Assembly: GCA_028286615.1 (NCBI GenBank)
Contig: JAQBRG010000003.1
Location: forward strand, 13,125-77,124
DNA length: 64,000 nucleotides
DNA from: Parcubacteria group bacterium
GTDB lineage: Bacteria; Patescibacteriota; Minisyncoccia; Phycocordibacterales; Phycocordibacteraceae
Direction of reading: 5' to 3'
Shown: positions 1 to 64,000 of the stretch, piece by piece
Layout of the letters: each line of letters opens with the position of its first letter
Position numbering within the stretch: the stretch's first letter is position 1
The notes under the pieces: generated by a model
The model's database searches: none
What the model saw: the letters and a program-made list of their open reading frames with translations, nothing else
What the model was told of the DNA's origin: nothing
Program-made: the position numbers and the translations under genes

Positions 1-38
1 ACGCCCAATGTGGGCGTTTAATTCCAAGACTTATTTAA

Positions 39-122
39 GGTGCGCCGGGGAGGATTCGAACCTCCGAAGCCAGAGGCGGCACGTTTACAGCGTGCTTGTT
101 TTGACCACTTACCTACCGACGC
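39..122 (-). tRNA. tRNA-Tyr (anticodon GTA), class II with a long variable arm. The 3' end encodes discriminator A plus CC but not a full CCA.
   Basis: Read on the minus strand the sequence is GCGTCGG..GCACG-CTGTAAA-CGTGC..GGAGG-TTCGAAT-CCTCC-CCGGCGC-A-CC. The acceptor stem is 7 bp with one G-U pair. The anticodon stem is 5 bp with a 7-nt loop, U33, anticodon GTA and A37. The T-arm carries the canonical GGTTCGAATCC. A 13-nt variable arm with a small stem resembles bacterial tRNA-Tyr. The D-stem pairing is weak by my folding. Confidence 0.7.
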
Positions 123-897
123 ATGAAAAGTTTTCAAAGCGCTGCTGGTGCTTCGTGTTCGCAGGTTTTATTTCGCGAAAGAAGCGCTCAACGTCCTTGC
201 GTCGAGTCAAATACACTACCACTCCTGCACTGATCTCAGACGGTTTGTATTCTAGCTCAATTAGAATACGTCGTAAAGAAACTAGCATGGGCAAGGACAT
301 GTTAGTAAGGGAGATTTGTATACCGAACTTTAGCTTATATACTGACCCGTCTGTATCAAAGAAACCTTTAAGAAAGGCCACTTTCCATTCCTTTCTTTCA
401 AAAATCCACGAAGGGACATCAACTTGTGACGCAACTTTGTTATAAACCAAACCTTCCTTCTGTAGCCATCTAGTTAATTCTACTGATCCAATATAGACGT
501 TACGATAACCATCCTTTCGTACATTAATAGTTGCAGGCGTATTGAAGAGATGTTCCATTAACGAAGCTACGTACTCAACGTACGGAAGTTCCTTTGTACC
601 AAGCGTCACTGTTGCTTGAAAAGGAGACAAATGTCCGTCGCCCAACATAATACCCATGAACTCGGCTAAGAGAACAGAATACTTTGGGAGCACAATATTT
701 TGCTTCTTATTATTGTGTCTCGGCTTCTTATCTGGCGTACACCTAATTCCTAAGCGTCCCATTCGTGCATACAACGTGCTTTCCTTTAAATTTAAGGCAA
801 TAGCCACCTCTCCAAGGGATAAGTTCTGGATTTCATAGAGTTCTACAATTTCTTTTCTGTAGTTCTCCTCTTCTTTTGTGGTCCATCGATTTGGCAT
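109..897 (-). CDS. LAGLIDADG-family homing endonuclease with an N-terminal HTH (sigma-r4-like) domain. Its 3' end overlaps the tRNA-Tyr 5' end by about 14 nt.
   Basis: Two LAGLIDADG-type motifs are present, MGIMLGDGHL and LKGFFDTDGSV, about 100 aa apart. The N-terminus carries LSLGEVAIALNLKESTLYARMGRLGI, a helix-turn-helix. Confidence 0.75.
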   Translation of the reverse strand: MPNRWTTKEEENYRKEIVELYEIQNLSLGEVAIALNLKESTLYARMGRLGIRCTPDKKPRHNNKKQNIVLPKYSVLLAEFMGIMLGDGHLSPFQATVTLGTKELPYVEYVASLMEHLFNTPATINVRKDGYRNVYIGSVELTRWLQKEGLVYNKVASQVDVPSWIFERKEWKVAFLKGFFDTDGSVYKLKFGIQISLTNMSLPMLVSLRRILIELEYKPSEISAGVVVYLTRRKDVERFFREIKPANTKHQQRFENFSCVGR

Positions 898-965
898 CTA
901 TCCATACTGCCAAAAGTAAGGTGATGCAGCTGTCGATTTCTAATAAGAAACTGCTGAACTTATTA

Positions 966-2210
966 TTACTTCAATACCAATATCAAAACCTCTCGCTTCC
1001 CTCTCTTTACGAGTGCCAGACCGCTTACAAAGTCTTCTATTGAAAGCATCTGTTCGTTTGTAACGGTCTTACCATTTAGACTTATCCCATTTCCTTCAAT
1101 AAGGCGCTTTGCATCAGACTTTGAAGAAACCAAGGGACTGGTTGCGAGCACGTCAAGAACGCTTAGACCTTTTGTAACATCTGCCTTAAGTACTGGAATA
1201 TTTGGTGCCTCAGCAAGAATGGTGGCGTGTGCCAGTTGAGGCAATTCCTTGAGACTTCCTCCAAAGAGTGCGCTTGAAGCGGCTGCAGCGGTTGCTGCTG
1301 CAGCAGGGCCATGCACAGTCTCGGTTATAAGACGTGCAAGAGTCTCCTGCGCTTCACGAGCTCCAGGGTTTTCTTTGTGTGCTGCTATAAGAGTGTCTAT
1401 CTCGGCAATAGAAAGGAATGTGTAGTAACGGAAGTAGTTCTCAAGTCCTTCGTCTGGGAGTGTTAGCCAGAATTGGTAGAACTTAAATGGAGAAGTCTTC
1501 TTTGCATCAAGCCATACGGCATTGCCTTCAGACTTGCCAAACTTCTTTCCTGACGCATCCGTAACAATAGGACCGCAAAGTGCAAATGCTTCTTTTCCTA
1601 ACTTGCGGCGAATAAGCTCAACTCCCGAGAGAATGTTAGTCCATTGGTCAGAGCTTCCAATCTGGAGGTCTACCCCTTTCTTCTGGTACAGCTCAAGGAA
1701 GTCATAACCTTGAAGAAGCGAGTACGCGAACTCAGTGTATGAGATGCTTTCGTCTGGAGTTTCAAGACGGCGGCGTATGATATCTCGCTTGATAAGCTCG
1801 TTAACGGTGAAATGCTTGCCAATATCTCGAAGGAAGTCGACAAGATGCACTTTAAGGAGCCAGTCTGCGTTATCAACAACTGTTATCTTTGCGCCAACTA
1901 TTCGCTGCATCTGCTCTTTGAGCGCCTTCTTGTTCTTTGCTATAGCCTTACTGTCTAAAAGTACTCGCTCTCCTTTTTCTTTCGGGTCCCCGATCATGCC
2001 AGTACCTCCTCCAACAAGAAGGACAATCTTATGTCCGTCTGCAGCAAGACGCTTCATGGTTGTAAGTGGAACAAGGTGCCCTACGTGCATAGAGTCTGCT
2101 GTAGGGTCTACACCTAAATACACCGTCCTCTTCTTTTCAAGGATGGTTTCTATAGGCGCAGAGCTATGTTCTACGAGTCCACGGGCTTTGAGATCTTCAG
2201 CGAGGTTCAT
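966..2210 (-). CDS. tyrS: tyrosyl-tRNA synthetase
   Basis: The class I HIGH motif appears as (M)HVGHL and the KMSKS motif as KFGKS. Length is 414 aa and there is a C-terminal S4-like tail. Confidence 0.93.
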   Translation of the reverse strand: MNLAEDLKARGLVEHSSAPIETILEKKRTVYLGVDPTADSMHVGHLVPLTTMKRLAADGHKIVLLVGGGTGMIGDPKEKGERVLLDSKAIAKNKKALKEQMQRIVGAKITVVDNADWLLKVHLVDFLRDIGKHFTVNELIKRDIIRRRLETPDESISYTEFAYSLLQGYDFLELYQKKGVDLQIGSSDQWTNILSGVELIRRKLGKEAFALCGPIVTDASGKKFGKSEGNAVWLDAKKTSPFKFYQFWLTLPDEGLENYFRYYTFLSIAEIDTLIAAHKENPGAREAQETLARLITETVHGPAAAATAAAASSALFGGSLKELPQLAHATILAEAPNIPVLKADVTKGLSVLDVLATSPLVSSKSDAKRLIEGNGISLNGKTVTNEQMLSIEDFVSGLALVKRGKREVLILVLK

Positions 2211-2239
2211 GAGGCAAGTATAGCAGAATATGCTTAATC

Positions 2240-2872
2240 TTAGCCAAGATGAGCGTGGTCATTCCAGGTATATACCCACCATGGCCTGTCCTTGGTCTCG
2301 TCGTACTTAATTATGGTAAGACCCGTATTCTGCGTTCTAAAAGACCACATCATTCGGTCACACTCGTGAGCTGTTAATGCTTCGCCAAAGGTAACTTGCG
2401 CAATAAGTGCTCTTAGAAAGAACCCGTGAGTAACAACAAGAATATGTTCCTCAGGACGCTCCTCCAAATACTGCAATGCTTTTTGTGCACGTTCCTTTAA
2501 ATCATCAAAGTTCTCCTCGTCCGCGAATCGATATCCTGGAACAGTAAAGTTGGCTAGAATATTTTGCTCAGCGATAACAAAATCCTCGTGATCTTTAGGC
2601 TTATCGGTTTGAATGCTGGCTCTGCTTCGTTCAACAAACAATGGTGAGGTCTCAAGTGCCAAACCTGTGCGTTTAGCAACCGCTTCCGCTGTCTGCTCAG
2701 CTCGTAGCAAGGTACTAGCTACGATTGCTTGAACAGGAAGCCGTGAGGCTCTTTCTGCAAGAAACGCAGCTTGCTGCTGCCCTTTCTCCGTTAAGGCTGG
2801 TGCTTCCATCTCAGATATCATGCCTACATTAGCCTCACTCTCCCCATGCCGGATAAGGTATACGGTCTTCAT
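2240..2872 (-). CDS. histidine phosphatase family protein (phosphoglycerate mutase-like)
   Basis: The N-terminal RHGES catalytic motif is present (YLIRHGESEAN), with a later His (VVTHG). Confidence 0.8.
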   Translation of the reverse strand: MKTVYLIRHGESEANVGMISEMEAPALTEKGQQQAAFLAERASRLPVQAIVASTLLRAEQTAEAVAKRTGLALETSPLFVERSRASIQTDKPKDHEDFVIAEQNILANFTVPGYRFADEENFDDLKERAQKALQYLEERPEEHILVVTHGFFLRALIAQVTFGEALTAHECDRMMWSFRTQNTGLTIIKYDETKDRPWWVYTWNDHAHLG

Positions 2873-2874
2873 GC

Positions 2875-4539
2875 TTATACGGGCAGCTCAACAACGAATG
2901 TAGAACCTTTGCCTGCGCCCTCAGACTCTGCCCACACCTTTCCTTTGTGTGCCTCAATTATGTTCTTAACGATGTAGAGACCGAATCCAGTTGATTCAAC
3001 ATTAACTTTAGTTGATTCTTTGCCGTGTCCTCCCTCTGTAAAGAGATGGTGCATGTCCTCAGCAGTTATGCCCACGCCGGTGTCTTTAATATCGAAGTGT
3101 ATTTTTCCATCCTTCTGTGCAAGCGTTACGTCCACGCTTCCAGACGGTGTGTATTTAACTGAGTTGTCTATAAGGTTCTTGAATACGTTTACAAGCTGGC
3201 CGCGGTCCCCGGTAAACATAAGAGGTGCATCACCGGTATGAACATTAAGCGCAAGCCCTTTCTCATCGGCTACGCGTTTCTGCTCCGTAGCAATCTCATC
3301 TACAAGTGCCTTAAGGTCAAAGGACTCCATCTTGTATGAAACCTTTCCGCTCTTAATATTCGCAGCATTAAGAATCTCTTGAATGGTCTGAGTTCCCTTA
3401 GTGTCTGAGTTCAAACCTTCTTGAAGCATGGGGCGCATGGTATCGGGTACAGGTCCAAAGTCTCCATCAAGCACCATGGAGAAGATGTTTCGAGACTTAG
3501 CAACGAAGCCTTTGATTTGGTGCGTGATGAAGTGGATAAGAGTAACTTGCTGCTTGTTTGCCTGCTCAAGTTCTTTAGCAAGTTTTTCGATACGTTCACG
3601 CTGCTCAATCTCCCTTTTAACGCTTCGAAGTAACAAGTATCCCGCTGTAATAACGAACACAAGGGTAACGTATGTAATGTTGTGAGCTGTACCCACATCG
3701 TTGATCAGAAGAAGAGATCCAACCAGAAGAACTAGAGCCACAACCAGTATCTGTGCACCAAACACTTTAATATTAAAGAGTCGGAATCGAACCATGATGT
3801 ACGCAAGCATGCCTATGAATACAGGCACGCCAAATAGTCCATACTGCCCAATGGTCCAACTATAGTCTCCGAGAAAACTAAGGTCGCTAAAAAGGCTACC
3901 TATTATGTTTCCAAAGGCGAAGGATAGAAGAAAGAGGACAATTCCTGTTGAAGCTAATACAATCTGTTTTCTCTGGTCTCCAGGAGGAGTTTTCATGTGC
4001 CTACCAAACGCAAGCAATATTATCCAAATCGCAGATACGAATTCTAAGAAGAAACCGTAGTAGATCAGCGGACCTTCAACAGCATCCCTGTCACAACTGC
4101 TTAGATCGAAACCTGAAAGCGCGAGCATTGTTGGCGTGAGAACAATGATAGGAAGAAATGGGATAAAAATTAAAAGCTTCTTTTTAAAAGAAATGTCTTT
4201 CTTATCTATAAATACGTATACGAAATAGAGACTAAAAAGATACACAAGAGGCTCTGTGAGAATAGTGAGCGACCAGAAGAACATGGTAAATTCCGGTCTA
4301 TCCGTGGCCCATACGACCAAGTCAGAGAAGAGCCATGTGCCCAAACAAAGAGTTATAAGAAACAGAATTCTAGCCGCAAGCGACTTGCGATTCTTCATTA
4401 AAACAAAAAGTCCGAAACCAAGCGATACTACCAAGGCCGTTATGTGAGAATAATAGATCAAAGGATCAAAAACATTGCTTGAGAAAATCAAGAAACTAGG
4501 CCGCGCCCACTCACATGCTTGTATTACGTCAGAAATCAT
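2875..4539 (-). CDS. sensor histidine kinase with a polytopic N-terminal membrane domain and a C-terminal HATPase domain
   Basis: Multiple hydrophobic helices occupy the N-terminal 300 aa. An H-box region (ITHQIKGF) is followed by N, G1 and G2 boxes (NLIDNSVKY, DTGVGI, GTGFGLYIV). Confidence 0.85.
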   Translation of the reverse strand: MISDVIQACEWARPSFLIFSSNVFDPLIYYSHITALVVSLGFGLFVLMKNRKSLAARILFLITLCLGTWLFSDLVVWATDRPEFTMFFWSLTILTEPLVYLFSLYFVYVFIDKKDISFKKKLLIFIPFLPIIVLTPTMLALSGFDLSSCDRDAVEGPLIYYGFFLEFVSAIWIILLAFGRHMKTPPGDQRKQIVLASTGIVLFLLSFAFGNIIGSLFSDLSFLGDYSWTIGQYGLFGVPVFIGMLAYIMVRFRLFNIKVFGAQILVVALVLLVGSLLLINDVGTAHNITYVTLVFVITAGYLLLRSVKREIEQRERIEKLAKELEQANKQQVTLIHFITHQIKGFVAKSRNIFSMVLDGDFGPVPDTMRPMLQEGLNSDTKGTQTIQEILNAANIKSGKVSYKMESFDLKALVDEIATEQKRVADEKGLALNVHTGDAPLMFTGDRGQLVNVFKNLIDNSVKYTPSGSVDVTLAQKDGKIHFDIKDTGVGITAEDMHHLFTEGGHGKESTKVNVESTGFGLYIVKNIIEAHKGKVWAESEGAGKGSTFVVELPV

Positions 4540-4709
4540 ATTTGTACTTCAGGTGTGCTTGAGGCTTCCTCAGTATCTATTGTCTGTTCAGGCTCTGGTA
4601 GAAAAATGTCAAAATTTTGAATGACCACATACCTATAGTAAGTAACGCCGACAGAAGCCAGAATTACAAACGCAAACAACCAGAGAAATATCTTTGACTT
4701 CTTATCCAT
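4536..4709 (-). CDS. small (57 aa) single-TM protein, translationally coupled to the histidine kinase (ATGA stop/start overlap). It is not in the supplied ORF track.
   Basis: My manual translation gives MDKKSKIFLWLFAFVILASVGVTYYRYVVIQNF...PEVQI. It has a hydrophobic core, and its stop overlaps the HK start codon. Confidence 0.35.
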   Translation of the reverse strand: MDKKSKIFLWLFAFVILASVGVTYYRYVVIQNFDIFLPEPEQTIDTEEASSTPEVQI

Positions 4710-5199
4710 GCTTCTTGAGCTGATGGTAAGAATTATACACCCTCTGGAAATAGGTTGGCACGTAGGGCAGGTATTTCTTATACGTGGCTAAAGGTATGTG
4801 CTGAATTGAGCGTACAACAGGTCGGAAGCCTGGAACACTTTTCTTCTCGCCATTTTCCATTTCCCACAAGAGCGTCTCTTCAGTGATTGAGTAGTCGATT
4901 GTCACCTCCTCCCCTTTCTTTATATTTCTTAATGCAACAAAAGTAACCCTTCCTTTTATTCCCATATTTGGGTTACAGGAGTGATTCATATACAAAAAAG
5001 GATACGCAGGATCAATCCACGTATCTTTACCCACTCCTACCCAGTTGGGGCCTTCCTGAGCTGTGCTTTTGTCTTTCACGTGCCATTTTTTAAGTTTACC
5101 TTTAAGAATAAATATAATTTCTCCACGTTTAAAATTACGACTTGCGAATATACCCCTACCCTCGATGGAACTTTCTTTTACATAAATGTTCCGGGTCAT
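4702..5199 (-). CDS. SET-domain protein (putative lysine methyltransferase), paralog 1
   Basis: The SET signature NHSCNPN is present, followed by a downstream ...VTIDYS... motif, about 165 aa total, with a hydrophobic Tyr-rich C-terminus. Confidence 0.8.
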   Translation of the reverse strand: MTRNIYVKESSIEGRGIFASRNFKRGEIIFILKGKLKKWHVKDKSTAQEGPNWVGVGKDTWIDPAYPFLYMNHSCNPNMGIKGRVTFVALRNIKKGEEVTIDYSITEETLLWEMENGEKKSVPGFRPVVRSIQHIPLATYKKYLPYVPTYFQRVYNSYHQLKKHG

Positions 5200-5205
5200 G
5201 AGTAT

Positions 5206-5700
5206 TTAAGCTTGAACCAAGTCAGTACCCTGCTGATGCTTTAAGTATAGCTTTTTGAAATAGGTAGGCACATACGGTAAGTATTTCTTGAACTGCTCAT
5301 TGGGAATATATCGTATTGAGCGGATCACTTTGCGACAATTGGCTTCCCCACACGAACAAGGCATTTCCCAAAGATCATCTCCTTCGATAATTGAGTAGTC
5401 AACCGTGATCTCCTCGCCCTCTCTAATATCTTTGAGAGCAACCATGGTAACTGTGCCCTTTATTCCAGAATTTGGGTTACAAGAGTGGTTTAGATACTGG
5501 TTAGGTGCATTCGGGTCTATCCATTTGTTTTTTCCAATGCCAATCCAGTTAGGGTACGAAAGAGACTCCTCTTTAGAGGTAATGGCAAGGAATTTAGCCT
5601 CACCCTTTATGTGCTGTATAGTTTCTCCTTTCTTGATATCCTCTCCAGCCGTAACCCCCTGGCCATCAATCTTGCTAGTGCAAATATATATATGCTTCAT
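5206..5700 (-). CDS. SET-domain protein, paralog 2, with a post-SET Cys cluster
   Basis: NHSCNPN and ITVDYS are present, plus CSCGEANC (post-SET zinc cluster). It is collinear with and similar to the adjacent 4702..5199 protein. Confidence 0.8.
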   Translation of the reverse strand: MKHIYICTSKIDGQGVTAGEDIKKGETIQHIKGEAKFLAITSKEESLSYPNWIGIGKNKWIDPNAPNQYLNHSCNPNSGIKGTVTMVALKDIREGEEITVDYSIIEGDDLWEMPCSCGEANCRKVIRSIRYIPNEQFKKYLPYVPTYFKKLYLKHQQGTDLVQA

Positions 5701-5798
5701 AAGCCTTTGCTTTGATTATACTAGACTAATAATGGTAAAAAATGCAATCTTTGGTAATAAGTGTAAAAAGAGGTCTGCATCGCTGGAGCGAGCAGACC

Positions 5799-6380
5799 TC
5801 AAGTTTTTTGGAACTTTTTGTAGAGAACCAACACCAGGATGAGGCTGTGAGTTCCGAGATGCACTACAGGAAAGGCTAGCTCCCCTAAGTGGTTCAGACG
5901 CATCAGCACAACAACGAGGTGCAGAGCGTATGCGACGGACCAAACAGCCCATGGCAGCCAGTGTTCTTTATGCTTGTCTGCCAAGATGTCTCTGGCCATA
6001 GGCCTGAAAGACAGGACGGTGCTTGCTTGGTAGAGCAGGTTTGCAACAAGTGCGGTGGTGAAGAGCCAGAGGAAGGTGATGAAGGTATCCAATCCGAAGA
6101 TCAGCCAATCTTCTTTCTCTGGCTTATCGAGCCGCCCTTTTGCAAACAAGTACCCAACCATAATCATGCAGGCCATGGAACAGGTGAAAGGAAGAACTTC
6201 CTTAACCCAGTCCTCGGCAACGAACGCGTACGACAAGGCGTCCACGAACGCACCGAAAGCCCACATGACCCAAGAGCCGGCGCCTGCTTGTTTGGTTAGT
6301 TTGACGTAGAGGTAATACCCCAGTAATTGCGTCGCCCCGGCCAACAAGCCCAGGGCAACCGAAAAATGTTCGGTACCCAT
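5799..6380 (-). CDS. polytopic membrane protein of unknown function (locally GC-rich)
   Basis: There are 5-6 hydrophobic helices. GC is by eye higher than the flanks. No motif recognised. Confidence 0.5.
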   Translation of the reverse strand: MGTEHFSVALGLLAGATQLLGYYLYVKLTKQAGAGSWVMWAFGAFVDALSYAFVAEDWVKEVLPFTCSMACMIMVGYLFAKGRLDKPEKEDWLIFGLDTFITFLWLFTTALVANLLYQASTVLSFRPMARDILADKHKEHWLPWAVWSVAYALHLVVVLMRLNHLGELAFPVVHLGTHSLILVLVLYKKFQKT

Positions 6381-6533
6381 CAGGGCCTCCTATGGCTAGT
6401 GTTCAAATATCAAGCAATGAAGCTCTTTTACAGAGCTTTACATCACAACTGACGTGATTATAGCATATACTTGTTATTTTGCAAGTATATCTCTAGTTCG
6501 AAACTATAATAATAGTGGCATACTGTTTTAACT

Positions 6534-7394
6534 ATGACCACCGAATCTCTAGCAACCTATCCAGGAGTACAGAAAGTGTTGGAAGGTAGCGCTGCAGGTA
6601 AGGAGCTCTTGGTCATCGCTGGCATACATGGAAATGAGACATGCGGTATTGAAGCTATGCAAGCATTGCTTCCTACGCTCTCTGTCTCTGCAGGACGCGT
6701 AACATTTATACATGGAAATATGCAGGCCATAGAAAATAACGTTCGTTTTGTGGAACAAAATCTCAACCGGCTGTTTAGACCGTCTTCGGAACTCTCGGAA
6801 ACTCAGAAAAGCTCTTATGAGTACGTTCGCACGCAAGAACTCATGCCACTTATAGAACAGTCTGATGCAGTACTTGATATCCACTCTAGTGCAACAATCG
6901 GATCTCCCCCGTTTGTTATATGCGGGCGTCAAAATATTGATGAAGCCAAAAGACTTCCATTTCCTCTTATATCGTATGGGTGGGACGCTCTTGAACCTGG
7001 CGGTACTGATGATTACGCTTTAAGAAAGGGTGTAAGTGGCATTACCGTTGAGTGCGGTTTTCATAAAGACCCAGAGGCTGTTGTGCTTGCTCAAGAAGCC
7101 ATACGTGCATTTCTCTACCTGCATGGAGCTATTAATAGCTATGTATCAAACTTTACATCAGCCACGCCGCAAGAAATTGAAGTAATTTCAATACATCATA
7201 CAAAATCTGACTTCGTTCCTTCGAGAGTCTTTAAAGATTTTGAGGAAGTTGCAAAAGGTGACGTGATGGGAACAGATGGCAAGGACACAATACACGTACT
7301 TGAACCGGGTGTAGTTGTTTTTGTACGTACACGCACAAGTCCAAAGGAAGAGGCTTTTATTTTCGGGAAAATAGTACCACCAATGTCTATTTAA
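6534..7394 (+). CDS. succinylglutamate desuccinylase/aspartoacylase (AstE/AspA) family zinc hydrolase
   Basis: The GIHGNE(T)CG motif near the N-terminus is typical of the AstE/AspA metallo-carboxypeptidase-like fold. Later His/Glu residues are present. Confidence 0.7.
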   Translation: MTTESLATYPGVQKVLEGSAAGKELLVIAGIHGNETCGIEAMQALLPTLSVSAGRVTFIHGNMQAIENNVRFVEQNLNRLFRPSSELSETQKSSYEYVRTQELMPLIEQSDAVLDIHSSATIGSPPFVICGRQNIDEAKRLPFPLISYGWDALEPGGTDDYALRKGVSGITVECGFHKDPEAVVLAQEAIRAFLYLHGAINSYVSNFTSATPQEIEVISIHHTKSDFVPSRVFKDFEEVAKGDVMGTDGKDTIHVLEPGVVVFVRTRTSPKEEAFIFGKIVPPMSI

Positions 7395-7517
7395 AGAGTG
7401 TAAATACAAATGCTACTATTAATAACACACAACGCAGGGTTCATCTTCCAAAATTGTGCAGAGCAACAGAGGTGGAGGTCCCTTCCGTCTCGCTTTTGAA
7501 GTTAAGAAAATCGTAAC

Positions 7518-8516
7518 ATGTCAACAAATAAAATATCACAATCTCCTGCGCGTCTCGAACAAGGAGATCTTGTTCGAGTAATATCTTTTGGATTAAGCTT
7601 AAAAGGAGCATCTCTTTCTCAACGAGAAATTTGCAATATGAATCTGACCGCACTCGGTCTTCGTGTCTCTTTTGGTAAGCATATTGAATCAAGCGATGAG
7701 TTTGATACCTCCAGCGTTGCAGACCGAATAGAAGATTTACACGAAGCTTTGCTAGACCCTGAAGTCAAAATGATAATGTCTGGTTTGGGTGGCATGAACG
7801 CTGCACAAATTCTACAGTCAATAAACTGGGAGTTGTTGAGAGAAAACCCAAAGATATTTTGTGGATTTTCTGATATGGCGGTACTTGTAAATGCCATTTA
7901 CGCAAAAACAGGAATTGTAACTTATTACGGTCCTTTCTACGGCACTTTTGGAATGAAGAAGGGAGCTGAGTATATGTTGGAATCATTCCGATCTTGCATG
8001 CTGTCTGATGATCCGTTTGTTGTTAATCCCGCTCCTGATTGGAGTGATGATTGGTGGTGGGACGATCAAGAAAACAGAACTTTTGTTCTAAATACCGGAC
8101 CCCTTGTTATAAATGAAGGTGAAGCTCAGGGTAAGTTACTTGGCGGTCATATCACATCTCTAGCTACAATTTTCGGAACTGATTTTTGTCCAGACTTATC
8201 AAACGCTCTCCTTATGTTAGAGGAGAATAGTGAAATTAATCCAAGATCATTTGACCGTTTGCTTCAGTGCGTAATACTTCAAAAAGGCTTTGACAAAGTA
8301 AAGGCGATTTTGATTGGACGATTCACCACACCAACCAAAATAACTGACGAGATTCTAATAAAGATTATTCGCAGTCACCCTGAACTCTCTCAGATTCCAG
8401 TGGTTTCGAATCTGAGTTTTGGGCACACATACCCCCAATTCACTTTTCCGATAGGTGGTACTGGTCGGATAAATGCAAAAGAAAACAAAGTAACTTTTGA
8501 GATTCTTGATCATTAA
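7518..8516 (+). CDS. ldcA: LD-carboxypeptidase (peptidase S66, LdcA/MccF-like)
   Basis: The nucleophile motif GFSDMAVL is present, with C-terminal His/Glu in an LLGGHITSL...E context, about 330 aa. Confidence 0.8.
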   Translation: MSTNKISQSPARLEQGDLVRVISFGLSLKGASLSQREICNMNLTALGLRVSFGKHIESSDEFDTSSVADRIEDLHEALLDPEVKMIMSGLGGMNAAQILQSINWELLRENPKIFCGFSDMAVLVNAIYAKTGIVTYYGPFYGTFGMKKGAEYMLESFRSCMLSDDPFVVNPAPDWSDDWWWDDQENRTFVLNTGPLVINEGEAQGKLLGGHITSLATIFGTDFCPDLSNALLMLEENSEINPRSFDRLLQCVILQKGFDKVKAILIGRFTTPTKITDEILIKIIRSHPELSQIPVVSNLSFGHTYPQFTFPIGGTGRINAKENKVTFEILDH

Positions 8517-8529
8517 GACTTTATATTTT

Positions 8530-9948
8530 TTAAATATCAAGGTCTAAAAGTTCGGTCAGACTGTTTATGCTTAAGTACCTTGACTCATCCAAGTCTGAGA
8601 TGTTTTGTACACGCCATGAATTAGGATTCCTAAAATGAATTCCTCTAAGACCAGCCTGAAGTGCTGGCTCTATATCTGAACGTAAACTATTTCCTACCAC
8701 TAAAAATTCACCAGAATCAAGATTAAAATCGTACCTCAATCGCCCAAGCGAGCTTACATCTTTAGATTTTACGACGCAAAGTGCATGAAAGTATTCGGCT
8801 AATCCAGAGCGAGCAATTTTCTCAAACTGAATTGACAGTGGTCCTTGTGTATAGAGAACAAGTCCATCACCACGTTTCCATAGCTTTGATAGCACTGCAA
8901 TTGCATCGGCAGTCAAGGTTTCTGGCTGACTCCTTAGAGTAGGGATGATTGATTCAAATAACTCCGTGGGTCTGGGAATCAACTTTCCAGAAAGAAGGAG
9001 ATTCGCATAAATAGTCTCTAGAGAAATCTTAAAACCAGGCGCGCCAAAACCGTGCTCAAGTATTACTTTTTCCTCCATATCGTCTATCATCTGACGAACT
9101 TCTTGCTCAGTTATTTCCTGTAGGTAAGGAAGACAGTGTTCAATAAAATCATCAACTATTTTCATGTAAGCAATGTTGTCCTCCCATAGAGTGTCGTCAC
9201 CATCAATTATCCATGTTCTTCGAAAAGTCCCATCTAACGAAGCTGTTTTACAAAAGTAGTAATCCCCTTCTTCTGGGAAGACCGCTGGAATCGTGTGCTT
9301 GCCCTCAGAAAATTTACTGTAAAGATATCCAAAATTCTGCGGCGTAATCTCGCCAAGTAATTGCTCTGCGTTAACTGAAAAACCTGCCTCCTCAAAAGCA
9401 GTCAGTTTCTTTGGGTTGTTGCTAAGGAGAGAGATTTTTTTAATATCCATGTCCTTAAGGATTTTAAAAGCGAGCGAATAGATTCTACCGTCAGTTTCAA
9501 AAGCAAGCTTTTCATAAGCGCCGTAAGTGCTCAGAGACTGTGACTGCATGGTGTACATTCCTAAGTATTTTGAAAAGATACCTGCTCCACGCCCTTCTTG
9601 AAATAAATGAATCAGTACTCCATTTTCTTGTCTCAAAATATCAATCGAACGCAGGAGCTGGCTGCGACAGTCGCAATCAAAGCTTCCTAGTATGTCGCTG
9701 TTAGCGCATGACGAATGAAGTCTTATTGGAACTACACGGGAAGTGTTTAAAAATTCAGGTTCATTGAAGATTACAACCAATGCAGTTTGTTCCTTATCAG
9801 TGTAAATACAGGAATACACGAGACCATTGCTGGTAAAATGTCTAACAAATGGAGTTTTCGTAGTCTCTTCGTCGACTTGTATCGTCGGATCGTAGAGAGC
9901 GTTGTTTATTTGCTCTGTCCCAATATTAGTTTTTCGTGCCGATGTCAT
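8530..9948 (-). CDS. fusion protein: N-terminal GTP cyclohydrolase II (RibA)-like domain plus C-terminal HAD-superfamily hydrolase domain
   Basis: The RibA zinc site is present as RLHSSCANSDILGSFDCDCRSQL, with QEGRGAGI and LSNNPKKL (compare E. coli RVHSEC..CDCG, RQEGRNIGL, LTNNPKK). The C-terminal half carries HAD motif I, IIDGDDTLWED. Confidence 0.75.
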   Translation of the reverse strand: MTSARKTNIGTEQINNALYDPTIQVDEETTKTPFVRHFTSNGLVYSCIYTDKEQTALVVIFNEPEFLNTSRVVPIRLHSSCANSDILGSFDCDCRSQLLRSIDILRQENGVLIHLFQEGRGAGIFSKYLGMYTMQSQSLSTYGAYEKLAFETDGRIYSLAFKILKDMDIKKISLLSNNPKKLTAFEEAGFSVNAEQLLGEITPQNFGYLYSKFSEGKHTIPAVFPEEGDYYFCKTASLDGTFRRTWIIDGDDTLWEDNIAYMKIVDDFIEHCLPYLQEITEQEVRQMIDDMEEKVILEHGFGAPGFKISLETIYANLLLSGKLIPRPTELFESIIPTLRSQPETLTADAIAVLSKLWKRGDGLVLYTQGPLSIQFEKIARSGLAEYFHALCVVKSKDVSSLGRLRYDFNLDSGEFLVVGNSLRSDIEPALQAGLRGIHFRNPNSWRVQNISDLDESRYLSINSLTELLDLDI

Positions 9949-9965
9949 AAGTCTGAGTATAACTT

Positions 9966-12752
9966 TTATATCTCGTCTTTTATTAAGCTAAACCGAATGT
10001 TTCCTGTAGAAATTTCCGCAGTATGCACTCCATCAATAGACTTCTCCACTCTAATTCTATCTTTTGTTGAAAATCCTTCCTGTTTACGTGCTTCTGCAAC
10101 TGCGCGCATGAGAGCTCGCTCATCGCCCTCTGCAACAAGCTCCGGAGTGAGTTCAGTATCAAGTGCAAGTTTGTCAGAGTTTTGTACAACATTCTTAACA
10201 TTCACTTCTTCTGCGAGTATGGAGATAAGTTCATTAGAAATCTCACCGGGAATAAAAAGCTGTGCAAGCGGTTGTCGAACAACGATACCTGCTTTTTGTC
10301 GTAACATAAGTACCTCACTTGCCAGAGAGCGCACTCGAGACATCTCTGTTATTAGTAGCACGTCCTTTTTTTCAGACTTATCCCAAACAGAGTCAAGGGG
10401 CCACATCGAAAGATGTACACTTTCGGGATCATCAACGGTTTTCACGTTTTGATAGATCTCCTCAGCAATAAATGGTGCTGCAGGCGCCATAAGTATAGCT
10501 AGGGTATGTAGTGTGTATCGAAGTGTTGCAAGCGCAGCTGCCTTGTCTTCGCCATCGTCTTTAAAACGATCACGCGAACGACGTGTATACCATGCGGATA
10601 AATCATCAATTAAAAGTCCGAGTGGGCGTGTGGCCGCATGGAGTTCATAACGTTCGTACGCCCCAGTCACACCCTTCATGAGTTCGTTAATGCGTGCAAG
10701 TATCCAACGATCAAGAGGGTGAACGCTATTCGCGTGAGGCAAAGTTTTATTTTTATAAAGCTCATAAAACGTAAGCACGTTTCTTAAGCGTCCAATACTC
10801 TTCTTTGCCACCTCCTCCACTCCGCTCTCAGAAAATGCCAGATCCTCTGCCTGTACTACAGTTGAGGAAAGTAAATAAAGCCGAAGTGCATCGGCGCCAT
10901 ACTTTTCAACCATATCCATAGGGTCGGGATAATTTTGAAGACGCTTTGACATCTTCTTTCCGTCTTCCGCAAGTACGATTCCGTTCACAATAACGTTCTT
11001 AAATGCCGGCTTTCCAAATAAGCCACCTGATAGTACATGTAGATAATAAAACCAAGCACGAGTCTGGTCAGTACCTTCGGCGATAAATTGTGCTGGAAAT
11101 ACTGCGTCAAATTCGTCTTTGTTTTCAAAGGGATAGTGACGAGAAGCGTACGGCATGGATCCAGAGTCAAACCAGGTGTCCAAAACATCTGGTACTCGTT
11201 GCATAATGCCCCCACAGCTACAGGGTACTTTAATCTCATCTACGATATGCTTATGTAGATCACTCACTACCATGCCGCTCGCTGTCTCAAGTTCGCCGGC
11301 ACTGCCAAAGACACGTTTTTCTTTACAGGTATTACATATCCAAATAGGAATAACGCTAGCCCAAAAGCGCTGACGAGAAATGGACCAGTCCCGGGCATTT
11401 TCAAGCCATTTGCCAAAACGACCCTCCTTTATGTGTGCAGGCGACCAATTAATTTCCTTTGCGTTGTCTAATAGATTTTCCTTTAGCTTTACCACTGAAA
11501 TAAACCAGGATGAAGTAGCATAATTAAGAAGTGGTGTATCACAGCGCCAACAGTGAGGATACGCATGCATAATATTCTCTTTTGAGAAGAATAAATTATG
11601 CTCTTGAAGATATTTAAGAATAGCGATATCAGTACCAAGTCTAGTTTTGCTATCGTCAGACTTTGGGCGCACCTCCATTCCTGCGAAATCAACAACTTCT
11701 TCTTTCATTGTGCCATCAAAATTCACATGCTGTACGAAAGGTAGGTTCTCTTGCTTAAGAAGCTCCCAATCCTCAGCACCAAAGGCAGGTGCTTCATGCG
11801 CAATAGCTGTTCCGCTGTCTTCAGTTATAAAATCTGCAGCGTATACTTTCCAACCGTTCTCTCGGTTCTTCAAGTCTTGATCTTTATAGTAGTAGTCAAA
11901 AAGTGGCTTATATTTTTTGCCAACGAGTTCGCTGCCATGAAATAATCTTGACGGTGCGCCGAGGCCCAGAGTGATAGCCTGCTGAGCTCCTACAATTATA
12001 TTTTCACCATCTTTTTCATATAGACCATATTCAATATCATTTCCGACAGCAAGCGCGACATTCCCTGGCAAAGTCCATGGTGTCGTTGTCCAAGCGAGAA
12101 AATATGTACCCGGCTCGTCGACAGATTCAAACTTTACTGTAACTGCGATATCCTTAACGTCTTTGTATCCTTCTGCAACTTCTGTCTGTGCCAGAGTTGT
12201 CTCGCAACGAGGGCAAATATGCATGGAGCGATAGTCCTCATACACCAAACCTTTGTCATATATCTCTTTAAAAACCCACCACACGCTCTCCATGAATGAT
12301 TTATCCATGGTGCGATAAGCGTTTTTCATATCCACGAAACGTCCAATACGAGGAATTATCTTCTCCCACTCTTGAGCGTATGATAATACTCGCTCGCGGC
12401 AAAGTTCGTTAAATTTTGCAACACCAAATTCTTTTATGTCTCGTTTATGCTTGAAACCCAGCTCTTTCTCAACAATATTTTCTATTGGTAGTCCGTGACA
12501 ATCCCAACCCCAAATACGTGGCACATGGTATCCGCGCATAGTGAAATAACGCGGAATAGCGTCTTTAATTACACTCGCAACAATGTGGCCATAATGCGGC
12601 AAACCAGTCGCAAAAGGCGGACCATCATAAAAAATGAAATCACCTGAAGGCGCCGGTTTCTCAAGCGTTTTCTCAAAGATACGGTTCTTATTCCAAAAGT
12701 GCAGCACTACCTCTTCCCGCTTGGCGGTGTCGGTTTTTTTTGGATTCATCAT
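9966..12752 (-). CDS. ileS: isoleucyl-tRNA synthetase
   Basis: HIGH motif (PHYGHI), KMSKS (KMSKRL), the WCISRQR-like motif and an editing domain are present; 928 aa. Confidence 0.95.
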   Translation of the reverse strand: MMNPKKTDTAKREEVVLHFWNKNRIFEKTLEKPAPSGDFIFYDGPPFATGLPHYGHIVASVIKDAIPRYFTMRGYHVPRIWGWDCHGLPIENIVEKELGFKHKRDIKEFGVAKFNELCRERVLSYAQEWEKIIPRIGRFVDMKNAYRTMDKSFMESVWWVFKEIYDKGLVYEDYRSMHICPRCETTLAQTEVAEGYKDVKDIAVTVKFESVDEPGTYFLAWTTTPWTLPGNVALAVGNDIEYGLYEKDGENIIVGAQQAITLGLGAPSRLFHGSELVGKKYKPLFDYYYKDQDLKNRENGWKVYAADFITEDSGTAIAHEAPAFGAEDWELLKQENLPFVQHVNFDGTMKEEVVDFAGMEVRPKSDDSKTRLGTDIAILKYLQEHNLFFSKENIMHAYPHCWRCDTPLLNYATSSWFISVVKLKENLLDNAKEINWSPAHIKEGRFGKWLENARDWSISRQRFWASVIPIWICNTCKEKRVFGSAGELETASGMVVSDLHKHIVDEIKVPCSCGGIMQRVPDVLDTWFDSGSMPYASRHYPFENKDEFDAVFPAQFIAEGTDQTRAWFYYLHVLSGGLFGKPAFKNVIVNGIVLAEDGKKMSKRLQNYPDPMDMVEKYGADALRLYLLSSTVVQAEDLAFSESGVEEVAKKSIGRLRNVLTFYELYKNKTLPHANSVHPLDRWILARINELMKGVTGAYERYELHAATRPLGLLIDDLSAWYTRRSRDRFKDDGEDKAAALATLRYTLHTLAILMAPAAPFIAEEIYQNVKTVDDPESVHLSMWPLDSVWDKSEKKDVLLITEMSRVRSLASEVLMLRQKAGIVVRQPLAQLFIPGEISNELISILAEEVNVKNVVQNSDKLALDTELTPELVAEGDERALMRAVAEARKQEGFSTKDRIRVEKSIDGVHTAEISTGNIRFSLIKDEI

Positions 12753-13597
12753 ACGTTCAAATTATTCTCTGAGAATCCACAGCACAAATTACCTTTCTCT
12801 AGAGGTAATCCATTAAACCAAAGACGATGCATTTTCCTACCACTACCTGCCTCAAAAGCAGTTCTTGCATGTAAGACTGTTAAATTGTCTGTAATTAACA
12901 CTTGCTTTGATTTAAGATTAAAACTTACTAAATTTCTCTTGTCAGATAAGAAATTAGCCAATAAGTGAAATCCTTTTTGTATATCTTTATTCTCAGAAGC
13001 GGACGCAGCATCATCTGTCCGATATCGAATCGCTACCCGATTTTCTGAAAACTTTTTAAATACTGCTCCTGAGAAAGACTTGCCTGCACGAGTGATCGAA
13101 AGCGCATTTTCTTTATAAAGAGCCGCTAGAGCTTCTTTGTCACTAGACATTAGCAATTCGTGAAGTTTTTTTCCACTCGCAAGTTGAGTTATTCCGCCGC
13201 TCTCCGCGGGTGTCTGACACCTTAGAGCGACAATCCTTGGTGGATTTTCATCATACGAACCATCTGTGTGAAAGGTGTAAGCTCGTGATGAAATACCGGG
13301 ATATGGTGAAGTTTCATCAATTACAGCTACTTCCGCAATGCCTTGAACATCAGACCGGTCATGGCTCATTATTTCTCCAAAAATCTCTTTAAAACACAGT
13401 AGTTGTTCGTGTGGGGGCTCATTTTCCTCAAATTCAACAATAACTACTCCGTATGTATTTAATAGTTGGCAAATTTGCGAAGTAAAAGACAGGATTTCTC
13501 TAGAAGAAGGTACTGTAACAAGTAAGGCTTCAGGCGCAAGCTCTGAATCGAAGGCTTGTTTTGGCTGGTCTTCACATGTTTGGGAAAGCAAATCCAT
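12749..13597 (-). CDS. TauD/TfdA-family Fe(II)/2-oxoglutarate-dependent dioxygenase
   Basis: The H-x-D iron motif in FHTDGSY is present, with a later His and Arg (VLHARTAF), about 280 aa. Its stop overlaps the ileS start. Confidence 0.65.
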   Translation of the reverse strand: MDLLSQTCEDQPKQAFDSELAPEALLVTVPSSREILSFTSQICQLLNTYGVVIVEFEENEPPHEQLLCFKEIFGEIMSHDRSDVQGIAEVAVIDETSPYPGISSRAYTFHTDGSYDENPPRIVALRCQTPAESGGITQLASGKKLHELLMSSDKEALAALYKENALSITRAGKSFSGAVFKKFSENRVAIRYRTDDAASASENKDIQKGFHLLANFLSDKRNLVSFNLKSKQVLITDNLTVLHARTAFEAGSGRKMHRLWFNGLPLEKGNLCCGFSENNLNV

Positions 13598-13632
13598 ATT
13601 GTTTAACTAAAAATCAATTTCCTTTGAATACA

Positions 13633-14394
13633 CTAAATTTTACTCCAGGAAATAATATCCCCAACCTTAATGTTAAGTTTTTTAGCTCCTAAGTCTCGTG
13701 CCTGCCCTAGTTCAAATAACCCAAATGAACTACCAGTAAAAAATGCCCAAGCACCTGTCTCTAGAGACATCATGCGCTGTTCATAAACAGCTACAAACTT
13801 ATTGTTATTAATTACAACCTGGTAAGAATCTCCAGGTGATGCATCACCTAAGTCACCAACAAATTTCATCATTCCAAAATTATCAATATGCACAATAGTA
13901 CCAACTGCTAAATCGAGCCTTACGATGCCGCTAGGATCGATTGCTTCACCAAGCTCTGAGAGTGGTGTTCCTAGCGCCGCAGCAGCCGCAACTTTTGCAG
14001 TAACATATTTCCCAGCGAATGATACGAACTCACCGGCATTATACTTTGTAAGATCATAAAGTTCTGCACATCCAAAATCTCGTGTCAACCAATCAAAACT
14101 ACCCATATTTCTACCGATAAAGACAATGTTACGGTCCTTAGTTCGACCGACAACATTCATCGGCCTAACTTTTTCAGCATTTATAGTTGTCATTAAGACG
14201 CTATTTTCTGGATATGAGTCAGCCATAAGGCGAACAGCAAAGTTGGTATTTATAACTGAGAATTCTGGAGAAATGGGCGTAATTGGGGGTACTACTACAT
14301 CTGGCATTTTCTCAACCTCACGTGCAAGGACTGCATAGAGTTCACTCGCAGCTATGTCGGTACAGTCAGTAATGTTTACGAGATATTTTTTCAC
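13633..14394 (-). CDS. DUF62 / SAM hydroxide adenosyltransferase (fluorinase/chlorinase-like) family protein
   Basis: The C-terminal-domain signature HIDNFGM (compare HIDxFGN) is present, with a terminal GSSFGLFELGQ...VGD region resembling GSSGLLEIAVNQG..GD. The N-terminal DFG-type motif is degenerate (TDCTD). Confidence 0.55.
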   Translation of the reverse strand: MKKYLVNITDCTDIAASELYAVLAREVEKMPDVVVPPITPISPEFSVINTNFAVRLMADSYPENSVLMTTINAEKVRPMNVVGRTKDRNIVFIGRNMGSFDWLTRDFGCAELYDLTKYNAGEFVSFAGKYVTAKVAAAAALGTPLSELGEAIDPSGIVRLDLAVGTIVHIDNFGMMKFVGDLGDASPGDSYQVVINNNKFVAVYEQRMMSLETGAWAFFTGSSFGLFELGQARDLGAKKLNIKVGDIISWSKI

Positions 14395-14491
14395 TTAAAT
14401 ATAATACCATTATTCGACAAACCCGCAATTCTCATTCATTACCCTAATGAAGGCAGCAACAAGCTTCTTTCAAACTGTGCGCCTGCATCAT

Positions 14492-16282
14492 CTAAGATGC
14501 ATCAGTCAAAAAACTTCCTGCTTGAATACTCCATAACTTGTGATACAAACCACTCTTGTCGTCCAAGAGTTCAGTATGAGTTCCCTCAGCAGCAATCTTT
14601 CCTCCTTCAATAACAACAATACGATCCATAGTCATGATGGTTGAGAGACGGTGAGCAATAACAATAACTGTCTTCCCTTCCATAAGAACCTTAAGCGCAT
14701 CTTGGATTAGATGTTCTGACTCGGAGTCGAGACTCGAGGTTGCTTCGTCGAGTACGAGTATTGATGCATCCTTAAGAATTGCACGGGCTATAGCCACGCG
14801 CTGGCGTTCTCCTCCTGAAAGCTTCACGCCTCGTTCCCCTACGTGAGTATCGTACCCAAGAGGAAGTGAGGTTATGAACTCGTGACAATGCGCCTTCTTT
14901 GCGGCAGCAATAATCTCTTCTTCGGTAGCATCTGCTTTTCCGTAACTAATGTTCTCCCGGAGAGTTCGGTGGAAGAGTGCGGGTTCTTGAGGCACGAACG
15001 CAATAGCTTTGCGTAGACTTTCCTGAGTAACCTTGGTTATGTCCTGCCCATCAATCTGTATTGTGCCGCTTGTAGCGTCATAGAGACGTAATAGCAACTT
15101 CGTAATGGTGGACTTCCCAGCTCCAGAAGGGCCAACGAGAGCAATCTTCTCTCCGCCCTTAATTGCAAGGTTGAAATTGGAGAGCACGGGACGTTCAGGA
15201 TCAAAGAAGAAAGAGATATCGTTAAATGCCACTACTCGTTCAGAAACCTTAAGTTCCTTAGCATTAGGTACGTCGAGAATTGCATGCGGTGTCTCAATGA
15301 TATCTATCATTTCTGAGGCATCTGCGAAGGCATCATATAGACGTCGCATATTGCTGCCGATATTCCAAAGGCGTTCTATAAGCGCGATGATGTAGACCTG
15401 TATCAATACAAAGTCCCCTATGGTTATGCGCCCTTGTTCCCAAAGATATACAGACCCAACCAATAGGCCGATCTCAACCGCAATAGCTAGAAGACCTTGG
15501 ATAGCATAATTCCAGGCATCAGCATTCCAAGCGCGCATAGTAGCTGCTCGCCACTTTCCTACAATTTCAGCAAAGAAAGCTTGCTCCCTACCCTCAGCAG
15601 CGAACTGCATAACGGCTGAATGGTTCCCAATAGCATCAGAAAGTACACCGGTCATGCGGCTGTCCTGAGCAGCTCTTTCTACTTTGTACTCATGGCGCCA
15701 ACGGGTCATGAATATCTGAAGCGTAATAAATAGAATGGTCCAGATTAGCAATCCGGTTCCCAAGATAGGGTTTCGTAAGAAGAGCACAACAATAACACCA
15801 ATAGCAAATAGTGCCGTAGGAAAGAAGTTTAAAAGAAAACTATCAAGTACCTGTTCAAAGGAACGGGCGTAACGCGTAACGCGGCGAGTAAGCGTTCCGG
15901 TAAAGTTCGAGATAAAGAAGTCATGTGCATGTCCAAGTAGATACCCGAACCCTCTATTTGAGAGATCTGCCATTACCCTACTCTCTACACCCATAACAGA
16001 AACCATCTGTATTCTGCGTCCAAGCCAGCCAATGAGCGACATAAGACCGTACCCAATCAGTATAAAGAGAAGTGCGTGCACAATTTCCCCAGACGGAGTT
16101 GATTGCGAGATAGTATTTATGAACTCGCGCATGAACAGAGGTGCAGTAATACCTGACCCCTCAAGAAGCAGTGTGCCAAAGATAATACTCCCTAAAATAT
16201 AGGGGTATTTAATTGCTGCAGCGTAATAATCCCGCAGAACGGGCCATATACGAGCTACTTTCTTTTCTTGATCCGGCGGCAT
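14492..16282 (-). CDS. ABC transporter, fused permease/ATPase (MsbA-like exporter)
   Basis: Six TM helices are followed by Walker A (GPSGAGKST), the ABC signature (LSGGERQR) and Walker B (ILVLDEATS). Confidence 0.9.
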   Translation of the reverse strand: MPPDQEKKVARIWPVLRDYYAAAIKYPYILGSIIFGTLLLEGSGITAPLFMREFINTISQSTPSGEIVHALLFILIGYGLMSLIGWLGRRIQMVSVMGVESRVMADLSNRGFGYLLGHAHDFFISNFTGTLTRRVTRYARSFEQVLDSFLLNFFPTALFAIGVIVVLFLRNPILGTGLLIWTILFITLQIFMTRWRHEYKVERAAQDSRMTGVLSDAIGNHSAVMQFAAEGREQAFFAEIVGKWRAATMRAWNADAWNYAIQGLLAIAVEIGLLVGSVYLWEQGRITIGDFVLIQVYIIALIERLWNIGSNMRRLYDAFADASEMIDIIETPHAILDVPNAKELKVSERVVAFNDISFFFDPERPVLSNFNLAIKGGEKIALVGPSGAGKSTITKLLLRLYDATSGTIQIDGQDITKVTQESLRKAIAFVPQEPALFHRTLRENISYGKADATEEEIIAAAKKAHCHEFITSLPLGYDTHVGERGVKLSGGERQRVAIARAILKDASILVLDEATSSLDSESEHLIQDALKVLMEGKTVIVIAHRLSTIMTMDRIVVIEGGKIAAEGTHTELLDDKSGLYHKLWSIQAGSFLTDAS

Positions 16283-16329
16283 AAGCGTACATTATATCAT
16301 GAGCGCTTCATATTGCCCAAAAACGTGTT

Positions 16330-16857
16330 CTAGTGAATGAAGAGGAAGAGTCCGATGAGAGGAGCAATAAACCACCAGAAGAAGTATCCCTGAGGAGCAA
16401 AGAAGGTATCAAGAGGAGCTGGGAATGTATATATATTGCTGATATCGAACACGTGGTATCCAAGGGCAAGAAGAAACGCTGCGGTTAAGAACGAGAGCAT
16501 AAAGCGGGGCACTACAGAAAGTACTCCAAACCCGCTTCCAACTAATCTTTGTACGAAAAGATACGGCGCAATAGTTGCAGCTGCATACAGGACGATACTA
16601 ATAACCGCTTTCATCATGGTTGAGCCTCCTGCGCTGATTATCTTTTCCGTAAATGGAAAGACTATATAGATTGCGTAGCCAACATAAAGGCCAACAATAA
16701 GAGAGATGATGCCGCCCCTCCCTCCCTTGTAGGAAAAGAGGATCATGACAATGGTAAGCACGAGAAGTACCAAGAAGTTCCCTATCCAAAGAGAGGCACT
16801 GGAGATGCCTGTAGTTGTAAGGTTACTTACCTGCTCAGCAACCGTATTGATGTCCAT
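16330..16857 (-). CDS. membrane protein, unknown function
   Basis: Four or five hydrophobic helices; no motif recognised. Confidence 0.45.
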   Translation of the reverse strand: MDINTVAEQVSNLTTTGISSASLWIGNFLVLLVLTIVMILFSYKGGRGGIISLIVGLYVGYAIYIVFPFTEKIISAGGSTMMKAVISIVLYAAATIAPYLFVQRLVGSGFGVLSVVPRFMLSFLTAAFLLALGYHVFDISNIYTFPAPLDTFFAPQGYFFWWFIAPLIGLFLFIH

Positions 16858-17209
16858 AGATACAGTATGCCGTACTTAAAAACCTGTGCACTACCCCATA
16901 TAGGGATAGCTCATATTCTACTTATCTAAAATAAGAAAGGCTCTTACTATTTTGAACTTGGAGATGTAACAGGTAAAGAGTCATCAGCTATACTTTCTCA
17001 AATTCGATTTATAGACTGTAAACGTTTGCATGAGAAAATCTGTTCACTCGATACTAAAACATTTAGGAGACTCGTTTCTGATCTTATCGAGGTTAATTTC
17101 AATGAGTATCAGTAGGTAAATGTTCTCCGCCCGCTCTTTCGAGCGGGCGGCAGGCCGAAGCCGTTGTTGAACTTTGACAGTATATCAATGCTAATTCTAG
17201 AGTCAAGAA

Positions 17210-18292
17210 TTAGAGACCCTCAGCCTTCAATTCCTCGATAACTTTCTTCGCCTTTCCGGATAACTTCTTAGGGAGTGCAATAGTAAGGCGAATAAGAAGA
17301 TCTCCCTGTACGTTATCTACAGAGACGCCTCTGTTGCGCAGACGGAGTGTTTCTTCGGTTGTGGTCATGGCAGGAATCTTAACCTCGAGCTTCTTGCCTT
17401 CAACGGTCTCAATAGTTGTCGTAGTGCCAGTAAGTGCATCGGTAAGCTTCAGCGGCATGTGCATGATGAGATTCATACCCTCCTTACGGAATACCGGATG
17501 CGGCTTTACGTGTACTTTGATGTAGAGATCTCCTGAAGTGCCTCCCTTAACCGCTTCACCCATTCCTGGCATACGCATCATTTCTCCCCCATCAATACCT
17601 GCAGGGACATCGATGTTGATTTCTTCTTCCTTCTTAAGGATTCCATGTCCAGCACACGTTACGCATCGCTCCTTTGGAATCTTGCCTGTACCCTCACATG
17701 TCGGGCAAGCTCGAACGCTTGTGAATGCGCCAAGTGGAGAGTTGCGTGTCTCGCGAACCTTTCCGTTTCCGTTACAGGTCTTGCACGTATCCATCTCAGT
17801 ACCAGGCTTTGCCCCGCTTCCATTACAGGTGTCACATTTCCCTACCTTGGTTATAAGCACTTGGCGCTTGGTGCCGAGTATCGATTCTTTGAACGAAATC
17901 TCAATATCTATAGAAATATCTCGTCCGCGCTTTACTCGTCCTCGGCCCGAGCCTCCGAAGATATCTCCAAAGCCTTGGAAGAGATCGTTGATATCAAACT
18001 CCATGTTTCCGTTCTGGAAGCCGTTGAAGTCAAAACCTCCGAAGCCAGCAGCTCCGGCTCCTTGTCCCGCATTTCCCCCAAAGCTCTGTCCATACGAGTC
18101 ATACTCACGACGACGCTTGTCGTCATTCAAAATAGAATAGGCTTCAGTTATCTCCTTGAACTTAGCCTCATCCCCGCCTTTGTCGGGATGGTGCTTCTGA
18201 GCAAGCTTCCTGAAAGCTTTCTTTATATCGTCCTGAGTGGCTTTCTTGTCCACGCCGAGGATGTCGTAGTAGTTTTTAGCCATATCAATCAA
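17210..18292 (-). CDS. dnaJ: molecular chaperone DnaJ
   Basis: J-domain with HPD (YYDILGV..HHPDKGG), a Gly-rich linker, and four CxxCxGxG zinc-finger repeats. Confidence 0.95.
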   Translation of the reverse strand: MIDMAKNYYDILGVDKKATQDDIKKAFRKLAQKHHPDKGGDEAKFKEITEAYSILNDDKRRREYDSYGQSFGGNAGQGAGAAGFGGFDFNGFQNGNMEFDINDLFQGFGDIFGGSGRGRVKRGRDISIDIEISFKESILGTKRQVLITKVGKCDTCNGSGAKPGTEMDTCKTCNGNGKVRETRNSPLGAFTSVRACPTCEGTGKIPKERCVTCAGHGILKKEEEINIDVPAGIDGGEMMRMPGMGEAVKGGTSGDLYIKVHVKPHPVFRKEGMNLIMHMPLKLTDALTGTTTTIETVEGKKLEVKIPAMTTTEETLRLRNRGVSVDNVQGDLLIRLTIALPKKLSGKAKKVIEELKAEGL

Positions 18293-18349
18293 CTATACAC
18301 CTCAATATTTTATGCAGCAAAAGTATAGAAAGTGTGAAGAAAAAAGAGA

Positions 18350-18392
18350 AGAGCGATGTTTCATTTCTGAAGCATCGCTCTCTATCTTTTTT
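18350..18392 (-). terminator. bidirectional terminator-like hairpin between the 116-aa ORF and dnaJ
   Basis: agagcgaug ... caucgcucu, a 9-bp stem, with T-runs on both strands. Confidence 0.5.
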
Positions 18393-18406
18393 GAATCTCA
18401 GGGAGA

Positions 18407-18757
18407 CTAAGGCCCTGTTAGAAGTTTCATTGGCGGCGACGCTGGCAGCGACACCATGTCGTTTGCGGGCTGCGTGGATGAGCGAGCTCGAATATGCTTA
18501 CCCTCATCCTGTAGTTCTTTGATAACCCTCCTAATTTCGAAGTGGCTTGGAAACGTATAGAAGTGAGGGTCAGTGGATCCAAGGAAACACTGCAGCCTAA
18601 TCCAGAAGGGATGCCTCCTGTCAGCTCGAAGCTGCAACTCTCTCCGAACCTGCTCTGTAATCTGGCAAGTCCTGATTCTTTCACCGCGCCTTCTTTCTAG
18701 AATGGTGCGGACCAGTTTTTTAGTGCGTTGGTCTCGGTACCATTTGAAAAAGCCCAT
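18407..18757 (-). CDS. Arg-rich 116-aa hypothetical ORF occupying the dnaK-dnaJ spacer. It has terminator-like hairpins on both sides, so coding status is uncertain.
   Basis: The ORF lies between hairpin 18836..18859 (after dnaK) and hairpin 18350..18381 (before dnaJ). No motif recognised. Confidence 0.3.
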   Translation of the reverse strand: MGFFKWYRDQRTKKLVRTILERRRGERIRTCQITEQVRRELQLRADRRHPFWIRLQCFLGSTDPHFYTFPSHFEIRRVIKELQDEGKHIRARSSTQPANDMVSLPASPPMKLLTGP

Positions 18758-18833
18758 TTTTTCCTCCCGGGAACTAGAGCCACTAAAATAGTACTCCTAG
18801 TCTAGATTTTGGCTAGGGTGAATGAGTGTAAAG

Positions 18834-18866
18834 AAAACAGCCTGGGATGCCAGGCTGTTTTTATCG
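18834..18866 (-). terminator. rho-independent terminator directly after dnaK
   Basis: aacagccugg-cauc-ccaggcuguu, a 10-bp stem, followed by a T-rich run; palindromic, so active in both orientations. Confidence 0.7.
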
Positions 18867-20777
18867 CTATGCCTCTGGAGGTTTCTCCGTAAACTCAGCA
18901 TCTGTTGCTCCAGCTTCTGGAGGAGTCTCAGGATTTGGCTGAGCACCTGCTGCGGGCTGGTCTTTCATCATGGCTTCGCCAATCTTTGAGAGCGAAGTCG
19001 AGAGAGCTTCGGACGCAGACTTAATAGCTTCAATGCTATCTCCGTCCTTGGCTGTGCGTAGTGCAGCAATCTTTTCGTTCACCTCAGTTACAACCTCTGC
19101 AGGAGCTTTCTCTCCAGCGTCCTTAATTGCTTTCTCAGCAGTGTAAATCATCTGTTCAGCAATGTTCTTGCTCTCAACAAGCTCCTTTCGCTTGAGGTCT
19201 TCTGAAGCATGCGCTTCTGCGTCTGCTTTCATCTTTTCAATGTCTTCTTTAGAAAGTCCTGTTGAGCCCTCAATACGGATACTCTGCTCTTTGCCCGTTG
19301 TCTTCTCAAGAGCCTTAACGGTTAGGATGCCGTTCGCGTCTACGTCGAATGTAACTTCAACCTGAGGAAGGCCGCGAGGAGCTGGAGGAATGCCCTCAAG
19401 CATGAAGCGTCCAAGAGACTTGTTGTCTGCAGACATGGCGCGTTCTCCTTGAGTAATATGGATTTCTACACCGGTCTGGTTGTCTGCTGCAGTTGAGAAT
19501 GTCTGAGAGCGAGAGGTTGGCACCGCGGTGTTGCGTTCAATGAGCTTAGTTGCAACGCCTCCCATGGTCTCAATGGAAAGTGAAAGGGGGATAACATCAA
19601 CGAGAAGAATATCCTTTACGTCTCCCTGTAGAACTCCCGCCTGAATAGCAGCACCAATAGCCACAACCTCGTCTGGGTTTACATCCATGTGCGGATCCTT
19701 TCCAAAGAGTTTCTTAACCTCTTCCTGAATGCGAGGCATACGTGTCTGGCCACCAACGAGAATAACCTCGCCAATGTCGGCAGCTTTCATGCCTGAAGCT
19801 TCTAGAGCCCGCTTGGTTATGTCTATAGAACGAGTAACAAACTCTTCTGAAAGAGACTCGAGTGTTGCACGCGTGAGCTTAACAAGAAGGTGCTGTGGGT
19901 TGCCGCTTCCGTCTACGGTTATGAACGGAATGTTAACCTCAGTCTCGCTTGCTGTAGAGAGTTCGTGCTTTGCTTTCTCAGCCCCTTCATCAAGGCGCTG
20001 GAGCGCAAGAGGATCCTTGGTTACATCAAGTCCACTCTGCTTCTTAAACTCGTCAGCTATATAGCGAACAATCTTCTGATCTATATCGCGACCTCCCATG
20101 TGTGAGTCTCCATCGGTTGAACGAACTTCAATAGTTAGTTCTCCCGCGTCTCCGATAGCAACTTCAAGTACAGACACGTCGAAGGTTCCTCCTCCGAAGT
20201 CGTACACAACAATCTTCTCGTCTTTCTTTTTATTAAATCCGTATGCAAGAGCAGCGGCAGTTGGTTCGTTGATGATGCGCTTAACATCGAGCCCTGCAAC
20301 CTGCCCTGCGGCCTTAGTTGCTGCACGCTGTGCGTCGTTAAAGTATGCAGGAACGGTAATAACTGCTTCAGTTATTTTTTCTCCAAGCTTTGCCTCGGCA
20401 TCTGCCTTGAGCTTTGAAAGAATCATCGCTGACACTTCCTCAGGACGGTAGTCTTTGTCGCCAAGATGTACCTGTACGCCTCCGTCTGGGCCTGCCTTGA
20501 TCTCATACGGCACAACACCTTTATCGTTCTGAACTGCCTCATCCTTGAAGCTATGTCCCATGAAGCGCTTGATACCGTAGATAGTATTCTTCGGGTTCGT
20601 AACAGCCTGACGCTTTGCGAGCGTTCCAACGAGCCGCTCCCCGTTCTTAGCGATAGCAACAACAGACGGCGTAGTGCGCTGTCCTTCTGCGTTCTCTAGA
20701 ACGCGTGGTTCGCCTCCCTCCATGATTGCCATGGCGGAGTTTGTGGTACCGAGGTCAATGCCAAGAATCTTTGCCAT
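18867..20777 (-). CDS. dnaK: molecular chaperone DnaK (Hsp70)
   Basis: [25 protein letters not shown] and the other Hsp70 signatures are present, with a C-terminal EEVD-like acidic tail. Confidence 0.97.
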
Positions 20778-20868
20778 AAGGAAAAGTAAAACTAGTTAAT
20801 AAGAATTTAGAAATAGCCCTTCGCACCTGATGTATTCATTTTACTACTCTCGCGCCTAGGTTCAAGGG

Positions 20869-21417
20869 CTAGGCCTCAAAGTGCCCAACACGAACTTTGG
20901 CGGGACGGATAACCATATCCCCAGCCTTCCAGCCTGGTTGAAGGACGAGCGTAACCGCATCGTCCTCATCAGCTTCATGTACCACATCTTGTCCTAAGGC
21001 TTCGTGAAGAACAGGATCGAACTTTTCTCCTTTCTCCCCAAAAGATACAAGACCAAGTTCTTTTGCTGCAGTCTCAAGCTGTCTCGCAATGCCCTGGAAG
21101 CCCTCAGGAAGCTCGGTAGCGAGAGCTAGAGAGTCTAGTGCGGGCAGAATAGCCTTTATGGCTTTCATCTTGCCCAAATCAACTGCGCGTAGCTTGTCTT
21201 CCTCAAAGCGTTTGAGCGCATTTACATAGTCCGCCTTAGCACGCTGCCAACCGTCCATGTATTCCTGTCGCTCTTTCTTAACTTGGTCGAGTTCCTTCTT
21301 GAGCTTGGTTGACTTCGTGTCTGCACGGCTCTCAACAGAATCGAGTTCCTCTTCGCTCATGCCAGCCTCCTCGTGGCCGTCTTGTTCAATTGAAATGTCA
21401 TCCTCATCCATATGCAT
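20869..21417 (-). CDS. grpE: nucleotide exchange factor GrpE
   Basis: A coiled-coil N-terminus is followed by a C-terminal GrpE beta domain. It sits immediately upstream of dnaK. Confidence 0.85.
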   Translation of the reverse strand: MHMDEDDISIEQDGHEEAGMSEEELDSVESRADTKSTKLKKELDQVKKERQEYMDGWQRAKADYVNALKRFEEDKLRAVDLGKMKAIKAILPALDSLALATELPEGFQGIARQLETAAKELGLVSFGEKGEKFDPVLHEALGQDVVHEADEDDAVTLVLQPGWKAGDMVIRPAKVRVGHFEA

Positions 21418-21523
21418 TGAATATGCCTGAAGTGGAGGAGAGAGTCAAAGTCCCATGTAGTAGATCATAGTAAATAGAAAAAGGACGGCCACGCTCTTGC
21501 GTTAAGCCGTCCCTTCATGAGTC

Positions 21524-21817
21524 TTATCCGTTCCGGATCTTGTAGTAGATCCAGTTCCAGTCGGAACGCCGGATCACCTTGCGCACGTTCAGAGCCGGCG
21601 ACGCGTCGATCCAGCTGTCAGAACCGTACGGCTCCACCTGGATCCGGTAGGTGCCCCTAATGTCGATGACGAATGCACCGGCGCACTTCTTCGCGGCCTC
21701 CACGTAGGTGTAGCCGCACGGCCTATAAGGGCCGAGGTATCCGGGCCTGGCTTCTGCCGTGGACGCCGTCATGATGGTGACAGACATGCACAAGGCAAGC
21801 AACGTAAACGCACGCAT
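21524..21817 (-). CDS. small secreted protein (signal peptide), encoded in a distinctly GC-rich stretch
   Basis: The N-terminal signal peptide is MRAFTLLALCMSVTIMTASTAEA. Two Cys are present. Local GC is by eye about 60% against about 47% in the window overall. Confidence 0.45.
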   Translation of the reverse strand: MRAFTLLALCMSVTIMTASTAEARPGYLGPYRPCGYTYVEAAKKCAGAFVIDIRGTYRIQVEPYGSDSWIDASPALNVRKVIRRSDWNWIYYKIRNG

Positions 21818-21895
21818 CTAATCCTCGATTCGAAAGAGTTGAAACTTATATAAGTATACAGTCATTAATAGAAATGTCAAACTACTGCTCTTTTA

Positions 21896-22438
21896 TTAAA
21901 AGAAGCTTAAGATCCAGGAGATAAGAGAATTCCAGATCTGGATGATGCGCGAAGGTGTGTGCTCAGCCGTTGTGGTGGCTTCTGTGCTGGTAGCTGTAGT
22001 GGTGGCAGCAACCTCAACAGGGGCAACTACAGGCGCTGGTTTTTCGTATGCAGTGCAGTATCCAGGAGTTGGCTCGTTCATACAGGCACGCATCGTACAG
22101 ATGCTCTGGCCGTTAGGCCGTTTGCTGCAAGAGTTACAGCCATCGAACCACGCAATACAGCTTGCGGGCGGCTTGTACGGCTCAGTTGGTTTTATGGGGC
22201 CAGATTCTTTCTCGGTACACTCTCCATCATGAATATAGGTTCCCTTTTCAGCTCCAAGGGTGCAGCTGTTGCCGTACGTGTGATACATAGGGTAGCAAGG
22301 CGCGGCAAAGCACTGTACCTGCTGTGCTCCACAGACTGGTTGATACTGTTGAGTACACATTGTTTGTTCTTCAGCACGAACTAGCTGAGGGGCTACTATC
22401 GCCACCAGGAATGCGAGGGGAATAAGAATAGATTTCAT
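21896..22438 (-). CDS. secreted Cys-rich protein with a Kazal-like motif, a Thr/Ala-rich linker and a C-terminal hydrophobic anchor
   Basis: A signal peptide is present. QPVCG...TYGNSC resembles the Kazal PxCG...TYxNxC core. There are 15 Cys. A TTTATSTEATTTAE linker precedes a hydrophobic C-terminus. Confidence 0.55.
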   Translation of the reverse strand: MKSILIPLAFLVAIVAPQLVRAEEQTMCTQQYQPVCGAQQVQCFAAPCYPMYHTYGNSCTLGAEKGTYIHDGECTEKESGPIKPTEPYKPPASCIAWFDGCNSCSKRPNGQSICTMRACMNEPTPGYCTAYEKPAPVVAPVEVAATTTATSTEATTTAEHTPSRIIQIWNSLISWILSFF

Positions 22439-22534
22439 ATGTATAAGTATAGACGGTGTTTATTGCCAACTCTTACTAATACACTGTACTGACAATGTAT
22501 TGACACATGAATTCAGCTTATATAAACTGAGTGT

Positions 22535-22804
22535 ATGACAACCACAATTCAGCTTCGAATTGACGAGAAGATGAAAAAAGCTGCTCAATCAGTATTTGAA
22601 AAAATGGGCTTGGATCTCTCAAGTGGGGTGAAGCTATACCTAGCACAGGTTATACAGGAACAAGGCCTTCCATTTACTCCTCGCACCATAAACAGTCTTA
22701 CTCCTGCGTACGAAGCACGTCTTCTCTCTGAAGCGAAGTCTGCTAAGAAAAAAGGTACTTCTTATCGTTCCGCGAAAGCTGCGCTACAAGATATTTTGCC
22801 TTAG
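22535..22804 (+). CDS. dinJ: type II antitoxin, RelB/DinJ family
   Basis: The N-terminal ribbon-helix-helix sequence IQLRIDEKMKKAAQSVFEKMGLDLSSGVKLYLAQV...LPF closely resembles DinJ. It is followed 3 nt later by a YafQ-like toxin. Confidence 0.8.
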   Translation: MTTTIQLRIDEKMKKAAQSVFEKMGLDLSSGVKLYLAQVIQEQGLPFTPRTINSLTPAYEARLLSEAKSAKKKGTSYRSAKAALQDILP

Positions 22805-22807
22805 TCC

Positions 22808-23083
22808 ATGTATGAGCTTCGCTTCTCTCATCTTGCAAAGAAGTCACTGAAGAAACTTGCTCGAAGCGGTTCATTTGATGCAAAAGGTCTAGAAACAGCT
22901 CTTGACTGCTTTATTGCAGGTACAACTTTGCCGTCTAAATTCAAAGACCATCAACTCAAAGGGGACCTTTCAAGTTTTAGAGAATGCCATCTTGGCTTTG
23001 ATCTGCTTGTGAAGTACGAAAGAGACGAATCACTCAAGATGGTCATCATTGCAGACATAGGAACCCATAACAGTATCTTCTGA
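22808..23083 (+). CDS. yafQ: type II toxin, YafQ/RelE family mRNA interferase
   Basis: The motif DHQLKGDLSSFRECHLGFDLLVKY matches the YafQ DHKLTGxxxxxRDCHIxPDxLLIY pattern. Size is 91 aa. Confidence 0.8.
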   Translation: MYELRFSHLAKKSLKKLARSGSFDAKGLETALDCFIAGTTLPSKFKDHQLKGDLSSFRECHLGFDLLVKYERDESLKMVIIADIGTHNSIF

Positions 23084-23160
23084 TGTTGACAAATATACTT
23101 AAAAGTGTTAGTCTAAATAACACTGATCTTTAGCAACACTCATTCGCCAAAGGGTTTCCA

Positions 23161-23376
23161 ATGAAAATTCTTTACGCTACTCTCGCCTCGGTTCTGCTGC
23201 TCACCGCCTGCGGAGAAACAAACGAGAAGAAATGCTCACGTCTGTACGACCAAGCGGCTAAATACGAAGCATCCTTTCCTACGCCGGCCGGCCGGCACAT
23301 GCGTCGCAGCAGCCACCGTCTAACGAAGGAAGAGAGTGTGCAGTTCTGTCTCGCCGACCTGCAAGACAAGAACTGA
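23161..23376 (+). CDS. small lipoprotein
   Basis: A lipobox LLTAC follows the signal peptide. The 3' end is GC-rich. A terminator hairpin follows. Confidence 0.45.
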   Translation: MKILYATLASVLLLTACGETNEKKCSRLYDQAAKYEASFPTPAGRHMRRSSHRLTKEESVQFCLADLQDKN

Positions 23377-23381
23377 ATTCC

Positions 23382-23414
23382 GGGAGCATCTTAGCCAGAT
23401 GCTCCCTTGTTTTA
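23382..23414 (+). terminator. rho-independent terminator after the lipoprotein gene
   Basis: Stem gggagcat/atgctccc of 8 bp followed by ttgtttt. Confidence 0.6.
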
Positions 23415-23525
23415 TATAACTGAGTAAAAAGAATCCCAGACATAAACCTGGGGGGTTTCTTACAAGACTAATGCTTACGAAAGACTTACCATCCAAATTT
23501 TCTAACAGTAAGGTTTTATTGCTCA

Positions 23526-23560
23526 GTGTAAAACAAAAAGCAACAGTTTTAGCTGTTGCT
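23526..23560 (-). terminator. rho-independent terminator downstream of the HNH-AP2 gene
   Basis: On the minus strand: agcaacag-cuaaaa-cuguugcu followed by ttttgtttt. Confidence 0.6.
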
Positions 23561-23588
23561 TAGTTTGTGGCCACGTTGTCCCATTGCC

Positions 23589-24203
23589 TTAGAATACAGG
23601 TTCCACATCATTGTATGGCATGGCTTGAATGGCAGAGTCCTCAGGGAAATCTGCTTTGAGGTTTCGCAGATACCGATTGTACATTCGATACCCTTCCTCT
23701 TGATTCGGAGCAATTCCAACGTAGCGATTCTTGCCCTGCAGAACTATCCGAACTTCCCAGCGACTGCTAGTACGTACCCAGAGCACCCCTCTACGTGATG
23801 AGTATGTTATAAACGCTAGGTTTGATCGCCTGAAATCAAGCAAATGGTCGACTCTACAGACAGGGCCATCAAGCGACCTTCCCATGCGTTCCCATATTAT
23901 ATGGTTTAGAGTCATGCAGGACACTTCCCCAGCAACAGACCGTCGCCTTCGGATTTGAATACTTTGTTGTCTACTCTTGCCGCAGATATTTCCGCACCAA
24001 ATGTATTCTTTCATCACCTCCAGATCTTCAGGAGAGACGAGTACATACCACCCATACAGAGCGGACGGGTTTCGGTTTCTAAGACGACACGCAACAAAGG
24101 GACCTTTCTCGTCACTGCCTTTCACAAAATCACGCCCGATTGCTTGAGCATGAGTGAAGAGAGGCGTGAGCGGCTTCCCGTTAAGCATGACTGGTTTGGC
24201 CAT
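23589..24203 (-). CDS. HNH endonuclease with a C-terminal AP2 DNA-binding domain (phage/intron-type homing-endonuclease architecture)
   Basis: The HNH_3-type motif VDHLLDFRRSNL matches DHxxxxxxNRxxNL. A Cys pair is upstream (CGNICG). The AP2-like segment is WEVRIVLQGKNRYVGIAPNQEEGYRMYNRY. Confidence 0.7.
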   Translation of the reverse strand: MAKPVMLNGKPLTPLFTHAQAIGRDFVKGSDEKGPFVACRLRNRNPSALYGWYVLVSPEDLEVMKEYIWCGNICGKSRQQSIQIRRRRSVAGEVSCMTLNHIIWERMGRSLDGPVCRVDHLLDFRRSNLAFITYSSRRGVLWVRTSSRWEVRIVLQGKNRYVGIAPNQEEGYRMYNRYLRNLKADFPEDSAIQAMPYNDVEPVF

Positions 24204-24562
24204 CTGTCTCTCCCAAATAACAAATACAGCTGCGTGGAGTCTACAAGAAGGGTTGGGTAAGTCAATTTATGCGCCATTACTAATATCTATCTCCTAATTA
24301 CAAAAAGGACCGCATCCAAACCAAGGCTTGGATGCGGTGAGGAATTTGTGCATTCGATCATTCTAACGTCTTATTCATTAGACGCATGACGATTTCGGTC
24401 AAGTTTTGAAAAACTCGGCACAACACCGGTCGGCAGAAAGATGGGGGTAGACAGGAGGCGCACAAACCATCTCTCCTTGATGTTGCATGTAGGACAATCC
24501 GACGTATCTCTTCCTTGCGTCTTGCGCGCCTAGACTAATACTGTAACAAATAAATACTCTTT

Positions 24563-24602
24563 GTCAAAGAGAAACCCCGTCTTGAAACGGGGTCTTTCTC
24601 TT
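24563..24602 (-). terminator. terminator after rpsI (end of the ribosomal/rpoA operon)
   Basis: Stem ccccgt/acgggg with T-rich tracts on both sides, immediately after the rpsI stop. Confidence 0.6.
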
Positions 24603-24608
24603 ATAAAA

Positions 24609-25010
24609 CTAACGCTTGCTCCACTGAGGACGCTTGCGGGCCTTGAGAAGACCTGGCTTCTTTCGTTCCTTAGCACGAGGATCACGAGTGAGAAGTCCTG
24701 CAGCCTTGAGAGTCTTGCGGCTTCCCTCTTCTGCCTTCTCAACTGCGCGAGCAATAGCATGACGAACTGCCTGAGCCTGAGCTGAGATGCCACCACCCTG
24801 TACCTTTGCTTCTACAGCATAAGTATCTTTCCACTCTCCTGCGCGGAATACGTCGGTGGTAACTGACTCGCGCTCTGCGGTCTTGAAGTAGTCCTTAGCA
24901 GACACACCGTTAACCATAACGGAGGTCTTAGCTGCAGGAGTAAGCTTCACGCGAGCGCTCGCAGTCTTGCGGCGTCCGACAGCGACAGTGTAGTTGGTTG
25001 ATTCGGGCAT
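24609..25010 (-). CDS. rpsI: 30S ribosomal protein S9
   Basis: The C-terminus is ...ARKRPQWSKR and length is typical. Confidence 0.95.
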   Translation of the reverse strand: MPESTNYTVAVGRRKTASARVKLTPAAKTSVMVNGVSAKDYFKTAERESVTTDVFRAGEWKDTYAVEAKVQGGGISAQAQAVRHAIARAVEKAEEGSRKTLKAAGLLTRDPRAKERKKPGLLKARKRPQWSKR

Positions 25011-25028
25011 AGTAAATCTCGGGTGCTA

Positions 25029-25412
25029 TTAATCGACGAGCGTAAGACGCTTCATGCGCTCCTTGCGAAGCGAGTTGCGAGGGATCATACCGTCTACGGC
25101 TTTGCGCATAACCTCCCCGATGCCTTTCTTCTCGATAAGCATCTGCATGGTGGTGGTGATAAGACCTCCTGGGTACTGTGTGTAACGTGTGTAGGCTTTT
25201 CCAGCGATACGACGCTCGCTCATAAGAAGCTTTGATACGTTTACAACCTCAACTTCAACAGGAAGCACTTCGTTCTTCATAAAGTGAGGAGACTTCTTGC
25301 CTAGGAGTGCTGATGCAGCCTCAGAAGCAACACGGCCGAGGGACTGGCCCGCTGCATCGATGGTGTAGAGCGTACGCTCTCCTTTCTGAGTCTTAGTGAT
25401 GGTCATAGTCAT
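25029..25412 (-). CDS. rplM: 50S ribosomal protein L13 (start trimmed to an internal Met to avoid overlap with rplQ)
   Basis: L13-like sequence. The supplied ORF extends 5' into rplQ, so the true start is probably MTMTITKT. Confidence 0.9.
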   Translation of the reverse strand: MTMTITKTQKGERTLYTIDAAGQSLGRVASEAASALLGKKSPHFMKNEVLPVEVEVVNVSKLLMSERRIAGKAYTRYTQYPGGLITTTMQMLIEKKGIGEVMRKAVDGMIPRNSLRKERMKRLTLVD

Positions 25413-25413
25413 G

Positions 25414-25767
25414 TTATACGAAGGCGATGTACGCGGTCTTGCGTCCGTCTGTTGCGGTTGCTGCACGCTTTACGATACGAGTGTATCCTCCAGGACGTTC
25501 AACGTAGCGAGGAGCGATAGAAGCGAAAAGCTTCTTGGTAACCTCGTCATCGTTTCCAAGACGAGCTGATACCAGACGACGGTTCGCTACGCTATCAACG
25601 CGAGCGTGAGAAACAAGCTTCTCGATGATAGGTCGGAGTTCCTTGGCCTTGGCCTCGGTTGTTGAAATACGCTCGTGAATGATGAGCGAACGCATAAGGC
25701 CTCGCATAAGCGCAGTGCGCTGGTCATGCGAGCGTCCAAATGATCGTCCTTTATGTTGATGGCGCAT
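25414..25767 (-). CDS. rplQ: 50S ribosomal protein L17
   Basis: MRHQHKGRSFGR..., typical L17. Confidence 0.93.
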   Translation of the reverse strand: MRHQHKGRSFGRSHDQRTALMRGLMRSLIIHERISTTEAKAKELRPIIEKLVSHARVDSVANRRLVSARLGNDDEVTKKLFASIAPRYVERPGGYTRIVKRAATATDGRKTAYIAFV

Positions 25768-25803
25768 ACGTAGTTTTTAACACGAATCCTTACTATAGGC
25801 TAC

Positions 25804-26778
25804 TTATTCGCCTTTGAGCTCCAAACCGAGCTTGTCGAGGGCTTCAGCGATCTCAGTTACGGCCTTGTCGCCGATACCATCCATCTCCTTAAGCTGCGTG
25901 CCGGTCTTGCGAACGAGACCTGCTACAGACTTGATACCTCCCTCTTCTAGGGCGGCTGAGATGCGAGGGCTGAGCTCGAGTTCCTCAATCTTTACCTTAG
26001 CGGGATCCTTGCCCACTGCAGGCGCTACAACGGCCGCAGGCTTTGCCATACCAGCAATTGCAGGAATTGATACGTCATGAGTCTCGGTCTCCTCCTGGAA
26101 GCCAATTACAGACTTAAGCTGGTGGATCATGATCTCAATTGAGCGCTCAAGAGCCTCACGAGGTGTGATGGTTCCGTTGGTCTCAATAAGAAGGCGAAGA
26201 CGGTTGAAGTCTGTTCGGTCTCCAACGCGCATGTTCTCAACTTCGTAGTTGGCACGGCGAATAGGAGTGAACGTAGCATCAAGAGCGATAGTACCGATGT
26301 CTACCTTGTCGCGGGTAAGAACCTCGCGAGGTACGTAGCCAAGACCGCGCTCGATGGTTGCCTCAAGTTCAAAAGCGATCTTGCCAGAAACGTCAGCAAT
26401 GTGTGCTTCTGGGTTAGCAATACCAACCTGGGTTGGAAGCTGGAAATCTGCTGCAGTTACTTGCTTAGGACCTTTTACTGAAAGACGAATGGTCTGCGCC
26501 TCGTCTCCCTGAAGAGTGAAGTGTACGCGCTTAAGGTTAAGGAGAACCTCCATAACTGATTCGCGAACACCTTCCATGGTTGCGAATTCGTGCTGTACGC
26601 CCTCAATCTTTACAGACGTAACGGACGCTCCTGGAAGTGAGGAAAGAATAATACGGCGAAGCGAGTTTCCGAGTGTGTGACCGTATCCAGGGTATAGAGA
26701 ATCGATCTCATATACGCCCTGTACGCCCTCTTCAGAGACTACGCGAGGCTTAGACGGAAGTGTGATGTGGTGTTCCAT
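25804..26778 (-). CDS. rpoA: DNA-directed RNA polymerase alpha subunit
   Basis: N-terminal alpha-NTD, and a C-terminal alpha-CTD helix-hairpin-helix (GIGDKAVTEI). Confidence 0.95.
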   Translation of the reverse strand: MEHHITLPSKPRVVSEEGVQGVYEIDSLYPGYGHTLGNSLRRIILSSLPGASVTSVKIEGVQHEFATMEGVRESVMEVLLNLKRVHFTLQGDEAQTIRLSVKGPKQVTAADFQLPTQVGIANPEAHIADVSGKIAFELEATIERGLGYVPREVLTRDKVDIGTIALDATFTPIRRANYEVENMRVGDRTDFNRLRLLIETNGTITPREALERSIEIMIHQLKSVIGFQEETETHDVSIPAIAGMAKPAAVVAPAVGKDPAKVKIEELELSPRISAALEEGGIKSVAGLVRKTGTQLKEMDGIGDKAVTEIAEALDKLGLELKGE

Positions 26779-26828
26779 AACTCAATCAATGTTAACCAAA
26801 ATGTATAAAAGCACTGAGCACCTACGGA

Positions 26829-27446
26829 CTAACGGCTGTAGAACGAGAGCACCGTAACGAGATCTCCCGCTGGCTGCGCGCTTTCCATAGTAGGAACCTC
26901 TTGGAGGCTGCCTTCCATAGACTTCGCATTCCATGAGAGCCACGCAGGAAGCGTAGGACGCTCATTGAACTTCTCTGCGAAGTTCTCAAAGAGCCCTGCG
27001 CTCTTGCTACCGTCACGAACTGCAATCTTGTCTCCAGGACGCATAGCACGTGAAGGAATAGTTGTCTTAACTCCGTTCACGGTTATGTGGCCATGAGAGA
27101 CCATCTGACGAGCGCCACGTCGGCTCGGTGCAACACCGAGGCGGTACATAACGTTGTCGAGACGAAGCTCAAGATTGCGGTGAAGCACTTCGGTTGGAAT
27201 AGCTCCGTGAGTAGCAACGGCAGCACGCACGTATGCTGAGAACTGACGCTCAGAGATACCGTAGGTCATACGTACCTTCTGCTTCTCAAGAAGCTGCTTG
27301 CCGAATTCAGTCTGGTTACGACGTCCGCCAGAACGCTTGTTCTTTGCGGAACGCTCTTCAGCGAGTGCAAACTTCTGGCTCTGTGTCTTTGGGAAGACGC
27401 TTGCACCGAGACGCTTAGCTATTTTGTATTGTGGTCCAATTTTCAT
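26829..27446 (-). CDS. rpsD: 30S ribosomal protein S4
   Basis: An S4 domain is present, and the gene sits in the conserved rpsM-rpsK-rpsD-rpoA-rplQ order. Confidence 0.95.
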   Translation of the reverse strand: MKIGPQYKIAKRLGASVFPKTQSQKFALAEERSAKNKRSGGRRNQTEFGKQLLEKQKVRMTYGISERQFSAYVRAAVATHGAIPTEVLHRNLELRLDNVMYRLGVAPSRRGARQMVSHGHITVNGVKTTIPSRAMRPGDKIAVRDGSKSAGLFENFAEKFNERPTLPAWLSWNAKSMEGSLQEVPTMESAQPAGDLVTVLSFYSR

Positions 27447-27452
27447 ATGAGT

Positions 27453-27887
27453 TTATACGCGACGAGGCTTAGGGGGACGAGGTCCGTTATGTGGTACTGG
27501 AGTTGCGTCCTTGATTGAACGGATAGCAATACCCTTGCTTGAGAAGGCGCGAAGAGCAGACTCGCGTCCAGCTCCGATACCGCGAATAACAACTGAAGCT
27601 TCCTTGAGGCCGATTGCCATAGCCTTCTCACCGAGAAGCTCGCCAACCTTAGCCGCTGCATAAGGAGTTGATTTACGTGCGCCTGAGAAGCCAAGAGCTC
27701 CTGCAGAAGAAGACATGATTGCGTTTCCAGCATCGTCTGTAAGAACGGCCTTGGTGTTGTTGAAGGTAGCTTCAACATGGAGAATGCCGCGCTCGATGCG
27801 CTTCTTTGCAATCTTAGAAAGGGCACGCTCCTTGCGTCCCTGGTCGAGACCCTTTCCTGACTTCTTGATGATACGTTTCTTACCCAT
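27453..27887 (-). CDS. rpsK: 30S ribosomal protein S11
   Basis: The S11 signature and the conserved gene order. Confidence 0.95.
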   Translation of the reverse strand: MGKKRIIKKSGKGLDQGRKERALSKIAKKRIERGILHVEATFNNTKAVLTDDAGNAIMSSSAGALGFSGARKSTPYAAAKVGELLGEKAMAIGLKEASVVIRGIGAGRESALRAFSSKGIAIRSIKDATPVPHNGPRPPKPRRV

Positions 27888-27905
27888 AGGAAATTATATA
27901 AAGGA

Positions 27906-28286
27906 TTAGGTCTTCTCGAGCGTACGACGACCGCTACCCATAGTCTTGCGAGTGTTTCCACGAACAGTACGAGAGTTGGTCTTGGTGCGCTGATTGCGAA
28001 CTGGAAGACGGCGCTCGTGACGGATGCCACGTGCTGAACGAATATCCTTAAGGCGCTTGATGTTCTGTCCGATCTCACGGCGGAGCTCTCCTTCGATTGT
28101 GTATGCCTCAGCAAGAAGACGAATGCTCTGCTCTTCTTCTGGAGTTAGTTCACTTCCCTTCTTGGTCTCTGAAATCTTTGCTTCAGCAAGAATAAGACGA
28201 GAACGCATTGGACCGATGCCATAGATAAGAGGCAGCGCGTATAGGAGCTGCTTGTCATCTGGAAGGGTTACACCGGCGATACGCAT
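27906..28286 (-). CDS. rpsM: 30S ribosomal protein S13
   Basis: MRIAGVTLP..., typical S13. Confidence 0.95.
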   Translation of the reverse strand: MRIAGVTLPDDKQLLYALPLIYGIGPMRSRLILAEAKISETKKGSELTPEEEQSIRLLAEAYTIEGELRREIGQNIKRLKDIRSARGIRHERRLPVRNQRTKTNSRTVRGNTRKTMGSGRRTLEKT

Positions 28287-28314
28287 GTGAGAATAAACTT
28301 AAGTACTAAAATAA

Positions 28315-28431
28315 TTAGCCCTGACGTGCTTTACGACGAGGGTTGCGCTTGTTGATACGGTACAAACGACCGCGACGGCGGACGAGAATATCTCCAGGCT
28401 GCTGGACTTTAATTGAGGCGCGGACTTTCAT
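28315..28431 (-). CDS. rpmJ: 50S ribosomal protein L36. It is not in the ORF track, which lists only ORFs of at least 60 aa.
   Basis: My manual translation gives [38 protein letters not shown], which lacks the canonical Cys ribbon. It lies between infA and rpsM, as is conserved. Confidence 0.8.
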
Positions 28432-28449
28432 CGGGTTTATGATTTGGTG

Positions 28450-28668
28450 CTACGACAATCTACGAACGATACGTGCCCGGCCGCCATACGGATCGAGGAC
28501 CAACTCAACGTTGTCCCCAACCAGTACGCGTATACGGTGCAAACGCATCTTTCCAGCAAGGTAGGCGAGTAGAAGTTCCCCTGAAGGCATCCTTACTCGA
28601 AACAACGAGTTAGGAAGCACCTCTTCAACGGTGCCGGTGGTCGGCTCCTCAGCTCTCGTTTCCTCCAT
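28450..28668 (-). CDS. infA: translation initiation factor IF-1 (start at the internal Met MEETRAEE...)
   Basis: An S1-like OB fold is present (GTVEEVLPNSLFRVRMPSGELLLAYLAGKMR...). The position upstream of rpmJ is conserved. Confidence 0.85.
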   Translation of the reverse strand: MEETRAEEPTTGTVEEVLPNSLFRVRMPSGELLLAYLAGKMRLHRIRVLVGDNVELVLDPYGGRARIVRRLS

Positions 28669-28715
28669 GTGTAGCTTGGGTATAGTAGCAGGATTAAAAT
28701 ACAGCGTCAACCGTA

Positions 28716-29987
28716 TTACTGAGCATTTCCGGCCTCTTCTACCTCAACGGTGATTTTCTCCGGATTAGCGGGGAAAGAACCCTTCCAGAAAGGACGAAGA
28801 ACGAGCCTTGCGCGGTCCACTTCTGGGAAGCCTGTGAGAGCTACTTCAGCTGAATTACGGGTCTTTCCAGCCACTGCTGCAGCTATCTTAGTACCCTCTA
28901 CTTTCCATACAACGGTTGTGTTTCCTGACAGGGAGAAGGCAAATTCAGGCTGTCCAGCAGGTGAGGTGTTCACCGTAGGAGTGAGCTTGAGCTGGTCTAC
29001 CCTTGCCAGCACTACAGGCTGTCCTGAGTAGCTTCCAACGGTCTTGTAGGCTACCGACTTCGCAAGTGCTTCAGCTGGGAAGACTACGGCTGTTATGGAA
29101 CCCTTTACACGCACCTCAACTGTTCCGGTAGCACCAGCTATATCTGGCTGGGGCTCGTAGGTAGCGAATGTTGAGCCAGGTACGAGTACGTATCCGGCTG
29201 GAACTTTTTCTTTAACTGCGGTTTCAAGGTCTCCAACGAGAGTACCTTGGAGTGTTTGGGACTCCCGGTCCTTTGTTGCTTGGCTAACTGAAGGACGCGG
29301 ACCGGAGAAGCCACCCTGCATAGGATCTGCTGAACGCCCTGTTACCTGCGTAAAGGCAGCTGAGCCTGTAAGACCAGGAACCGTGAAGGTTGTAGGTCCT
29401 ACATTGTATTTGTCTCCAGCTTCGTCTGCGTAGACCGTAACGGAAAGACTTCCTGGAGTGCCGTTTTTAGCTGCTGGAACGGTTATAGAGTCACGAATAC
29501 GGAAGATTAAGCCGTCTGGAGTCTGGAAACGAGTGTTCTTTATAAGCTGCTGAGCTGCTGCCTGCTGGTTCGTAATAGTAATAGTTCCCTGTGCTGGCTG
29601 GTTAACAGTTTCGGTTGATTCAGCCTGAACTGAATTGCTTGCTACTTTGTCTACGGAAATAACTTCAAATGGAAGATCTCCCGCTGAAGCAGTTGCTATG
29701 AAGTCAGAAGTTATAGACACCTGGTTCATGGCAGGCGTTATAGAAACCTTGGCGCCTGAGAATGCGTATAGTGCCGCAGCTGATCCAATAACAACAACCA
29801 GAGCGATAATCGCGGTACCCAGTGGAAACTTCCTGCCTGAAGAAGGAGGACGTATTGGTGGAGGAACTGGTCGAGGAGGTTCGTTGCTGTAAACAGGCTG
29901 AGGCATGTCTACGGGCTGACCCATTTCACCCGTCATGGGGCGGCGACGTGATGGAGGTACGATGTCGTTCAAGCTTTTGTGCTGCAT
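28716..29987 (-). CDS. membrane-anchored protein: Pro-rich cytoplasmic N-terminus, single TM, large extracytoplasmic beta-rich domain; unknown function
   Basis: PPRPVPPPIRPP precedes a TM helix (AIIALVVVIGSAAALYAF). The remainder is Ser/Thr/Val-rich. Confidence 0.5.
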   Translation of the reverse strand: MQHKSLNDIVPPSRRRPMTGEMGQPVDMPQPVYSNEPPRPVPPPIRPPSSGRKFPLGTAIIALVVVIGSAAALYAFSGAKVSITPAMNQVSITSDFIATASAGDLPFEVISVDKVASNSVQAESTETVNQPAQGTITITNQQAAAQQLIKNTRFQTPDGLIFRIRDSITVPAAKNGTPGSLSVTVYADEAGDKYNVGPTTFTVPGLTGSAAFTQVTGRSADPMQGGFSGPRPSVSQATKDRESQTLQGTLVGDLETAVKEKVPAGYVLVPGSTFATYEPQPDIAGATGTVEVRVKGSITAVVFPAEALAKSVAYKTVGSYSGQPVVLARVDQLKLTPTVNTSPAGQPEFAFSLSGNTTVVWKVEGTKIAAAVAGKTRNSAEVALTGFPEVDRARLVLRPFWKGSFPANPEKITVEVEEAGNAQ

Positions 29988-30169
29988 ATGTAATTAAAAG
30001 TGTTCTAGAGGCGTTCCCCTAATGCTATAGAACTAGTATACCGAGCACGCTAAGCAGTGCAAAGCATGTCGAGCAAGTTGTGGGTATAAGTTATTGAGCT
30101 TCGGCTTGCTTACGAAAATGCAGAAATATGGGGCGCCGCTAGTTTCAAACGAAAGAATCGCATTACAAA

Positions 30170-30778
30170 TCAGCCTAGTAATTCTTCCAACGTACCATCA
30201 TCATTAACTTTTAAATGAACAACGATCTCGCCAATACCATCTGGAGAATCCCGTAGAGCGCCGATTATAGTGTTACTAAGTATTCTGAAGCGTTTATTGA
30301 AACTTTCATATGCTTCTCGAGAAACAGCGTTCTGTGACTCTAAGAAGTTTACCAGCCTAAAAAGTGGAGCAATGTCTATGAGAGCTTGTGCTCGTGGCGA
30401 CGCGCGACGTTCGTCTTTCGTCATAAACCTTGTTATTGCCCGTAATGATTCAAGATCATATTTGCTTTGAAAGCCCACAAATAACGCTTCAAGCTCTGCA
30501 ATTTTTTCCGCACAAAATTCTGGGCTTTCTTGTTTTCCGGGTTCTGGATGCCAGGACATCGCTTCTTCTGGGCTTCGCGGACCTGAAGAAGGATTGTTCT
30601 CGGGTGTAGGAAATTTATCAATTGTAGACATGGACTTATTGTACTTTAGACATGCAGGTATGTCTGGGACGATGTTGGAATCGAGCTTAATTTGACGAGC
30701 ATATTTTAATAATGCAATATCATCCTGGGTACTTTTGCCCTGTCTAACAAGGAGGTTCTCCCATGGAGCCCTCAACAT
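30170..30778 (-). CDS. hypothetical protein
   Basis: ORF only; no motif recognised. Confidence 0.35.
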   Translation of the reverse strand: MLRAPWENLLVRQGKSTQDDIALLKYARQIKLDSNIVPDIPACLKYNKSMSTIDKFPTPENNPSSGPRSPEEAMSWHPEPGKQESPEFCAEKIAELEALFVGFQSKYDLESLRAITRFMTKDERRASPRAQALIDIAPLFRLVNFLESQNAVSREAYESFNKRFRILSNTIIGALRDSPDGIGEIVVHLKVNDDGTLEELLG

Positions 30779-31182
30779 CTGAGAACAAGCTGGTTGATAG
30801 CTGGAAGCTGAATTTGGTTATCGGGTTTTCTCCCCCTCACGGCCTCGCACTTCCCGAAGGGTTCGTATACAAGAACGCGATCAAGAGCGTCATCGCCGAA
30901 ACACCCTGGTTGGTCAAAGAAGGCGGATCCCGGCCGGCCGAAATGGTCGTCGACAGGAAGTCGATGCACTACTCGGCGATGAGTATCTACTACAACATCT
31001 CCATCCAGGCAGAGTTAAAATCTTCCCAACTTCGCGCCCTTCGTCTATATCTGGCCGGATTGGTGAAGAAACTCGCCGAGGTGGATATCGAGCATGTGCA
31101 GGACGTTTTCGGTTATCTCGAAATGACCAGCACTCTTATAACTGAACCGAGCGTCAAAGTGTCCGCAGGACAACCGGGCTAG
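30763..31182 (+). CDS. hypothetical protein (locally GC-rich), followed by an intrinsic terminator
   Basis: ORF plus a downstream hairpin 31210..31233 with a T-tract. Confidence 0.4.
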   Translation: MEPSTSENKLVDSWKLNLVIGFSPPHGLALPEGFVYKNAIKSVIAETPWLVKEGGSRPAEMVVDRKSMHYSAMSIYYNISIQAELKSSQLRALRLYLAGLVKKLAEVDIEHVQDVFGYLEMTSTLITEPSVKVSAGQPG

Positions 31183-31209
31183 CCTGCCTAAGCAGGCAGA
31201 TAACGCTCC

Positions 31210-31247
31210 CCGCCACGTCGAAAGATGTGGCGGGTTTTACGTTTTAA
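31210..31247 (+). terminator. rho-independent terminator
   Basis: ccgccacguc-gaaa-gauguggcgg, a 10-bp stem with one G-U pair, followed by ttttacgtttt. Confidence 0.6.
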
Positions 31248-31325
31248 CGCTGGCAGTTTGGGGCGACTCTGAAACCCTCACACAAGAAGCCGCCCGCTGG
31301 GTATTCCAGGGGCGGCTTGAGATGG

Positions 31326-31670
31326 CTACTTCTGCTTGATAAGCATCAGTGGACGACCATCGGGATCTTGAACATACTGGAAGCGCATATCCGAGCTCTC
31401 CATGATTTCAGTTTTAGGAGTAATCTCGTACGTCGAGATAATTTTCAACGCCTCTTCAATCGAGTCCACTTCTATCATTAAGACGTCTGCGTTGAATTTC
31501 GTTGAAGCTTGGTAGATTTCAACCACGGCAGTATCTGACATGGGACCAAGCTCGTGGTGTACGGGTCCTCCATGCTGGTGTTCGTGTTCACTCAGACCTA
31601 GGTCTGCATAAAAGCGGGCTGTGATTTTCCGGTCACGAGCCCGGAAAATCATTCCTCTGACTTGTGCCAT
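31326..31670 (-). CDS. VOC (glyoxalase/bleomycin-resistance) family protein, tentative
   Basis: Size, a His-rich metal-binding-like segment (HEHQHGGPVHHE) and a beta-alpha-beta pattern; weak. Confidence 0.4.
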   Translation of the reverse strand: MAQVRGMIFRARDRKITARFYADLGLSEHEHQHGGPVHHELGPMSDTAVVEIYQASTKFNADVLMIEVDSIEEALKIISTYEITPKTEIMESSDMRFQYVQDPDGRPLMLIKQK

Positions 31671-31755
31671 TTCTTGTCTCCCACAAAAGAACGTTCTTAG
31701 AGACTAATACGATTGGCAATTAAGTCAAAATATTGCAGGCAGTCTAGGGTCGAAC

Positions 31756-32904
31756 CTAACTCAATTCCCCTTTAGGACGTTTCGTATGAAATAGCGCCAA
31801 CATGCTGAGATACAAGTCTCCTTCCGCAGTTCCTCGCGTTTGAACAAATGGAGCAAAGTGTTGAGGAGCAACCGGAATAACGCCAAGAGGCTCGTCTGAA
31901 AGCCAGAGGGAGCGGAGAGTGCTGCTATCTAGTAGCTTCTTTAGGAAGTCGCGGGCAAAAGGATCCGCAATAATAAACACCGTTCGAGGAAGTGGTTGGC
32001 GGCTGGAGAATTCTCCAAGCACATCTCGCAACTCCTCAATCCACTTTGCTTTGCTCTTAGCTATGCGCGCTGCCAACTTCGTATTTCGTTCCCTATCAAT
32101 TAACCCGCTTCCAAGAGAACTGGCAGTTTTTTCTCCATCGAGCGAAGAAAGTAAGTCGGTTAAACCTGTTGGTATAGAGGAGACACCCATAAGGAGTCCA
32201 CGCTTTATAAACGCGGCATCTGTAGACATGCCTGAGATATCAAGGACTATGTAATCTTTCTGGTGCGCAAAGACGTCTCTAAACACGGCGTACGCAACAG
32301 GAGCAAACGCCGTTATTGATACCGAGTGTGTATGGAAAGAGTGCCTGAGAGTTCGTTCAACTTCGTATTGCGCCTCTGTCTCAAGTGTTGAGGAAAGGAT
32401 AACCAAATCAGCTCGCTTAACCTTCTTTCCAAAGGGACTGGTTGTCTCGTATCCGTTAAGTACTGTTGCAACAACATCGCGTCCGGAAAGCGTACGTCCT
32501 TCTGGCAAAGGTTTAGAAGGAGCAGAAGCGGTTGCCATAAACTCATGCGAGAACATGAATGGTTTGTCTCGCTGCATGCTCTTAACTTCTATCTCGCTTT
32601 CCTGCCACGGCGCGCCTATGGAAGCCTCAATACGATGTATGTGTGCGTCTCCAACCTCCCGACGTAACGTAGGAGCACCTTCTGCAACCAAGAGTGCGCA
32701 TACTTCATGCAGAGCACGGATCATGGCGGGAAGAGGAGCCTCGCCTTCGTGCGGCAATACCGCAACCCGCGTTGCGTAATAGATAACGGGAGACTTCCCC
32801 TCAACCATATGCGCAAAGGCTCCACCAACAGTGGTGGCTCCAATATCAAAAAGCGCTACGGACTCAGAATTTTTCTTAAAGCGCTTAAAGGAAAAGAATT
32901 CCAT
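31756..32904 (-). CDS. actin-like ATPase (FtsA/PilM family)
   Basis: Phosphate-1-like ALFDIGATTVGGAF and phosphate-2-like YIVLDISGMSTDAAF motifs are present. Confidence 0.45.
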   Translation of the reverse strand: MEFFSFKRFKKNSESVALFDIGATTVGGAFAHMVEGKSPVIYYATRVAVLPHEGEAPLPAMIRALHEVCALLVAEGAPTLRREVGDAHIHRIEASIGAPWQESEIEVKSMQRDKPFMFSHEFMATASAPSKPLPEGRTLSGRDVVATVLNGYETTSPFGKKVKRADLVILSSTLETEAQYEVERTLRHSFHTHSVSITAFAPVAYAVFRDVFAHQKDYIVLDISGMSTDAAFIKRGLLMGVSSIPTGLTDLLSSLDGEKTASSLGSGLIDRERNTKLAARIAKSKAKWIEELRDVLGEFSSRQPLPRTVFIIADPFARDFLKKLLDSSTLRSLWLSDEPLGVIPVAPQHFAPFVQTRGTAEGDLYLSMLALFHTKRPKGELS

Positions 32905-32942
32905 GTGTGAAAAGTATACCCTTCACTTGGGTATCTTCCCTC

Positions 32943-34853
32943 CTATTTTACTAACACTGCCTTTATGCGACGAATGCCCGCGGCAACCGCTTCCTCTTTT
33001 TGAATCTTAAACGTACCTCCTTCGCGTATTTCGCTTGTGTTCGATACGTGTGGACCTCCACAGAATTCTAGAGAGAATGCATTGGGAATATCCGGAGATG
33101 CTTCTGTTGCGTGTACTGGACCAACTGAATACACAGACACCATATCTGGGTACTTAACACCGAACTCCATTTCGGCACCAAGTTTCTCAGCTTCTTCGCG
33201 TGGCATAACGGTACGAGTAACAGGAAGGTCTTGTTCAAGAGTTTCGTTCACAATCTTTTCAACTTCTGCCTTCTGCTCGTCTGTCATCTTTCCTGGAGAA
33301 GAGAAGTCTATACGCAAACGCTCTGAGGTTATGTTGCTGCCCCGCTGCTTAACTTCTGGGCCCAATACCAGCTGGAGGGCCTTAAGAAGGATGTGGTGCG
33401 TTGTGTGATACCTCACAGTCTGTTCTGCATGATCTGCTAGACCTCCGGCAAAGCGCTGCGCACCTCCTGCTCGGGACGTTTCCTGATGCTGCTCCATGAG
33501 CTTCATAACGGCAGTAAGATCTATTTCAATCTCTCGCTCGTTCGCAAGTTCTTCTGTCATCTCTACAGGGAATCCGTAGGTAGTAAAGAGGGTGAACACG
33601 TCTTCAGCGCTAACTTCCCGTTTAGCTGCTAGCTTCTCAAATTCTCGAAGACCTTGCTCAAGTGTCTTTCGAAAACGATCTTCTTCTTTCGCTAGTTCCT
33701 CTCGAATCTTTGTTGCGTGTTCTTTTACATGAGGATAGTGATCTGCATAAGCTTCTGCATATCCCTCGGCAACCTCAGGAAGAATGGCTTCTTTGATACC
33801 AAGTCTATCTGCTTCTCGAATAGCTCGGCGAATAAGACGACGAAGTACATACCCTGCTTCAGTATTTGAAGGCACAACGTCTTCAGCAAGCATGAAAGAA
33901 GCTGCTCGCATGTGATCGAGGATTATACGGAATGAGCGTGTTGCATCGGTTTCGTCATACTTCTTCCCAGAACGCTTTTCAATAACTACCCGTGCTGCAT
34001 CGAACACATCCAGCATGAATATATCTGGACCAACGGTTGCCATTGCGATACGTTCAAGACCTCCTCCGAAATCGATATTCTTTTTTGGTAGTTCTTCAAA
34101 TGCGCCGCTCTCGTTTTTCATGAACTGCATGAACACCGAATTCCCTATTTCTACAAAGCGTCCGCAATCACAGTTAGGGTGGCAGTGCTGTCCCCATTTA
34201 GGGTCGTGTGCTGTTCCAAAGTCATAGAAGATCTCTGAATCTGGACCGCCAGGTTCTCCTATGGGCATTTTTGCAGGCACTCCTGCGCGACTCCACCAAT
34301 TCTTGTCGGTATATGCAAAAACTCGCTCTCCTTCTTTCATGCCTCGATCATACCCAGCCTGCTCTGTGCCTATTGAAGCAAACTTGGCTTCAATTCCTTT
34401 TTCACTAAATAGACGCTGCCATATTTCAGCTGCTTCGGTGTCTACAGCAATACCTGCTTCAGGATCCCCTGCATACACAGTTGTGTATAGCTTCGTTGGA
34501 TCAATTCCAAATCCTGTTTCTGGACTCGTTAAGAACTCGAATATCCATGGAAGCTGCTCTTGTTTGAAATAGTCTCCGAAAGACCAGTTTCCAAGCATCT
34601 CAAAAAAGGTAGTGTGGCGATTGTCTCCAACCTCCTCAATATCTCCTGCACGAAAACTTAATTGAGAATTAACAACACGCTTTCCTTCAGGATGATCCTT
34701 CCCGAGAAAGTACGGCAAAAGCGGCTGCATGCCAGAAGAGGTAAAGAGCGTGGTCGGATCGTTTCCGGGTACGATTGGTGCGGTAGGTATGACCACATGC
34801 CCCCGCTCGGCATAGTATTGAAGAAAACGTTTACGGACTTCAGAAACGGTCAT
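32943..34853 (-). CDS. alaS: alanyl-tRNA synthetase, short form (catalytic plus editing domains, no C-Ala domain)
   Basis: Class II AlaRS motifs are present (FTSSGMQPLLPYF, HTTFFEMLGNWSFGDYFK). Editing-domain HxxxH (TTHHILLKALQ) and CGGPHV are present. Length is 636 aa. Confidence 0.9.
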   Translation of the reverse strand: MTVSEVRKRFLQYYAERGHVVIPTAPIVPGNDPTTLFTSSGMQPLLPYFLGKDHPEGKRVVNSQLSFRAGDIEEVGDNRHTTFFEMLGNWSFGDYFKQEQLPWIFEFLTSPETGFGIDPTKLYTTVYAGDPEAGIAVDTEAAEIWQRLFSEKGIEAKFASIGTEQAGYDRGMKEGERVFAYTDKNWWSRAGVPAKMPIGEPGGPDSEIFYDFGTAHDPKWGQHCHPNCDCGRFVEIGNSVFMQFMKNESGAFEELPKKNIDFGGGLERIAMATVGPDIFMLDVFDAARVVIEKRSGKKYDETDATRSFRIILDHMRAASFMLAEDVVPSNTEAGYVLRRLIRRAIREADRLGIKEAILPEVAEGYAEAYADHYPHVKEHATKIREELAKEEDRFRKTLEQGLREFEKLAAKREVSAEDVFTLFTTYGFPVEMTEELANEREIEIDLTAVMKLMEQHQETSRAGGAQRFAGGLADHAEQTVRYHTTHHILLKALQLVLGPEVKQRGSNITSERLRIDFSSPGKMTDEQKAEVEKIVNETLEQDLPVTRTVMPREEAEKLGAEMEFGVKYPDMVSVYSVGPVHATEASPDIPNAFSLEFCGGPHVSNTSEIREGGTFKIQKEEAVAAGIRRIKAVLVK

Positions 34854-34878
34854 GATTCTATGAAGATACCACGCAGCG

Positions 34879-36186
34879 CTACTTGATAAAACTTCCGGCC
34901 GCAGCTAGCGAGAGCTTTGAAAGAGGAATAAGTGCTGCCGCTTCTTTAATTTCAGAAAGCGTTAGGGCTCGTATCAGAGCTGGGTACTCATCAATATATG
35001 AAAGTGGCTTTCCTTCTCGGCCAATTTTGTGGAGAACTGCTGCCATGCCTTTGCTTGTTGAAAGACTAACAAGATAGGAACCGCTAATCTCGCTCTTTTT
35101 AAACTCAAGTGCTTCTTCAGTAATACCGTTCTTGAAGAAGAAGTTAATTTCCTTTCGTGTAGCAGCTACAGCTTTTTCGTACGTTGCTGGAGAAAACGTT
35201 GCCCATATACGGAACATTCCTTCAGTATTCTTTTCAAATCCTGTTGGCATGCAATATATGCCGTACGTATATCCATCTCGTTCACGGATAGTACGCATGA
35301 GATGTCCGCTTGAAAGACCTCTGCCTCCAAGCATGCTGCACACTGCCATGAAGGGCAGGAATTCCTTGCTGTCATAGGTAAGAGGTACTGCGACACCAAG
35401 ATAGGTATCTATATTCGCTTTATCCTTAATAGAAACTAACGTCTCTGAAGCGGAAGAGATCTTTTTGTTAGGGCGCTGAACGTCTTCTGTAAAAGTTCCT
35501 TCTGGAAGAAGCTTGAGTGCTTTTTCAACTGCTTTCTTTGCGTCTGAAGGGTGGATGTCGCCGGCAAGAGACATTACAAGGCCACGTTTTCCTAATGTCT
35601 TACGAAAAGATACGAGCTCGGCTCGAGTAACTTTTTCAGTATGCTTAATACAGATGTTTGTGGTCTCTGCGTAATTAACGTGATCGGGCGCATACACAGC
35701 TCGCATAAGTGCACCTCCTGCCTGAGTGCGTGTATCGGTAAGACTTTCCTTTAGGTTTCCAAACGCACGTTCCTTAGCCGCCTTGACTTCTGAAGCTGGA
35801 AATTCTGCACCAGCCAAACACTCAGCAATAATAGTAAGGAGCATCGTAACGTCTTCAGGGAAACATGAACCATAAAATGAAGTCCGATCAGCTCCTGGGA
35901 CAAAGTCCAACGACGCTCCTCTAGCTGCAAGAGTTTCTCTGAAAAAGTCCTTCCCTTTAGTTTTTGTTCCAGCATCAAAAATCTCTGATGCAATTCCCGG
36001 AACTTCTTTAGCAGAACCTGAAAGGGATGCCCAGCCGCCAAGAACACTTCCTTCAATAGAAACCAGATTTTTCGCTCCTGTAGGTGCAACAAACACACGT
36101 TCGCCATGAGCAAATTCGAATTCGGTAATACTTGAAGCGATAGGATTCATATTATTCGGCAGTATTAACAAACCATCCAACAACAC
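34879..36186 (-). CDS. M16-family peptidase, non-catalytic partner subunit (no HxxEH)
   Basis: An M16 fold-like sequence paired with the adjacent active M16 gene; lacks the zinc motif. Confidence 0.7.
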   Translation of the reverse strand: MLLDGLLILPNNMNPIASSITEFEFAHGERVFVAPTGAKNLVSIEGSVLGGWASLSGSAKEVPGIASEIFDAGTKTKGKDFFRETLAARGASLDFVPGADRTSFYGSCFPEDVTMLLTIIAECLAGAEFPASEVKAAKERAFGNLKESLTDTRTQAGGALMRAVYAPDHVNYAETTNICIKHTEKVTRAELVSFRKTLGKRGLVMSLAGDIHPSDAKKAVEKALKLLPEGTFTEDVQRPNKKISSASETLVSIKDKANIDTYLGVAVPLTYDSKEFLPFMAVCSMLGGRGLSSGHLMRTIRERDGYTYGIYCMPTGFEKNTEGMFRIWATFSPATYEKAVAATRKEINFFFKNGITEEALEFKKSEISGSYLVSLSTSKGMAAVLHKIGREGKPLSYIDEYPALIRALTLSEIKEAAALIPLSKLSLAAAGSFIK

Positions 36187-37459
36187 TGTTTTGGTCTTTA
36201 AAATAAGTCTTTGCGACCCGCTTCACATCTGCAGCTGTTACAGATTCAATGGCATCCGGAAGAGTTACGAACCGAGTCCAGTCTCCTGCTGCAAGATCTT
36301 CGTTAAGAGAAGCTAGTAATGCGTATGGGCCGTCTCTGCGACTTGCAACAAATGCACGCGCTGCTTGTTTTGCGCGCTTGAGTTCCGTGGTGGTTATGCC
36401 CTTGTCTGCAATAAGATCGTACTCTTTCTTAAGAAGTTGCTCAGCCTTTTCGTGAGAGGTTTTAGGAGCAAGCGTTATAAATGTTTCAAACAAGCTTGGA
36501 TCTTGGAACTGATTGCACATCACAGCGACTTCAGTTGCTAGAGCAGGTTCAACAAAACTCTTATAGAGTCTGCTGGTCTTGTCCTCATACAAAACAACCG
36601 CAAGAATAATAAGTGCAGGAATATCTGTGTGAGTTGCCTCTGGAATTTTATGAGCAAAACCAACCATGTTTACACCAGACCGCTCCACACGCACACGTCG
36701 CTGCCCTTCTTGCTTTGGTTCCTCGGTATACATCTTTGGATACCCGCCTTCTTTCCTAGAATGCTTTCCAAATTCTCGAGCAATATGCGCGAGCACCTCG
36801 TCTTCTTTAAAACTGCCGACAATTGTTACTGTTGCGTTGTCTGGCCAGTAAAAATCGTTATAGAATTGGTTTAAGCGTTCAATAGACACCCCTTCAATAT
36901 CGCTGCGCCAGCCAATTGTTGAATGATGGTACGGGTGTGCAATAAATGCTGCAGCCCACATCTCTTTATCCAAAGCTTCCATGGGAAGGTTCTCTCCACG
37001 CTCATACTCATTACGAACTATTGGCATTTCACTCTGTTTATCCTCTTCTGTTATGCGAGCCTTGCGCATACGGTCTGCTTCAATCTCAATAGCAAGAGGG
37101 AGAACGTCTCTAGGTATAACCTCGTAATAGTTTGTACGATCTAACCAAGTTGAAGCGTTTAGCAACGCTCCCTGTGACTCCATTAAATGCTCCATGTGCT
37201 TATGATTTTCTCTATTGAAATTCTCAGATCCCTTGAACATGAGATGCTCTAGTAGGTGTGTTGCTCCTGTATAGCCGGTTGCTTCGTTCTTTGAACCAAC
37301 ATGGTACGTAACCATGCAGCCTGCAACGGGCACTGAATCGTCTTTAACTAGAAGAATGCGTAGGCCGTTCTTCTCAAGAGCAAACTCCTTAATACCGCCC
37401 ATTTCCTGCACAAAAGAGACGCCTGGAGTGGAAGACTTCTTTGAAACCGTACGAGCCAT
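36152..37459 (-). CDS. M16-family zinc metallopeptidase (pitrilysin-like), catalytic subunit
   Basis: Inverted zinc motif HLLEHLMFKGS (HxxEH) and a downstream E. Confidence 0.85.
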   Translation of the reverse strand: MARTVSKKSSTPGVSFVQEMGGIKEFALEKNGLRILLVKDDSVPVAGCMVTYHVGSKNEATGYTGATHLLEHLMFKGSENFNRENHKHMEHLMESQGALLNASTWLDRTNYYEVIPRDVLPLAIEIEADRMRKARITEEDKQSEMPIVRNEYERGENLPMEALDKEMWAAAFIAHPYHHSTIGWRSDIEGVSIERLNQFYNDFYWPDNATVTIVGSFKEDEVLAHIAREFGKHSRKEGGYPKMYTEEPKQEGQRRVRVERSGVNMVGFAHKIPEATHTDIPALIILAVVLYEDKTSRLYKSFVEPALATEVAVMCNQFQDPSLFETFITLAPKTSHEKAEQLLKKEYDLIADKGITTTELKRAKQAARAFVASRRDGPYALLASLNEDLAAGDWTRFVTLPDAIESVTAADVKRVAKTYFKDQNSVVGWFVNTAE

Positions 37460-37497
37460 ATGTATTGAAGATACCAGCGGTTGATTAAGTCAGCAAA

Positions 37498-38166
37498 CTA
37501 AAGCCAATCAATCGGTTTCTCGTTGTGCTTTTCAAGATACGCATTGGTCTTGCTAAATGGTTTGCTGCCAAAGAATCCGTTACTTGCTGAGAATGGGGAT
37601 GGGTGTGCAGACTCAAGAACCAGATGTCTGGTTCTATCTATGTGCGCACCTTTTTGCTTGGCGTAGTTGCCCCAGAGTATAAACACAAGGTGTTCACGTT
37701 CGTCTGAAAGCTCTTTGATAACAGCATCGGTAAACTGTTCCCAACCGTGCCCTTGGTGCGAGTTTGCTGAGCCTGCACGTACTGTAAGAGTGGAATTAAG
37801 CAGAAGCACTCCTTGCTCAGCCCAACGAGTTAAATCCCCACTTTCGCTATTTGGCTTCTGCCCTATATCGCTTTCAATTTCTTTAAAAATGTTTTGGAGG
37901 GAGGGGGGATTTCGTACTCCATCAATAACAGAGAACGACAGTCCGTGTGCCTGGTGCGGATTAAAGTACGGGTCTTGTCCAAGAATAACAACCTTAACTT
38001 TGTTAAACGGACACAATTCAAAGGCTCTAAAGATATTCTTAGGGCTTGGGTATACTACGCCGTTCTTGTACTCCTTCTTAACGAAGTTCGTTAGATCTTG
38101 GAAATAACTTCTCTCGAATTCTCCTTTCAGATGCTTCTTCCACGAATCTTCTATCTTCACATCCAT
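37498..38166 (-). CDS. ung: uracil-DNA glycosylase, family 1
   Basis: VVILGQDPY...HGLSFSV and the C-terminal HPSPLSA-like motif (HPSPFSAS) are present. Confidence 0.9.
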   Translation of the reverse strand: MDVKIEDSWKKHLKGEFERSYFQDLTNFVKKEYKNGVVYPSPKNIFRAFELCPFNKVKVVILGQDPYFNPHQAHGLSFSVIDGVRNPPSLQNIFKEIESDIGQKPNSESGDLTRWAEQGVLLLNSTLTVRAGSANSHQGHGWEQFTDAVIKELSDEREHLVFILWGNYAKQKGAHIDRTRHLVLESAHPSPFSASNGFFGSKPFSKTNAYLEKHNEKPIDWL

Positions 38167-38169
38167 AGG

Positions 38170-38955
38170 CTATTTCTTAGCAGCTTTGTGAAGGGCTTGT
38201 AGCTTTTTGCCTGCAGCTTCGCGGTACGGGCAGAACTCGCAGCCTTTGCCTATTTCGGGAATGGCGTCTGAATCAAGAGCCGTTTTAATCTTTGGAAGAA
38301 TGTCATCTATCCAGTCAGTATTTCCTTCGCATTCAACGACTGTTACTTCAAAGTCGAGCTTCCCATCAAATGCTTCGTTCTCAGTACTTGCGTTAGCGTA
38401 TACAAAGTATCCCTTAGGAGAAACCGTAAACCCATTATTACGAAGCAACCATTGGTACACGCCCATCTGGCGCTTGTACTGCTCGTTCCAAGAGGAGTCG
38501 TCGAGCGTCTTTATGGTTCCGGGCTTTGAAGTTGATTTGTAATCTACAACCATAAGCTCGCCAGCGGGATTAACCCAAATGTCGTCAACGGCTCCTGAGA
38601 TAGTGAAGCCAGTTGGCTCGTGCTTGTACTCAACTCCCTCAAAGTTTTCCCGCCACGTATCCATCTTCTTATGCTGAAACGGCACCGCATCAATTCCATA
38701 TGCATCCATAAGCGGGTGCGCTGAACCAGCTGCACGATGTACATCAAATTCTTTCTTGAAGAGCGCATCAACGGCAATGTTGAGTGTAAAGGCAGGACCT
38801 CGAGGACGTGCGGTACCAAGCTTGTTATCTAAATAGAAACAACGAGGACATTCGTTGTAGAGCTCTATTTTTGAACGTGATAGACGCCACTTGGGTCCTC
38901 CGTAGTTCCAGTCTGGGCTGCGGTTAGGATTGTACTGCTTCTTAAAGTCGCTCAT
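38170..38955 (-). CDS. Cas4/RecB-like PD-(D/E)XK nuclease with an Fe-S cluster Cys ligand set (stand-alone; start trimmed to MSDFKKQ)
   Basis: An N-terminal Cys (ECPRCFY) and a C-terminal C..CxxC set (VECEGN...GCEFCPY) are present. The nuclease core is VVDYKS. No CRISPR array is nearby. Confidence 0.6.
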   Translation of the reverse strand: MSDFKKQYNPNRSPDWNYGGPKWRLSRSKIELYNECPRCFYLDNKLGTARPRGPAFTLNIAVDALFKKEFDVHRAAGSAHPLMDAYGIDAVPFQHKKMDTWRENFEGVEYKHEPTGFTISGAVDDIWVNPAGELMVVDYKSTSKPGTIKTLDDSSWNEQYKRQMGVYQWLLRNNGFTVSPKGYFVYANASTENEAFDGKLDFEVTVVECEGNTDWIDDILPKIKTALDSDAIPEIGKGCEFCPYREAAGKKLQALHKAAKK

Positions 38956-38971
38956 GCCCTTAGTATCTCGC

Positions 38972-39811
38972 TTATGCTGCTTTCTCGCAAAGCGTGGTTG
39001 CCTCAGCCAAAATACCGCCAACGCGCTCAGGAGTTATGCCAAGAGCCCTAAGAGCTTCTCGGTGCTCACGAATTTGTTGGCAGGTTACAAGTCCCTGATC
39101 TATGAGAAGACGCTTCTCAGATTTCTTGAGAAGCGTGAGAGCAGTTACTGGGTACAGACCACTTGCTACGATACGGTCATACAGACTGCCGTGATGTGGG
39201 TAGCTCCATCCAAGAAGATTAATGCCGGAGCAGGTAGCAAAATCTATCGCGTCACGAGTGAACTTGGTGTTTGTAATAAGAAAGCCGTGGTCAACACGTT
39301 TTGTTTCGACAGTCTCATTTGGCTTACACGCCCAAATATCATCAAGGCGAGCCTTCACGTACAAGGCAACCTTCACATCGGTCTTATAGCCTGGGTCATT
39401 ATGGTACTTGAGTTCCCCTGCTAGATACTCCCCGTTACGAGTCGCATATATATCAACCTCATGCGTTACGCATTTGCCTTGGATAATCTGCCGGTCTTTC
39501 ACGTCCCAACCTTCTGAACGAAAGAGCTCTGCAACAAAGTCTTCAAAAGGATGACCTGAGGGACCGAATTCAAAGAGCGCGCGACGAAGACTGTAGCGAG
39601 CTGCTGAAGGGCGGCTGTCACGTCGTAGCATTTGAAACGCACGCTTGTAGATATCGGTAGATTGCGCAGAATTTCCTAGAGAGGCTTCAATGGTTATGCG
39701 AATTCTGTTTGCGCTTCGTTCACTTGCGCCTGCTCGCACTAAGGAGTGTTCAAGCTTCGCTCCGTCAAAGATTTCAACCGACCCGTCTGTCTTAATAATC
39801 TCCTGATTCAT
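38972..39811 (-). CDS. ATP-cone domain fused to an Mrr-like restriction endonuclease (PD-(D/E)XK) domain
   Basis: N-terminal IIKTDGSVEIFDGAKLEHSLVRAGA is an ATP-cone. HEVDIY...AGELKYH matches a D-x(n)-ExK nuclease core. Confidence 0.65.
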   Translation of the reverse strand: MNQEIIKTDGSVEIFDGAKLEHSLVRAGASERSANRIRITIEASLGNSAQSTDIYKRAFQMLRRDSRPSAARYSLRRALFEFGPSGHPFEDFVAELFRSEGWDVKDRQIIQGKCVTHEVDIYATRNGEYLAGELKYHNDPGYKTDVKVALYVKARLDDIWACKPNETVETKRVDHGFLITNTKFTRDAIDFATCSGINLLGWSYPHHGSLYDRIVASGLYPVTALTLLKKSEKRLLIDQGLVTCQQIREHREALRALGITPERVGGILAEATTLCEKAA

Positions 39812-40861
39812 TTAGGAGATAATACCACCCCCGACACACACCTCTCCTTGGTACAGCACAAGAGACTGTCCAGAAGCAACCGATTCTTCAATTGCATTAG
39901 TTGGAATAAATTCCTTTAGGTCTTGAGAAAGGGTACCTGGAACACGGGGGCCGTGATACCGATACTGCGCTTCAAGCGTATCTGTGGAGTCTGAGAGCCA
40001 GTTTGTATCTCTAAGCTGTATAGAGGTTAGTGCATTTCCCTTCTTCTGTTCATGCGAGACCGTTAATACATTGTTCTTCAGATCTTTCTTTGTTACATAC
40101 CAAGGCCCTGCACCTGCTTTCTCAAGCGCTACGCGTTCGCCGAGGGTGTGCAGTACGGCTCCGGTATGCATACCAACTTCTTTCCCGTCTTCTGTAACAG
40201 CTTTTCCAGATTCGCTTCCCAGTTCTTCTTTTAGAAAGTCTTCAACCGATATCGACCCAAGGAAACAAATACCCTGGCTGTCCTTCTTCTCGGCAACTGG
40301 AAGATTGAACTTCTGCGCAAGCACTCGTGTCTCGCTTTTGGGAAGTCCTCCAACAGGGAAAAGTGTCCGAGCAATAACTTCTTTTGGTACAGCCCATAAA
40401 AAATAGCTCTGGTCTTTAGACTCATCAATTCCTCGCAGTAGCTTTCCTTCCCTCTGTTGTGCGTAATGTCCTGTTGCCAAGAAATCTGCATTATTCTTTT
40501 GTGCAAAGCGCCAGAACGCACCGAACTTAACTTCCCTGTTACACATAACGTCGGGATTGGGCGTTCGTCCTGCGGCATATTCTGATAGGAGATAATCTAT
40601 AACACCTTGCTTGTACTCAAGAGATGCATCAAGCGTATAAAAAGGTATCTGTAAGCGTGCTGCAACACGCATGGCGTCTCGTCTATCCGTTGCCCAGGTA
40701 CAGGGCATGCCAGGCGGATACCAGCCCTTTATAAAGACTCCGGTAACATTGGCTCCTGCTTGTTTAAGGAGTGCTGCTGAGACAGCAGAGTCCACACCTC
40801 CTGAAAGGCCAACAAATACTCGCTTTCCACGAATCGCATTCATACCCACTCGGTATACCAC
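39812..40861 (-). CDS. mnmA: tRNA-specific 2-thiouridylase MnmA
   Basis: PP-loop VGLSGGVDSAVSA, catalytic Cys residues, about 350 aa. Confidence 0.9.
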   Translation of the reverse strand: MVYRVGMNAIRGKRVFVGLSGGVDSAVSAALLKQAGANVTGVFIKGWYPPGMPCTWATDRRDAMRVAARLQIPFYTLDASLEYKQGVIDYLLSEYAAGRTPNPDVMCNREVKFGAFWRFAQKNNADFLATGHYAQQREGKLLRGIDESKDQSYFLWAVPKEVIARTLFPVGGLPKSETRVLAQKFNLPVAEKKDSQGICFLGSISVEDFLKEELGSESGKAVTEDGKEVGMHTGAVLHTLGERVALEKAGAGPWYVTKKDLKNNVLTVSHEQKKGNALTSIQLRDTNWLSDSTDTLEAQYRYHGPRVPGTLSQDLKEFIPTNAIEESVASGQSLVLYQGEVCVGGGIIS

Positions 40862-42259
40862 TTAGGTTGGAAGGTTGGTAGGTGCTTCCTTGGTTGCGGA
40901 CGGAATACGAGCAAGCGAAGGAGCCGCAACGCCAGCGCTTGGAATGTGGAAGAGTGTCGCAAGCTCTTCAGCATTTAGCATGAAATATGGAAGTACATAG
41001 GGCACGTGGAAGTGCGAGCGGCGTCGGAACGCATCAACTAATTGGTGCTGCAGGTGAGCACGGTGATGTCCCTTTTTATCCTCCCACGGATAATCTCCGA
41101 AAATGGAGTCCCAACGAGCAGTCTTAAAGCCATTGAAGCCCTCCATATTTCTCCATAGACCAATGAGCTGGCTAACCATAGTTCCCTGGAAAGAGCCCTC
41201 GGGAGCCGTGTAGATAGATCGGATAGCCACATCAAATATGGGCCTGTATACCTTGTTTTCAATAGCCGCAATACCTTCAATCTGCCCTTTAGTTGGATTA
41301 GGAAATCCCTCCGTCTCTATAACCTTGCCGGTTAGGGGGTCCGTATACGTGCTTTTCTTAACTGCGCCTTGTCGAATGCTATCAATTATTTCTCCCGCCT
41401 CGCTTTCAATAGTGTACTTCTTTCCGTCAGATGTCTTTCGTCCCGCATATTTCTCGTTTTTGCTCAATCTGAAAAGTATCTGCACCCAGAACTGTTCTTT
41501 AGGTCCGATGCCTCCGAGTGTTTCGATGATTTGTGAGAGAGAGTCAATTTGTTCTTCCGGCTTAGACAGCGGAGCGTCAGGCTTCATGAAAGAAGGGTAC
41601 GTTTTAATCGGCTTGGCATCCTCGCTTCTTAGTATGTGTTCGCAGCCCCACATCTGCATAGGAGCGTGTGTTGGGTCTGTCATGAGTGTGTAATCTATAG
41701 CCTCTATAACTTCGAGTTCCGGGTACTGCGCGTAGAGCGCGCTCTCAACAGCACGACGGTATCCTTCACGAGTCCATATATAGAAGTGCACTCTCCCTCC
41801 AAGAGAAACAATTTCCAAAGACCACCACGGTCTCACCTGTCCCTGTACCAATCTCTTGTACCAAGTTGATTCTCCGGGGCCTATATGGAGATTAGTAAAG
41901 AAGGTCTCCATGGCTAGTGGCGACTTGCGTACATCTCGCGGTATACGTAGTTCAAGCAATACATTCTTCTGCTTCGCTATATAGCCCAACCGGTTAGTAT
42001 CAACCCATCGTTCCCACGCGAAGGTTACAAGGATAAGAGGCATCCATATAGGGGCCAGGAAGAAGGCTAGCTCAAAGTTCCTAATTGATTGGGCAGGAGA
42101 GATGAAAAAGAAGATCAGAATAAGTATCGGAAAGGCTATAAGAAATGGTTTGGCTGAGAAAGCTACACCCTGTTCATGGGCACCATGGAAAAAGCCATCG
42201 ATCTTATCGAAGAATGGAAGTGGTGAGCTGGGGCCGTGGCCTCCTCCTGACATACTCAA
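40862..42259 (-). CDS. hypothetical membrane-anchored protein (2 N-terminal TM helices, large soluble domain)
   Basis: ORF plus hydropathy only. Confidence 0.45.
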   Translation of the reverse strand: MSMSGGGHGPSSPLPFFDKIDGFFHGAHEQGVAFSAKPFLIAFPILILIFFFISPAQSIRNFELAFFLAPIWMPLILVTFAWERWVDTNRLGYIAKQKNVLLELRIPRDVRKSPLAMETFFTNLHIGPGESTWYKRLVQGQVRPWWSLEIVSLGGRVHFYIWTREGYRRAVESALYAQYPELEVIEAIDYTLMTDPTHAPMQMWGCEHILRSEDAKPIKTYPSFMKPDAPLSKPEEQIDSLSQIIETLGGIGPKEQFWVQILFRLSKNEKYAGRKTSDGKKYTIESEAGEIIDSIRQGAVKKSTYTDPLTGKVIETEGFPNPTKGQIEGIAAIENKVYRPIFDVAIRSIYTAPEGSFQGTMVSQLIGLWRNMEGFNGFKTARWDSIFGDYPWEDKKGHHRAHLQHQLVDAFRRRSHFHVPYVLPYFMLNAEELATLFHIPSAGVAAPSLARIPSATKEAPTNLPT

Positions 42260-42320
42260 AGTATAGCAATAGAAAAGAAGAAGACCCGCGTGTAGCGGGT
42301 CTTCTTCTGTGTACTTCGTA

Positions 42321-43427
42321 TTAAACGGGGGTGTAGGTTCCGTCCTTCATTCGCTTAAAGTAGCGAGGGTCGTTAAGGTTCACGAGAATGGTGTTGTCCT
42401 TCACGTAGCGAACCTTCTTAACCTGCTCAATAACATCTTCGCGGGTAAGAGGCTTAGCCTTAAGTACGTTCTTGATAACGTCACGAACAACGCCAGGCTG
42501 GTATCCCCATTCCGCAAGAGCGTAGAGACCGCGTCCAACGAGTACGAAACGAGAGTCCTTGATGAGCTCGTTATGCGTAGTTGCAACGTGTGCCTTCTTT
42601 GAGAACATGGTGCCGATAGCCTTAGCCACGTCAACGAAGTGCATAGGCTCTCCCTTCTGCTTAATAACGAGGTATGCGTAGTCACGGATACCCTTGGTAC
42701 GGATAGCAGGAGAATGTGCACGTCCCCACTCAGAAAGAGGGTTGCTTGAGATGGTCTTTGAAATTGAAAGCCAACGCTTAAGAATCTCTTCGTTCTGATA
42801 TGCAGAGTTAACGGTCTTAAGCTCGTCGAGGAAACGGTTGATTATGTCTCCCTCTGAAAGCACCTCAGCGTCATCAAGAGAGTGGTAGAGACGTGTAAGG
42901 GCGGTATGCACTGCTTCAGCAGTCTTGTGATCCACGTGCCAACGAGCATAGAAGTCGTCAGTCTCGCGCTCACGGAAGAATGCGCTTCCAACAACGAGAA
43001 GGAAACGGAAACGGTTGCGAGCCTTCTCATCAACAGCAAGTCCGGCTAGAAGCGTGTCTTCTGGAATAACTGCACCGAGAGATTCAACATAGGTACGAAG
43101 TTCGTCAAAAGCTCCCTGTGACTCTTTGAATGCCTTTCCGTTACGGACAGCATCAATGCCAGCAGCCTCGATCTGGCGAACACGCTCACGCGTGATGCTC
43201 CAACGCTCGCCGATAGCCTCAAGAGTTTCGCGAGTAGCGCTAGTGCCTAGGCCGAAGCGGAAGACAAGAACCTCGCGAGCACGCTCAGGTACGTCAGAAA
43301 GAAGCTTCTTAACGAGAGCAGTGTTATCGAAAGAAAGCTTCACTGAAACCACCTTCTTTGTAGGCATTTTCTTTGAACGTGTAGGTGCTGCTTTCTTGGC
43401 AGCTTTGGCGGTCTTTTTCTGTACCAT
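42321..43427 (-). CDS. DNA-binding protein with a sigma-70 region-4-like HTH and a C-terminal HARE-HTH-like domain
   Basis: A Lys-rich N-terminus is followed by VLVFRFGL..ETLEAIGERWSITRERVRQIEA (sigma r4). The C-terminal FVLVGRGLYALAEW resembles HARE-HTH. Confidence 0.5.
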   Translation of the reverse strand: MVQKKTAKAAKKAAPTRSKKMPTKKVVSVKLSFDNTALVKKLLSDVPERAREVLVFRFGLGTSATRETLEAIGERWSITRERVRQIEAAGIDAVRNGKAFKESQGAFDELRTYVESLGAVIPEDTLLAGLAVDEKARNRFRFLLVVGSAFFRERETDDFYARWHVDHKTAEAVHTALTRLYHSLDDAEVLSEGDIINRFLDELKTVNSAYQNEEILKRWLSISKTISSNPLSEWGRAHSPAIRTKGIRDYAYLVIKQKGEPMHFVDVAKAIGTMFSKKAHVATTHNELIKDSRFVLVGRGLYALAEWGYQPGVVRDVIKNVLKAKPLTREDVIEQVKKVRYVKDNTILVNLNDPRYFKRMKDGTYTPV

Positions 43428-43487
43428 AAATGTTGTTAAATAAGTGTGGTATTGTTATACCAAATCCTGGTAAATGAGTCAAATGTT

Positions 43488-46343
43488 CTAATTTAAGCCC
43501 GTAACTACAAGGTTTAATGTACGGCCTGGTACGTATATAACCCTCGAAAGAGTCCCTTCATGAAGCATTTTCTCAACCGAAGGGAGTACGCTCGCGGACG
43601 CCAAAGCATCTTCTTCGCTAGCTTCTCGAGCAACTACAATCTCCCCTTTTCGTTTCCCATTTACTTGTACTGATACTGTCACCTCACTCTCTTCTATAAC
43701 CAGAGATTCTGGCCACATCTGAGCATGCACGCTACCCTCTCCCCCCACCTTTTCATATAGGTGCTCAGCAAGGTGCGGCGCGAACGGAGCGAGCATACGC
43801 AAGAGGTCAAGATACGCAGCACGAGGCACTGGCTTCACTGCTTCCATTTCTCGAACCAAGACCATGAGTGCAGATACGGCTGTATTAAGTTTGAACCGTT
43901 CCGTATCAGCTCCGGCTTTTTGTCCGGCTTGTGCAACATGCTTGGCAAGTTCTGGAGACACATCTACATCTTCAACTTTCTCAGAAAGTATATTTACACG
44001 ATCGAGGAAGCGGCGCATACCCTCAACTCCATCCAGATTCCATGGATAGCTGCCTGCTTCGTTATACGGACCGATAAAAGCGAGATACATGCGTACAGCA
44101 TCAGCTCCGTATTTAGTAACAAACTCGTCTGGATTAACTGTATTGCCTTTGGACTTCGACATTTTCTGTCCGTCTGGACCAAGAATTATGCCGCGATTAA
44201 AACGTTCAGCAAAAGGTTCTGGAGTTGGAACGAGCGCAAGATCGTAGAGTGCCTTATGGAAGAAGCGAGAGTATAGAAGGTGCATGGTTGTGTGTTCGCT
44301 TCCTCCTGAGTACCGGTTAATAGGTAGCCACTTCTTAAGCATGGACTGGTCTGAGAAGTCGTGACTATCTTCAGGATCTAGGTAGCGCAAGAAGTACCAA
44401 GAAGAATCAACGAAGGTATCGAGTGTGTCGTATTCAGGAGTCCATCCCTCTCCGAAGATGCGTGTTACGCGATCTTTAAGCTCCTGCGAAGAAGTAAGAG
44501 GCGAGCTCCCGTTAGGTTTGAAACCTACATCCGTAGGCAAGAGCCATGGAAGATGTTCTTGGGGAATAGCATGAGGAGTGCCTTCTGGATCGTACACGAT
44601 TGGCATCGGGCAGCCCCAATACCGCTGGCGAGAAACGAGCCAGTCTCTGATACGGAAGTTAGTTACCCTCTCTCCGTTAACTGCTTCGACAATATCCCAC
44701 ATGGCTTCTTCGTTATTTCTCCCTGAGAAATCTCCAGAGTTAACAAGGGTGCCATTGCCGGTATACGCGGCTTCTTTGCCTGACAGACGCTCAATAATGG
44801 TGTCCATCTCGGCATGTGAGAATCTCTCGCGGGTAAGATCTTCTTTCTTAACCCATAGAGTTGTGTGCTGTGCTGCCTCCTCTGTAGCAACTTCCTTTCT
44901 TGCGTCACTCTTTAATTCAAAAAGAATGGTTGCTGCTTCAGTTATGCGGTTTACATCTTTATGCGACGCAAAGAAAAGAGCCTCGGTTGGTCCTCCAAGC
45001 GTGCGTACGTAGGTGAGATCTGAATACCCTGTTTCTTCAAGAATTTCCCTTCGTGCTGCTTCAACTAGATCCTCTCCGTCTTCAACTCCGCCGGTTATAA
45101 AAGTTGTCCAGCCCTGCTTTGGCCACTCAAGAGCGAGGTATTCATCTGTAGCAGAGTTGTGCACAATACCGATTATTATCTTTCGCTTTACCAATTCTTT
45201 CCCTTCAATGTGCGGATTATTCTCATCTGTAAAACTTGGTATGACCACATGCTGTATCGTGAGTCCGTACTTTCGAGCAAAGGCGAAGTCCCTCTCGTCA
45301 TGCGCTGGTACTGCCATAACAGACCCTGTTCCATACGAAGCGAGTACATAATCTGCAGCGAATACTGGAATGAGTTCTTGGTTGGCTGGATTAACTGCCA
45401 TAACACCTTCAAGCTTCACACCGGTCTTCTCTTTGTTCTCAAGTCGCTCTCGCTCAGTCTTCTTGCTGGTGTTGTCTACGTATTCAGAAACTTTCTTTGT
45501 GTTTGTAACAGGAAGCTTAGCAACGAGAGGGTGTTCAGGAGCAAGCACTACATATGTAGCACCATATATAGTGTCAGGTCGGGTTGTAAATACTTCTATC
45601 GTTTCTTCAAGTTGAGTGCCGTCAGCTGTTTGAAGTGCAAAGGTAAGCTTCGCTCCTTCGGACTCTCCAATCCAGGCTCTTTGCGCTTCCTTTATATCTT
45701 CACGCCAAGGAAGCGGTTCAAGGTCTTCAAGAAGGCGTTTCGCATACTGTGTTATCTTCAAAAACCATTGTGTAAGAAGCTTCTCTTCGACTTCTGTGCC
45801 GCAGCGCTCACACCTCCCATCGTTCACCTGCTCGTTCGCTAGTACGGTTTGATCTTTCGGACACCATTTAACCGCAGCTTCTCGGTGTTCTGCGAGTCCT
45901 TGCTCAAAGAGTTTCGTGAACAGCCATTGCGTCCACTGGTAATACGAAGGCTCGCAGGTAACAACCTCTTTGCTCCAATCAAACGAGGCACCTATGCTTT
46001 TCAACTGGGTACGCATCTGTTCCATGTTCTTGTACGTCCATTCCCTTGGACTAAGACCGTGCTTAATTGCCGCGTTCTCCGCAGGAAGACCGAACGCATC
46101 GAATCCAATCGGAAAGAGTACGTTCTTCCCCTTCATGCGCATGTAACGCGCAAAGATATCGGTTATGCCGAACGCGTACCAGTGTCCGATATGTAGATCT
46201 CCAGAAGGATACGGGAACTCAATAAGGAGATAGTACGGATCCTTTTCAGTGTCTGACAGGTCAGTAGTGTAAAGATCGAGCTCTGCCCACTTCTGCTGGG
46301 CAGCCTGCTCAATTGCTTTATGTTCGTACCGCTCTTTAGCCAT
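43488..46343 (-). CDS. leuS: leucyl-tRNA synthetase carrying an inserted NUDIX-hydrolase-box domain between the editing domain and the catalytic-core resumption
   Basis: HIGH (DLHIGH), KMSKS and AVPAHDERDFAFA (editing) are present. Between that and VNSGDFSG...RIRDWLVSRQRYWG lie about 170 extra aa. These contain a perfect NUDIX box: GGVEDGEDLVEAARREILEETGY (Gx5Ex7REUxEExGU). Confidence 0.9.
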   Translation of the reverse strand: MAKERYEHKAIEQAAQQKWAELDLYTTDLSDTEKDPYYLLIEFPYPSGDLHIGHWYAFGITDIFARYMRMKGKNVLFPIGFDAFGLPAENAAIKHGLSPREWTYKNMEQMRTQLKSIGASFDWSKEVVTCEPSYYQWTQWLFTKLFEQGLAEHREAAVKWCPKDQTVLANEQVNDGRCERCGTEVEEKLLTQWFLKITQYAKRLLEDLEPLPWREDIKEAQRAWIGESEGAKLTFALQTADGTQLEETIEVFTTRPDTIYGATYVVLAPEHPLVAKLPVTNTKKVSEYVDNTSKKTERERLENKEKTGVKLEGVMAVNPANQELIPVFAADYVLASYGTGSVMAVPAHDERDFAFARKYGLTIQHVVIPSFTDENNPHIEGKELVKRKIIIGIVHNSATDEYLALEWPKQGWTTFITGGVEDGEDLVEAARREILEETGYSDLTYVRTLGGPTEALFFASHKDVNRITEAATILFELKSDARKEVATEEAAQHTTLWVKKEDLTRERFSHAEMDTIIERLSGKEAAYTGNGTLVNSGDFSGRNNEEAMWDIVEAVNGERVTNFRIRDWLVSRQRYWGCPMPIVYDPEGTPHAIPQEHLPWLLPTDVGFKPNGSSPLTSSQELKDRVTRIFGEGWTPEYDTLDTFVDSSWYFLRYLDPEDSHDFSDQSMLKKWLPINRYSGGSEHTTMHLLYSRFFHKALYDLALVPTPEPFAERFNRGIILGPDGQKMSKSKGNTVNPDEFVTKYGADAVRMYLAFIGPYNEAGSYPWNLDGVEGMRRFLDRVNILSEKVEDVDVSPELAKHVAQAGQKAGADTERFKLNTAVSALMVLVREMEAVKPVPRAAYLDLLRMLAPFAPHLAEHLYEKVGGEGSVHAQMWPESLVIEESEVTVSVQVNGKRKGEIVVAREASEEDALASASVLPSVEKMLHEGTLSRVIYVPGRTLNLVVTGLN

Positions 46344-46357
46344 ACAGGTATGTACGA

Positions 46358-47335
46358 CTAGAGTGGCTTAGGGTACGCCGGGTAGCGTTCTGGATCGATA
46401 GTGCGAGTAAAGCACTTCTCACCACTTTCATGCTGCCAGTTTTCATCCACACCTCCTATACCGGTTGTGTAGGCAACATCTCGTCCATAAGCTCCCTGGC
46501 CTGCAGTGTCCTTCGTGGGCATGTTAAAGGTTGCGCAGAGACTGAAGGTAGTTGGACCTGTTACTTCATATCGATACGAAGTACCAGATTGAGGGTCGTT
46601 TGGAATGCTGTTTCCTGAGAGAGGGTCAGCAAGTTCGCCCAGAGTCTTCGGAAGAGCTTGTTTCTGCTGCCAGTAATTAACTACCTGGTACTGGATGTTC
46701 TGAAGGTCGCCAACCTTTTGCTCGTCATATCGGAGCGCTCGCATGTCTGTTGGAGTGCCGATGATAAAGAATCCACAGACAATTGAAACAATGGCGAGAA
46801 CGATAACACCCACACCTACGGCATTAGCCCTCTTCCCGTTCTCAATCCAATACCCCTTCATGTCAGCTAGGAAGTGCATGAACACGCCAAGAGCAACAAG
46901 AAGTACTACAGCAACCTTAAGACCAAAGCGTATGGTTATCTCTCCTCCAAGGAAGGTGTTAATGAGTGTAACGAGATCTATAAGGATAGATACCGTAGCA
47001 ATGAAAAGCGTAAGACCGAGTGCCCAACGGCGTATCCAGATATTTGCCTTGCCTGGCTCCTTGTTAATTGAGAGACGGATGAGGTGAAGAAGCACAACCA
47101 TAGTTGGCACAAGCACGATAAGTGCTGCCATAGCGAAACGTACTGAACCTCCATACGGATCTCCGTATGATGCAAGGTTGTCTGGGAACGCGTAATTAAT
47201 GTACTCAAATAAAAGAGTGATAAGGGAGGTAATGCTGCCGTAAAGAGCGATGAGTGCCCCGGCCCAGAGGAAGAAATCTTTAGGAGTAGTGCGAGACGAG
47301 TGCGATACAGGTGCAGCAGCGGGTGTGTTTTCCAT
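46358..47335 (-). CDS. polytopic membrane protein, unknown function
   Basis: Seven or eight hydrophobic helices plus a C-terminal soluble domain. Confidence 0.45.
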   Translation of the reverse strand: MENTPAAAPVSHSSRTTPKDFFLWAGALIALYGSITSLITLLFEYINYAFPDNLASYGDPYGGSVRFAMAALIVLVPTMVVLLHLIRLSINKEPGKANIWIRRWALGLTLFIATVSILIDLVTLINTFLGGEITIRFGLKVAVVLLVALGVFMHFLADMKGYWIENGKRANAVGVGVIVLAIVSIVCGFFIIGTPTDMRALRYDEQKVGDLQNIQYQVVNYWQQKQALPKTLGELADPLSGNSIPNDPQSGTSYRYEVTGPTTFSLCATFNMPTKDTAGQGAYGRDVAYTTGIGGVDENWQHESGEKCFTRTIDPERYPAYPKPL

Positions 47336-47369
47336 ATCGCCGGATTATACCACAAAATAAGAGTGTGGT

Positions 47370-47858
47370 ATGTTCCTTACAGATGAAAGGGGGCCTATAA
47401 TGCTTGGCCGGATTCTAATTGAAAACAAGGACGGTACTCGCTGGATATACGTGCCTGAGGCACACATCCAGTTCTGGGTACCTGCCGGAGGCAGACTTGG
47501 TCTTATTCTATGTGCGTTCAGAACCGACGGGTACCACCGCAACAACGGAAACCCGATCCCGGTAACTCAATGGCTTGAGGAGAATTGCCAGTTCACCACA
47601 AAAGTTGATGTGCCCGACGACATTGTTGAGTTCGCCGTACAAAGTGAGCGAGAACGTCATGAGTCGGTTGAGGGTATCGAGGAATTGTTCCTAGATATGA
47701 TCGATCGCAAGGTTGAACGCCCTTCGCACAAAGACCTTAAGACGCTACTCGAGGTACTTGGAGAAAATACTTCAGACCAAGAGGAGCTTGACCGTATTGA
47801 GTTTGAAATAGCCAAGAGAGCGAAGGCTCTGCTAACTGACAACAGGGGTCTGCAATGA
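47370..47858 (+). CDS. hypothetical protein
   Basis: ORF only, with an acidic C-terminus. A hairpin lies downstream at 47893..47925. Confidence 0.35.
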   Translation: MFLTDERGPIMLGRILIENKDGTRWIYVPEAHIQFWVPAGGRLGLILCAFRTDGYHRNNGNPIPVTQWLEENCQFTTKVDVPDDIVEFAVQSERERHESVEGIEELFLDMIDRKVERPSHKDLKTLLEVLGENTSDQEELDRIEFEIAKRAKALLTDNRGLQ

Positions 47859-47929
47859 CTCCTGTTTTGTTCAAATACCATACTGAAACAGCCTGGGCCA
47901 CGACGGAAAAACCTGTCGTGGCCCAAATT

Positions 47930-48265
47930 TTATGCGTGTCCCTGTGAAGGAACGACGCTAAGATATAAAGTTTCTGCAATTTTTGAAGCCTCCTTTATCT
48001 GCTTGCGTGTCATCCCTTTGAGATTGGGTAGGAACACGTAAGAATCTAAATGCGCATAAAAACTCAATGAGTGGTTCTCGATGATGCCTGGCGTGCTTGC
48101 GTATCCATTCTCAACTGCAGCACAGGCTCGATGAAACCTTGTCTGAGCTTCCTTTTCAGTTTCCCCCACAATCATCGAGCCGGGTAACAAAGTTTCGTCA
48201 TGCGCGTAGAACAGGCCATAAGCGCCATGCTCTATTTTCATTTCTAACTCCTGTACAACCTGCAA
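47930..48265 (-). CDS. hypothetical protein
   Basis: ORF only. Confidence 0.3.
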   Translation of the reverse strand: MQVVQELEMKIEHGAYGLFYAHDETLLPGSMIVGETEKEAQTRFHRACAAVENGYASTPGIIENHSLSFYAHLDSYVFLPNLKGMTRKQIKEASKIAETLYLSVVPSQGHA

Positions 48266-48297
48266 TAAGGCTATCAGAGGAGTAGAGTCCGGGCAAT

Positions 48298-49395
48298 CTA
48301 ACTATGTAAGAACACCATCACGTCCCCATCATTCACAATATAGGTCTTCCCTTCAGTACGAATATCTCCCTTGTCTCGAGCCGCGCTCCAAGACCCGTTC
48401 TTGAGGAGAGTATCCCAGCCAACAACTTCGGCACGAATAAACTTATCTTTGAAATCGTTATGTATTGCGGCACCGGCTTCAGGAGCCGCGGCACCGCGCT
48501 TAACAGTCCACGCACGAGATTCTTTGGGACCTGTTGTGAAGAATGTGATGAGGCCTAGGGTTTCGTATGCTCCGCGAATAAGTGCCTCAAGGCCATCTAT
48601 CTGTACTCCTAGTTCTGAACGGAACATACTCTTGTCGTCTTCTGCCACGTCATTTAGTTCGTGTTCGGTACGGGCATCAACCTCTACATACGGAGAACCA
48701 AGAGACTTAACAAGCTCGTACGCTGCGTCAGCTCGTCCATCGTTTGCCTCAGAAAGGTTATGTCCTCCAGACTTTCCATTAAAGGAAAAGAGCATGGGTT
48801 TAAGAGTGAGGAGGTTGAGCGATTTGATTATCTTTGCTTCTTCTTCCGTAAGGTCTGCGGTACGGGCGAGATTGCCTGCAAGAAGAGTATGCTCGATCTT
48901 TGCGAGAACAGCATCCTCAGCAACGGCTTCTTTCTTATTCGAACGCACATCTCCTGAAAGTCGTTCGCGCCTTCCGTTAACAGACTGCTGGTCTGCAAGA
49001 ATAAGCTCGATGTTTATAACTTCAATATCTCGAACTGGATCAACCTCTCCATGTACGTGAATAACATCTGGATCGTCAAAGAATCGAACCATATGAAGAA
49101 TGGCATCAACCTCGCGGATATGTGTAAGGAATTGATTGCCCAGACCCTCTCCCTCAGAAGCACCTTTCACAAGTCCTGCAATGTCTACAAACTCGATAGC
49201 CGCAGGAATGGTCTTCTCAGACTTTGAGAGCTCGGCAAGTTTTGTAAGGCGCTCGTCAGGAACACCGACCACGCCGACAGAGGGGTCTATGGTACAGAAC
49301 GGGTAATTCTCGGCTGGAACCGAGGCTTTGGTGAGTGCATTAAAAAGCGTGGACTTCCCCACGTTTGGCAATCCGACGATTCCTATTTTCAACAT
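48298..49395 (-). CDS. ychF: ribosome-binding ATPase YchF (Obg family)
   Basis: GIVGLPNVGKSTLFNALT G1 motif, about 365 aa with a C-terminal TGS domain. Confidence 0.9.
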   Translation of the reverse strand: MLKIGIVGLPNVGKSTLFNALTKASVPAENYPFCTIDPSVGVVGVPDERLTKLAELSKSEKTIPAAIEFVDIAGLVKGASEGEGLGNQFLTHIREVDAILHMVRFFDDPDVIHVHGEVDPVRDIEVINIELILADQQSVNGRRERLSGDVRSNKKEAVAEDAVLAKIEHTLLAGNLARTADLTEEEAKIIKSLNLLTLKPMLFSFNGKSGGHNLSEANDGRADAAYELVKSLGSPYVEVDARTEHELNDVAEDDKSMFRSELGVQIDGLEALIRGAYETLGLITFFTTGPKESRAWTVKRGAAAPEAGAAIHNDFKDKFIRAEVVGWDTLLKNGSWSAARDKGDIRTEGKTYIVNDGDVMVFLHS

Positions 49396-49452
49396 ATTCT
49401 TACCCTAACGAATAAAGGACAAAAAGGAAAGGAAACTGTATCAAGCTACTAC

Positions 49453-50037
49453 CTATGCAGCACGCTTAGCGAAATCGCTCACTTTCTTAAGCCATCTAAT
49501 CTTCTTTGGCTCGGGAGTATTCTCAGAGCGTCCAAACGAAGTTACTTGGGTGCGCAGTCCAGCGAATTCTAGGAGTGAGCGCTTTATAGAAGCAGAATAA
49601 TCTCCGAAGGCTAGCCAATCTAGGAATGGAGGATTCCCGCAGGTTATGAATACGTGAGCTGTACGTCCTTTGAGGAGCGCATCCCAGCCAAACTTGTTCT
49701 TCCACATGCGAAAGGCGAAGCGAGGCAGGAACATACGATCCCACATACCTTTAAGCATTGCGGGCATGCCGCCCCACCAGTTTGGATAACAGAGAACAAA
49801 GTGTTCGCTCCAAGAGAGATTCTCCTGAACAGTCTTAAGATCCTGCTCAAGTTCTTGAATTGCTCTATACCCTTTGTGCAAGGTTGGATCAAAAGAGAGA
49901 TCAAAGATGTTTGTGCGACGCACCTCGTGTCCAGCCGCTTTTGCTGCAGCCTCATAGGTATCAGCAATTTGGCGAGACAAGGGTTCGGGACCAGAGTCCG
50001 GATGCCCGAGAAGAATAAATATCTTTTTAGACTTCAT
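49453..50037 (-). CDS. flavodoxin-like NAD(P)H-dependent oxidoreductase (NQO/KefF-like)
   Basis: KIFILLGHPDSG... N-terminal flavodoxin_2 pattern. Confidence 0.7.
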   Translation of the reverse strand: MKSKKIFILLGHPDSGPEPLSRQIADTYEAAAKAAGHEVRRTNIFDLSFDPTLHKGYRAIQELEQDLKTVQENLSWSEHFVLCYPNWWGGMPAMLKGMWDRMFLPRFAFRMWKNKFGWDALLKGRTAHVFITCGNPPFLDWLAFGDYSASIKRSLLEFAGLRTQVTSFGRSENTPEPKKIRWLKKVSDFAKRAA

Positions 50038-50038
50038 A

Positions 50039-50269
50039 TTACTTCTGCATCAAAGATGCGAGTTCGGTACGGTACTTCTTCATAACCTCCATAGTTGCCT
50101 TCATCTGAGGTTCCCCTCCCTTGGTTCTGCGTTCAACTTCTTCGCCTATTTTCTTAAAGAGTTCTGGGTCTTTTTGTACTAGCGTCATTATCTGTTCACG
50201 CTGCTCCTCAGGAACATCTTTCATCTTCCACTTCATAGCCTGCTTGAGCAGGAAATCTTGAATAGCCAT
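50039..50269 (-). CDS. small hypothetical helical protein (76 aa)
   Basis: ORF only. Confidence 0.3.
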   Translation of the reverse strand: MAIQDFLLKQAMKWKMKDVPEEQREQIMTLVQKDPELFKKIGEEVERRTKGGEPQMKATMEVMKKYRTELASLMQK

Positions 50270-50351
50270 ATAAATAGATTATATCATTTGTATATAACAA
50301 CAGCCTGTCTCAAGGAAAGACAGACTGTTGAGTGCAAATTGACCTAGCTTA

Positions 50352-50596
50352 TTATAGGAGCACGGTTGTCTGGTTTCCAGACACTTCAGCAATGCCTCCC
50401 TCGATAGCGATTGTGGTGTCTTCGCCTTCTAGAGATTTAATACGTGCCTCTCCAACTCGTAGAGGAGTTACAAAAGCTTCATGTCCACTCATAACCGTAA
50501 ACACACCCTCCGCCCCGGGAAGCGTTACAGAAAGAGCCTCTCCGTCAAAGAGATTCTCGCCAATCTTTGCAATGGTTAAGTGGAAGGTCTTTGCCA

Positions 50597-50597
<1 letters not shown>
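50352..50597 (-). CDS. atpC: F1 ATP synthase epsilon subunit (beta-sandwich domain only)
   Basis: Position after atpD. The sequence is MAKTFHLTIAKIGENLFDGEALSVTLPGAEGVFTVMSGHEAFVTPL. Confidence 0.8.
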
Positions 50598-51982
<1,385 letters not shown>

Positions 51983-52891
51983 CTACGTTGCTAATGCTTC
52001 CCTTCCGCTCACGATCTCAGACACTTCTCTTGTAATAGCGGCCTGACGAACCTTGTTATACACACGCGTCAGATCCTCAGTAACCTTCTTTGAGTTGTCT
52101 GATGCATTCTTCATGGCAACCATACGTGCCGAATGCTCAGACGCCTTGGCTTCTAGCAGCATATGGTAAAGAGCTACAGACACAAGTCGGGGTACCAAAA
52201 TACCAAGCACGTCGTCGTCTCCCGGCTCAACCTCGTATGCAGCAGGTGCCTCTCCCTCCTCTATCTCGCTCCACTTTCCTTTTACAGGAATAATACCGCC
52301 AACAATATCCTTAAGTGCAGGAAGAGAGAGCGGAAGCAGACGACGCATGGTTGGAATCTGCTCGAAGGTAGACTTGAAGTTGCTGTATACCGCTACAACC
52401 TTATTAAATTCCTTTGAAAGGAATCCCTCGGTTATCTCAGCAGTTATTTCTTCCATAACTGAAAGCGTTACATCGTCACTCTTGTTCTCAATTGCCTTGC
52501 GTACTTCATACTCCCGGCGCTTGAAGAATTCTTCTCCTTTCTTGCCGTACGCGAAGATAACAACGTCTTCTTTGTTACGTCCTTCGATTGCTTCAACAGC
52601 TCGTTTAATAACTCCTGAGTTAAGAGCTCCCGCAAGTCCCTTGTCGCTTGTTATAACAACAAGAGCGAGCTTGCCGTTCTCGCGGTGCTCGGCAAGAGGA
52701 TGTCCCGTACCATGCTTAGTCGCAGAAAGACGAGAAAGAATGGAGATGGCGGCACGAGCATACGAGCGCCCAGCAAAGGCGGTAATCTGTGTCTTACGCA
52801 TCTTAACGGCAGACACCGCTTCCATGGCGCGTGTCACTTTGTGCATGCGCTCAGTTGCCTTGATCTTCGTTTTGATATCTTTAAGTGCCAT
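51983..52891 (-). CDS. atpG: F1 ATP synthase gamma subunit
   Basis: The gamma-subunit termini are conserved and the gene lies between atpA and atpD. Confidence 0.9.
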   Translation of the reverse strand: MALKDIKTKIKATERMHKVTRAMEAVSAVKMRKTQITAFAGRSYARAAISILSRLSATKHGTGHPLAEHRENGKLALVVITSDKGLAGALNSGVIKRAVEAIEGRNKEDVVIFAYGKKGEEFFKRREYEVRKAIENKSDDVTLSVMEEITAEITEGFLSKEFNKVVAVYSNFKSTFEQIPTMRRLLPLSLPALKDIVGGIIPVKGKWSEIEEGEAPAAYEVEPGDDDVLGILVPRLVSVALYHMLLEAKASEHSARMVAMKNASDNSKKVTEDLTRVYNKVRQAAITREVSEIVSGREALAT

Positions 52892-52893
52892 AG

Positions 52894-53229
52894 CTATTTC
52901 TTTTCAGCAACGATATATCTGCATCCCTCTAGTCCAACTTTCGCTGAGTGCAGGATATGTGCAGGTATAAGTATCGAGTCTCCTTTTTCTAGAACTGAGT
53001 TCCTTCCATCCATATCTATATCAATTCTTCCATCAAGAATCTTGAGAAGTGTTTCGTGCTCATCCACATGCATAGGGTCTTCTTCGTTGGGAACAGCGTC
53101 CCAGATAAAAACATTCCCATACTCATCTCCGAAGCGATTCATCTCTGTTTTCTCCTCAGGACGTGCTTCGGAAATCCCGCCTTGCTGAGGTTCTGGTACT
53201 TGTTCTAGTTTTCGAAGGCCTTCGCTCAT
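52894..53229 (-). CDS. small cupin-domain protein inserted between atpA and atpG
   Basis: A beta-barrel-like sequence with His/Glu residues (HVDEHE...H). It is tightly packed within the atp operon. Confidence 0.5.
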   Translation of the reverse strand: MSEGLRKLEQVPEPQQGGISEARPEEKTEMNRFGDEYGNVFIWDAVPNEEDPMHVDEHETLLKILDGRIDIDMDGRNSVLEKGDSILIPAHILHSAKVGLEGCRYIVAEKK

Positions 53230-53234
53230 GGTTC

Positions 53235-54788
53235 TTATTCAGCAGTACGCTCAACAAACTTCTCAAGCACAGCACGAAGGTCCTTCTCGGTTGATTCTCC
53301 AATCTCTCGAGTTGTACGAATAGCAGCGAGTACGCCAACCGCCTCTCGATTAAGGAAGTCCTGAAGACGTTCCTCAGCTGCGGCAGTTTCCATAGGCGCG
53401 AACGTGTCGAAGTATCCGTTCACCGCGGCGAAGATCACAGCTGCTTCCATCTCGAACGCGAGCGGCTTGCCATTAGGCTGCTTGAGCATCTCTGTCATGC
53501 GCTGTCCGCTATCAATCTGCTTCTTGGTGTTCGCATCGAGATCTGAAGAAAACTGCATGAAGGCTTCGAGTTCACGGAACTGAGCAAGCTCGAGCTTAAT
53601 CTTTCCAGACACTTTCTTCATGGCCTTGGTCTGTGCGGCAGAACCCACGCGAGACACCGACACACCTACGTTAATAGCGGGGCGAAGACCTTTGTTGAAG
53701 AGATCGGTCTCAAGGAAGATCTGTCCGTCCGTAATAGAAATTACGTTCGTTGGAATGTAGGCAGAAATGTCATTCTCCTGCGTCTCGATAATAGGAAGTG
53801 CGGTTATAGAACCTCCACCCTTTTCCTTAGAAAGTTTTGCAGCACGCTCAAGAAGACGTGAGTGCAAGTAGAACACGTCTCCAGGGTATGCTTCGCGGCC
53901 TGGTGGGCGACGAAGAAGAAGAGACATCTGACGGTATGCAACGGCCTGCTTTGAAAGATCGTCGTATACAACGAGCACGTCCTTACCTTGCTCCATGAAA
54001 TGCTCGGCGATAGCAGCCCCTGCAAACGGTGCGAGGAACTGAATAGCAGCAGGAGCAGATGCAGGAGCGGTTACCACAATGGTGTAGTCCATAGCACCCG
54101 CTTCAGTGAGCTGGCCTACAATACGTGCAGTCTTACTCTCCTTCTGTCCAATAGCTACGTATACACAAATAGGACGGGTCTTAGAGTCTTCAGACTTCTG
54201 GTTGAGGATGGTGTCGATAGCAACCGTAGTCTTTCCTGTGCCACGGTCTCCAATGATGAGCTGGCGCTGTCCACGACCAATCGGTGTCATGGCATCGATT
54301 GCCTTGATACCAGTGTGAAGCGGCGTGTTAACAGGAGAGCGATCCATAACGCCGTATGCCTCGCTTTCAATAGGACGCATGGTTGAAGCGCCTGTTGGTC
54401 CTTTGCCGTCAACAGCTTCTCCAAGCGGATTAAGTACGCGACCAACGAGTGAGTCTCCTACGGGGATGGAAAGTAGGCGACCAAGACGACGCACGAGCAT
54501 TCCTTCATATACTTTTGAAGAATCTCCAAGAATAACGGCACGAACACCGTCCTCTTCGAGGTTAAGCACGAGACCATATACAGGAGCAGCATCCTTAAGC
54601 GCTTCTTCAAGAGAACGGTCGAATGTTGGATCGAAGAGCACCATCTCCGTCATGATCGCGCCTTCAAGGCCGTCGATCTCTGCGATACCGTCACCGGTTG
54701 CGCGTACGATGCCTGTTTCAGCAGCGTTCTCTTTCGCGGGACTGAATCCTGCGATCTCGTTCTCGATACGTTTGATGATGCTCTCCAT
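53235..54788 (-). CDS. atpA: F1 ATP synthase alpha subunit (start trimmed to [10 protein letters not shown])
   Basis: Walker A GDRGTGKT is present. The supplied ORF extends 29 codons into atpH. Confidence 0.95.
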
Positions 54789-54790
54789 AC

Positions 54791-55156
54791 TTAGTTCGTA
54801 ATCTTCTGGTAAATCTGAATAAGGGTGCTCTTGGCGGAATGGTCTATAAGCTTGCTTCCTGTACGTGCTCGCCAACCACGTAACAGGCTAGGGTTCACCG
54901 TTACTTCTTCTGCTTCAATGCCGGCTAGAGAAGCTGCTTTTCGCGCATGAGCTTTCTCAGCATCGCTTGCAACCTCAAGAGTTGGTGCGAGTTTCTTTGT
55001 GCGTGCTTCCTCATGCTTCAGTTGTCGCAATATGCCCGGAAGCAATTTGATACGTCCCTCGGCTTTCAAGTGCGCGACAAGCGAATCAGCAAGAATCTTC
55101 TGGTTTTCACCTTTCTTCGATAGCTCGATTATTGCCTGTGCGTACTCTTTTTCCAT
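54791..55156 (-). CDS. atpH: ATP synthase delta (OSCP) subunit, short form
   Basis: Position between atpF and atpA. OSCP C-terminal-like sequence. Confidence 0.65.
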
Positions 55157-55160
55157 GAGA

Positions 55161-55610
55161 CTATGCCTTGCCCTCCTCTACTGCTTTTCCTGCGGCAAGA
55201 ATAGCAAGACGTGCAATCTCGTTCTCGCTGTCTCGAAGTATCTTTGCCGCTGTTTCTTTTGCGCGGGCATCTGCATCTGCGGCAATTGCTGCAGAACGCG
55301 CTTCGGCTTCTTTAACAATGCGAGACTTCTCAGCGGTTGCCGCGTCACGAGCTGAGGCAACGATGCCTTCAGCTTCAGTTTCTGCGCCCTTAACAACTGT
55401 TGAAGCTTCTTCGTCTGCGCTTGCGAGCTTCTTGGTTGCCTCTTCAGCATCAAGGACTCCCTGCGCAACCTTTCGGCGTCGCTCGTCCATTGTTTTCATA
55501 ACCGGCTTATACAAAAGCCAGGTTAGGGCAACAAAGAGTATGCCGAAGTTAATAAGCTGCGCGAGAAGCAGCTTGCCGTTAATACCGAAGGCTTCGAAAA
55601 GTTGGTCCAT
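55161..55610 (-). CDS. atpF: Fo ATP synthase b subunit
   Basis: An N-terminal TM helix then a long charged helix (AEEA-rich). Confidence 0.8.
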   Translation of the reverse strand: MDQLFEAFGINGKLLLAQLINFGILFVALTWLLYKPVMKTMDERRRKVAQGVLDAEEATKKLASADEEASTVVKGAETEAEGIVASARDAATAEKSRIVKEAEARSAAIAADADARAKETAAKILRDSENEIARLAILAAGKAVEEGKA

Positions 55611-55631
55611 AGATAAGGCCCGTGTGGCTGG

Positions 55632-55883
<252 letters not shown>

Positions 55884-55921
55884 TTATTAATGCTCCATCC
55901 CGGAGCCACATCGAAACAAGG

Positions 55922-56680
55922 CTAATGCGCCTCGTTCCCATGCGGTTCCATGACGGCGAGCTTGATGAAGAACAGAGTCAACATCGCGAACACTACGGCC
56001 TGAATGAACCCAACAAAGACCTCAAAGGCCATAAGGGGTACCGGCAGCAGGTACGCGAAGAAGAACCCTGCAACCAGGATCATCACCTCGCCAGCAAAAA
56101 TGTTTCCGAAGAGACGGAACGAGAAGGAGATGAGACGACCCAGGTTCGAAATGATCTCAATGAGACCAACCACGAAGTTAACCGGTGAGCTAAAATTAAC
56201 ATATTTCCCGGCGTATTTAAAGAAACCGAGGACTACGATTCCTGTCACCTCAATCGTTATGAACGCGATAATAGCTAGAGCTAGAGTCATGTTGAGGTCT
56301 GCCGCAGGCGCGCGAAGAAGCGGTACTAATTCCTCTCCATTGTTGAAGAGCACAGAGCCAACTCCCGGTATGAATGCCATCTCGTTAGCAACCAAGACGA
56401 AGAGGAAGATCGTCATGATGAGCGGGAAGAACTTGCGAGCGAGCTTCTCGTTCTCAAGTGTTTCAGTCATGTATCCGAGCACCCCTTCAAATAGCCACTC
56501 AACCGCAGCCTGGAACTTGCCGGGGATAAGGGCGAGCTTCTGGCGGAAAAAGAAGGCGAATCCAATCAATACCACAAGAACAATCCACGTCATGAGGAGA
56601 GAATTGGTAATAGGAAGACCCAGGAAGGTTCCTAGTTGTTCAGCCTTAAGCACCACGTGAATACCGCTTTCGTGCTCCAT
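55922..56680 (-). CDS. atpB: Fo ATP synthase a subunit
   Basis: Polytopic, with the conserved Arg in ...SFSFRLFGNIFAGE. Confidence 0.85.
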   Translation of the reverse strand: MEHESGIHVVLKAEQLGTFLGLPITNSLLMTWIVLVVLIGFAFFFRQKLALIPGKFQAAVEWLFEGVLGYMTETLENEKLARKFFPLIMTIFLFVLVANEMAFIPGVGSVLFNNGEELVPLLRAPAADLNMTLALAIIAFITIEVTGIVVLGFFKYAGKYVNFSSPVNFVVGLIEIISNLGRLISFSFRLFGNIFAGEVMILVAGFFFAYLLPVPLMAFEVFVGFIQAVVFAMLTLFFIKLAVMEPHGNEAH

Positions 56681-56813
56681 ATCTATACGAAAAATAGACC
56701 CCTGTGGGCCATACCCTTATGCATTACTAGCATTCTACCAGAGCCTGGAGATTGGGTAAATGTAAAGGCTCCGTGGGAGACAGAGTCTCTACACGGAGCC
56801 TTATGGGCCCGCT

Positions 56814-56999
56814 TTACTGTTTAAGCGAATTAATTGAGTCAAGCAAATGCTTGCCGGTCCACATGATGGTATAACACACGGCCAACAGACCGAAGCTCGC
56901 TGCAACACCCAAGGGTATATTGTTATGCGTTCCAACAGTAACAAGAGCCCCTACGACTGAAAGGTATATAACTATTATTCCAATCTGAATGGTATTCAT
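56814..56999 (-). CDS. small 2-TM membrane protein upstream of the atp operon (AtpI/AtpZ-like position)
   Basis: 61 aa, two hydrophobic helices. Confidence 0.3.
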   Translation of the reverse strand: MNTIQIGIIVIYLSVVGALVTVGTHNNIPLGVAASFGLLAVCYTIMWTGKHLLDSINSLKQ

Positions 57000-57069
57000 T
57001 TAGCCACTCCATCTCTTTAGAATGAATCCTAAGAAAACAATAGCAGATTTATTATAAATTGTCAATACT

Positions 57070-57630
57070 CTACTTCCCTTCCTTCAACGCCTCCAAATCT
57101 GCCAGCACCCTCTGCACATCCTTGCTCAACTGCTCAAGAGCTTCAACCTTGGTTAACTTCTTCGCTGCCTTGTCTGCAGCAAGTGTAGCGGTCTCCTCCT
57201 CGCTCAGTTCCTCCACATCCTCCTGAATCTCGTCGATGTCCTCGGAGATCTCTTCAATATCCTCTTGAATCTCTCCCATATCCTCTCCAAGCTCTTCAAC
57301 GTCTTCCTGAATCTCGTCGATGTCCTCCTCAACCTCGCGCAAACTCTCCGTATGTCGGTTAACGGTTATCTGAATGAAGATGGCTAGATAGATCGCTTCA
57401 AGAGAAAGAATGGTTGTAAGGATAAGGAGCATCAAAGACCATTCCAATATTCCAAAGAGAGCAAGCGAGAAGAACGCCGCAAATGCGACGGTATGAATGA
57501 GAAGCGACTGAACTGAACCTATTGAGGCGATAACGCGCTCTATGGCCGTCGGGTCGATAGTTGCTTTGGGCTTCTTATCGCGCGGCATATCTTCTGACCC
57601 TACCACTGTTGTCCTTGGAGTGTCCACCAA
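57070..57630 (-). CDS. DUF1003-like membrane protein with a C-terminal acidic tandem-repeat tail
   Basis: The TM core LTTILSLEAIYLAIFIQITVNRHTESLRE resembles the DUF1003 ...VSLEAIFLSTFVMISQNRQ... region. It is followed by 13-aa repeats of EDIDEIQEDVEEL. Confidence 0.55.
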   Translation of the reverse strand: MVDTPRTTVVGSEDMPRDKKPKATIDPTAIERVIASIGSVQSLLIHTVAFAAFFSLALFGILEWSLMLLILTTILSLEAIYLAIFIQITVNRHTESLREVEEDIDEIQEDVEELGEDMGEIQEDIEEISEDIDEIQEDVEELSEEETATLAADKAAKKLTKVEALEQLSKDVQRVLADLEALKEGK

Positions 57631-57709
57631 TTACTCACACCATGCGGTGCATATCCTTTCATTTCACTTTATACTATTAGTAGTGCCCAACAATCTCCCC
57701 ACGACACTA

Positions 57710-58741
57710 ATGCCGCATCCGCGGTACCCGAAGAAGAAACCGTTTGCAAAAGCTGCAACGAGTCTTAAGACGTACTCGCCACTTGTTGGTGCCGTTGCTG
57801 TGCTCGCTATCTCTTTCTTCTCTCTCCCAAGCATTGTTGCCATGGACATCGAGCATGAGGCGGAGAAAGCATCAAAGCCCGCGTTCCCCGTGAGCGTTGA
57901 TCCACTTCACAAGTTAATAACCGAGAGTCCTGAGGTTGAGGCCTTGCTTGCAGACGACACCGCTCTTTCTGCTTCAGCTATTAATGCTGGGAGCATTCTT
58001 TCTTGGATAGCGAGTGCCATTTCCCTTTCCCCTGCGTATAAGCAAGTTGCAGGAAGCGATACTGCAATTGTAACTATCAAGCCAGGGTATAGAGAGGAGG
58101 AAGTTGCTCAAGCGTTTGGAAGCGCGCTTGGCTGGACTGCTGCTGAGAAGAAGTCTTTCCTTGATCAAGTACACAGCACGCCCCCCAGCCTTTCTGAAGG
58201 AGAGTTTGTTCCAGGTTCGTATGTTGTTGAAGGGCTCGCATCAGCTGAAGACATACAGGCAATTCTTAACGAACGATTCTCAAAAGATATTCTTGCTCGC
58301 TATGGCACAACGACAGAAGCAGTGCTTCCGCTTGAAGACGCTCTGACTATTGCTTCCATGCTTGAACGCGAGACACGAAACCCAGCTGAGATGCGTCTTA
58401 TATCTGGCATCATCTGGAACCGTCTATGGAGCGGCATGAACCTGCAGATAGATGCAACGCTTCAGTACGCCAAAGCAACCCAAACAACCTCTAAGAGTTG
58501 GTGGCCTAAGGTGGTGCCAGACGACAAGTACGTAAAGTCTCCGTACAACACCTATAAATACAAAGGTCTTCCTCCAGGACCTATATCAAACCCCTCAACA
58601 GCCGCTCTTCTGGCAGCTCTCAATCCAAAGGCAACGGACTGTATCTTTTACTTCCACGACAAGAACGGACACTTCACCTGCTCCAAGACGTACAAGGAAC
58701 ACGTAGCCGCCCTCAAGAAAGCGTACGGACAAGGAAAGTAG
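57710..58741 (+). CDS. mltG: endolytic murein transglycosylase MltG (YceG family); start trimmed to MPHPRYP
   Basis: An N-terminal TM helix, then the YceG signatures LERETRNPAE, LQIDATLQYA and SPYNTYKYKGLPPGPISNPSTAALLAALNP. Confidence 0.85.
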   Translation: MPHPRYPKKKPFAKAATSLKTYSPLVGAVAVLAISFFSLPSIVAMDIEHEAEKASKPAFPVSVDPLHKLITESPEVEALLADDTALSASAINAGSILSWIASAISLSPAYKQVAGSDTAIVTIKPGYREEEVAQAFGSALGWTAAEKKSFLDQVHSTPPSLSEGEFVPGSYVVEGLASAEDIQAILNERFSKDILARYGTTTEAVLPLEDALTIASMLERETRNPAEMRLISGIIWNRLWSGMNLQIDATLQYAKATQTTSKSWWPKVVPDDKYVKSPYNTYKYKGLPPGPISNPSTAALLAALNPKATDCIFYFHDKNGHFTCSKTYKEHVAALKKAYGQGK

Positions 58742-58748
58742 CGGAGAG

Positions 58749-59153
58749 CTACATTGCGAAGAACTTAATAGCAAGGAGATACGAACCTCCCGCAGCAAGT
58801 GCAGATACCACAACTCCCCACATAAGATCTACGATCGAGACAATGCCTGGCCAGTTGGTTAGGGTTGCCCAGTTCGTGAAGTCATAGGAAGCGTATACGG
58901 CAAGCCCCAGAAAACCCCCGAGAAGCATGGCCTTAAGAAGCGAGCGAGCTTCAAGAGCCGGAGCAACAGCAAAGTATGCAAGAGCAAAACAGAAGATTAT
59001 GTAGAACGCGAGAGCCGCGGGCCACACTACGCTAGGAGAAAGCAGGTTCCCCATTTGTTCTCGATAGAAGCTGTGCGCAAGAAGACCAATCCATAGCAAA
59101 TCTAGGAGGAAAATAACCGGGAATGCGAGTGCCGCGAGGATGGTTGTTTGCAT
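58749..59153 (-). CDS. 4-TM membrane protein (DUF2177-like)
   Basis: Hydropathy and size. Confidence 0.45.
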   Translation of the reverse strand: MQTTILAALAFPVIFLLDLLWIGLLAHSFYREQMGNLLSPSVVWPAALAFYIIFCFALAYFAVAPALEARSLLKAMLLGGFLGLAVYASYDFTNWATLTNWPGIVSIVDLMWGVVVSALAAGGSYLLAIKFFAM

Positions 59154-59269
59154 ATGTCATAAAGTATACATGCAATATCCAGCAAGACATCAGATTTTCA
59201 CTACTCCTCAATACGAATGCAACCTGTCCATATTGACCGCGTATTTCATCTGCGAGAAAATAGAATTAT

Positions 59270-59569
59270 ATGGATGCTGTCGAGAAAAAAATTGATGATT
59301 TAGCCGGCATGTTTGCTCGAGGTTTTTCTGAGCTGAGAGAAGACTTTAATACGTTTAGAGAAGAGATACACGAAGATATGGATACTTTAAAGGAGGAGAT
59401 GCATGGAGACATGGACACTCTTCGAGAGGAGATGCATGGAGACATGCGCATCTTAAAAGAAGACGTGAAGATTATTCTTGATAAGCACACTCATGCAGTT
59501 CACAAGGACTATGACGGACTTGCTACACGGGTTAAAGATTTAGAGGTATATACAGGAATATATAAGTAA
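59270..59569 (+). CDS. small protein built from 11-aa tandem repeats (EEMHGDMDTLR type)
   Basis: Three 33-bp DNA repeats at 59360..59458 encode EEIHEDMDTLK / EEMHGDMDTLR / EEMHGDMRILK. Confidence 0.45.
   Translation: MDAVEKKIDDLAGMFARGFSELREDFNTFREEIHEDMDTLKEEMHGDMDTLREEMHGDMRILKEDVKIILDKHTHAVHKDYDGLATRVKDLEVYTGIYK
59360..59458 (+). repeat. 3 x 33-bp in-frame tandem repeat
   Basis: gaagagatacacgaagatatggatactttaaag / gaggagatgcatggagacatggacactcttcga / gaggagatgcatggagacatgcgcatcttaaaa. Confidence 0.8.
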
Positions 59570-59628
59570 ATCTAGACTAAAGCCTCATGGCCAGTCGCGG
59601 AGTCTATAAAGAGTAGCGGTAGCAATTC

Positions 59629-59820
59629 CTACAAACTGCTTACGTCCTTATTCAACTCTTCTAACGTGTTGTTAAGCTGTTTCAGAAGCTCAAGATACTT
59701 CTCTGGATCACTGTCCTTCAGCGAAAGGAGTTCCTCGTTTACTTTCGTAAATATGTCTTCTTGCTCCTCTTTCGTTAGTTCTCCCGTCTTAACCTTCTCC
59801 ATTAATTCCTGTAGTTCCAT
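59629..59820 (-). CDS. small acidic helical protein (63 aa)
   Basis: ORF only. Confidence 0.3.
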   Translation of the reverse strand: MELQELMEKVKTGELTKEEQEDIFTKVNEELLSLKDSDPEKYLELLKQLNNTLEELNKDVSSL

Positions 59821-59848
59821 ATATCTAGTTTAGGTTGAGGTAAAGGGT

Positions 59849-60458
59849 TTAAGACGCGTAAAGAGCCTTCTCTTGAGAACGCTTTTTAAGCCACGCGAGC
59901 GTAGCGCCCAAAGCACCAATGGCTGTAGCGGCGGTAGCAATAGCTAATCCTCCATTTGCCATGTCCTGACCAATAGTCTGCCATTGATTTGTAAGCGCTT
60001 CCTGCATATCCATAGCAGCATCTAACGTCCTGCCCTTCTCAGCTGCAAATGCGCCTCCAAGAACTGTTGCAAGGCCTCCTGACAAACCAAGCATAAAGGT
60101 CATGTGGAGCGCGTGCTTAGTTTTTTCATATGCAGCGTCTATCTTTGCACGCGTAAGGAGCGATGTAGATTTGGATTCCTCTTGTGCTGGACTAGCTAGG
60201 CGAGACTCGGCTTCCTGCATGATCTCGCTGTTCTGCTGAAGATTTACACCTAGTCTCTGTTCTTCTGCTGCCACCTCTTCCATAACCTCAGCGTGACGTT
60301 CTGGCGTTAAAGCAGCTGGTTCCGAAGTTTCTGCTGCAATCTCAGTATTGCTATCCAGGTTCTCAATGGCAGCCTGTGCTTCTGATATTTCTTGTGGATT
60401 TAATGCGCGAGCTTCTCCGTCAGGAACAGAATCGAACTTTGGTGTACTTTCGCTCATA
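59849..60458 (-). CDS. protein with an acidic N-terminal region and C-terminal glycine-zipper hydrophobic segments (start probably MSESTPKF)
   Basis: GLSGGLATVLGGAFAA and GGLAIATAATAIGALGATLAWL GxxxG-type zippers are present. Confidence 0.4.
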
Positions 60459-60719
60459 TATATTGGGTTATGTAGAAAGACTATCATGATTCCTTCAGAA
60501 TCAACTCTTTGGTAGGACGTCTGGGGATAGTACAAAACCTCCAAAAAGTGGTTTTTAAAGCTTCTAATTTTGATGGTCATTGGTGCACCTCCCTCATCCA
60601 ATCGCAGCCTATACATTTCCTTAGGCTAGTTGATTCGTGGAATGGTCTGAAGGGTTGAAATTGCCCTTCGGAGCCTAGAGACTCTCGGAGATTAGAACCT
60701 ATACCTTCGAATGTTTTCT

Positions 60720-61298
60720 TTATCCATTCGTTCTGGAGGATAGACGAAGCGATTCAGGTAGATACTGATCGATTTCAGCATCAGACCAGGTAAACTGCTC
60801 ACCGCCAGGTGTGCCAGCCGTGTTCAAGCGCGTTTGAGCCTCGATATATTCCTTAGGACCAGTTTGAGGGGCGAGGTCGGATATGACTTGATATTCCGCT
60901 TGCAACGAATCGCGCCGCGCAGACACAGCATCTTGGGTTGCTCTGTCGTTCATAATATCAACGATCAGGGAGCGGTACTTGTCTCTCAACTGCATGTATT
61001 TCAAGGCGGAATTCTTGTGCGAGACCGCGATCTGGTCAAAGTTAAAGGTCAACTGAACGATGAGGAAGAGAATCTCAAATGATGCAACGGCTGAGCCGAT
61101 ATAAGAGAAAACAAAATTTGAAGGGTTCCCCACCTGTAAAAGCAGCATAAGTAGCGCAACAGCGGTGATTCCGATGTTTGCAATCTTTACATGCTTACCC
61201 CATTTACCCGCATTCTCAGCAGCAACCTCCTGCACCTTGTGCGAAAAGACGCTATTTGCGAACGACTGCCTAACGATTGAAAGATTTCTGGTATCCAT
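60720..61298 (-). CDS. SLATT-like 2TM effector protein (start probably MDTRNLS, directly after the nucleotidyltransferase stop)
   Basis: A short N-terminal region is followed by two TM helices (IANIGITAVALLMLLLQV; FVFSYIGSAVASFEILFLIVQLTF), then a helical C-terminal domain. It is operonic with the upstream CD-NTase-like gene. Confidence 0.55.
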   Translation of the reverse strand: MDTRNLSIVRQSFANSVFSHKVQEVAAENAGKWGKHVKIANIGITAVALLMLLLQVGNPSNFVFSYIGSAVASFEILFLIVQLTFNFDQIAVSHKNSALKYMQLRDKYRSLIVDIMNDRATQDAVSARRDSLQAEYQVISDLAPQTGPKEYIEAQTRLNTAGTPGGEQFTWSDAEIDQYLPESLRLSSRTNG

Positions 61299-61300
61299 AA

Positions 61301-62644
61301 TTATCCGATGGGAACGAAAACGTGTCCGGTGGCCACGCATTGTCCATTCTTAATCATATAGCATTCGACATAGTGTTCGCCATGGTAAAGAGTGCTTTCC
61401 TTCTTTGTCTCAGTTCCGTTATCATCTGTTATCTCACCACGCAAAGCGCCTAGGTTATTCGCTTCATTGCCGAAGTTTCTAACCTTCCACTTCACACTAT
61501 ACGGCGGCGGAACATTGTGAGAGGTAATCTGGAAGACTAGACTGGCGCTTTTTTGGATACGAAAACCGCGAATCTGAAATTCGCTAAGGAGCCAGTGATT
61601 CTTGCGCCAACCTTTCTGATTGACATTCACATCCACCGTGACCGAATACGTCGGATTAATGACGGTAGGAATTCCATATGTACGGTCAAGGAACTCCTCA
61701 CCAAACGAAGGGAACAAGGTCTGTAGTTTTGCGACAATCTGATGGAAGGAAACAGTGAGCGACTTAGTCACTTCAGCAGAAGGGAAATTATCGCCGAATA
61801 CCTTCCTCCATTCCATGGAGGCTTCGGGTAAATCTCCATTATTATCGAAATCTAGAGCTTTAGCCGCGCGCGCGCCGGCGGTCTCAACTCGACTCTGCCA
61901 TGCGTTACCGAGACTGATAGCTTCACCTGAAGCAGTGATGACAGTTCCATTCACACGAGTTAGCAAATACTCGAAAAATCCGTTCACGAGAATGGCGTAT
62001 CCTTTCCCCGATATCGCATCTCCTAGGGAGTCCAGATACTGCACAACCAACACCTCGATTACAAAGGACTTAATTGGAACACCGCAGTGGTCGGCCCACT
62101 TCTTGCAGAAGCGAACCAGGTCGAGCGTCTTACCTGTTTTCTTACTTGAGTCACGAATGTACTGCATCTCCCGTACCGGATCGTAGATTTGCCATGAGCC
62201 ACCATTCTCCGTGTCGGGAATCCGGAATGTGCCATCGACAAGTTTCCATGCCGGCAGGAGTTCGACGTTATGGGTGTTGTCTGCGAACTCGATAACCACC
62301 ACTTTACCGAAGGCCTTTATGACTTCGGTTGTCGTATACGTGCTCTTCAGGGCTGAGCGAATCTCTTGAAGAAGTTGCGATTGCTTATTCCCTGCGAGCG
62401 AATCGAATCGCTTAAATTCAGTTGCAGGCATTTGAAAGAGGATGTCGATATCTCGAGGAGGTCGAATATACGTTGCCTTTCCGTAGGAGCCGACAAGGAG
62501 TTTGGTTGAGCCGTCGTATGTCGTGTTCGGATAATAAGCATCATGCAATGCCTTAGAAACGCCGTTATATTTGCGTCGAGCATCTTCCTCTTGAACATCA
62601 GTTAGCCTGATGGTCTCTAGGAATTTCTTGAAGAGCGATTCCAT
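61301..62644 (-). CDS. SMODS/CD-NTase-type (cGAS/DncV-like) nucleotidyltransferase with a roughly 150-aa C-terminal beta-rich extension (possibly an AGS-C-type sensor)
   Basis: The pol-beta-type NTase motif VGSYGKATYIRPPRDIDILF (GS...DxD) is present, with a downstream acidic residue in VVVIEFADNTHNVELLP. The N-terminal helix is typical of the fold. Confidence 0.65.
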   Translation of the reverse strand: MESLFKKFLETIRLTDVQEEDARRKYNGVSKALHDAYYPNTTYDGSTKLLVGSYGKATYIRPPRDIDILFQMPATEFKRFDSLAGNKQSQLLQEIRSALKSTYTTTEVIKAFGKVVVIEFADNTHNVELLPAWKLVDGTFRIPDTENGGSWQIYDPVREMQYIRDSSKKTGKTLDLVRFCKKWADHCGVPIKSFVIEVLVVQYLDSLGDAISGKGYAILVNGFFEYLLTRVNGTVITASGEAISLGNAWQSRVETAGARAAKALDFDNNGDLPEASMEWRKVFGDNFPSAEVTKSLTVSFHQIVAKLQTLFPSFGEEFLDRTYGIPTVINPTYSVTVDVNVNQKGWRKNHWLLSEFQIRGFRIQKSASLVFQITSHNVPPPYSVKWKVRNFGNEANNLGALRGEITDDNGTETKKESTLYHGEHYVECYMIKNGQCVATGHVFVPIG

Positions 62645-63039
62645 GGCGTCTTCATTTTACGCCTCCTCGTGGTAGACGGCTACCTACCTGTTTTTAGGTT
62701 CTAAGTATCGTAGGGTTCCGGGAATATTAGAACCTTTAACGAATAAGGAAGTAAAACACGAAAACTCCCTTTCAAGAGTTTCGTGAACGAATGTGGACTC
62801 CCTTAGAGTTAATATGAACCAAATAATACCTGAATTGAAGCTCTACATGGACCTAATGATGTTTGAGCGAGAGTTGACCGCTAGAATTTAATAGATATCG
62901 TATTTATCGCATTATCGTTTTGTACCCCCCGGGGGGTGCCCGTAGGCCATTTTTCTTACCCCCAGCCTTACGGGATTAGGCTAATTTAAATATCTGTCAT
63001 AAAACCATTTGAGAGTTTTAAGCTAGTTCCACATTAAAT

Positions 63040-63453
63040 TCACTCTCCTTTCTTTAGTACCAGAGTTTGAAATTTCAGCCAAACATCTTCACTTGAGCCA
63101 TCGATGATCCTTTTCAGACACCAGCTGTAAGGAAATATGACACTGTCATCAGATAGAAAGTAGGGGAAAGAATCTTTACCTGACTCCTCCGAATCTCTTT
63201 GCCAATATCCTTTTTCAAGATTCCTTTCAATAACTGAAATAACATAAGCTGCAAACTCTAGAGCGATACCTCTTACCCCCTCTTCTTGCTTATCTTTTTT
63301 ATAGTCCTTATGAATTACACCCAAAATAACTTCTATTTGTTTTACTGACTCTATCGAGAAATCCAATTTAATATTACTTCCCGCGGCAATTTGAATTGCT
63401 AGGTCGGTAAGTTCATTTTGAAGTTTTGAGAGCTTAGCGGCGGTCGTTTTCAT
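63040..63453 (-). CDS. hypothetical protein in an AT-rich island (start probably MKTTAAK)
   Basis: ORF only; by eye well below the window average in GC. Confidence 0.35.
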   Translation of the reverse strand: MKTTAAKLSKLQNELTDLAIQIAAGSNIKLDFSIESVKQIEVILGVIHKDYKKDKQEEGVRGIALEFAAYVISVIERNLEKGYWQRDSEESGKDSFPYFLSDDSVIFPYSWCLKRIIDGSSEDVWLKFQTLVLKKGE

Positions 63454-63479
63454 TACTTTATACTTAAACAACGAAGATG

Positions 63480-63758
63480 TTAAATATTTATAAGTCCACA
63501 AATATTAAGAAGTGAAGCTATACCTATTAAAATAAAGACCACTCCTATCATTCGAGAGAAAAAGAACATGGACGGCTTACCCATTTCCTTTGCCTGCTTC
63601 TTAAAAAGAATGAAATGGGTTTTTCTGTAAAGAGATTCTAAACCTTTAATATTTCCTGCGACAAATTGGCGAGTGAAAAATGCTGCAAATACACCTAGAA
63701 CCAGAGCTCCAGCTGACCAGAAAATATTGTAGACTGTTACAATATTCTCCATTATCAA
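63480..63758 (-). CDS. small 2-TM membrane protein in the AT-rich island
   Basis: Two hydrophobic helices. Confidence 0.35.
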   Translation of the reverse strand: MIMENIVTVYNIFWSAGALVLGVFAAFFTRQFVAGNIKGLESLYRKTHFILFKKQAKEMGKPSMFFFSRMIGVVFILIGIASLLNICGLINI

Positions 63759-63762
63759 TCCA

Positions 63763-64000
63763 CAACCTCTTCTCTATAATCTTCAGCAAGACATTCAAAT
63801 GTCCCCTCTTTCATAAAGAAGGCATAATGTTTCAAACTCGGATTACTTAATTCAGTTTTTTCTCCCTGGATATAAAATTGATTTAAATATTCTAAAGGAG
63901 CATTTTTAATTTCATAGAAGGAATGCCACTCAATTTCTGGGTAATCATTAATATTCCAAAAGCCATCATTATATTTATAGTAGCCCTCGTCATTAGGGGA
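63763..64000 (-). CDS. 3' fragment of a CDS running off the window end (AT-rich island)
   Basis: An open frame on the minus strand to the window edge, ending ...FECLAEDYREEVVD*. Confidence 0.3.

Follow-up and report, generated by a model that had tools for sequence, protein, structure and literature searches.

A variable rpsI-grpE junction hosting small accessory genes, among them a divergent HNH-AP2 derivative, in a Parcubacteria group bacterium

Introduction

A homing-endonuclease origin has been proposed for the AP2/ERF factors of plants. Bacterial pan-genomes have 'hotspots', i.e. chromosomal integration sites located between conserved core genes, and phages carry 'morons', which are self-contained insertions made of a promoter, a gene and a terminator. 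Free-standing genes for homing endonucleases of the HNH-AP2 or HNH_3 type are found in phages, giant viruses and bacteria (PMC2993671, Table 5; I-HmuI, PDB 1u3e).

Here, we analysed the genes between rpsI and grpE in a 64,000-nt stretch of DNA from a Parcubacteria group bacterium with a Kaiserbacteria-like genome (the window). The rpsI|grpE junction resembles pan-genome hotspots in that conserved core operons flank a variable, mostly lineage-specific cargo with recurrent toxin-antitoxin modules. In contrast with these hotspots, it has no integrase, tRNA or repeat signature, and its cargo, hosted by a reduced Parcubacteria genome, is very small, being made up of single genes with 70-200 codons. 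As in phage morons, most units of the patch have a predicted promoter, a predicted terminator or both, and the cassette of the gene that we called hnh204 is bounded likewise in the loci L090, L093 and L096. However, the patch is chromosomal and not part of a prophage, and its units are known here from predicted signals.

Results

Synteny was examined in 80 related Parcubacteria loci, and 67 related genomes retain the gene order rpoA-rplQ-rplM-rpsI, gap, grpE-dnaK-dnaJ. In these 67 loci, the gap between rpsI and grpE ranges from 64 to 6372 bp, with several relatives at just 64-98 bp; it is 3.2 kb long in the window. Junctions inside the ribosomal operon measure 3-12 bp, versus a median of 850 bp for rpsI|grpE, and rpoA|rplQ, rplQ|rplM and rplM|rpsI do not exceed 125 bp in any locus. 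Small accessory cassettes also come and go at a secondary junction, dnaK|dnaJ.

Most ORFs of the gaps (130 out of 189) have no relative in any other gap, which indicates that rpsI|grpE is a real insertion hotspot. The only gap content common to the window and its relatives is the gene coding for a protein called sp180. Other lineages harbour different cargo at the same junction, including pairs of DUF4258 and DUF2283 proteins (5 and 6 members across the gaps; for instance at 9284-9752 in L016). The synteny comparison thus yielded conserved flanking operons around a variable junction, and the same gene order and composition were not seen in the relatives. Small, self-contained accessory genes repeatedly land at the rpsI|grpE junction, which amounts to ordinary genome variability.

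All the elements listed in the original prediction were found at or near where it had placed them (Table 1). Most patch genes come with a promoter-like site of their own, with a terminator-like hairpin of their own, or with both.

Table 1. Features of the rpsI-grpE region (window positions). Promoters and terminators throughout the patch are consensus matches only.
Feature	Position	Strand	Evidence
grpE	20869-21417	-	Pfam GrpE 1.4e-28
Promoter-like site ahead of grpE, TTGACT-17-CATATT	21420..21448	-	consensus match only
sp97 candidate terminator, GGACGGC...GCCGTCC hairpin and T-run	21477..21512	-	read from sequence
sp97, 97 aa, secreted-type	21524..21817	-	hydrophobic N-terminal leader read from sequence
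sp97 promoter-like site, TTGACA-16-TATACT, 11/12 matches	21853..21880	-	consensus match only
sp180, 180 aa, Cys-rich secreted-type	21896..22438	-	hydrophobic N-terminal leader read from sequence
relB promoter-like site, TTGACA-17-TAAACT, overlapped by 20-nt palindrome (repeat I2)	22500..22537	+	consensus match
RelB/DinJ-family antitoxin, 89 aa	22535..22804	+	Pfam RelB (PF04221) 4.2e-13, 49.5 bits, cutoff 22.4
YafQ-family toxin, 91 aa	22808..23083	+	Pfam YafQ_toxin (PF15738) 2.5e-19, 69.8 bits, cutoff 30, match 2-91
lipo71, predicted lipoprotein, 71 aa	23161..23376	+	lipobox LTAC, Cys17
Terminator-like hairpin past lipo71	23382..23406	+	terminator scan
Terminator-like hairpin past hnh204	23538..23561	-	terminator scan
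hnh204, 204 aa, divergent HNH_3-AP2 derivative	23589..24203	-	remote homology and structure search
hnh204 promoter-like site, TTGACT-16-TAGACT	24238..24265	-	consensus match only
End of orphan unit, strong terminator-like hairpin, 13-bp stem, 7 GC, T-run (repeat I6)	24309..24338	-	scan
Candidate 35-codon ORF in orphan unit	24358..24465	-	TTG start, AAGGAG 7 nt upstream
Orphan unit promoter-like site, TTGACA-16-TACAGT and upstream TG, 10/12 match	24540..24567	-	consensus match
Candidate rplM-rpsI operon terminator, hairpin right past rpsI stop	24574..24593	-	scan lists + strand
rpsI	24609-25010	-	Pfam Ribosomal_S9 2.8e-37

Two signal-peptide proteins had been announced, and sp180 and sp97 do have hydrophobic N-terminal leaders, as read from their sequences. 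In sp180, a Kazal-like module at the N-terminus is followed by a second, pacifastin-like one. A linker rich in Thr and Ala and a hydrophobic tail at the C-terminus complete the protein; the tail, a predicted feature, probably tethers it to the surface. sp180 shares the Cys spacing of Kazal and pacifastin inhibitor modules, and some members of its family pass the Pfam thresholds. In contrast with these inhibitors, sp180 is bacterial and itself scores below both gathering values, with 22.7 bits (8.1e-05) against 27.9 for Pacifastin_I (PF05375) and 14.2 bits (E 0.044) against 21 for Kazal_1 (PF00050). Many of its 94 homologues have precomputed Kazal and/or Pacifastin matches, and one is labelled Kazal-type inhibitor by NCBI. 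An older resident of the junction and no recent arrival, sp180 is encoded at this same site in five of the closest relatives (L002, L004, L006, L009 and L010); in L006, the layout is simply rpsI-sp180-grpE, with a gap of 726 bp.

The sole clear compositional outlier of the patch is sp97, whose GC content is 0.599 and GC3 0.816, about 3.8 sd above the window mean of 0.46 (sd 0.09; 67 ORFs). The stretch of roughly 60% GC noticed earlier was recovered at positions 21500-21799 (GC 0.600). sp97 is a near-orphan with no Pfam match; its single homologue, 61% identical, is located on a 58% GC contig. The terminator scan omits its candidate terminator, the loop of which is longer than 8 nt. The compositional check thus singles out sp97 but not the toxin-antitoxin pair, whose GC3 of 0.36-0.38 is within the normal range of the window. 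The GC3 values of sp180 and hnh204, 0.47-0.50, are host-like. That the composition of the toxin-antitoxin pair and of hnh204 is host-like or unremarkable counts against acquisition.

The presence of a DinJ/YafQ pair was confirmed by Pfam models above their cutoffs and by matches in the PDB to Helicobacter pylori HP0892 (5e-11) and Escherichia coli YafQ (2.7e-4); a PHROG search also matched the toxin to RelE-like toxins. The antitoxin gene lies directly upstream of the toxin gene, with a 4-nt spacer between the relB stop (22804) and the yafQ start (22808). The toxin motifs KDHQLKG, FRECHLGFD and GTHNSIF line up with their counterparts in HP0892. The conserved catalytic His/Asp/His and C-terminal Phe of E. 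coli YafQ, which we take to be H50, H63, D67, H87 and F91, have their equivalents in the window toxin according to the HP0892 alignment. The pair thus shares with DinJ-YafQ of E. coli and HP0892 of H. pylori the antitoxin-then-toxin order, the spacer and the KDH, RECH..D and G(T/S)H...F motifs, but it is divergent in sequence from the E. coli system and belongs to a Parcubacteria host. Judging from sequence, relB-yafQ is a bona fide toxin-antitoxin pair. Its family membership suggests that, most likely, it functions like other classical type II modules, in which a YafQ-type ribosome-dependent mRNA endonuclease would be neutralised by the RelB/DinJ antitoxin. The latter would also repress the palindrome-bearing promoter, the 20-nt palindrome being a candidate operator.

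The expected small lipoprotein, lipo71 (MKILYATLASVLLLTAC), has a predicted lipobox read by eye (L14-T15-A16-C17), which follows a short basic/hydrophobic leader and conforms to the pattern [LVI][ASTVI][GAS]C. Its PHROG matches are at the level of the signal peptide only, and no homologue was found in the other rpsI|grpE gaps.

The original prediction also described an HNH endonuclease fused to an AP2 domain. The HNH_3-AP2 ancestry of hnh204 holds by remote homology and fold, but a Pfam match and the catalytic motif are lacking. Thus, no Pfam family was matched at E<=0.1, including HNH_3 (PF13392) and AP2 (PF00847), and the PHROG match to HNH is weak (7.6e-4). The 19 full-length homologues of hnh204 show 40-50% identity, and precomputed Pfam domains are absent from all of them. 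The family profile nevertheless reaches canonical proteins, 30 of 34 of which have both HNH_3 and AP2 domains. Like these proteins, with which it aligns lengthwise, hnh204 has an N-terminal beta-rich region, an HNH-like region and an AP2 region, in this order, the latter with a three-stranded sheet on a helix and homology to AP2-bearing proteins. In structure searches, it comes closest to viral HNH homing endonucleases, and its gene, like theirs, is intergenic beside conserved genes. It differs from them by some 50 additional conserved residues at the N-terminus and by scores below all Pfam thresholds. With the AP2/ERF domains of Arabidopsis TEM1 (7et4), AtERF1 (2gcc) and WRI1 (7wq5), identity is just 19-21%, and DNA binding is predicted.

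In the joint alignment, the canonical Asp (28/34) is replaced by Val in the hnh204 family (V115 in the window), the canonical His (32/34) by Tyr or Cys (C116) and the structural Asn of the LDN motif (27/34) by Phe or Tyr. The columns of the QN..N metal-binding helix are gaps in the family, and residues 131-139 of hnh204 form no helix in the model. While its AP2 fold remains intact, its HNH motif is degenerate and has lost the catalytic Asp-His and the structural Asn along with the metal-binding helix. As the catalytic residues are missing, labelling hnh204 an active homing endonuclease is unjustified. The gene is under purifying selection, with dN/dS values of 0.18-0.25 among three copies. The family is small, a search of 1.84 billion representatives giving about 13 clusters at E<1e-30, and it appears to be restricted to Parcubacteria.

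The promoter-gene-terminator cassette of hnh204, about 740 bp long, has a sporadic intergenic distribution, in five different neighbourhoods. Homologues are found ahead of infA in L082, which retains rpsI-grpE synteny, between rpoD and dnaG in L084 and L085, after greA in L086 and beside tRNA-Gln in L096. Nucleotide similarity to the cassette begins at the promoter and stops at the terminator in L090, L093 and L096, and the gene would travel as such a unit. None of the 67 relatives has an hnh204 homologue in its rpsI|grpE gap, and no pair of filled and empty sites from close strains was found. L090 and L093 are closely related, their neighbouring gene being 87% identical at the DNA level; therefore, the shifted position of the cassette could reflect local rearrangement rather than autonomous movement.

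The non-coding stretch upstream of hnh204, which had been put at about 370 nt with strong hairpins, is 405 nt long (24204-24608), and its hairpins are indeed present as terminator-like sites (8, versus 2.6 +/- 1.5 in shuffles). It includes an orphan unit of about 230 nt from promoter to terminator, with a candidate ORF that has no Pfam match. A search of the spacer against Rfam gave no family at the gathering threshold and otherwise nothing better than E=0.22; the best match, BSnc120 (21 bits against 114), covers the rpsI terminator hairpin.

Discussion

We consider it rather likely that rpsI|grpE is a lineage-wide permissive site where small, individually transcribed cassettes accumulate and turn over, and that the patch arose along the following lines, with the roles proposed here for relB-yafQ and hnh204. 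The simplest start would be the rpsI-sp180-grpE layout of L006, followed by two additions: a block between rpsI and sp180 (24608..22439), with the orphan unit, the hnh204 cassette, the lipoprotein gene and the relB-yafQ operon, and the GC-rich sp97 cassette between sp180 and grpE. As most genes are bracketed by their own predicted signals, insertions past the rpsI terminator and before the grpE promoter spare both core operons; neither operon being disturbed, such insertions would be tolerated. Successive horizontal insertions at a permissive site, as first proposed, are thus supported by the variable junction and its singleton cargo, with the exception of sp180. 'Successive' means here at least two events, since the ancestral sp180 gene separates the rpsI-side block, which is heterogeneous in composition, from the sp97 cassette.

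Gain is not formally separable from differential loss because the nearest relatives compared are distant, with GrpE identities of at most 66%. Genome reduction is typical of the Parcubacteria group, and a larger ancestral gene set between rpsI and grpE might have been differentially lost in streamlined relatives. The conservation of sp180 at the same site in five relatives and the host-like GC3 of hnh204 and sp180 are in line with such an ancestral patch. We nevertheless find it quite improbable, given the predominance of singletons in the gaps, the different kinds of cargo between lineages, the relatives with gaps of 64-98 bp, the GC3 of sp97 (0.82) and the hnh204 homologues at other loci, including that of L082 in the same synteny. 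The arrival of the entire 3.2-kb patch in one event, as a composite mobile element or a prophage or integrative-element remnant, would account for the contiguity of the genes and for several matches to phage families (the PHROG RelE-like toxin and HNH). It is very improbable: the ancestral sp180 is in the middle, and GC3 across the units spans 0.36 to 0.82. Moreover, the ORF list and Pfam searches revealed no integrase, transposase or recombinase in the patch, the sole tRNA of the window (39-122) does not adjoin it, and a repeat search detected neither flanking repeats nor target duplications, nor any direct or inverted repeats at its ends. The patch thus has none of the hallmarks of classical genomic islands or integrative elements, namely an integrase, an att site and flanking direct repeats.

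As for hnh204, the alignment and the predicted model indicate that it is probably nuclease-dead. It would descend from HNH_3-AP2 homing endonucleases that lost the nuclease motif and kept the AP2 DNA-binding fold, and its most likely role is to bind DNA sequence-specifically, not to act as a nuclease. The contrary proposal seems unlikely to us, namely that hnh204 is still active as a non-canonical homing endonuclease and drives its own spread by cutting intergenic sites devoid of the cassette. This proposal would fit with the occurrence of a discrete cassette in varied intergenic sites beside conserved genes, with the viral HNH homing endonucleases as closest structural relatives, with the low dN/dS and with a nearly invariant H120 and an invariant D123, which could be part of a non-canonical site. 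However, all the canonical elements of the nuclease are missing, no Pfam HNH match was obtained, and the 64-kb window contains one copy only. A more specific and tentative proposal is that hnh204 founds a Parcubacteria-restricted, nuclease-dead HNH-AP2 family of homing-endonuclease genes turned into AP2-type regulators and still mobile as cassettes, the adjacent unit of about 230 nt coding for either a small RNA specific to the lineage or a Cys-rich peptide of 35 aa. If true, the origin proposed for the plant AP2/ERF factors would have a bacterial parallel in this family. The chances that the spacer is instead the decayed remains of a former gene, with no function of its own, are somewhat below even. 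Its lack of Rfam matches and of DNA or translated similarity in 96 related loci and its modest folding z-score (-2.26), mostly due to the terminator hairpin, would agree with decay, but the well-matched promoter with its upstream TG, the 13-bp GC-rich terminator about 230 nt downstream and the ORF with its well-spaced AAGGAG have the layout of a transcription unit.

Altogether, the locus is an accessory hotspot of an ordinary sort; its one mildly novel component is an HNH-AP2 family that is probably nuclease-dead, and current understanding is not overturned. A reduced Parcubacteria genome keeps a defined junction at which small accessory cassettes come and go, with secreted or surface proteins, toxin-antitoxin pairs and endonuclease derivatives as cargo. 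The rpsI|grpE junction thus offers a convenient marker with which to follow strain-level variation and gene flow among these uncultured bacteria, and the degenerate HNH-AP2 family is a candidate case of a selfish nuclease gene converted to a DNA-binding protein.

A hotspot between the ribosomal and heat-shock operons

The ~3.2 kb patch between rpsI and grpE contains six ORFs (see the table). An independent Logan assembly (SRR13312974, locus L081) has an identical 6.1-kb arrangement with the same gene order; an assembly artefact is thus an unlikely source of this layout.

Features of the rpsI-grpE patch and its flanks in the window
Feature	Coordinates	Strand	Evidence or remark
dnaJ	17210-18292	-	flanking gene
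dnaK	18867-20777	-	flanking gene
grpE	20869-21417	-	Pfam GrpE 1.4e-28
sp97	21524-21817	-	ORF call
sp180	21896-22438	-	ORF call
relB/dinJ	22535-22804	+	Pfam RelB 4.2e-13, above gathering score
yafQ	22808-23083	+	Pfam YafQ_toxin 2.5e-19, above gathering score
lipo71	23161-23376	+	ORF call
hnh204	23589-24203	-	ORF call
Spacer without long ORF	24204-24608		405 nt, between hnh204 and rpsI
Orphan-unit terminator-like hairpin	24338-24309	-	13 bp, GC-rich, T-run; ~200 nt past promoter match
35-codon ORF in orphan unit	24465-24358	-	TTG start, AAGGAG 7 nt upstream
Orphan-unit promoter-like site	24567-24540	-	10-of-12 match, upstream TG
Hairpin after rpsI stop	24593-24574	-	sequence
rpsI	24609-25010	-	Ribosomal_S9 2.8e-37; rplM, rplQ and rpoA further along, same strand

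The synteny comparison proposed in the original prediction was performed on 80 loci retrieved by a GrpE search (one genome per species, 48-66% identity), all from metagenome-assembled genomes of the Parcubacteria/Paceibacteria/Kaiserbacteria type, in which the core and accessory proteins of the window were placed by tblastn. The order rpoA-rplQ-rplM-rpsI followed by grpE-dnaK-dnaJ is kept in 67 of them, and the content of the intervening gap is variable. The rpsI-grpE gap measures 64-6372 bp (median 850 bp) and exceeds 1.5 kb in 19 loci, whereas the medians at rpoA-rplQ, rplQ-rplM and rplM-rpsI lie between -46 and 12 bp, with no such junction longer than 125 bp. The majority of the gap ORFs (130/189, the six of the window included) lack relatives in all other gaps, and a Pfam scan of 140 of them yielded mostly scattered one-off families. 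The rpsI-grpE junction is therefore a genuine hotspot, in agreement with the permissive site proposed earlier.

The recurrent families in the same scan are DUF2283 (six ORFs), DUF4258 (five) and the Pacifastin/Kazal domains of the sp180 family. DUF4258 and DUF2283 proteins are encoded by adjacent ORFs of ~75 codons each in the gap, e.g. at L016 9284-9752, with similar pairs in L026, L031, L037, L040, L051, L060, L065, L071 and L076. They resemble toxin-antitoxin modules, and we take them to be a candidate pair of this kind. Since these pairs recur at the junction, small two-gene modules of different kinds have arrived there repeatedly in different lineages.

The dnaK-dnaJ junction represents a second, weaker variable site within the heat-shock operon (median 442 bp, maximum 2145 bp in the relatives). 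In the window, this spacer (18293-18866, 574 nt) carries a 116-aa basic ORF at 18407-18757(-) with no Pfam match. Inspection by eye of the sequence upstream of grpE revealed no CIRCE-type heat-shock operator.

Genes of the patch and their probable origins

Both the predicted DinJ/YafQ toxin-antitoxin pair and the small lipoprotein gene were borne out. The YafQ toxin matches the solved family members HP0892 (5e-11) and Escherichia coli YafQ (2.7e-4), and alignment with solved toxins showed that it retains the KDH, RECH..D and GTH...F motifs. The predicted 71-residue lipoprotein lipo71 has an LTAC lipobox with Cys17.

The 180-residue protein sp180 is the sole patch protein also encoded in the rpsI-grpE gap of other genomes (L002, L004, L006, L009 and L010; 50-68% identity). 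Its family has 94 or more members in Parcubacteria; Pfam Kazal_1 or Pacifastin_I is reached by many of these, and one bears the name Kazal-type inhibitor. The window protein is composed of two Cys-rich modules followed by a linker rich in Thr and Ala and a C-terminal hydrophobic tail (…RIIQIWNSLISWILSFF). This organization suggests a putative cell-surface-tethered, protease-inhibitor-like protein conserved in many Parcubacteria.

The gap of L006 (726 bp) contains sp180 and nothing else. Compared with this arrangement, the window carries two additional segments: one of 2.2 kb on the rpsI side of sp180, encompassing the orphan unit of the spacer, hnh204, lipo71 and yafQ-relB, and one on the grpE side, the cassette of the 97-codon gene sp97. 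The GC-rich stretch of roughly 60% noticed around the first secreted gene was recovered (GC 0.60 at 21500-21799), and sp97 has a GC3 of 0.82, whereas 67 ORFs of the window average 0.46 (sd 0.09). Values for the toxin-antitoxin genes (0.36-0.38) and lipo71 (0.62) fall inside the usual range or close to it, and sp180 and hnh204 are host-like (0.47-0.50). Only one homologue of sp97 was found among 5.8 billion clusters. It is located on a contig with 58% GC and adjoins a YebC-like gene with a GC3 of 0.87, which fits a recent acquisition of sp97 from a GC-richer donor.

The segment 21471-21516, located around the terminator of sp97 and upstream of grpE, has 38-46 nt that are ~87% identical to intergenic sequences of L001 (7954-7998, between dnaK and dnaJ) and L067 (162-199, upstream of grpE). 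It may be a regulatory or terminator motif shared by heat-shock genes.

Hnh204, a degenerate HNH-AP2 protein

Hnh204, the 204-residue protein predicted to be an HNH-AP2 endonuclease, has a 100% identical match among NCBI proteins, from a 'Parcubacteria group bacterium'. The proposed HMM search for HNH_3 and AP2 came back empty, with no Pfam match at E≤0.1; a PHROG search gave a weak HNH match (7.6e-4). None of its 19 full-length homologues (40-50% identity) has a Pfam domain. A family profile retrieved 3282 proteins at E≤1e-3 from 1.84 billion representatives. Approximately 13 are close (E<1e-30), and the others either contain several AP2 domains or are 150-260 residues long and align to profile positions ~51-185; HNH_3 and AP2 are both present in 30 of 34 such proteins. 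The AlphaFold model is confident (pLDDT 89.9), and its top BFVD matches are HNH homing endonucleases of phages and giant viruses, with E-values as low as 4e-9 across ~170-200 columns. Foldseek against the PDB gave weak AP2 matches and no HNH match. As a statement on ancestry, the HNH-AP2 assignment is therefore correct, but the canonical active site has been lost.

In a joint alignment, the catalytic Asp (canonical in 28/34 sequences) and His (32/34) are replaced in the hnh204 family by Val and Tyr/Cys (V115 and C116 in hnh204), the Asn of the LDN motif by Phe/Tyr, and the QN..N helix segment is deleted. In the model, the second strand leads to the AP2 domain with no intervening helix. The gene is not in decay, with a dN/dS of 0.18-0.25 among three hnh204-type copies and an N-terminal extension of ~50 residues that is specific to the family and retained in it. 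We infer that hnh204 is probably a nuclease-dead protein that would bind DNA through its AP2 domain.

Hnh204-type genes are found at other, unrelated loci: in front of infA-rpsM in L082, which keeps the same rpsI-grpE synteny, between rpoD and dnaG in L084 and L085, after greA in L086 and near a MarR-type gene in L083. In L090, L093 and L096, nucleotide similarity of 83-87% extends from a TTGACA promoter ~80 bp upstream of the gene to the terminator hairpin, and the flanks differ. The window copy is built alike, with consensus matches for a promoter (24265-24238) and a terminator (23561-23538). Because L090 and L093 are close relatives, their flank difference may partly reflect local rearrangement.

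As to how the insertions may have arisen, terminal direct or inverted repeats delimiting a mobile element were not found in a repeat search of the patch, and the ORF inventory and tRNA and repeat searches detected no integrase, tRNA or bounding repeats there. Targeting of tRNA 3' ends by the hnh204-type cassettes was considered and rejected: in L096, the 3' end of a tRNA-Gln(CTG) gene (184-255) directly abuts the start of the cassette similarity, but the other loci have no such arrangement. A tRNA-Gln(TTG) gene lies 2-3 kb upstream of the copies in L083 and L094; proximity to tRNA-Gln may be coincidental.

Other neighbours were observed. A Druantia DruA homologue (L090 3917-5167; Pfam 5.4e-56) is encoded ~0.8 kb upstream of the cassette, which suggests a neighbourhood resembling a defence island in this genome. 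In L093, an 80-aa stand-alone GIY-YIG ORF (5652-5894; Pfam 4e-19) lies immediately upstream, so that two small genes of endonuclease origin are adjacent there. A conserved intergenic element of ~145 nt (L090 5758-5903, L093 5167-5311; 78% identical, ending ...GGTTCCAGACTGAGCCAGTCAGCAAA) abuts the cassette in L090, not in L093, and yielded no Rfam match or tRNA call.

A putative transcription unit in the spacer

The non-coding DNA with strong hairpins next to hnh204, first placed at 24204..24570 (~370 nt), does contain hairpins, which are terminator-like, but it is 405 nt long. Eight terminator-like sites are present in the region versus 2.6 ± 1.5 in shuffled sequences, and the folding z-score of the spacer is -2.26. 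On the minus strand, the hnh204 promoter-like site comes after the orphan-unit hairpin, and the layout reads as a separate predicted transcription unit of ~230 nt. Blastn, tblastx and blastx searches with the spacer and the intergenic region between lipo71 and hnh204 as queries covered 96 related loci and every gap ORF, and retrieved the identical L081 copy only. The Rfam search proposed for the spacer found no family at gathering or permissive thresholds, as for the entire patch. The orphan unit may correspond to an RNA, a micro-protein or decayed DNA.

Comparison with known systems

Horizontal transfer and genomic islands have been documented in Patescibacteria (PMC12455944), and T4-like phages are known to carry HNH-AP2 homing-endonuclease genes (PMC2993671). 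There is nothing exceptional about the toxin-antitoxin pair, the lipoprotein or the Kazal-like protein, each of which belongs to a known kind; only the orphan unit and the family of degenerate HNH-AP2 proteins are mildly new. On a small scale, the patch represents the well-known type of integration hotspot between core genes, with moron-like cassettes as its content.

Follow-up and report, generated by a model that had tools for sequence, protein, structure and literature searches.

A Nudix hydrolase module nested in the CP1 editing domain of a patescibacterial leucyl-tRNA synthetase

Here we report a leucyl-tRNA synthetase (LeuRS) gene that encloses a Nudix module, located on the minus strand of a 64-kb stretch of DNA from a Parcubacteria group bacterium (the whole stretch analysed is called the window). 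A protein identical to the gene product (P0003) is named 'MAG: leuS [Parcubacteria group bacterium]'. The features of the gene, with residue numbers of the protein and the evidence for each, are as follows.

43488..46343, minus strand: leuS, complete open reading frame of 951 aa plus stop codon (43488..43490), a single uninterrupted frame
45681..46343, minus strand: catalytic Rossmann domain, N-terminal half, aa 1-221 (PF00133/PF09334 matches; motif positions)
46182..46193, minus strand: HIGH motif, aa 51-54 (invariant in 116 orthologues)
within 45681..46343, minus strand: Zn-1 Cys cluster, aa 161-181 (residues invariant in 116 orthologues)
45243..45680, minus strand: CP1 editing domain, first part, aa 222-367 (PF13603; aa 222-379 correspond to positions 1-151 of 185 of the model)
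45570..45587, minus strand: Thr-rich motif TTRPDT, aa 253-258 (motif search)
45297..45305, minus strand: AHD with the catalytic Asp, aa 347-349 (motif search)
44775..45242, minus strand: nested Nudix module, aa 368-523 (Thermus thermophilus LeuRS alignment)
45024..45092, minus strand: Nudix box GGVEDGEDLVEAARREILEETGY, aa 418-440 (exact fit to GX5EX7REUXEEXGU)
44946..44969, minus strand: subfamily-specific motif A-x-H-K-x-x-N-R, aa 459-466 (conservation in 120 orthologues)
44619..44774, minus strand: CP1 editing domain, second part, aa 524-575 (alignment with T. thermophilus LeuRS from its residue 374)
43944..44618, minus strand: catalytic domain, C-terminal half, aa 576-800 (T. thermophilus alignment)
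44151..44165, minus strand: KMSKS motif, aa 727-731 (invariant in 116 orthologues)
43491..43943, minus strand: anticodon-binding helical and C-terminal tRNA-binding domains, aa 801-951 (PF08264, aa 804-910; T. thermophilus residues 638-878)

The protein is the organism's ordinary bacterial-type LeuRS, with its predicted synthetic and editing sites intact. It scores 894.4 bits against the NCBIfam model TIGR00396 (leuS_bact; cutoff 548.4), in two stretches with the insert between them, and 196 bits against the CP1 editing domain model PF13603. Across the family (116 orthologues), the editing residues T253, T254, R255, T258 and D349 do not vary. An AF2 model of the whole LeuRS has a pLDDT of 88.1 and a TM score of 0.83 (normalised by target length) against the Escherichia coli LeuRS-tRNA complexes 4AQ7 and 5ON2. 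The domain order is that of canonical LeuRS (T. thermophilus 1H3N/2BYT, with an E-value of 6.7e-191 against 1H3N; E. coli 4AQ7/4ARC), with which the protein shares the HIGH and KMSKS motifs, the Zn-1 cluster, the Thr-rich motif and Asp of CP1, and the anticodon-binding and C-terminal domains. It differs from the canonical enzymes in that a 156-residue Nudix module replaces a CP1 loop of 11 residues (in T. thermophilus), and in that the leucine-specific domain is absent: T. thermophilus residues 580-637 are without counterpart (aa 524-722 align with residues 374-579, and aa 728 onward with residues 638 onward).

An earlier note on this DNA had described the gene as encoding a LeuRS with an inserted NUDIX domain, and the matches to TIGR00396 (894.4 bits) and PF00293 (46.3 bits) within one reading frame confirm this. 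The figure of about 170 extra residues needs refinement: the landmarks AVPAHDERDFAFA (aa 344-356) and VNSGDFSG (aa 534-541) are separated by 177 residues, compared with about 25 at the same position in one insert-free relative, and the inserted block itself comprises 156 residues in place of 11. The alignment with T. thermophilus LeuRS confirmed the insertion and shifted its borders to aa 368-523. The note had also placed the insert after the end of CP1, which proved incorrect. The match to PF13603 is broken by the insert at position 151 of 185 and becomes contiguous (positions 1-183 of 185) once aa 368-523 are deleted in silico; the module thus sits inside the editing domain, in a surface loop, and aa 524-575 lead back to the catalytic core (VNSGDFSG ... 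RIRDWLVSRQRYWG). The nesting has three levels, with the Nudix module inside CP1 and CP1 inside the Rossmann fold. The junctions read VV/IPSF and SGK/EAAY and are conserved and confidently modelled; the G + C content of the insert (0.45-0.47) does not differ from that of the rest of the gene.

The Nudix family model PF00293 matches aa 407-510 with an E-value of 5.5e-12 (gathering score 21.1; Pfam). The textbook NUDIX box recognised in the earlier note, GGVEDGEDLVEAARREILEETGY, fits the consensus GX5EX7REUXEEXGU exactly and is the sole such box across the six frames of the window; E433, E436 and E437 are its predicted metal-binding/catalytic residues. The note had left to further analysis whether the catalytic Glu residues are present and the fold is complete: the three Glu are found in 120 of 120 orthologues, and the module forms a complete alpha/beta/alpha sandwich. 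This core is preceded by a beta-hairpin extension with conserved P369, D373, N376, P377, K382 and R387 and followed by a C-terminal helix. The motif A-x-H-K-x-x-N-R is strongly conserved among the 120 orthologues (A459 97%, H461 96%, K462 100%, N465 98%, R466 98%), and its K and N-R are also kept in free-standing homologues. It aligns with 'SKDTQR' of AvrM14 and is probably a phosphate- or substrate-binding element.

Of all segments of the protein, the insert is conserved least, yet its catalytic residues are 96-100% conserved. In the same 120 orthologues, G418, G419, E433, E436 and E437 of the box are each conserved at 100%, R432 at 97% and E424 at 96%, followed by G439 (99%) and Y440 (97%) at its end. 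The strict box occurs in 115 of the 120, and the copies with a variant box keep all three Glu. Selection was judged by residue-level conservation in orthologues instead of dN/dS because synonymous sites would be saturated at the protein identity of only about 60% that the insert shares with its nearest DNA relatives; by this measure, every predicted catalytic residue of the module is under strong purifying selection. The check on distribution proposed in the earlier note showed the module to be widespread: it is present in all 120 nearest orthologues, its relatives occur in at least 431 GTDB species genomes, mostly labelled Patescibacteria, and 137 full-length proteins retrieved from independent assemblies share this architecture. 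An apparent extreme rarity of the insert, with two matches, was an artefact of the word index and disappeared in full-length and exhaustive searches.

Several substrate classes of Nudix enzymes have sequence signatures. NADH pyrophosphatases carry SQPWPFPxS downstream of the box and CoA pyrophosphatases the NuCoA motif LLTxR(S/A)x3Rx3Gx3FPGG upstream of it; the former was not found downstream (SDLTYVRTLGGPTEALFFASHKDVNR...) nor the latter upstream (...EYLALEWPKQGWTTFITGG) of the box in the module, and both classes were rejected. Dunn et al. are said to have defined, in 1999, ADP-ribose pyrophosphatases by a conserved Pro 15-16 residues downstream of the box and Ap(n)A hydrolases by a Tyr 16-18 residues downstream. 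An ADP-ribose pyrophosphatase was likewise rejected, as positions +15 and +16 (aa 455 and 456) are Ala/Ser and Glu/Leu and the nearest Pro (P452, +12) is 35% conserved; the match of the ADPRase Ndx4 to the module is limited to the box, with a TM score of only about 0.5. At the position of the Ap(n)A hydrolase Tyr, the window has F457 and F458, and the residue is always aromatic but not always Tyr (orthologues: F 79% and Y 21% at +17; F 52% and Y 43% at +18). The structural and profile neighbours of the module are compatible with the Ap(n)A hydrolase subfamily. None of the curated NCBIfam equivalogs was reached, the best being NudB (21.5 bits; cutoff 103) and RppH (20.7 bits; cutoff 116). Since every characterised structural neighbour cleaves dinucleoside polyphosphates or cap-like polyphosphates, Ap(n)A-type by-products would be the best guess for the substrate.

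The solved structure nearest to this Nudix clade is 2AZW, a free-standing MutT/Nudix protein of Enterococcus faecalis (UniProt Q836H1) with about 20% identity to the module; its function is listed as undetermined (PMC5389931), and it hence gives no clue to the substrate. The module is only 16-26% identical to the dinucleoside-polyphosphate/RNA-5'-end/DIPP group of Nudix proteins (Ndx1 1VC8, M. mazei 3GRN, Rv2985 9CXX, RppH, the lupin Ap4A hydrolase 1F3Y, DDP1/DIPP1 and AvrM14 8DP8). Those proteins are free, whereas the module is nested and is set apart by an A-x-H-K-x-x-N-R motif and an N-terminal hairpin of its own. In NadM-Nudix (2QJO, NMN adenylyltransferase/Nudix), an ADP-ribose pyrophosphatase is fused end to end; the present module, in contrast, is nested three levels deep and lacks the ADPRase signature. 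A curated exception in which a bacterial class Ia synthetase carries an additional catalytic domain is NCBIfam NF040702 (isoleucine-tRNA ligase, N-acetyltransferase domain-containing), which differs in both the synthetase and the added fold. There was no curated model for a Nudix-containing LeuRS among the NCBIfam matches, and our literature search found no paper on a Nudix domain in LeuRS or any other aminoacyl-tRNA synthetase (aaRS), an absence that is not proof; a review of the Nudix clan from 2017 does not mention tRNA synthetases.

The Nudix subfamily of the module is almost confined to the LeuRS of Patescibacteria, either within the protein or encoded next to it. It is nested at no fewer than four different LeuRS sites, some of them outside CP1, and sometimes in tandem; a neighbour-joining tree of the module copies, which has no support values, serves as an indication only. 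The free form is a gene of 160 aa that directly adjoins leuS in some genomes, including beside an insert-free LeuRS of 807 aa in the same synteny as in the window. A family that is nested repeatedly, and whose fused and separate forms share a synteny, bears the classic signature of a functional partnership. The adjacency of free copies to leuS is suggestive but not statistically strong (3 of 80 GTDB loci, against a rough chance estimate of about 1; 2 of the 7 free copies looked up, both in one shared synteny block).

A whole Nudix hydrolase of the free-standing type (about 150 aa) is thus nested in CP1 of LeuRS; our preferred reading, held with somewhat less than even confidence, is that it cleaves substrates of the Ap3A-Ap6A type. 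These compounds arise on class I and class II synthetases when the bound aminoacyl-adenylate reacts with ATP or another nucleotide. The LeuRS would charge and proofread tRNA-Leu as usual, and the module, with E433, E436 and E437 in a third active site that depends on Mg2+, would cleave a polyphosphate-bridged nucleotide, most likely one of the dinucleoside polyphosphates Ap3A-Ap6A or, alternatively, a closely related cap-like or polyphosphate compound. The conserved basic residues R387, H461, K462, R466 and H510 would hold the phosphate chain. In a small genome with few regulators, nesting would secure 1:1 co-expression of the module with an essential enzyme, and it may also bring the hydrolase close to where its substrate arises.

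A serious, if unlikely, alternative is that the module is a house-cleaning passenger, a nucleotide-pool sanitiser (MutT-like hydrolase of oxidised or non-canonical NTPs, or NDP-X hydrolase) that is mechanistically unlinked to leucylation and uses LeuRS as a permissive, constitutively expressed scaffold for small hydrolases in reduced genomes. Such a scaffold would accord with the other house-cleaning folds that are nested at other permissive sites of related LeuRSs: Ham1/ITPase in P0154, HAD_2 in P0131 and P0118, and Ser_hydrolase or alpha/beta hydrolase in P0189, P0190, P0223, P0030 and P0050. The free homologues are labelled 'MutT (NUDIX family)', albeit by automatic naming, most free copies lie in unrelated gene neighbourhoods, and the MutT1 and NudI-type enzymes among the fold neighbours point in the same direction. 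A passenger role, however, leaves unexplained the near-exclusive association of the subfamily with LeuRS, its repeated nesting at varied sites of this protein and not in other essential proteins, and the recurrent adjacency of free copies to leuS; moreover, the genomes examined carry further Nudix genes, so that the nested copy is not the sole sanitiser.

It is quite unlikely, in our assessment, that the Nudix site is a true third site that acts in cis with leucylation, either clearing adenylate-derived by-products (Ap(n)N, or Np4 caps that the synthetase produces) where they arise or treating the acceptor end of the bound tRNA-Leu. The latter variant would involve 5' decapping or polyphosphate removal, or mending a 3' end that a toxin has modified. 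In either variant, the HAD, Ham1 and esterase modules nested in related LeuRSs would carry out additional steps of this clean-up or repair. If true, this would be a new built-in quality control of aaRSs beyond pre- and post-transfer editing.

Very unlikely is an RNA-end enzyme that acts in cis on tRNA-Leu or another RNA and removes a 5' ppp, Np4 or NAD or a toxin-added 3' pyrophosphate; LeuRS would then both charge tRNA and repair ends. The location within CP1, where the 3' end of the tRNA is received, would fit such an activity, as would the presence of RppH, AvrM14, DIPP1 and oomycete decapping effectors among the characterised proteins nearest in fold and profile; in relatives, the co-nested HAD phosphatase and esterase-type domains could, speculatively, complete a multi-step end repair. 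Against it stand the mature 5' ends of tRNAs, which are normally monophosphates, the lack of a recognisable RNA-binding extension in the module, the free-standing homologues, which function without LeuRS, and the copies nested outside CP1.

A non-catalytic domain (a ligand sensor, a tRNA-binding surface or a stabiliser of CP1, perhaps offsetting the missing leucine-specific domain) is highly improbable in view of the three Glu, which are invariant in all 120 orthologues and retained even where the box varies; compensation for the missing domain was rejected, as the insert-free LeuRS of L083 also lacks it. The probability of a chimeric assembly, a mis-called reading frame or an intein-like insertion removed from the mature protein is negligible: Patescibacteria are known for insertions in genes and rRNAs, and the module occurs at several sites, but the frame is continuous, the architecture recurs in the 137 proteins from independent assemblies, the composition is uniform, the junctions, conserved and modelled with confidence, lack the Cys/Ser/Thr +1 and His-Asn residues of an intein, and no Hint or homing-endonuclease family was found in the window LeuRS (Pfam).

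To our knowledge, aaRSs are among the most conserved enzymes, and their accepted catalytic repertoire in bacteria consists of aminoacylation and editing. The module may add a third catalytic site to this core enzyme of translation: an essential synthetase houses a second, unrelated hydrolase within its editing domain, and the active site of this hydrolase is strictly conserved in hundreds of species from a major and poorly understood bacterial radiation. The pattern of repeated nesting and gene adjacency gives a directly testable link between tRNA charging and the metabolism of nucleotides or alarmones (Ap4A-type), or of RNA ends, in organisms whose genomes are minimal. Even if the module is an unrelated passenger, it is a clear natural case of three-level domain nesting. 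The finding also offers a starting point for working out the function of an uncharacterised Nudix clade. Patescibacterial LeuRS is a hotspot for nested hydrolases (Nudix, HAD, Ham1, alpha/beta hydrolase), which bears on marker-gene alignments, annotation pipelines and the packing of functions in reduced genomes.

The leuS gene is a single unbroken reading frame whose product, judged from profile matches, is a bacterial-type leucyl-tRNA synthetase (LeuRS). The protein scored 894.4 bits against NCBIfam TIGR00396 (cutoff 548.4) and matched the LeuRS of T. thermophilus (Tt; 1H3N) with an E value of 6.7e-191 (phmmer). Pfam assigned class I catalytic, LeuRS editing (CP1; PF13603) and anticodon-binding domains, and also a NUDIX domain (PF00293; aa 407-510, E 5.5e-12, 46.3 bits, gathering score 21.1).

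The leuS gene and the LeuRS motifs found by motif scan
43488..46343, minus strand: leuS open reading frame, 951 aa
aa 51-54, minus strand: HIGH
aa 253-258, minus strand: TTRPDT, Thr-rich editing motif
aa 347-349, minus strand: AHD with the editing Asp
aa 727-731 (window 44151..44165), minus strand: KMSKS

The leucine-specific domain (Tt 580-637) is absent from the region of aa 722-728, where the last catalytic strand is followed by KMSKS after a spacer of only about 5 residues; an insert-free LeuRS at a related locus in another genome (L083:7071-9494) likewise lacks this domain and has the same short spacing.

The Nudix box (aa 418-440) matches GX5EX7REUXEEXGU exactly, and none of the six frames of the 64-kb window contains a second such box; with the PF00293 score, this bears out the textbook NUDIX box reported in an earlier note on this DNA. 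Alignment to Tt LeuRS gave the blocks query 4-367 (Tt 2-362), 524-722 (Tt 374-579) and 728-949 (Tt 638-878), and because they break there the insert was delimited as aa 368-523, 156 residues replacing 11 of Tt; at this position, about 25 residues are present in the insert-free LeuRS of a related genome. The earlier note had put the extra residues ahead of VNSGDFSG at about 170, and it was wrong to place them after the end of CP1: the PF13603 editing-domain model breaks off at position 151 of 185 and becomes contiguous (1-183 of 185) once aa 368-523 are removed in silico. Because of this restored continuity, the Nudix module is placed within CP1, a domain that in turn interrupts the Rossmann fold. 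The base composition of the insert equals that of the rest of leuS. An artefact was ruled out by the continuous frame, the even composition and the same architecture in other assemblies, and an intein by the Pfam results and the conserved, confidently modelled junctions.

The predicted fold of aa 366-530, obtained from a 37-sequence alignment (pLDDT 93.2, pTM 0.86), has its strands and helices arranged in the order of a complete Nudix domain, which settles for this model the completeness that the earlier note had left to structure prediction. The full-length LeuRS was modelled with pLDDT 88.1 and pTM 0.76; in this model the nested region and the two junctions reach 85-95, suggesting that the Nudix domain is rigidly packed, not floppy. 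The best structural match of the full-length model is to LeuRS-tRNA complexes of E. coli in the aminoacylation conformation (TM 0.83, normalised to target length), so the synthetase scaffold is canonical.

Conservation among the 120 nearest full-length orthologues
Two catalytic halves: mean column conservation 0.82
CP1: mean column conservation 0.75
Insert: mean column conservation 0.60
G418, G419, E433, E436, E437: 100% conserved
G439: 99% conserved
R432: 97% conserved
Y440: 97% conserved
E424: 96% conserved

The box is strict in 115 of the 120 orthologues, and the remaining 5 all retain the three REUXEE glutamates, some having E424Q together with R432A; the catalytic glutamates presumed by the earlier note (E433, E436, E437) are thus present throughout. 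Conservation in this set is also 96-100% for a second motif, A459-x-H461-K462-x-x-N465-R466, for E489, W497, H510 and E512 and, in the N-terminal hairpin, for P369, D373, N376, P377 and R387. Such a pattern would be expected if the module is an active enzyme acting on a defined substrate. A variant box (GQT...AALAE), in which Glu7 is changed to Gln and the Arg of 'RE' to Ala jointly and the three REUXEE glutamates are retained, was found in nested copies (retrieved proteins P0096, P0111) and free copies (P0163, P0213, P0235, P0239). The Glu7/Arg change looks like a covarying pair, and the variant may mark a functionally shifted subclade.

PF00293 lies inside LeuRS in all 120 best full-length homologues (63-71% identity), and those with a source name are all Parcubacteria, Paceibacterota, Minisyncoccia or Patescibacteria MAGs. 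When GTDB was scanned with a single genome for each species, module relatives were encoded in at least 431 genomes; the best 80 are MAGs, mostly with Patescibacteria labels (some record titles are labelled otherwise). In all of these 80 loci the module match lies inside leuS, with the window's exact architecture in 59. From this distribution, the Nudix domain is unusual among LeuRS at large, as the earlier note had supposed, yet belongs to the normal form of the enzyme in a large clade.

When 1.84 billion cluster representatives were searched exhaustively with HMMER, the insert alone matched only 388 proteins (E <= 1e-3), and for this reason it is regarded as a narrow subfamily, not 'any Nudix'. 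Architectures were mapped on all retrieved proteins with HMMs built for the individual LeuRS segments and for the module, a sample being checked with Pfam; the commonest is that of the window (137 retrieved proteins).

Other positions of the module in retrieved LeuRSs
Between the N-terminal catalytic half and CP1, or early in CP1: e.g. P0238, without a copy at the window's site
Tandem modules at that N-terminal/early-CP1 position and a third copy at the window's site: P0123, P0124, P0149
Tandem modules at the window's site: P0132
After CP1: P0164
Inside the C-terminal catalytic half: P0271, P0173

Two or three Nudix copies occur in P0123, P0124, P0149, P0126 and P0132, and in several triple-copy LeuRSs the outer copies retain the box and the middle copy has no recognisable one. 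About 40 retrieved proteins are free-standing (155-190 aa) and have the N-terminal hairpin motif in common with the nested module; their profile recovered 117 further proteins. The window module is 46% identical to free P0138 and P0283, ungapped over 136 residues; it was thus a whole free enzyme that became nested. In a crude neighbour-joining tree without support values, free and nested copies are intermixed and two copies of one LeuRS are often paired, hinting at repeated duplication and exchange.

At locus L083, an 807-aa LeuRS without Nudix domain is immediately preceded, on the same strand, by the free gene P0283; the flanking genes (Flavodoxin_2, YchF, a Sigma70_r4/HARE-HTH protein, DUF8128) follow the window's order. 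On another metagenome contig of the same synteny, the free gene P0138 stops 1 bp short of a LeuRS of 951 aa that contains a Nudix domain. A free copy at most 4 kb from leuS on the same strand was found in 3 of the 80 GTDB loci; P0292, P0282, P0275, P0276 and P0351 are located elsewhere, and the complete chromosome OZ246403.1 carries both free P0292 and a nested copy. The linkage of free copies to leuS is recurrent, not universal, and statistically only suggestive; taken with the finding that nesting is almost confined to LeuRS, it speaks for a functional partnership. A second, more divergent Nudix gene (148 aa; L083:3530-3976) is located about 2 kb upstream of the free one next to leuS, so that such genomes have several Nudix genes near leuS. 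At another locus (L087:131-1446), free P0275 lies directly downstream of a 248-aa alpha/beta-hydrolase gene on the same strand, a pair that echoes the two domains nested together in some LeuRSs.

The window is a chromosome segment dense in housekeeping genes (TyrRS, IleRS, AlaRS, DnaK, F-type ATP synthase, MnmA, YchF) and also encodes a DUF5671 protein. AlaRS (32943..34853, minus strand) has only 636 aa, with catalytic and SAD editing domains, and a C-terminal C-Ala region was not detected in it. In the ATP synthase alpha subunit (53235..54875, minus strand; 546 aa), the Pfam N-terminal barrel begins near residue 93, suggesting an N-terminal extension. A 465-aa ORF with a TTG start (40862..42259, minus strand), without match in the Pfam copy searched, occupies the syntenic place of the DUF8128 (PF26449) gene, downstream of the Sigma70_r4/HARE-HTH gene. 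Several DNA-related genes in a row (37498..39811, minus strand) stand beside the housekeeping block, and a CBASS-like two-gene conflict system (60720..62644, minus strand) is notable in a small Parcubacteria genome.

DNA-related and conflict genes of the window
37498..38166, minus strand: UDG-superfamily glycosylase
38170..39021, minus strand: PD-(D/E)XK/Cas4-like nuclease
38972..39811, minus strand: ATP-cone and Mrr_cat restriction-endonuclease-like protein
60720..61340, minus strand: SLATT_4 two-transmembrane effector
61301..62644, minus strand: SMODS nucleotidyltransferase with AGS_C sensor domain, overlapping the SLATT_4 gene by 40 bp

Dinucleoside polyphosphates are known side products of aminoacyl-adenylate chemistry. 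Among Nudix enzymes, ADP-ribose pyrophosphatases have a signature Pro, NADH and CoA pyrophosphatases have motifs of their own, and Ap(n)A hydrolases have an aromatic residue (Tyr) at +16 to +18 of the box. The Pro is absent from the residues conserved in the 120 orthologues, and the NADH and CoA pyrophosphatase motifs from the window LeuRS translation; the aromatic residue is present as Phe/Tyr, not strictly Tyr. The module reaches no NCBIfam equivalog. The nearest solved structure is 2AZW, a MutT/Nudix family protein of Enterococcus faecalis, and among the next nine structural neighbours every characterised protein cleaves a polyphosphate-bridged or cap-like substrate. The neighbours include Ndx1 (Ap6A hydrolase), RppH, AvrM14, DDP1, DIPP1, Rv2985 (diadenosine polyphosphatase) and M. 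mazei 3GRN, which hydrolyses Ap3A-Ap5A, not 8-oxo-dGTP (PMC5158307). The family profile matched AvrM14 best (1.4e-8, aligned over the whole domain), followed by lupin Ap4A hydrolase (1.6e-7), and the many invariant basic residues would fit a polyphosphate chain. Nudix substrates are hard to predict, as has been cautioned (PMC5158307); the best reading is that the module is a putative dinucleoside-polyphosphate-type hydrolase tied to LeuRS.

The main rival explanation regards LeuRS as a permissive carrier for small house-cleaning enzymes, as related LeuRSs contain a nested HAD phosphatase (P0131, P0118), Ham1/ITPase (P0154) or serine or alpha/beta hydrolases (P0189, P0190, P0223, P0030, P0050); it leaves the exclusivity of the subfamily for LeuRS unexplained. 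These multi-hydrolase LeuRSs carry the extra domains (HAD_2, Ham1/ITPase, Ser_hydrolase, alpha/beta hydrolases) besides Nudix; LeuRSs with HAD_2, Ham1 or alpha/beta-hydrolase inserts have them at several different sites and reach 1110-1330 aa, and some unassigned stretches of the domain maps, as between CP1 and the C-terminal catalytic half of P0155 and P0162, are without Pfam match. An RNA-end enzyme acting on the tRNA acceptor end, which CP1 handles, would fit the decapping enzymes among the neighbours and is considered rather improbable. A non-catalytic role is unlikely because the glutamates are invariant.

Pfam annotation of Nudix-containing LeuRSs already exists in databases; full-text literature searches and targeted readings, among them a comprehensive Nudix-clan review and a 2026 survey of domain insertions, turned up no account of a Nudix domain within LeuRS or within any synthetase. 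The LeuRS-associated Nudix subfamily is newly recognised. The structural findings are firm and would surprise a specialist on synthetases: a known enzyme appears with a new, conserved, nested module whose catalytic function is predicted.

Follow-up and report, generated by a model that had tools for sequence, protein, structure and literature searches.

Two adjacent genes lie on the reverse strand of the window, the 64,000-nt stretch of DNA that we analysed. The upstream gene encodes a cyclase that joins a SMODS catalytic domain to a C-terminal AGS-C domain, and the downstream gene encodes a small SLATT_4 protein (Table 1). A preliminary description of this DNA had proposed a CBASS-like cassette of two genes, a SMODS/CD-NTase and a SLATT effector, and both profile matches (Pfam, PADLOC and NCBIfam) and fold tests agree with that proposal. 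Its guess that the genome was CPR-like was right, because the database entry for a protein identical to the cyclase reads 'MAG: Parcubacteria group bacterium JWN64_225'.

Table 1. Positions of the genes and features of the locus within the window.
Feature	Position	Strand	Basis
Cyclase gene (SMODS catalytic domain and C-terminal AGS-C)	61301..62644	-	447 aa ORF
Catalytic motif G52-S53 ... D65-x-D67, GSYGKATYIRPPRDIDILF, residues 52–70	62435..62491	-	Comparison of 33 homologues
AGS-C domain, residues 316–446; beta-rich, Ig-like, putative regulatory/sensor domain	61307..61699	-	Pfam and AF2
Gene junction TAA-TT-ATG, cyclase stop to SLATT start 2 nt	61296..61303	-	Direct sequence read
Effector gene, SLATT_4 two-TM protein of 192 aa with cytoplasmic helical region	60720..61298	-	Pfam, NCBIfam and PADLOC
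TM hairpin of the SLATT protein: TM1 ~36–57, TM2 ~62–85	61044..61193	-	Kyte-Doolittle and AF2
Upstream intergenic region of 395 nt, presumed promoter/leader	62645..63039	-	Position upstream of the cassette

The junction between the genes reads ...CCC ATC GGA TAA TT ATG GAT..., a spacing that is consistent with a single operon and translational coupling. Similarly tight spacing (4 nt) separates cyclase and SLATT genes in two relatives (loci L082 and L083). The longest open reading frame for the effector begins at an ATG at 61340 (206 aa). We set the start at 61298 instead, because the 30 homologues, all of which start at MD(I/T)(K/R)NLS, and the gene call for the window's own locus (L001) agree on it. 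With this start, 2 nt separate the cyclase stop from the SLATT start, which the preliminary description had seen as abutting. The region upstream of the cyclase shares only its last ~16 nt (AGGCGTAAAATGAAGA) with L082, an 82%-identical relative. Promoter and terminator predictions at the locus were not more frequent than in shuffled sequence, Rfam and tRNA scans returned only a distant tRNA-Tyr (39..122), and no LexA-like regulator was found within the window.

Domains and predicted folds of the two proteins

The cyclase matched Pfam SMODS (PF18144) over residues 3–165 with 95.6 bits (E = 4.8e-27; gathering cut-off 26.5) and the PADLOC model Cyclase PDLC00796 over its full length (E = 5.8e-108). 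Its AlphaFold (AF2) model (pLDDT 90.3) has the Pol-beta-like NTase fold common to cGAS and DncV and superposes on solved CD-NTases. The best Foldseek match was Pseudomonas aeruginosa CdnD (PaCdnD; PDB 6p82, E = 4.7e-18, TM 0.77 on the target), a clade D enzyme that, at 26% identity, is the nearest match in structure and not a clade placement. Further matches were BfCdnB, EcCdnC, EclCdnD and DncV, and the probability was 1.00 for these and PaCdnD. The GS ... [DE]x[DE] ... [DE] pattern of CD-NTases is present: G52, S53, D65 and D67 are invariant among the homologues compared (n = 33), and E128, the third acidic residue, lies within NVELLPAW and is kept in at least 90% of the 33, with D in one. 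D65 and D67 align with D62 and D64 of PaCdnD, which are the mutated positions in PDB entry 6p8j. Pfam gave no match to a mononucleotide-cyclase domain in the cyclase, and its top structural matches are all CD-NTases. With 117.3 bits against a cut-off of 200, the cyclase is not a member of the NCBIfam equivalog CBASS_cyclase_b (NF041117), though related to it. Only four weak, partial matches were obtained against a phage collection, which therefore gives no evidence that known phages carry the cyclase.

Beyond the catalytic domain, the preliminary description had noted a beta-rich extension and suggested that it might be an additional, uncharacterised component. The region (~130 aa) is indeed beta-rich, with seven strands in the AF2 model. 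It is not uncharacterised, being the named Pfam domain AGS_C (PF18134; 118.4 bits, E = 2.6e-34, cut-off 26.7, model positions 4–128 of 129), and we regard it as a known domain because the CD-NTase-AGS-C plus SLATT architecture has already been published. AGS-C and the catalytic core are about equally conserved (mean top-residue frequency 0.66–0.73 and 0.70, respectively), and the motifs WKVRNFG, LRGEI and GEHYVECY are invariant among the homologues (n = 33). AGS_C was detected at E ≤ 1e-3 in 922 cluster representatives (50% identity), and in nearly all of the best 150 of these 922 the match is C-terminal. AGS-C fusions have been reported for ~40% of the cyclases in type I CBASS. Among type I CD-NTases, the fusions are reported from clades B, F, G and H and from none of clade D, and the domain correlates with phage range (10.1101/2023.05.21.541620).

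The effector matched Pfam SLATT_4 (PF18186; 107 bits, E = 1e-30, cut-off 27), NCBIfam SLATT_4 (NF033632; 103.5 bits, cut-off 55) and, over its full length, the PADLOC model 2TM Effector PDLC00696 (E = 7e-36), so that all three Pfam families proposed beforehand (SMODS, AGS-C and SLATT) score above their curated cut-offs (~27 bits). Its AF2 model is all-helical (pLDDT 81), with helices at residues 3–57 and 62–84, and Kyte-Doolittle hydropathy exceeds 1.5 for 19-residue windows starting at residues 35–46 and 61–69. Hydropathy and model thus agree with the description of two TM helices and a helical tail, in the SLATT_4 order of two TM helices followed by a cytoplasmic helical region. The C-terminal tail is conserved (FTWSDxEIDxYLPxxLRL). 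We considered docking of this tail (FTWSDxEIDxFLP) onto AGS-C and rejected it as a specific co-occurrence, since the tail is also kept where the cyclase lacks AGS-C (L031, L033, L034 and L039–L043).

Type I CBASS consists of a cyclase and an effector in one operon without ancillary genes (Millman 2020). Here, cyclase and effector genes are adjacent and PADLOC models match both. The neighbours on either side gave no Pfam or PADLOC match to ancillary genes (Cap2/Cap3 E1-E2/JAB, HORMA/TRIP13 or QueC/TGT/OGG). On the basis of these sequence matches and predicted structures, we consider it very probable that the two genes, CD-NTase-AGS-C and SLATT_4, are co-transcribed and form a type I CBASS module that acts by abortive infection.

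Related loci, genomic surroundings and alternative readings

In nearly all informative cases (80 genome loci plus L082 and L083), the cyclase lies beside a small two-TM SLATT protein. The SLATT_4 gene is downstream of the cyclase in CPR, Desulfonauticus, Methanoregula and Flavobacterium and upstream in Streptococcus and Actinobacteria, and SLATT_6 is the partner in Pseudomonas and on Klebsiella and Arcobacter plasmids. Cyclase homologues with 45–72% identity were found in Saccharibacteria, Paceibacteria, WWE3, Levyibacteriota and gammaproteobacterial MAGs, and archaeal homologues at ~40%. The flanking genes of the relatives vary (HsdR, type I RM, VapBC, PifC, DNA methylases, LexA-like repressors and toxin–antitoxin genes), which is what a mobile defence cassette would be expected to show. 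Instead of a syntenic core pair without defence context, we found relatives that differ in their surroundings, which are defence- or mobile-element-like.

Immediately around the cassette in the window itself lie an Rhs toxin locus and housekeeping genes; this is no multi-system defence island of the classical kind. Directly upstream of the cassette is a giant Rhs/YD-repeat, FG-GAP and SpvB protein of more than 2552 aa, the gene for which lies mostly past the window end. The AT-rich island reported beside the cassette is real. It is a short stretch (~1.3–1.8 kb, 34–41% GC) at the 3′ end of the giant Rhs gene; it holds three small ORFs and represents the tail of that toxin locus. The GC content of the cassette (0.46–0.47) is at the genome level, core genes lie near it (the ATP synthase operon, YceG and LeuRS), and scanning for direct or inverted repeats that might border a mobile island gave just short imperfect matches.

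Native GC content, adjoining core genes and the lack of flanking repeats that would mark a mobile element would all suit a housekeeping or stress signalling pair, in which a second messenger gates a SLATT channel, for example in osmotic or episymbiotic signalling. We consider this quite improbable. The cross-phylum spread of the homologues is patchy, SLATT_4 and SLATT_6 are swapped, gene order is variable and plasmid-borne copies lie beside RM, TA and PifC genes. Flanks are not syntenic with the window even in L082, which comes from the same sample, and homologous architectures that have been tested defend against phage.

About equally improbable is that the pair functions as part of the Rhs polymorphic-toxin locus, with an accessory, immunity or addiction role in inter-bacterial conflict. 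The giant Rhs protein and the AT-rich ORFs directly upstream would be explained by such a role, and so would the setting of L082, preceded by the C-terminal part of an Rhs protein, by a small TM protein and by an orphan Rhs fragment, and that of L083, with an Rhs-like ORF downstream. However, Rhs-like sequence is present in only 3 of 85 loci, namely the window's own and its closest relatives L082 and L083, and the pairing persists in relatives without Rhs. Rhs orphan arrays are recombination-prone variable regions in which unrelated cargo often accumulates, which would also argue against a functional tie.

Still less probable is an inactive remnant, in which the genes are decaying cargo that has lost its function. 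The streamlining of CPR genomes and the absence of regulator and expression evidence at the locus would fit decay, but both ORFs are full length, every residue invariant in the families is intact, the catalytic triad and the AGS-C and SLATT motifs included, and the tight coupling junction is preserved. Least probable of all is a three-gene system including the Gly/Ala-rich membrane protein encoded at 59849..60457: this gene, which the preliminary description had put forward as a Gly-zipper component, lies 262 nt downstream in the same orientation and its product has two weakly hydrophobic Gly/Ala-rich segments, but the protein found only itself among 5.8 billion proteins and has no Pfam, PADLOC or NCBIfam match, and the gene is missing from 84 of 84 related loci (L082 and L083 have unrelated genes in its place), so it is an ORFan and not a conserved component.

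Within the type I CBASS reading, a more speculative extension concerns control and sensing. In ~13 of the related loci, the cyclase has a LexA-like gene as its neighbour, with methylase and terminase-like genes alongside. The SMODS-AGS-C/SLATT_4 lineage of Patescibacteria may, as an outside chance, be a mobile cassette that has repeatedly come under a LexA-like self-cleaving repressor and that, in the lineage of the window, was captured in an Rhs toxin/immunity array instead. If true, LexA-like control would put this CBASS under SOS or prophage-immunity regulation, by analogy with lambda cI-rexAB. Separately, and again as an outside chance, AGS-C, being as conserved as the active site, might bind one conserved ligand and not act as a variable 'nanobody-like' sensor.

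Predicted mechanism and comparison with known systems

As a type I CBASS module, the pair would keep its cyclase inactive in the uninfected cell, and a cue from phage infection would switch it on, a trigger suggested by the literature. In other type I CBASS, the cue may involve virion-assembly proteins such as the prohead protease, to which there is a genetic link. AGS-C is expected to modulate the range of phages sensed. The active site (G52-S53, D65, D67 and E128) would then turn NTPs into a cyclic oligonucleotide, with the identity of the nucleotide taken from published systems. This nucleotide is predicted to bind SLATT_4 at cytoplasmic helices that are conserved and positively charged (H94-K95-N96, K100, R105, R109 and R129). 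The SLATT protein could then oligomerise into a membrane-breaching assembly, membrane disruption likewise being drawn from the literature, and cell death or depolarisation would precede completion of the phage cycle. SLATT effectors are thought to oligomerise into such assemblies upon ligand binding, and published accounts of their mechanism are still models (10.64898/2025.12.03.692087). Sequence and fold searches of the PDB with the SLATT protein gave nothing significant and no solved SLATT domain structure was found; therefore, the pore or oligomer step is also a model here.

The layout has close counterparts. EcCdnF04-SLATT6 and EcCdnF05-SLATT6 (Richmond-Buccola et al., 10.1101/2023.05.21.541620) are likewise two-gene systems of a CD-NTase-AGS-C (Ig-like) and a SLATT protein without Cap genes, and the EcCdnF04-SLATT6 operon gave at least 10,000-fold protection in phage defence in E. 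coli (10.1101/2023.05.21.541620). Enterobacterial plasmid copies of the CD-NTase-AGS-C plus SLATT_6 layout encode cyclases that are homologous to that of the window over the full length, with 32% identity. In contrast, the EcCdnF04/05 effector is a SLATT_6 protein without detectable BLASTP similarity to the SLATT_4 of the window, and those systems come from Gammaproteobacteria and have experimental phage-defence data, whereas the window cassette is predicted from sequence. The type I CBASS of the Lactococcus plasmid pUCCL631 has the same Pfam domains (NTase, AGS-C and SLATT_4, PF18186), and its SLATT_4 and NTase/AGS-C pair is among the antiphage systems identified in that study (PMC11381338). 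Compared by description only, its SLATT protein has 190 aa against 192 aa in the window and its NTase/AGS-C protein has 408 aa (PMC11381338). pUCCL631 is a Firmicute plasmid, and the Firmicute relatives found here (Streptococcus) have the SLATT gene upstream.

Other systems share single parts. PaCdnD (PDB 6p82/6p8j/6p8u), the closest solved structure, shares the CD-NTase fold with aligned GS and DxD motifs but, unlike the window cyclase, belongs to a HORMA/Trip13-regulated type III CBASS (PDB titles), is 300 aa long and lacks AGS-C. In type VII Thoeris, the SLATT effector ThsH also acts downstream of an enzyme that makes a nucleotide signal, and ligand-induced oligomerisation and positively charged cytoplasmic pockets have been proposed for it. 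There, however, a TIR domain in place of a CD-NTase generates the signal, and cADPR is the ligand (10.64898/2025.12.03.692087). AGS-C is also fused to the cCMP/cUMP cyclases of Pycsar, whereas the catalytic domain in the window has the CD-NTase/SMODS fold and not that of a mononucleotide (class III-like) cyclase.

The cassette is a further example of a type already known and does not define a new kind of system. The description of such pairs as little studied, and of this one as notable, was overstated: EcCdnF04-SLATT6 has been cloned and defends E. coli (10.1101/2023.05.21.541620), the Lactococcus pair is listed (PMC11381338) and the defence repertoires of CPR have already been surveyed in the literature. 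What the locus adds is a clean, intact CD-NTase-AGS-C plus SLATT_4 type I CBASS from an uncultivated Parcubacteria genome, and its relatives form a well-conserved, CPR-centred cassette subfamily (45–82% identity, several candidate phyla). Structural studies of AGS-C and SLATT_4 could draw on this subfamily for compact, highly conserved sequences, and it may be of modest use for the study of phage resistance in ultra-small episymbiotic bacteria.

A cyclase gene followed by a SLATT_4 gene

Type I CBASS is the best-supported reading of the two minus-strand genes, a cyclase and a SLATT_4 protein, which the ORF listing found where the preliminary description had placed them. The automatic listing stretched the second ORF to an ATG at 61340 (206 aa). 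Because MD(I/T)(K/R)NLS forms the N-terminus of every SLATT family member when 29 homologues are aligned with the protein, and the source contig's own gene call uses the same start, we shortened the gene accordingly. The junction, read directly as CCC ATC GGA TAA TT ATG, leaves a stop-to-start gap of 2 nt. A database entry with the identical cyclase sequence annotates it as a hypothetical protein; its source is a 278-kb contig of a 'Parcubacteria group bacterium' MAG.

Features of the window and of related loci (positions are in the window unless a locus is named; L001 is the window's own locus, other L numbers are related cyclase loci)
Feature	Position	Strand	Details
Cyclase gene	61301..62644	-	447 aa; GSYGKATYIRPPRDIDILF at residues 52-70
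SLATT_4 gene	60720..61298	-	192 aa; start corrected
uORF	~62644..62672	-	12 codons, out of frame, ATGAAGACGCCATGGAATCGC...TAG
Gly/Ala-rich ORFan	59849..60457	-	202 aa; acidic N-terminal half, two Gly/Ala-rich hydrophobic segments
Coiled-coil ORF	59270..59569 (L001 12394..12492)	+	99 aa; three tandem 33-nt repeats, EE(M/I)HGDMDTL(K/R)-type units
Small ORFs of AT-rich stretch	63040..64000		137, 90 and 137 aa
Giant Rhs protein	L001 2..7660 (about window 64180..71838, mostly beyond window end)	-	>2552 aa; RHS repeats, FG-GAP repeats, SpvB-like region, Rha78A-like Ig domains
LeuRS	43488..46343	-	951 aa; NUDIX hydrolase domain inserted at residues ~407-510
Variant cassette	L031 3340..5423; L033 5995..8075; L034 3109..5193		short CD-NTase (~300 aa, no AGS-C), separate protein, SLATT_4
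Putative two-cyclase variant	L023 6001..8691		AGS-C cyclase, ~306-aa protein, SLATT_4-like protein
Loci with LexA-like gene	L003, L006, L008, L010, L012, L023, L025, L027, L028, L029, L031, L032, L035; possibly L034		5-320 nt upstream of cyclase, both orientations

Pfam assigned residues 3-165 of the cyclase to SMODS (95.6 bits) and residues 316-446 to AGS_C (118.4 bits; cut-offs ∼27), and the PADLOC model for CBASS oligonucleotide cyclases spanned the whole protein (E 5.8e-108). The score against the NCBIfam equivalog CBASS_cyclase_b was 117 bits, under its 200-bit cut-off. An AlphaFold2 model (mean pLDDT 90.3; input alignment of 33 homologues) superposed over its N-terminal ∼310 residues on solved CD-NTases. 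The closest was P. aeruginosa CdnD (PaCdnD; E 4.7e-18, 26% identity, TM 0.77 on target); B. fragilis CdnB, E. coli CdnC, E. cloacae CdnD and V. cholerae DncV came next. G52, S53, D65 and D67 were invariant among the homologues and E128 nearly so (Asp in one sequence); D65 and D67 align with D62 and D64 of PaCdnD, which are mutated in PDB 6p8j. The C-terminal extension, previously suggested as a possible uncharacterised component, is the known AGS-C domain, a beta module of seven strands in the model. Its conservation matches that of the catalytic core (mean top-residue frequency 0.66-0.73 versus 0.70), and it contains the invariant motifs WKVRNFG, LRGEI and GEHYVECY. As the sole query in an exhaustive HMMER search, it retrieved 922 cluster representatives (50% identity) at E<=1e-3, and almost every one of the 150 listed had the match at its C-terminus.

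The SLATT_4 protein scored 107 bits against Pfam SLATT_4, 103.5 bits against NCBIfam SLATT_4 (cut-off 55) and E 7e-36 against the PADLOC '2TM' CBASS effector model. Its hydrophobic helices (∼residues 36-57 and 62-85) precede conserved cytoplasmic helices with many invariant basic residues (H94, K95, K100, R105, R109, R129) and a conserved C-terminal tail, FTWSDxEIDxFLPxxLRL. Among solved structures, none was similar by sequence or by fold. Docking of the tail onto AGS-C was rejected, because the tail is equally present beside cyclases without this domain. Every testable defining feature of SMODS/CD-NTase, AGS-C, SLATT_4 and type I CBASS was found; what the enzyme makes, disruption of the membrane and protection from phage remain predicted.

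At the cyclase start, a uORF overlaps the ATG. It has a strong Shine-Dalgarno sequence, GGAGG, 6 nt upstream, and the same GGAGG lies 17 nt from the cyclase ATG. The stretch AGGCGTAAAATGAAGA is kept in the 82% identical relative L082. Judged from sequence, this may reflect translational control of the cyclase or simply conservation of the ribosome-binding region.

Distribution of the pair and its flanks

A degenerate-pattern scan with one genome per species gave 80 loci. The closest relatives (45-72% identity) were almost all from Patescibacteria/CPR (Saccharibacteria, Parcubacteria, Paceibacteria, Kaiserbacteria, Nomurabacteria, Magasanikbacteria, Levyibacteriota, WWE3), with a few from gammaproteobacterial MAGs; relatives at 26-42% came from Ignavibacteria, Desulfonauticus, Methanoregula, Flavobacterium, Pseudomonas, Streptococcus mitis/oralis, Mycobacterium, Clostridia and others. 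A small two-TM protein adjoined the cyclase in nearly all loci with a readable neighbourhood. SLATT_4 lay directly downstream in 33 of the genome loci and upstream in Streptococcus and Actinobacteria; several Paceibacteria had a divergent SLATT_4-like partner, and Pseudomonas had SLATT_6. Plasmid-borne full-length cyclase homologues (32% identity), from IncF plasmids of Klebsiella/Enterobacter and an Arcobacter plasmid, also had SLATT_6 downstream, with PifC, VapBC, an AAA ATPase, a UvrD helicase or a type I RM system as neighbours. L082 (same metagenome) and L083 (72% identical) share nothing with the window beyond the two cassette genes and Rhs-like sequence. By these sequence comparisons, the pair has the pattern of a mobile defence cassette that swaps effectors, rather than that of core genes. 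The pair is therefore not, as the preliminary description had allowed, a set of core genes conserved in syntenic relatives outside any defence context; the flanks differ even in L082 and L083. A housekeeping signalling role is likewise disfavoured by the patchy distribution, the swapped effectors and the plasmid and defence contexts.

On one side, three small ORFs without annotation separate the cassette from DUF2177, YceG, the ATP synthase operon, YchF and LeuRS. The NUDIX domain inserted in LeuRS (Pfam E 5.5e-12) has an intact box, GGVEDGEDLVEAARREILEETG, at residue 418, directly past the editing domain. On the other side, a 395-nt spacer precedes a short AT-rich stretch (34-41% GC). The 'AT-rich island' described earlier exists, and is the variable end of an Rhs polymorphic-toxin locus, because a giant RHS/FG-GAP/SpvB-like protein lies next to it, mostly beyond the window end. 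The three small ORFs of the stretch, without match in family searches, probably encode toxin tips or immunity proteins. In L082 and L083, too, the CBASS pair has orphan or C-terminal Rhs fragments beside it, which suggests a functional tie between the pair and the Rhs locus, but Rhs sequence occurs in none of the other 82 loci, and such a tie is disfavoured.

In GC content the cassette does not differ from the genome, and a search for repeats bounding it found none. The downstream Gly-zipper protein, once floated as an additional component, is an ORFan neighbour: searches of Pfam, PADLOC and NCBIfam gave no match to it, its sole homologue among 5.8 billion proteins was its own sequence, and no related locus held a counterpart. 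The conservation data contradict both a system of three genes and decay to a remnant. A 99-aa coiled-coil ORF, also in the window, has only weak Pfam matches (CCDC90-like and apolipoprotein-like).

Variant cassettes and LexA-like genes in relatives

The cyclases of L039-L043 lack AGS-C. In L031, L033 and L034 the domain is replaced by a separate protein of 207-211 aa between cyclase and SLATT_4, with a C-terminal Cys/His motif (e.g. CPCNGDRKLRNCH) and no match in a Pfam search. In L023, the second, ∼306-aa protein carries GS...DIDILV and looks like a nucleotidyltransferase; this locus may be a two-cyclase variant.

In ∼13 related CPR loci, a gene for a LexA-like self-cleaving repressor lies upstream of the cyclase; the window has none. 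The proteins match Pfam LexA_DNA_bind and Peptidase_S24, and the Ala/Cys-Gly cleavage motif, GDSM serine and lysine are all present. Beyond this gene, several loci encode DNA methylases and a terminase-small-like HTH protein. The neighbourhood suggests an immunity region of a prophage or mobile element (cf. lambda cI-rexAB), or control of CBASS by the SOS response; no such link is described in the titles and abstracts found by a literature search on CBASS and LexA. A more speculative reading concerns regulation and the AGS-C ligand, and draws mainly on relatives rather than the window.

Published systems and proposed mechanism

CD-NTase-AGS-C fusions occur in ∼40% of type I CBASS operons (Richmond-Buccola et al., 10.1101/2023.05.21.541620). 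In the same study, the EcCdnF04-SLATT6 and EcCdnF05-SLATT6 operons strongly protected E. coli, AGS-C-bearing operons had a distinct phage range, and escape mapped to virion-assembly proteins. A type I CBASS of SLATT (PF18186) and NTase/AGS-C on a Lactococcus plasmid was among the antiphage systems identified in another study (PMC11381338). In the view summed up by a 2025 preprint, nucleotide-bound SLATT effectors would oligomerise into membrane-breaching assemblies, with positively charged pockets predicted between protomers (10.64898/2025.12.03.692087). A survey of CPR defence repertoires has already been published.

Fold, active site and operon structure support the first half of the mechanism proposed for this type I CBASS, and we infer the trigger, product and effector steps from published work. 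An infection cue would switch on the CD-NTase, with AGS-C modulating sensing, and the activated enzyme would produce a cyclic oligonucleotide. This would bind the cytoplasmic part of SLATT_4, which would then oligomerise and breach the membrane, aborting the infection.
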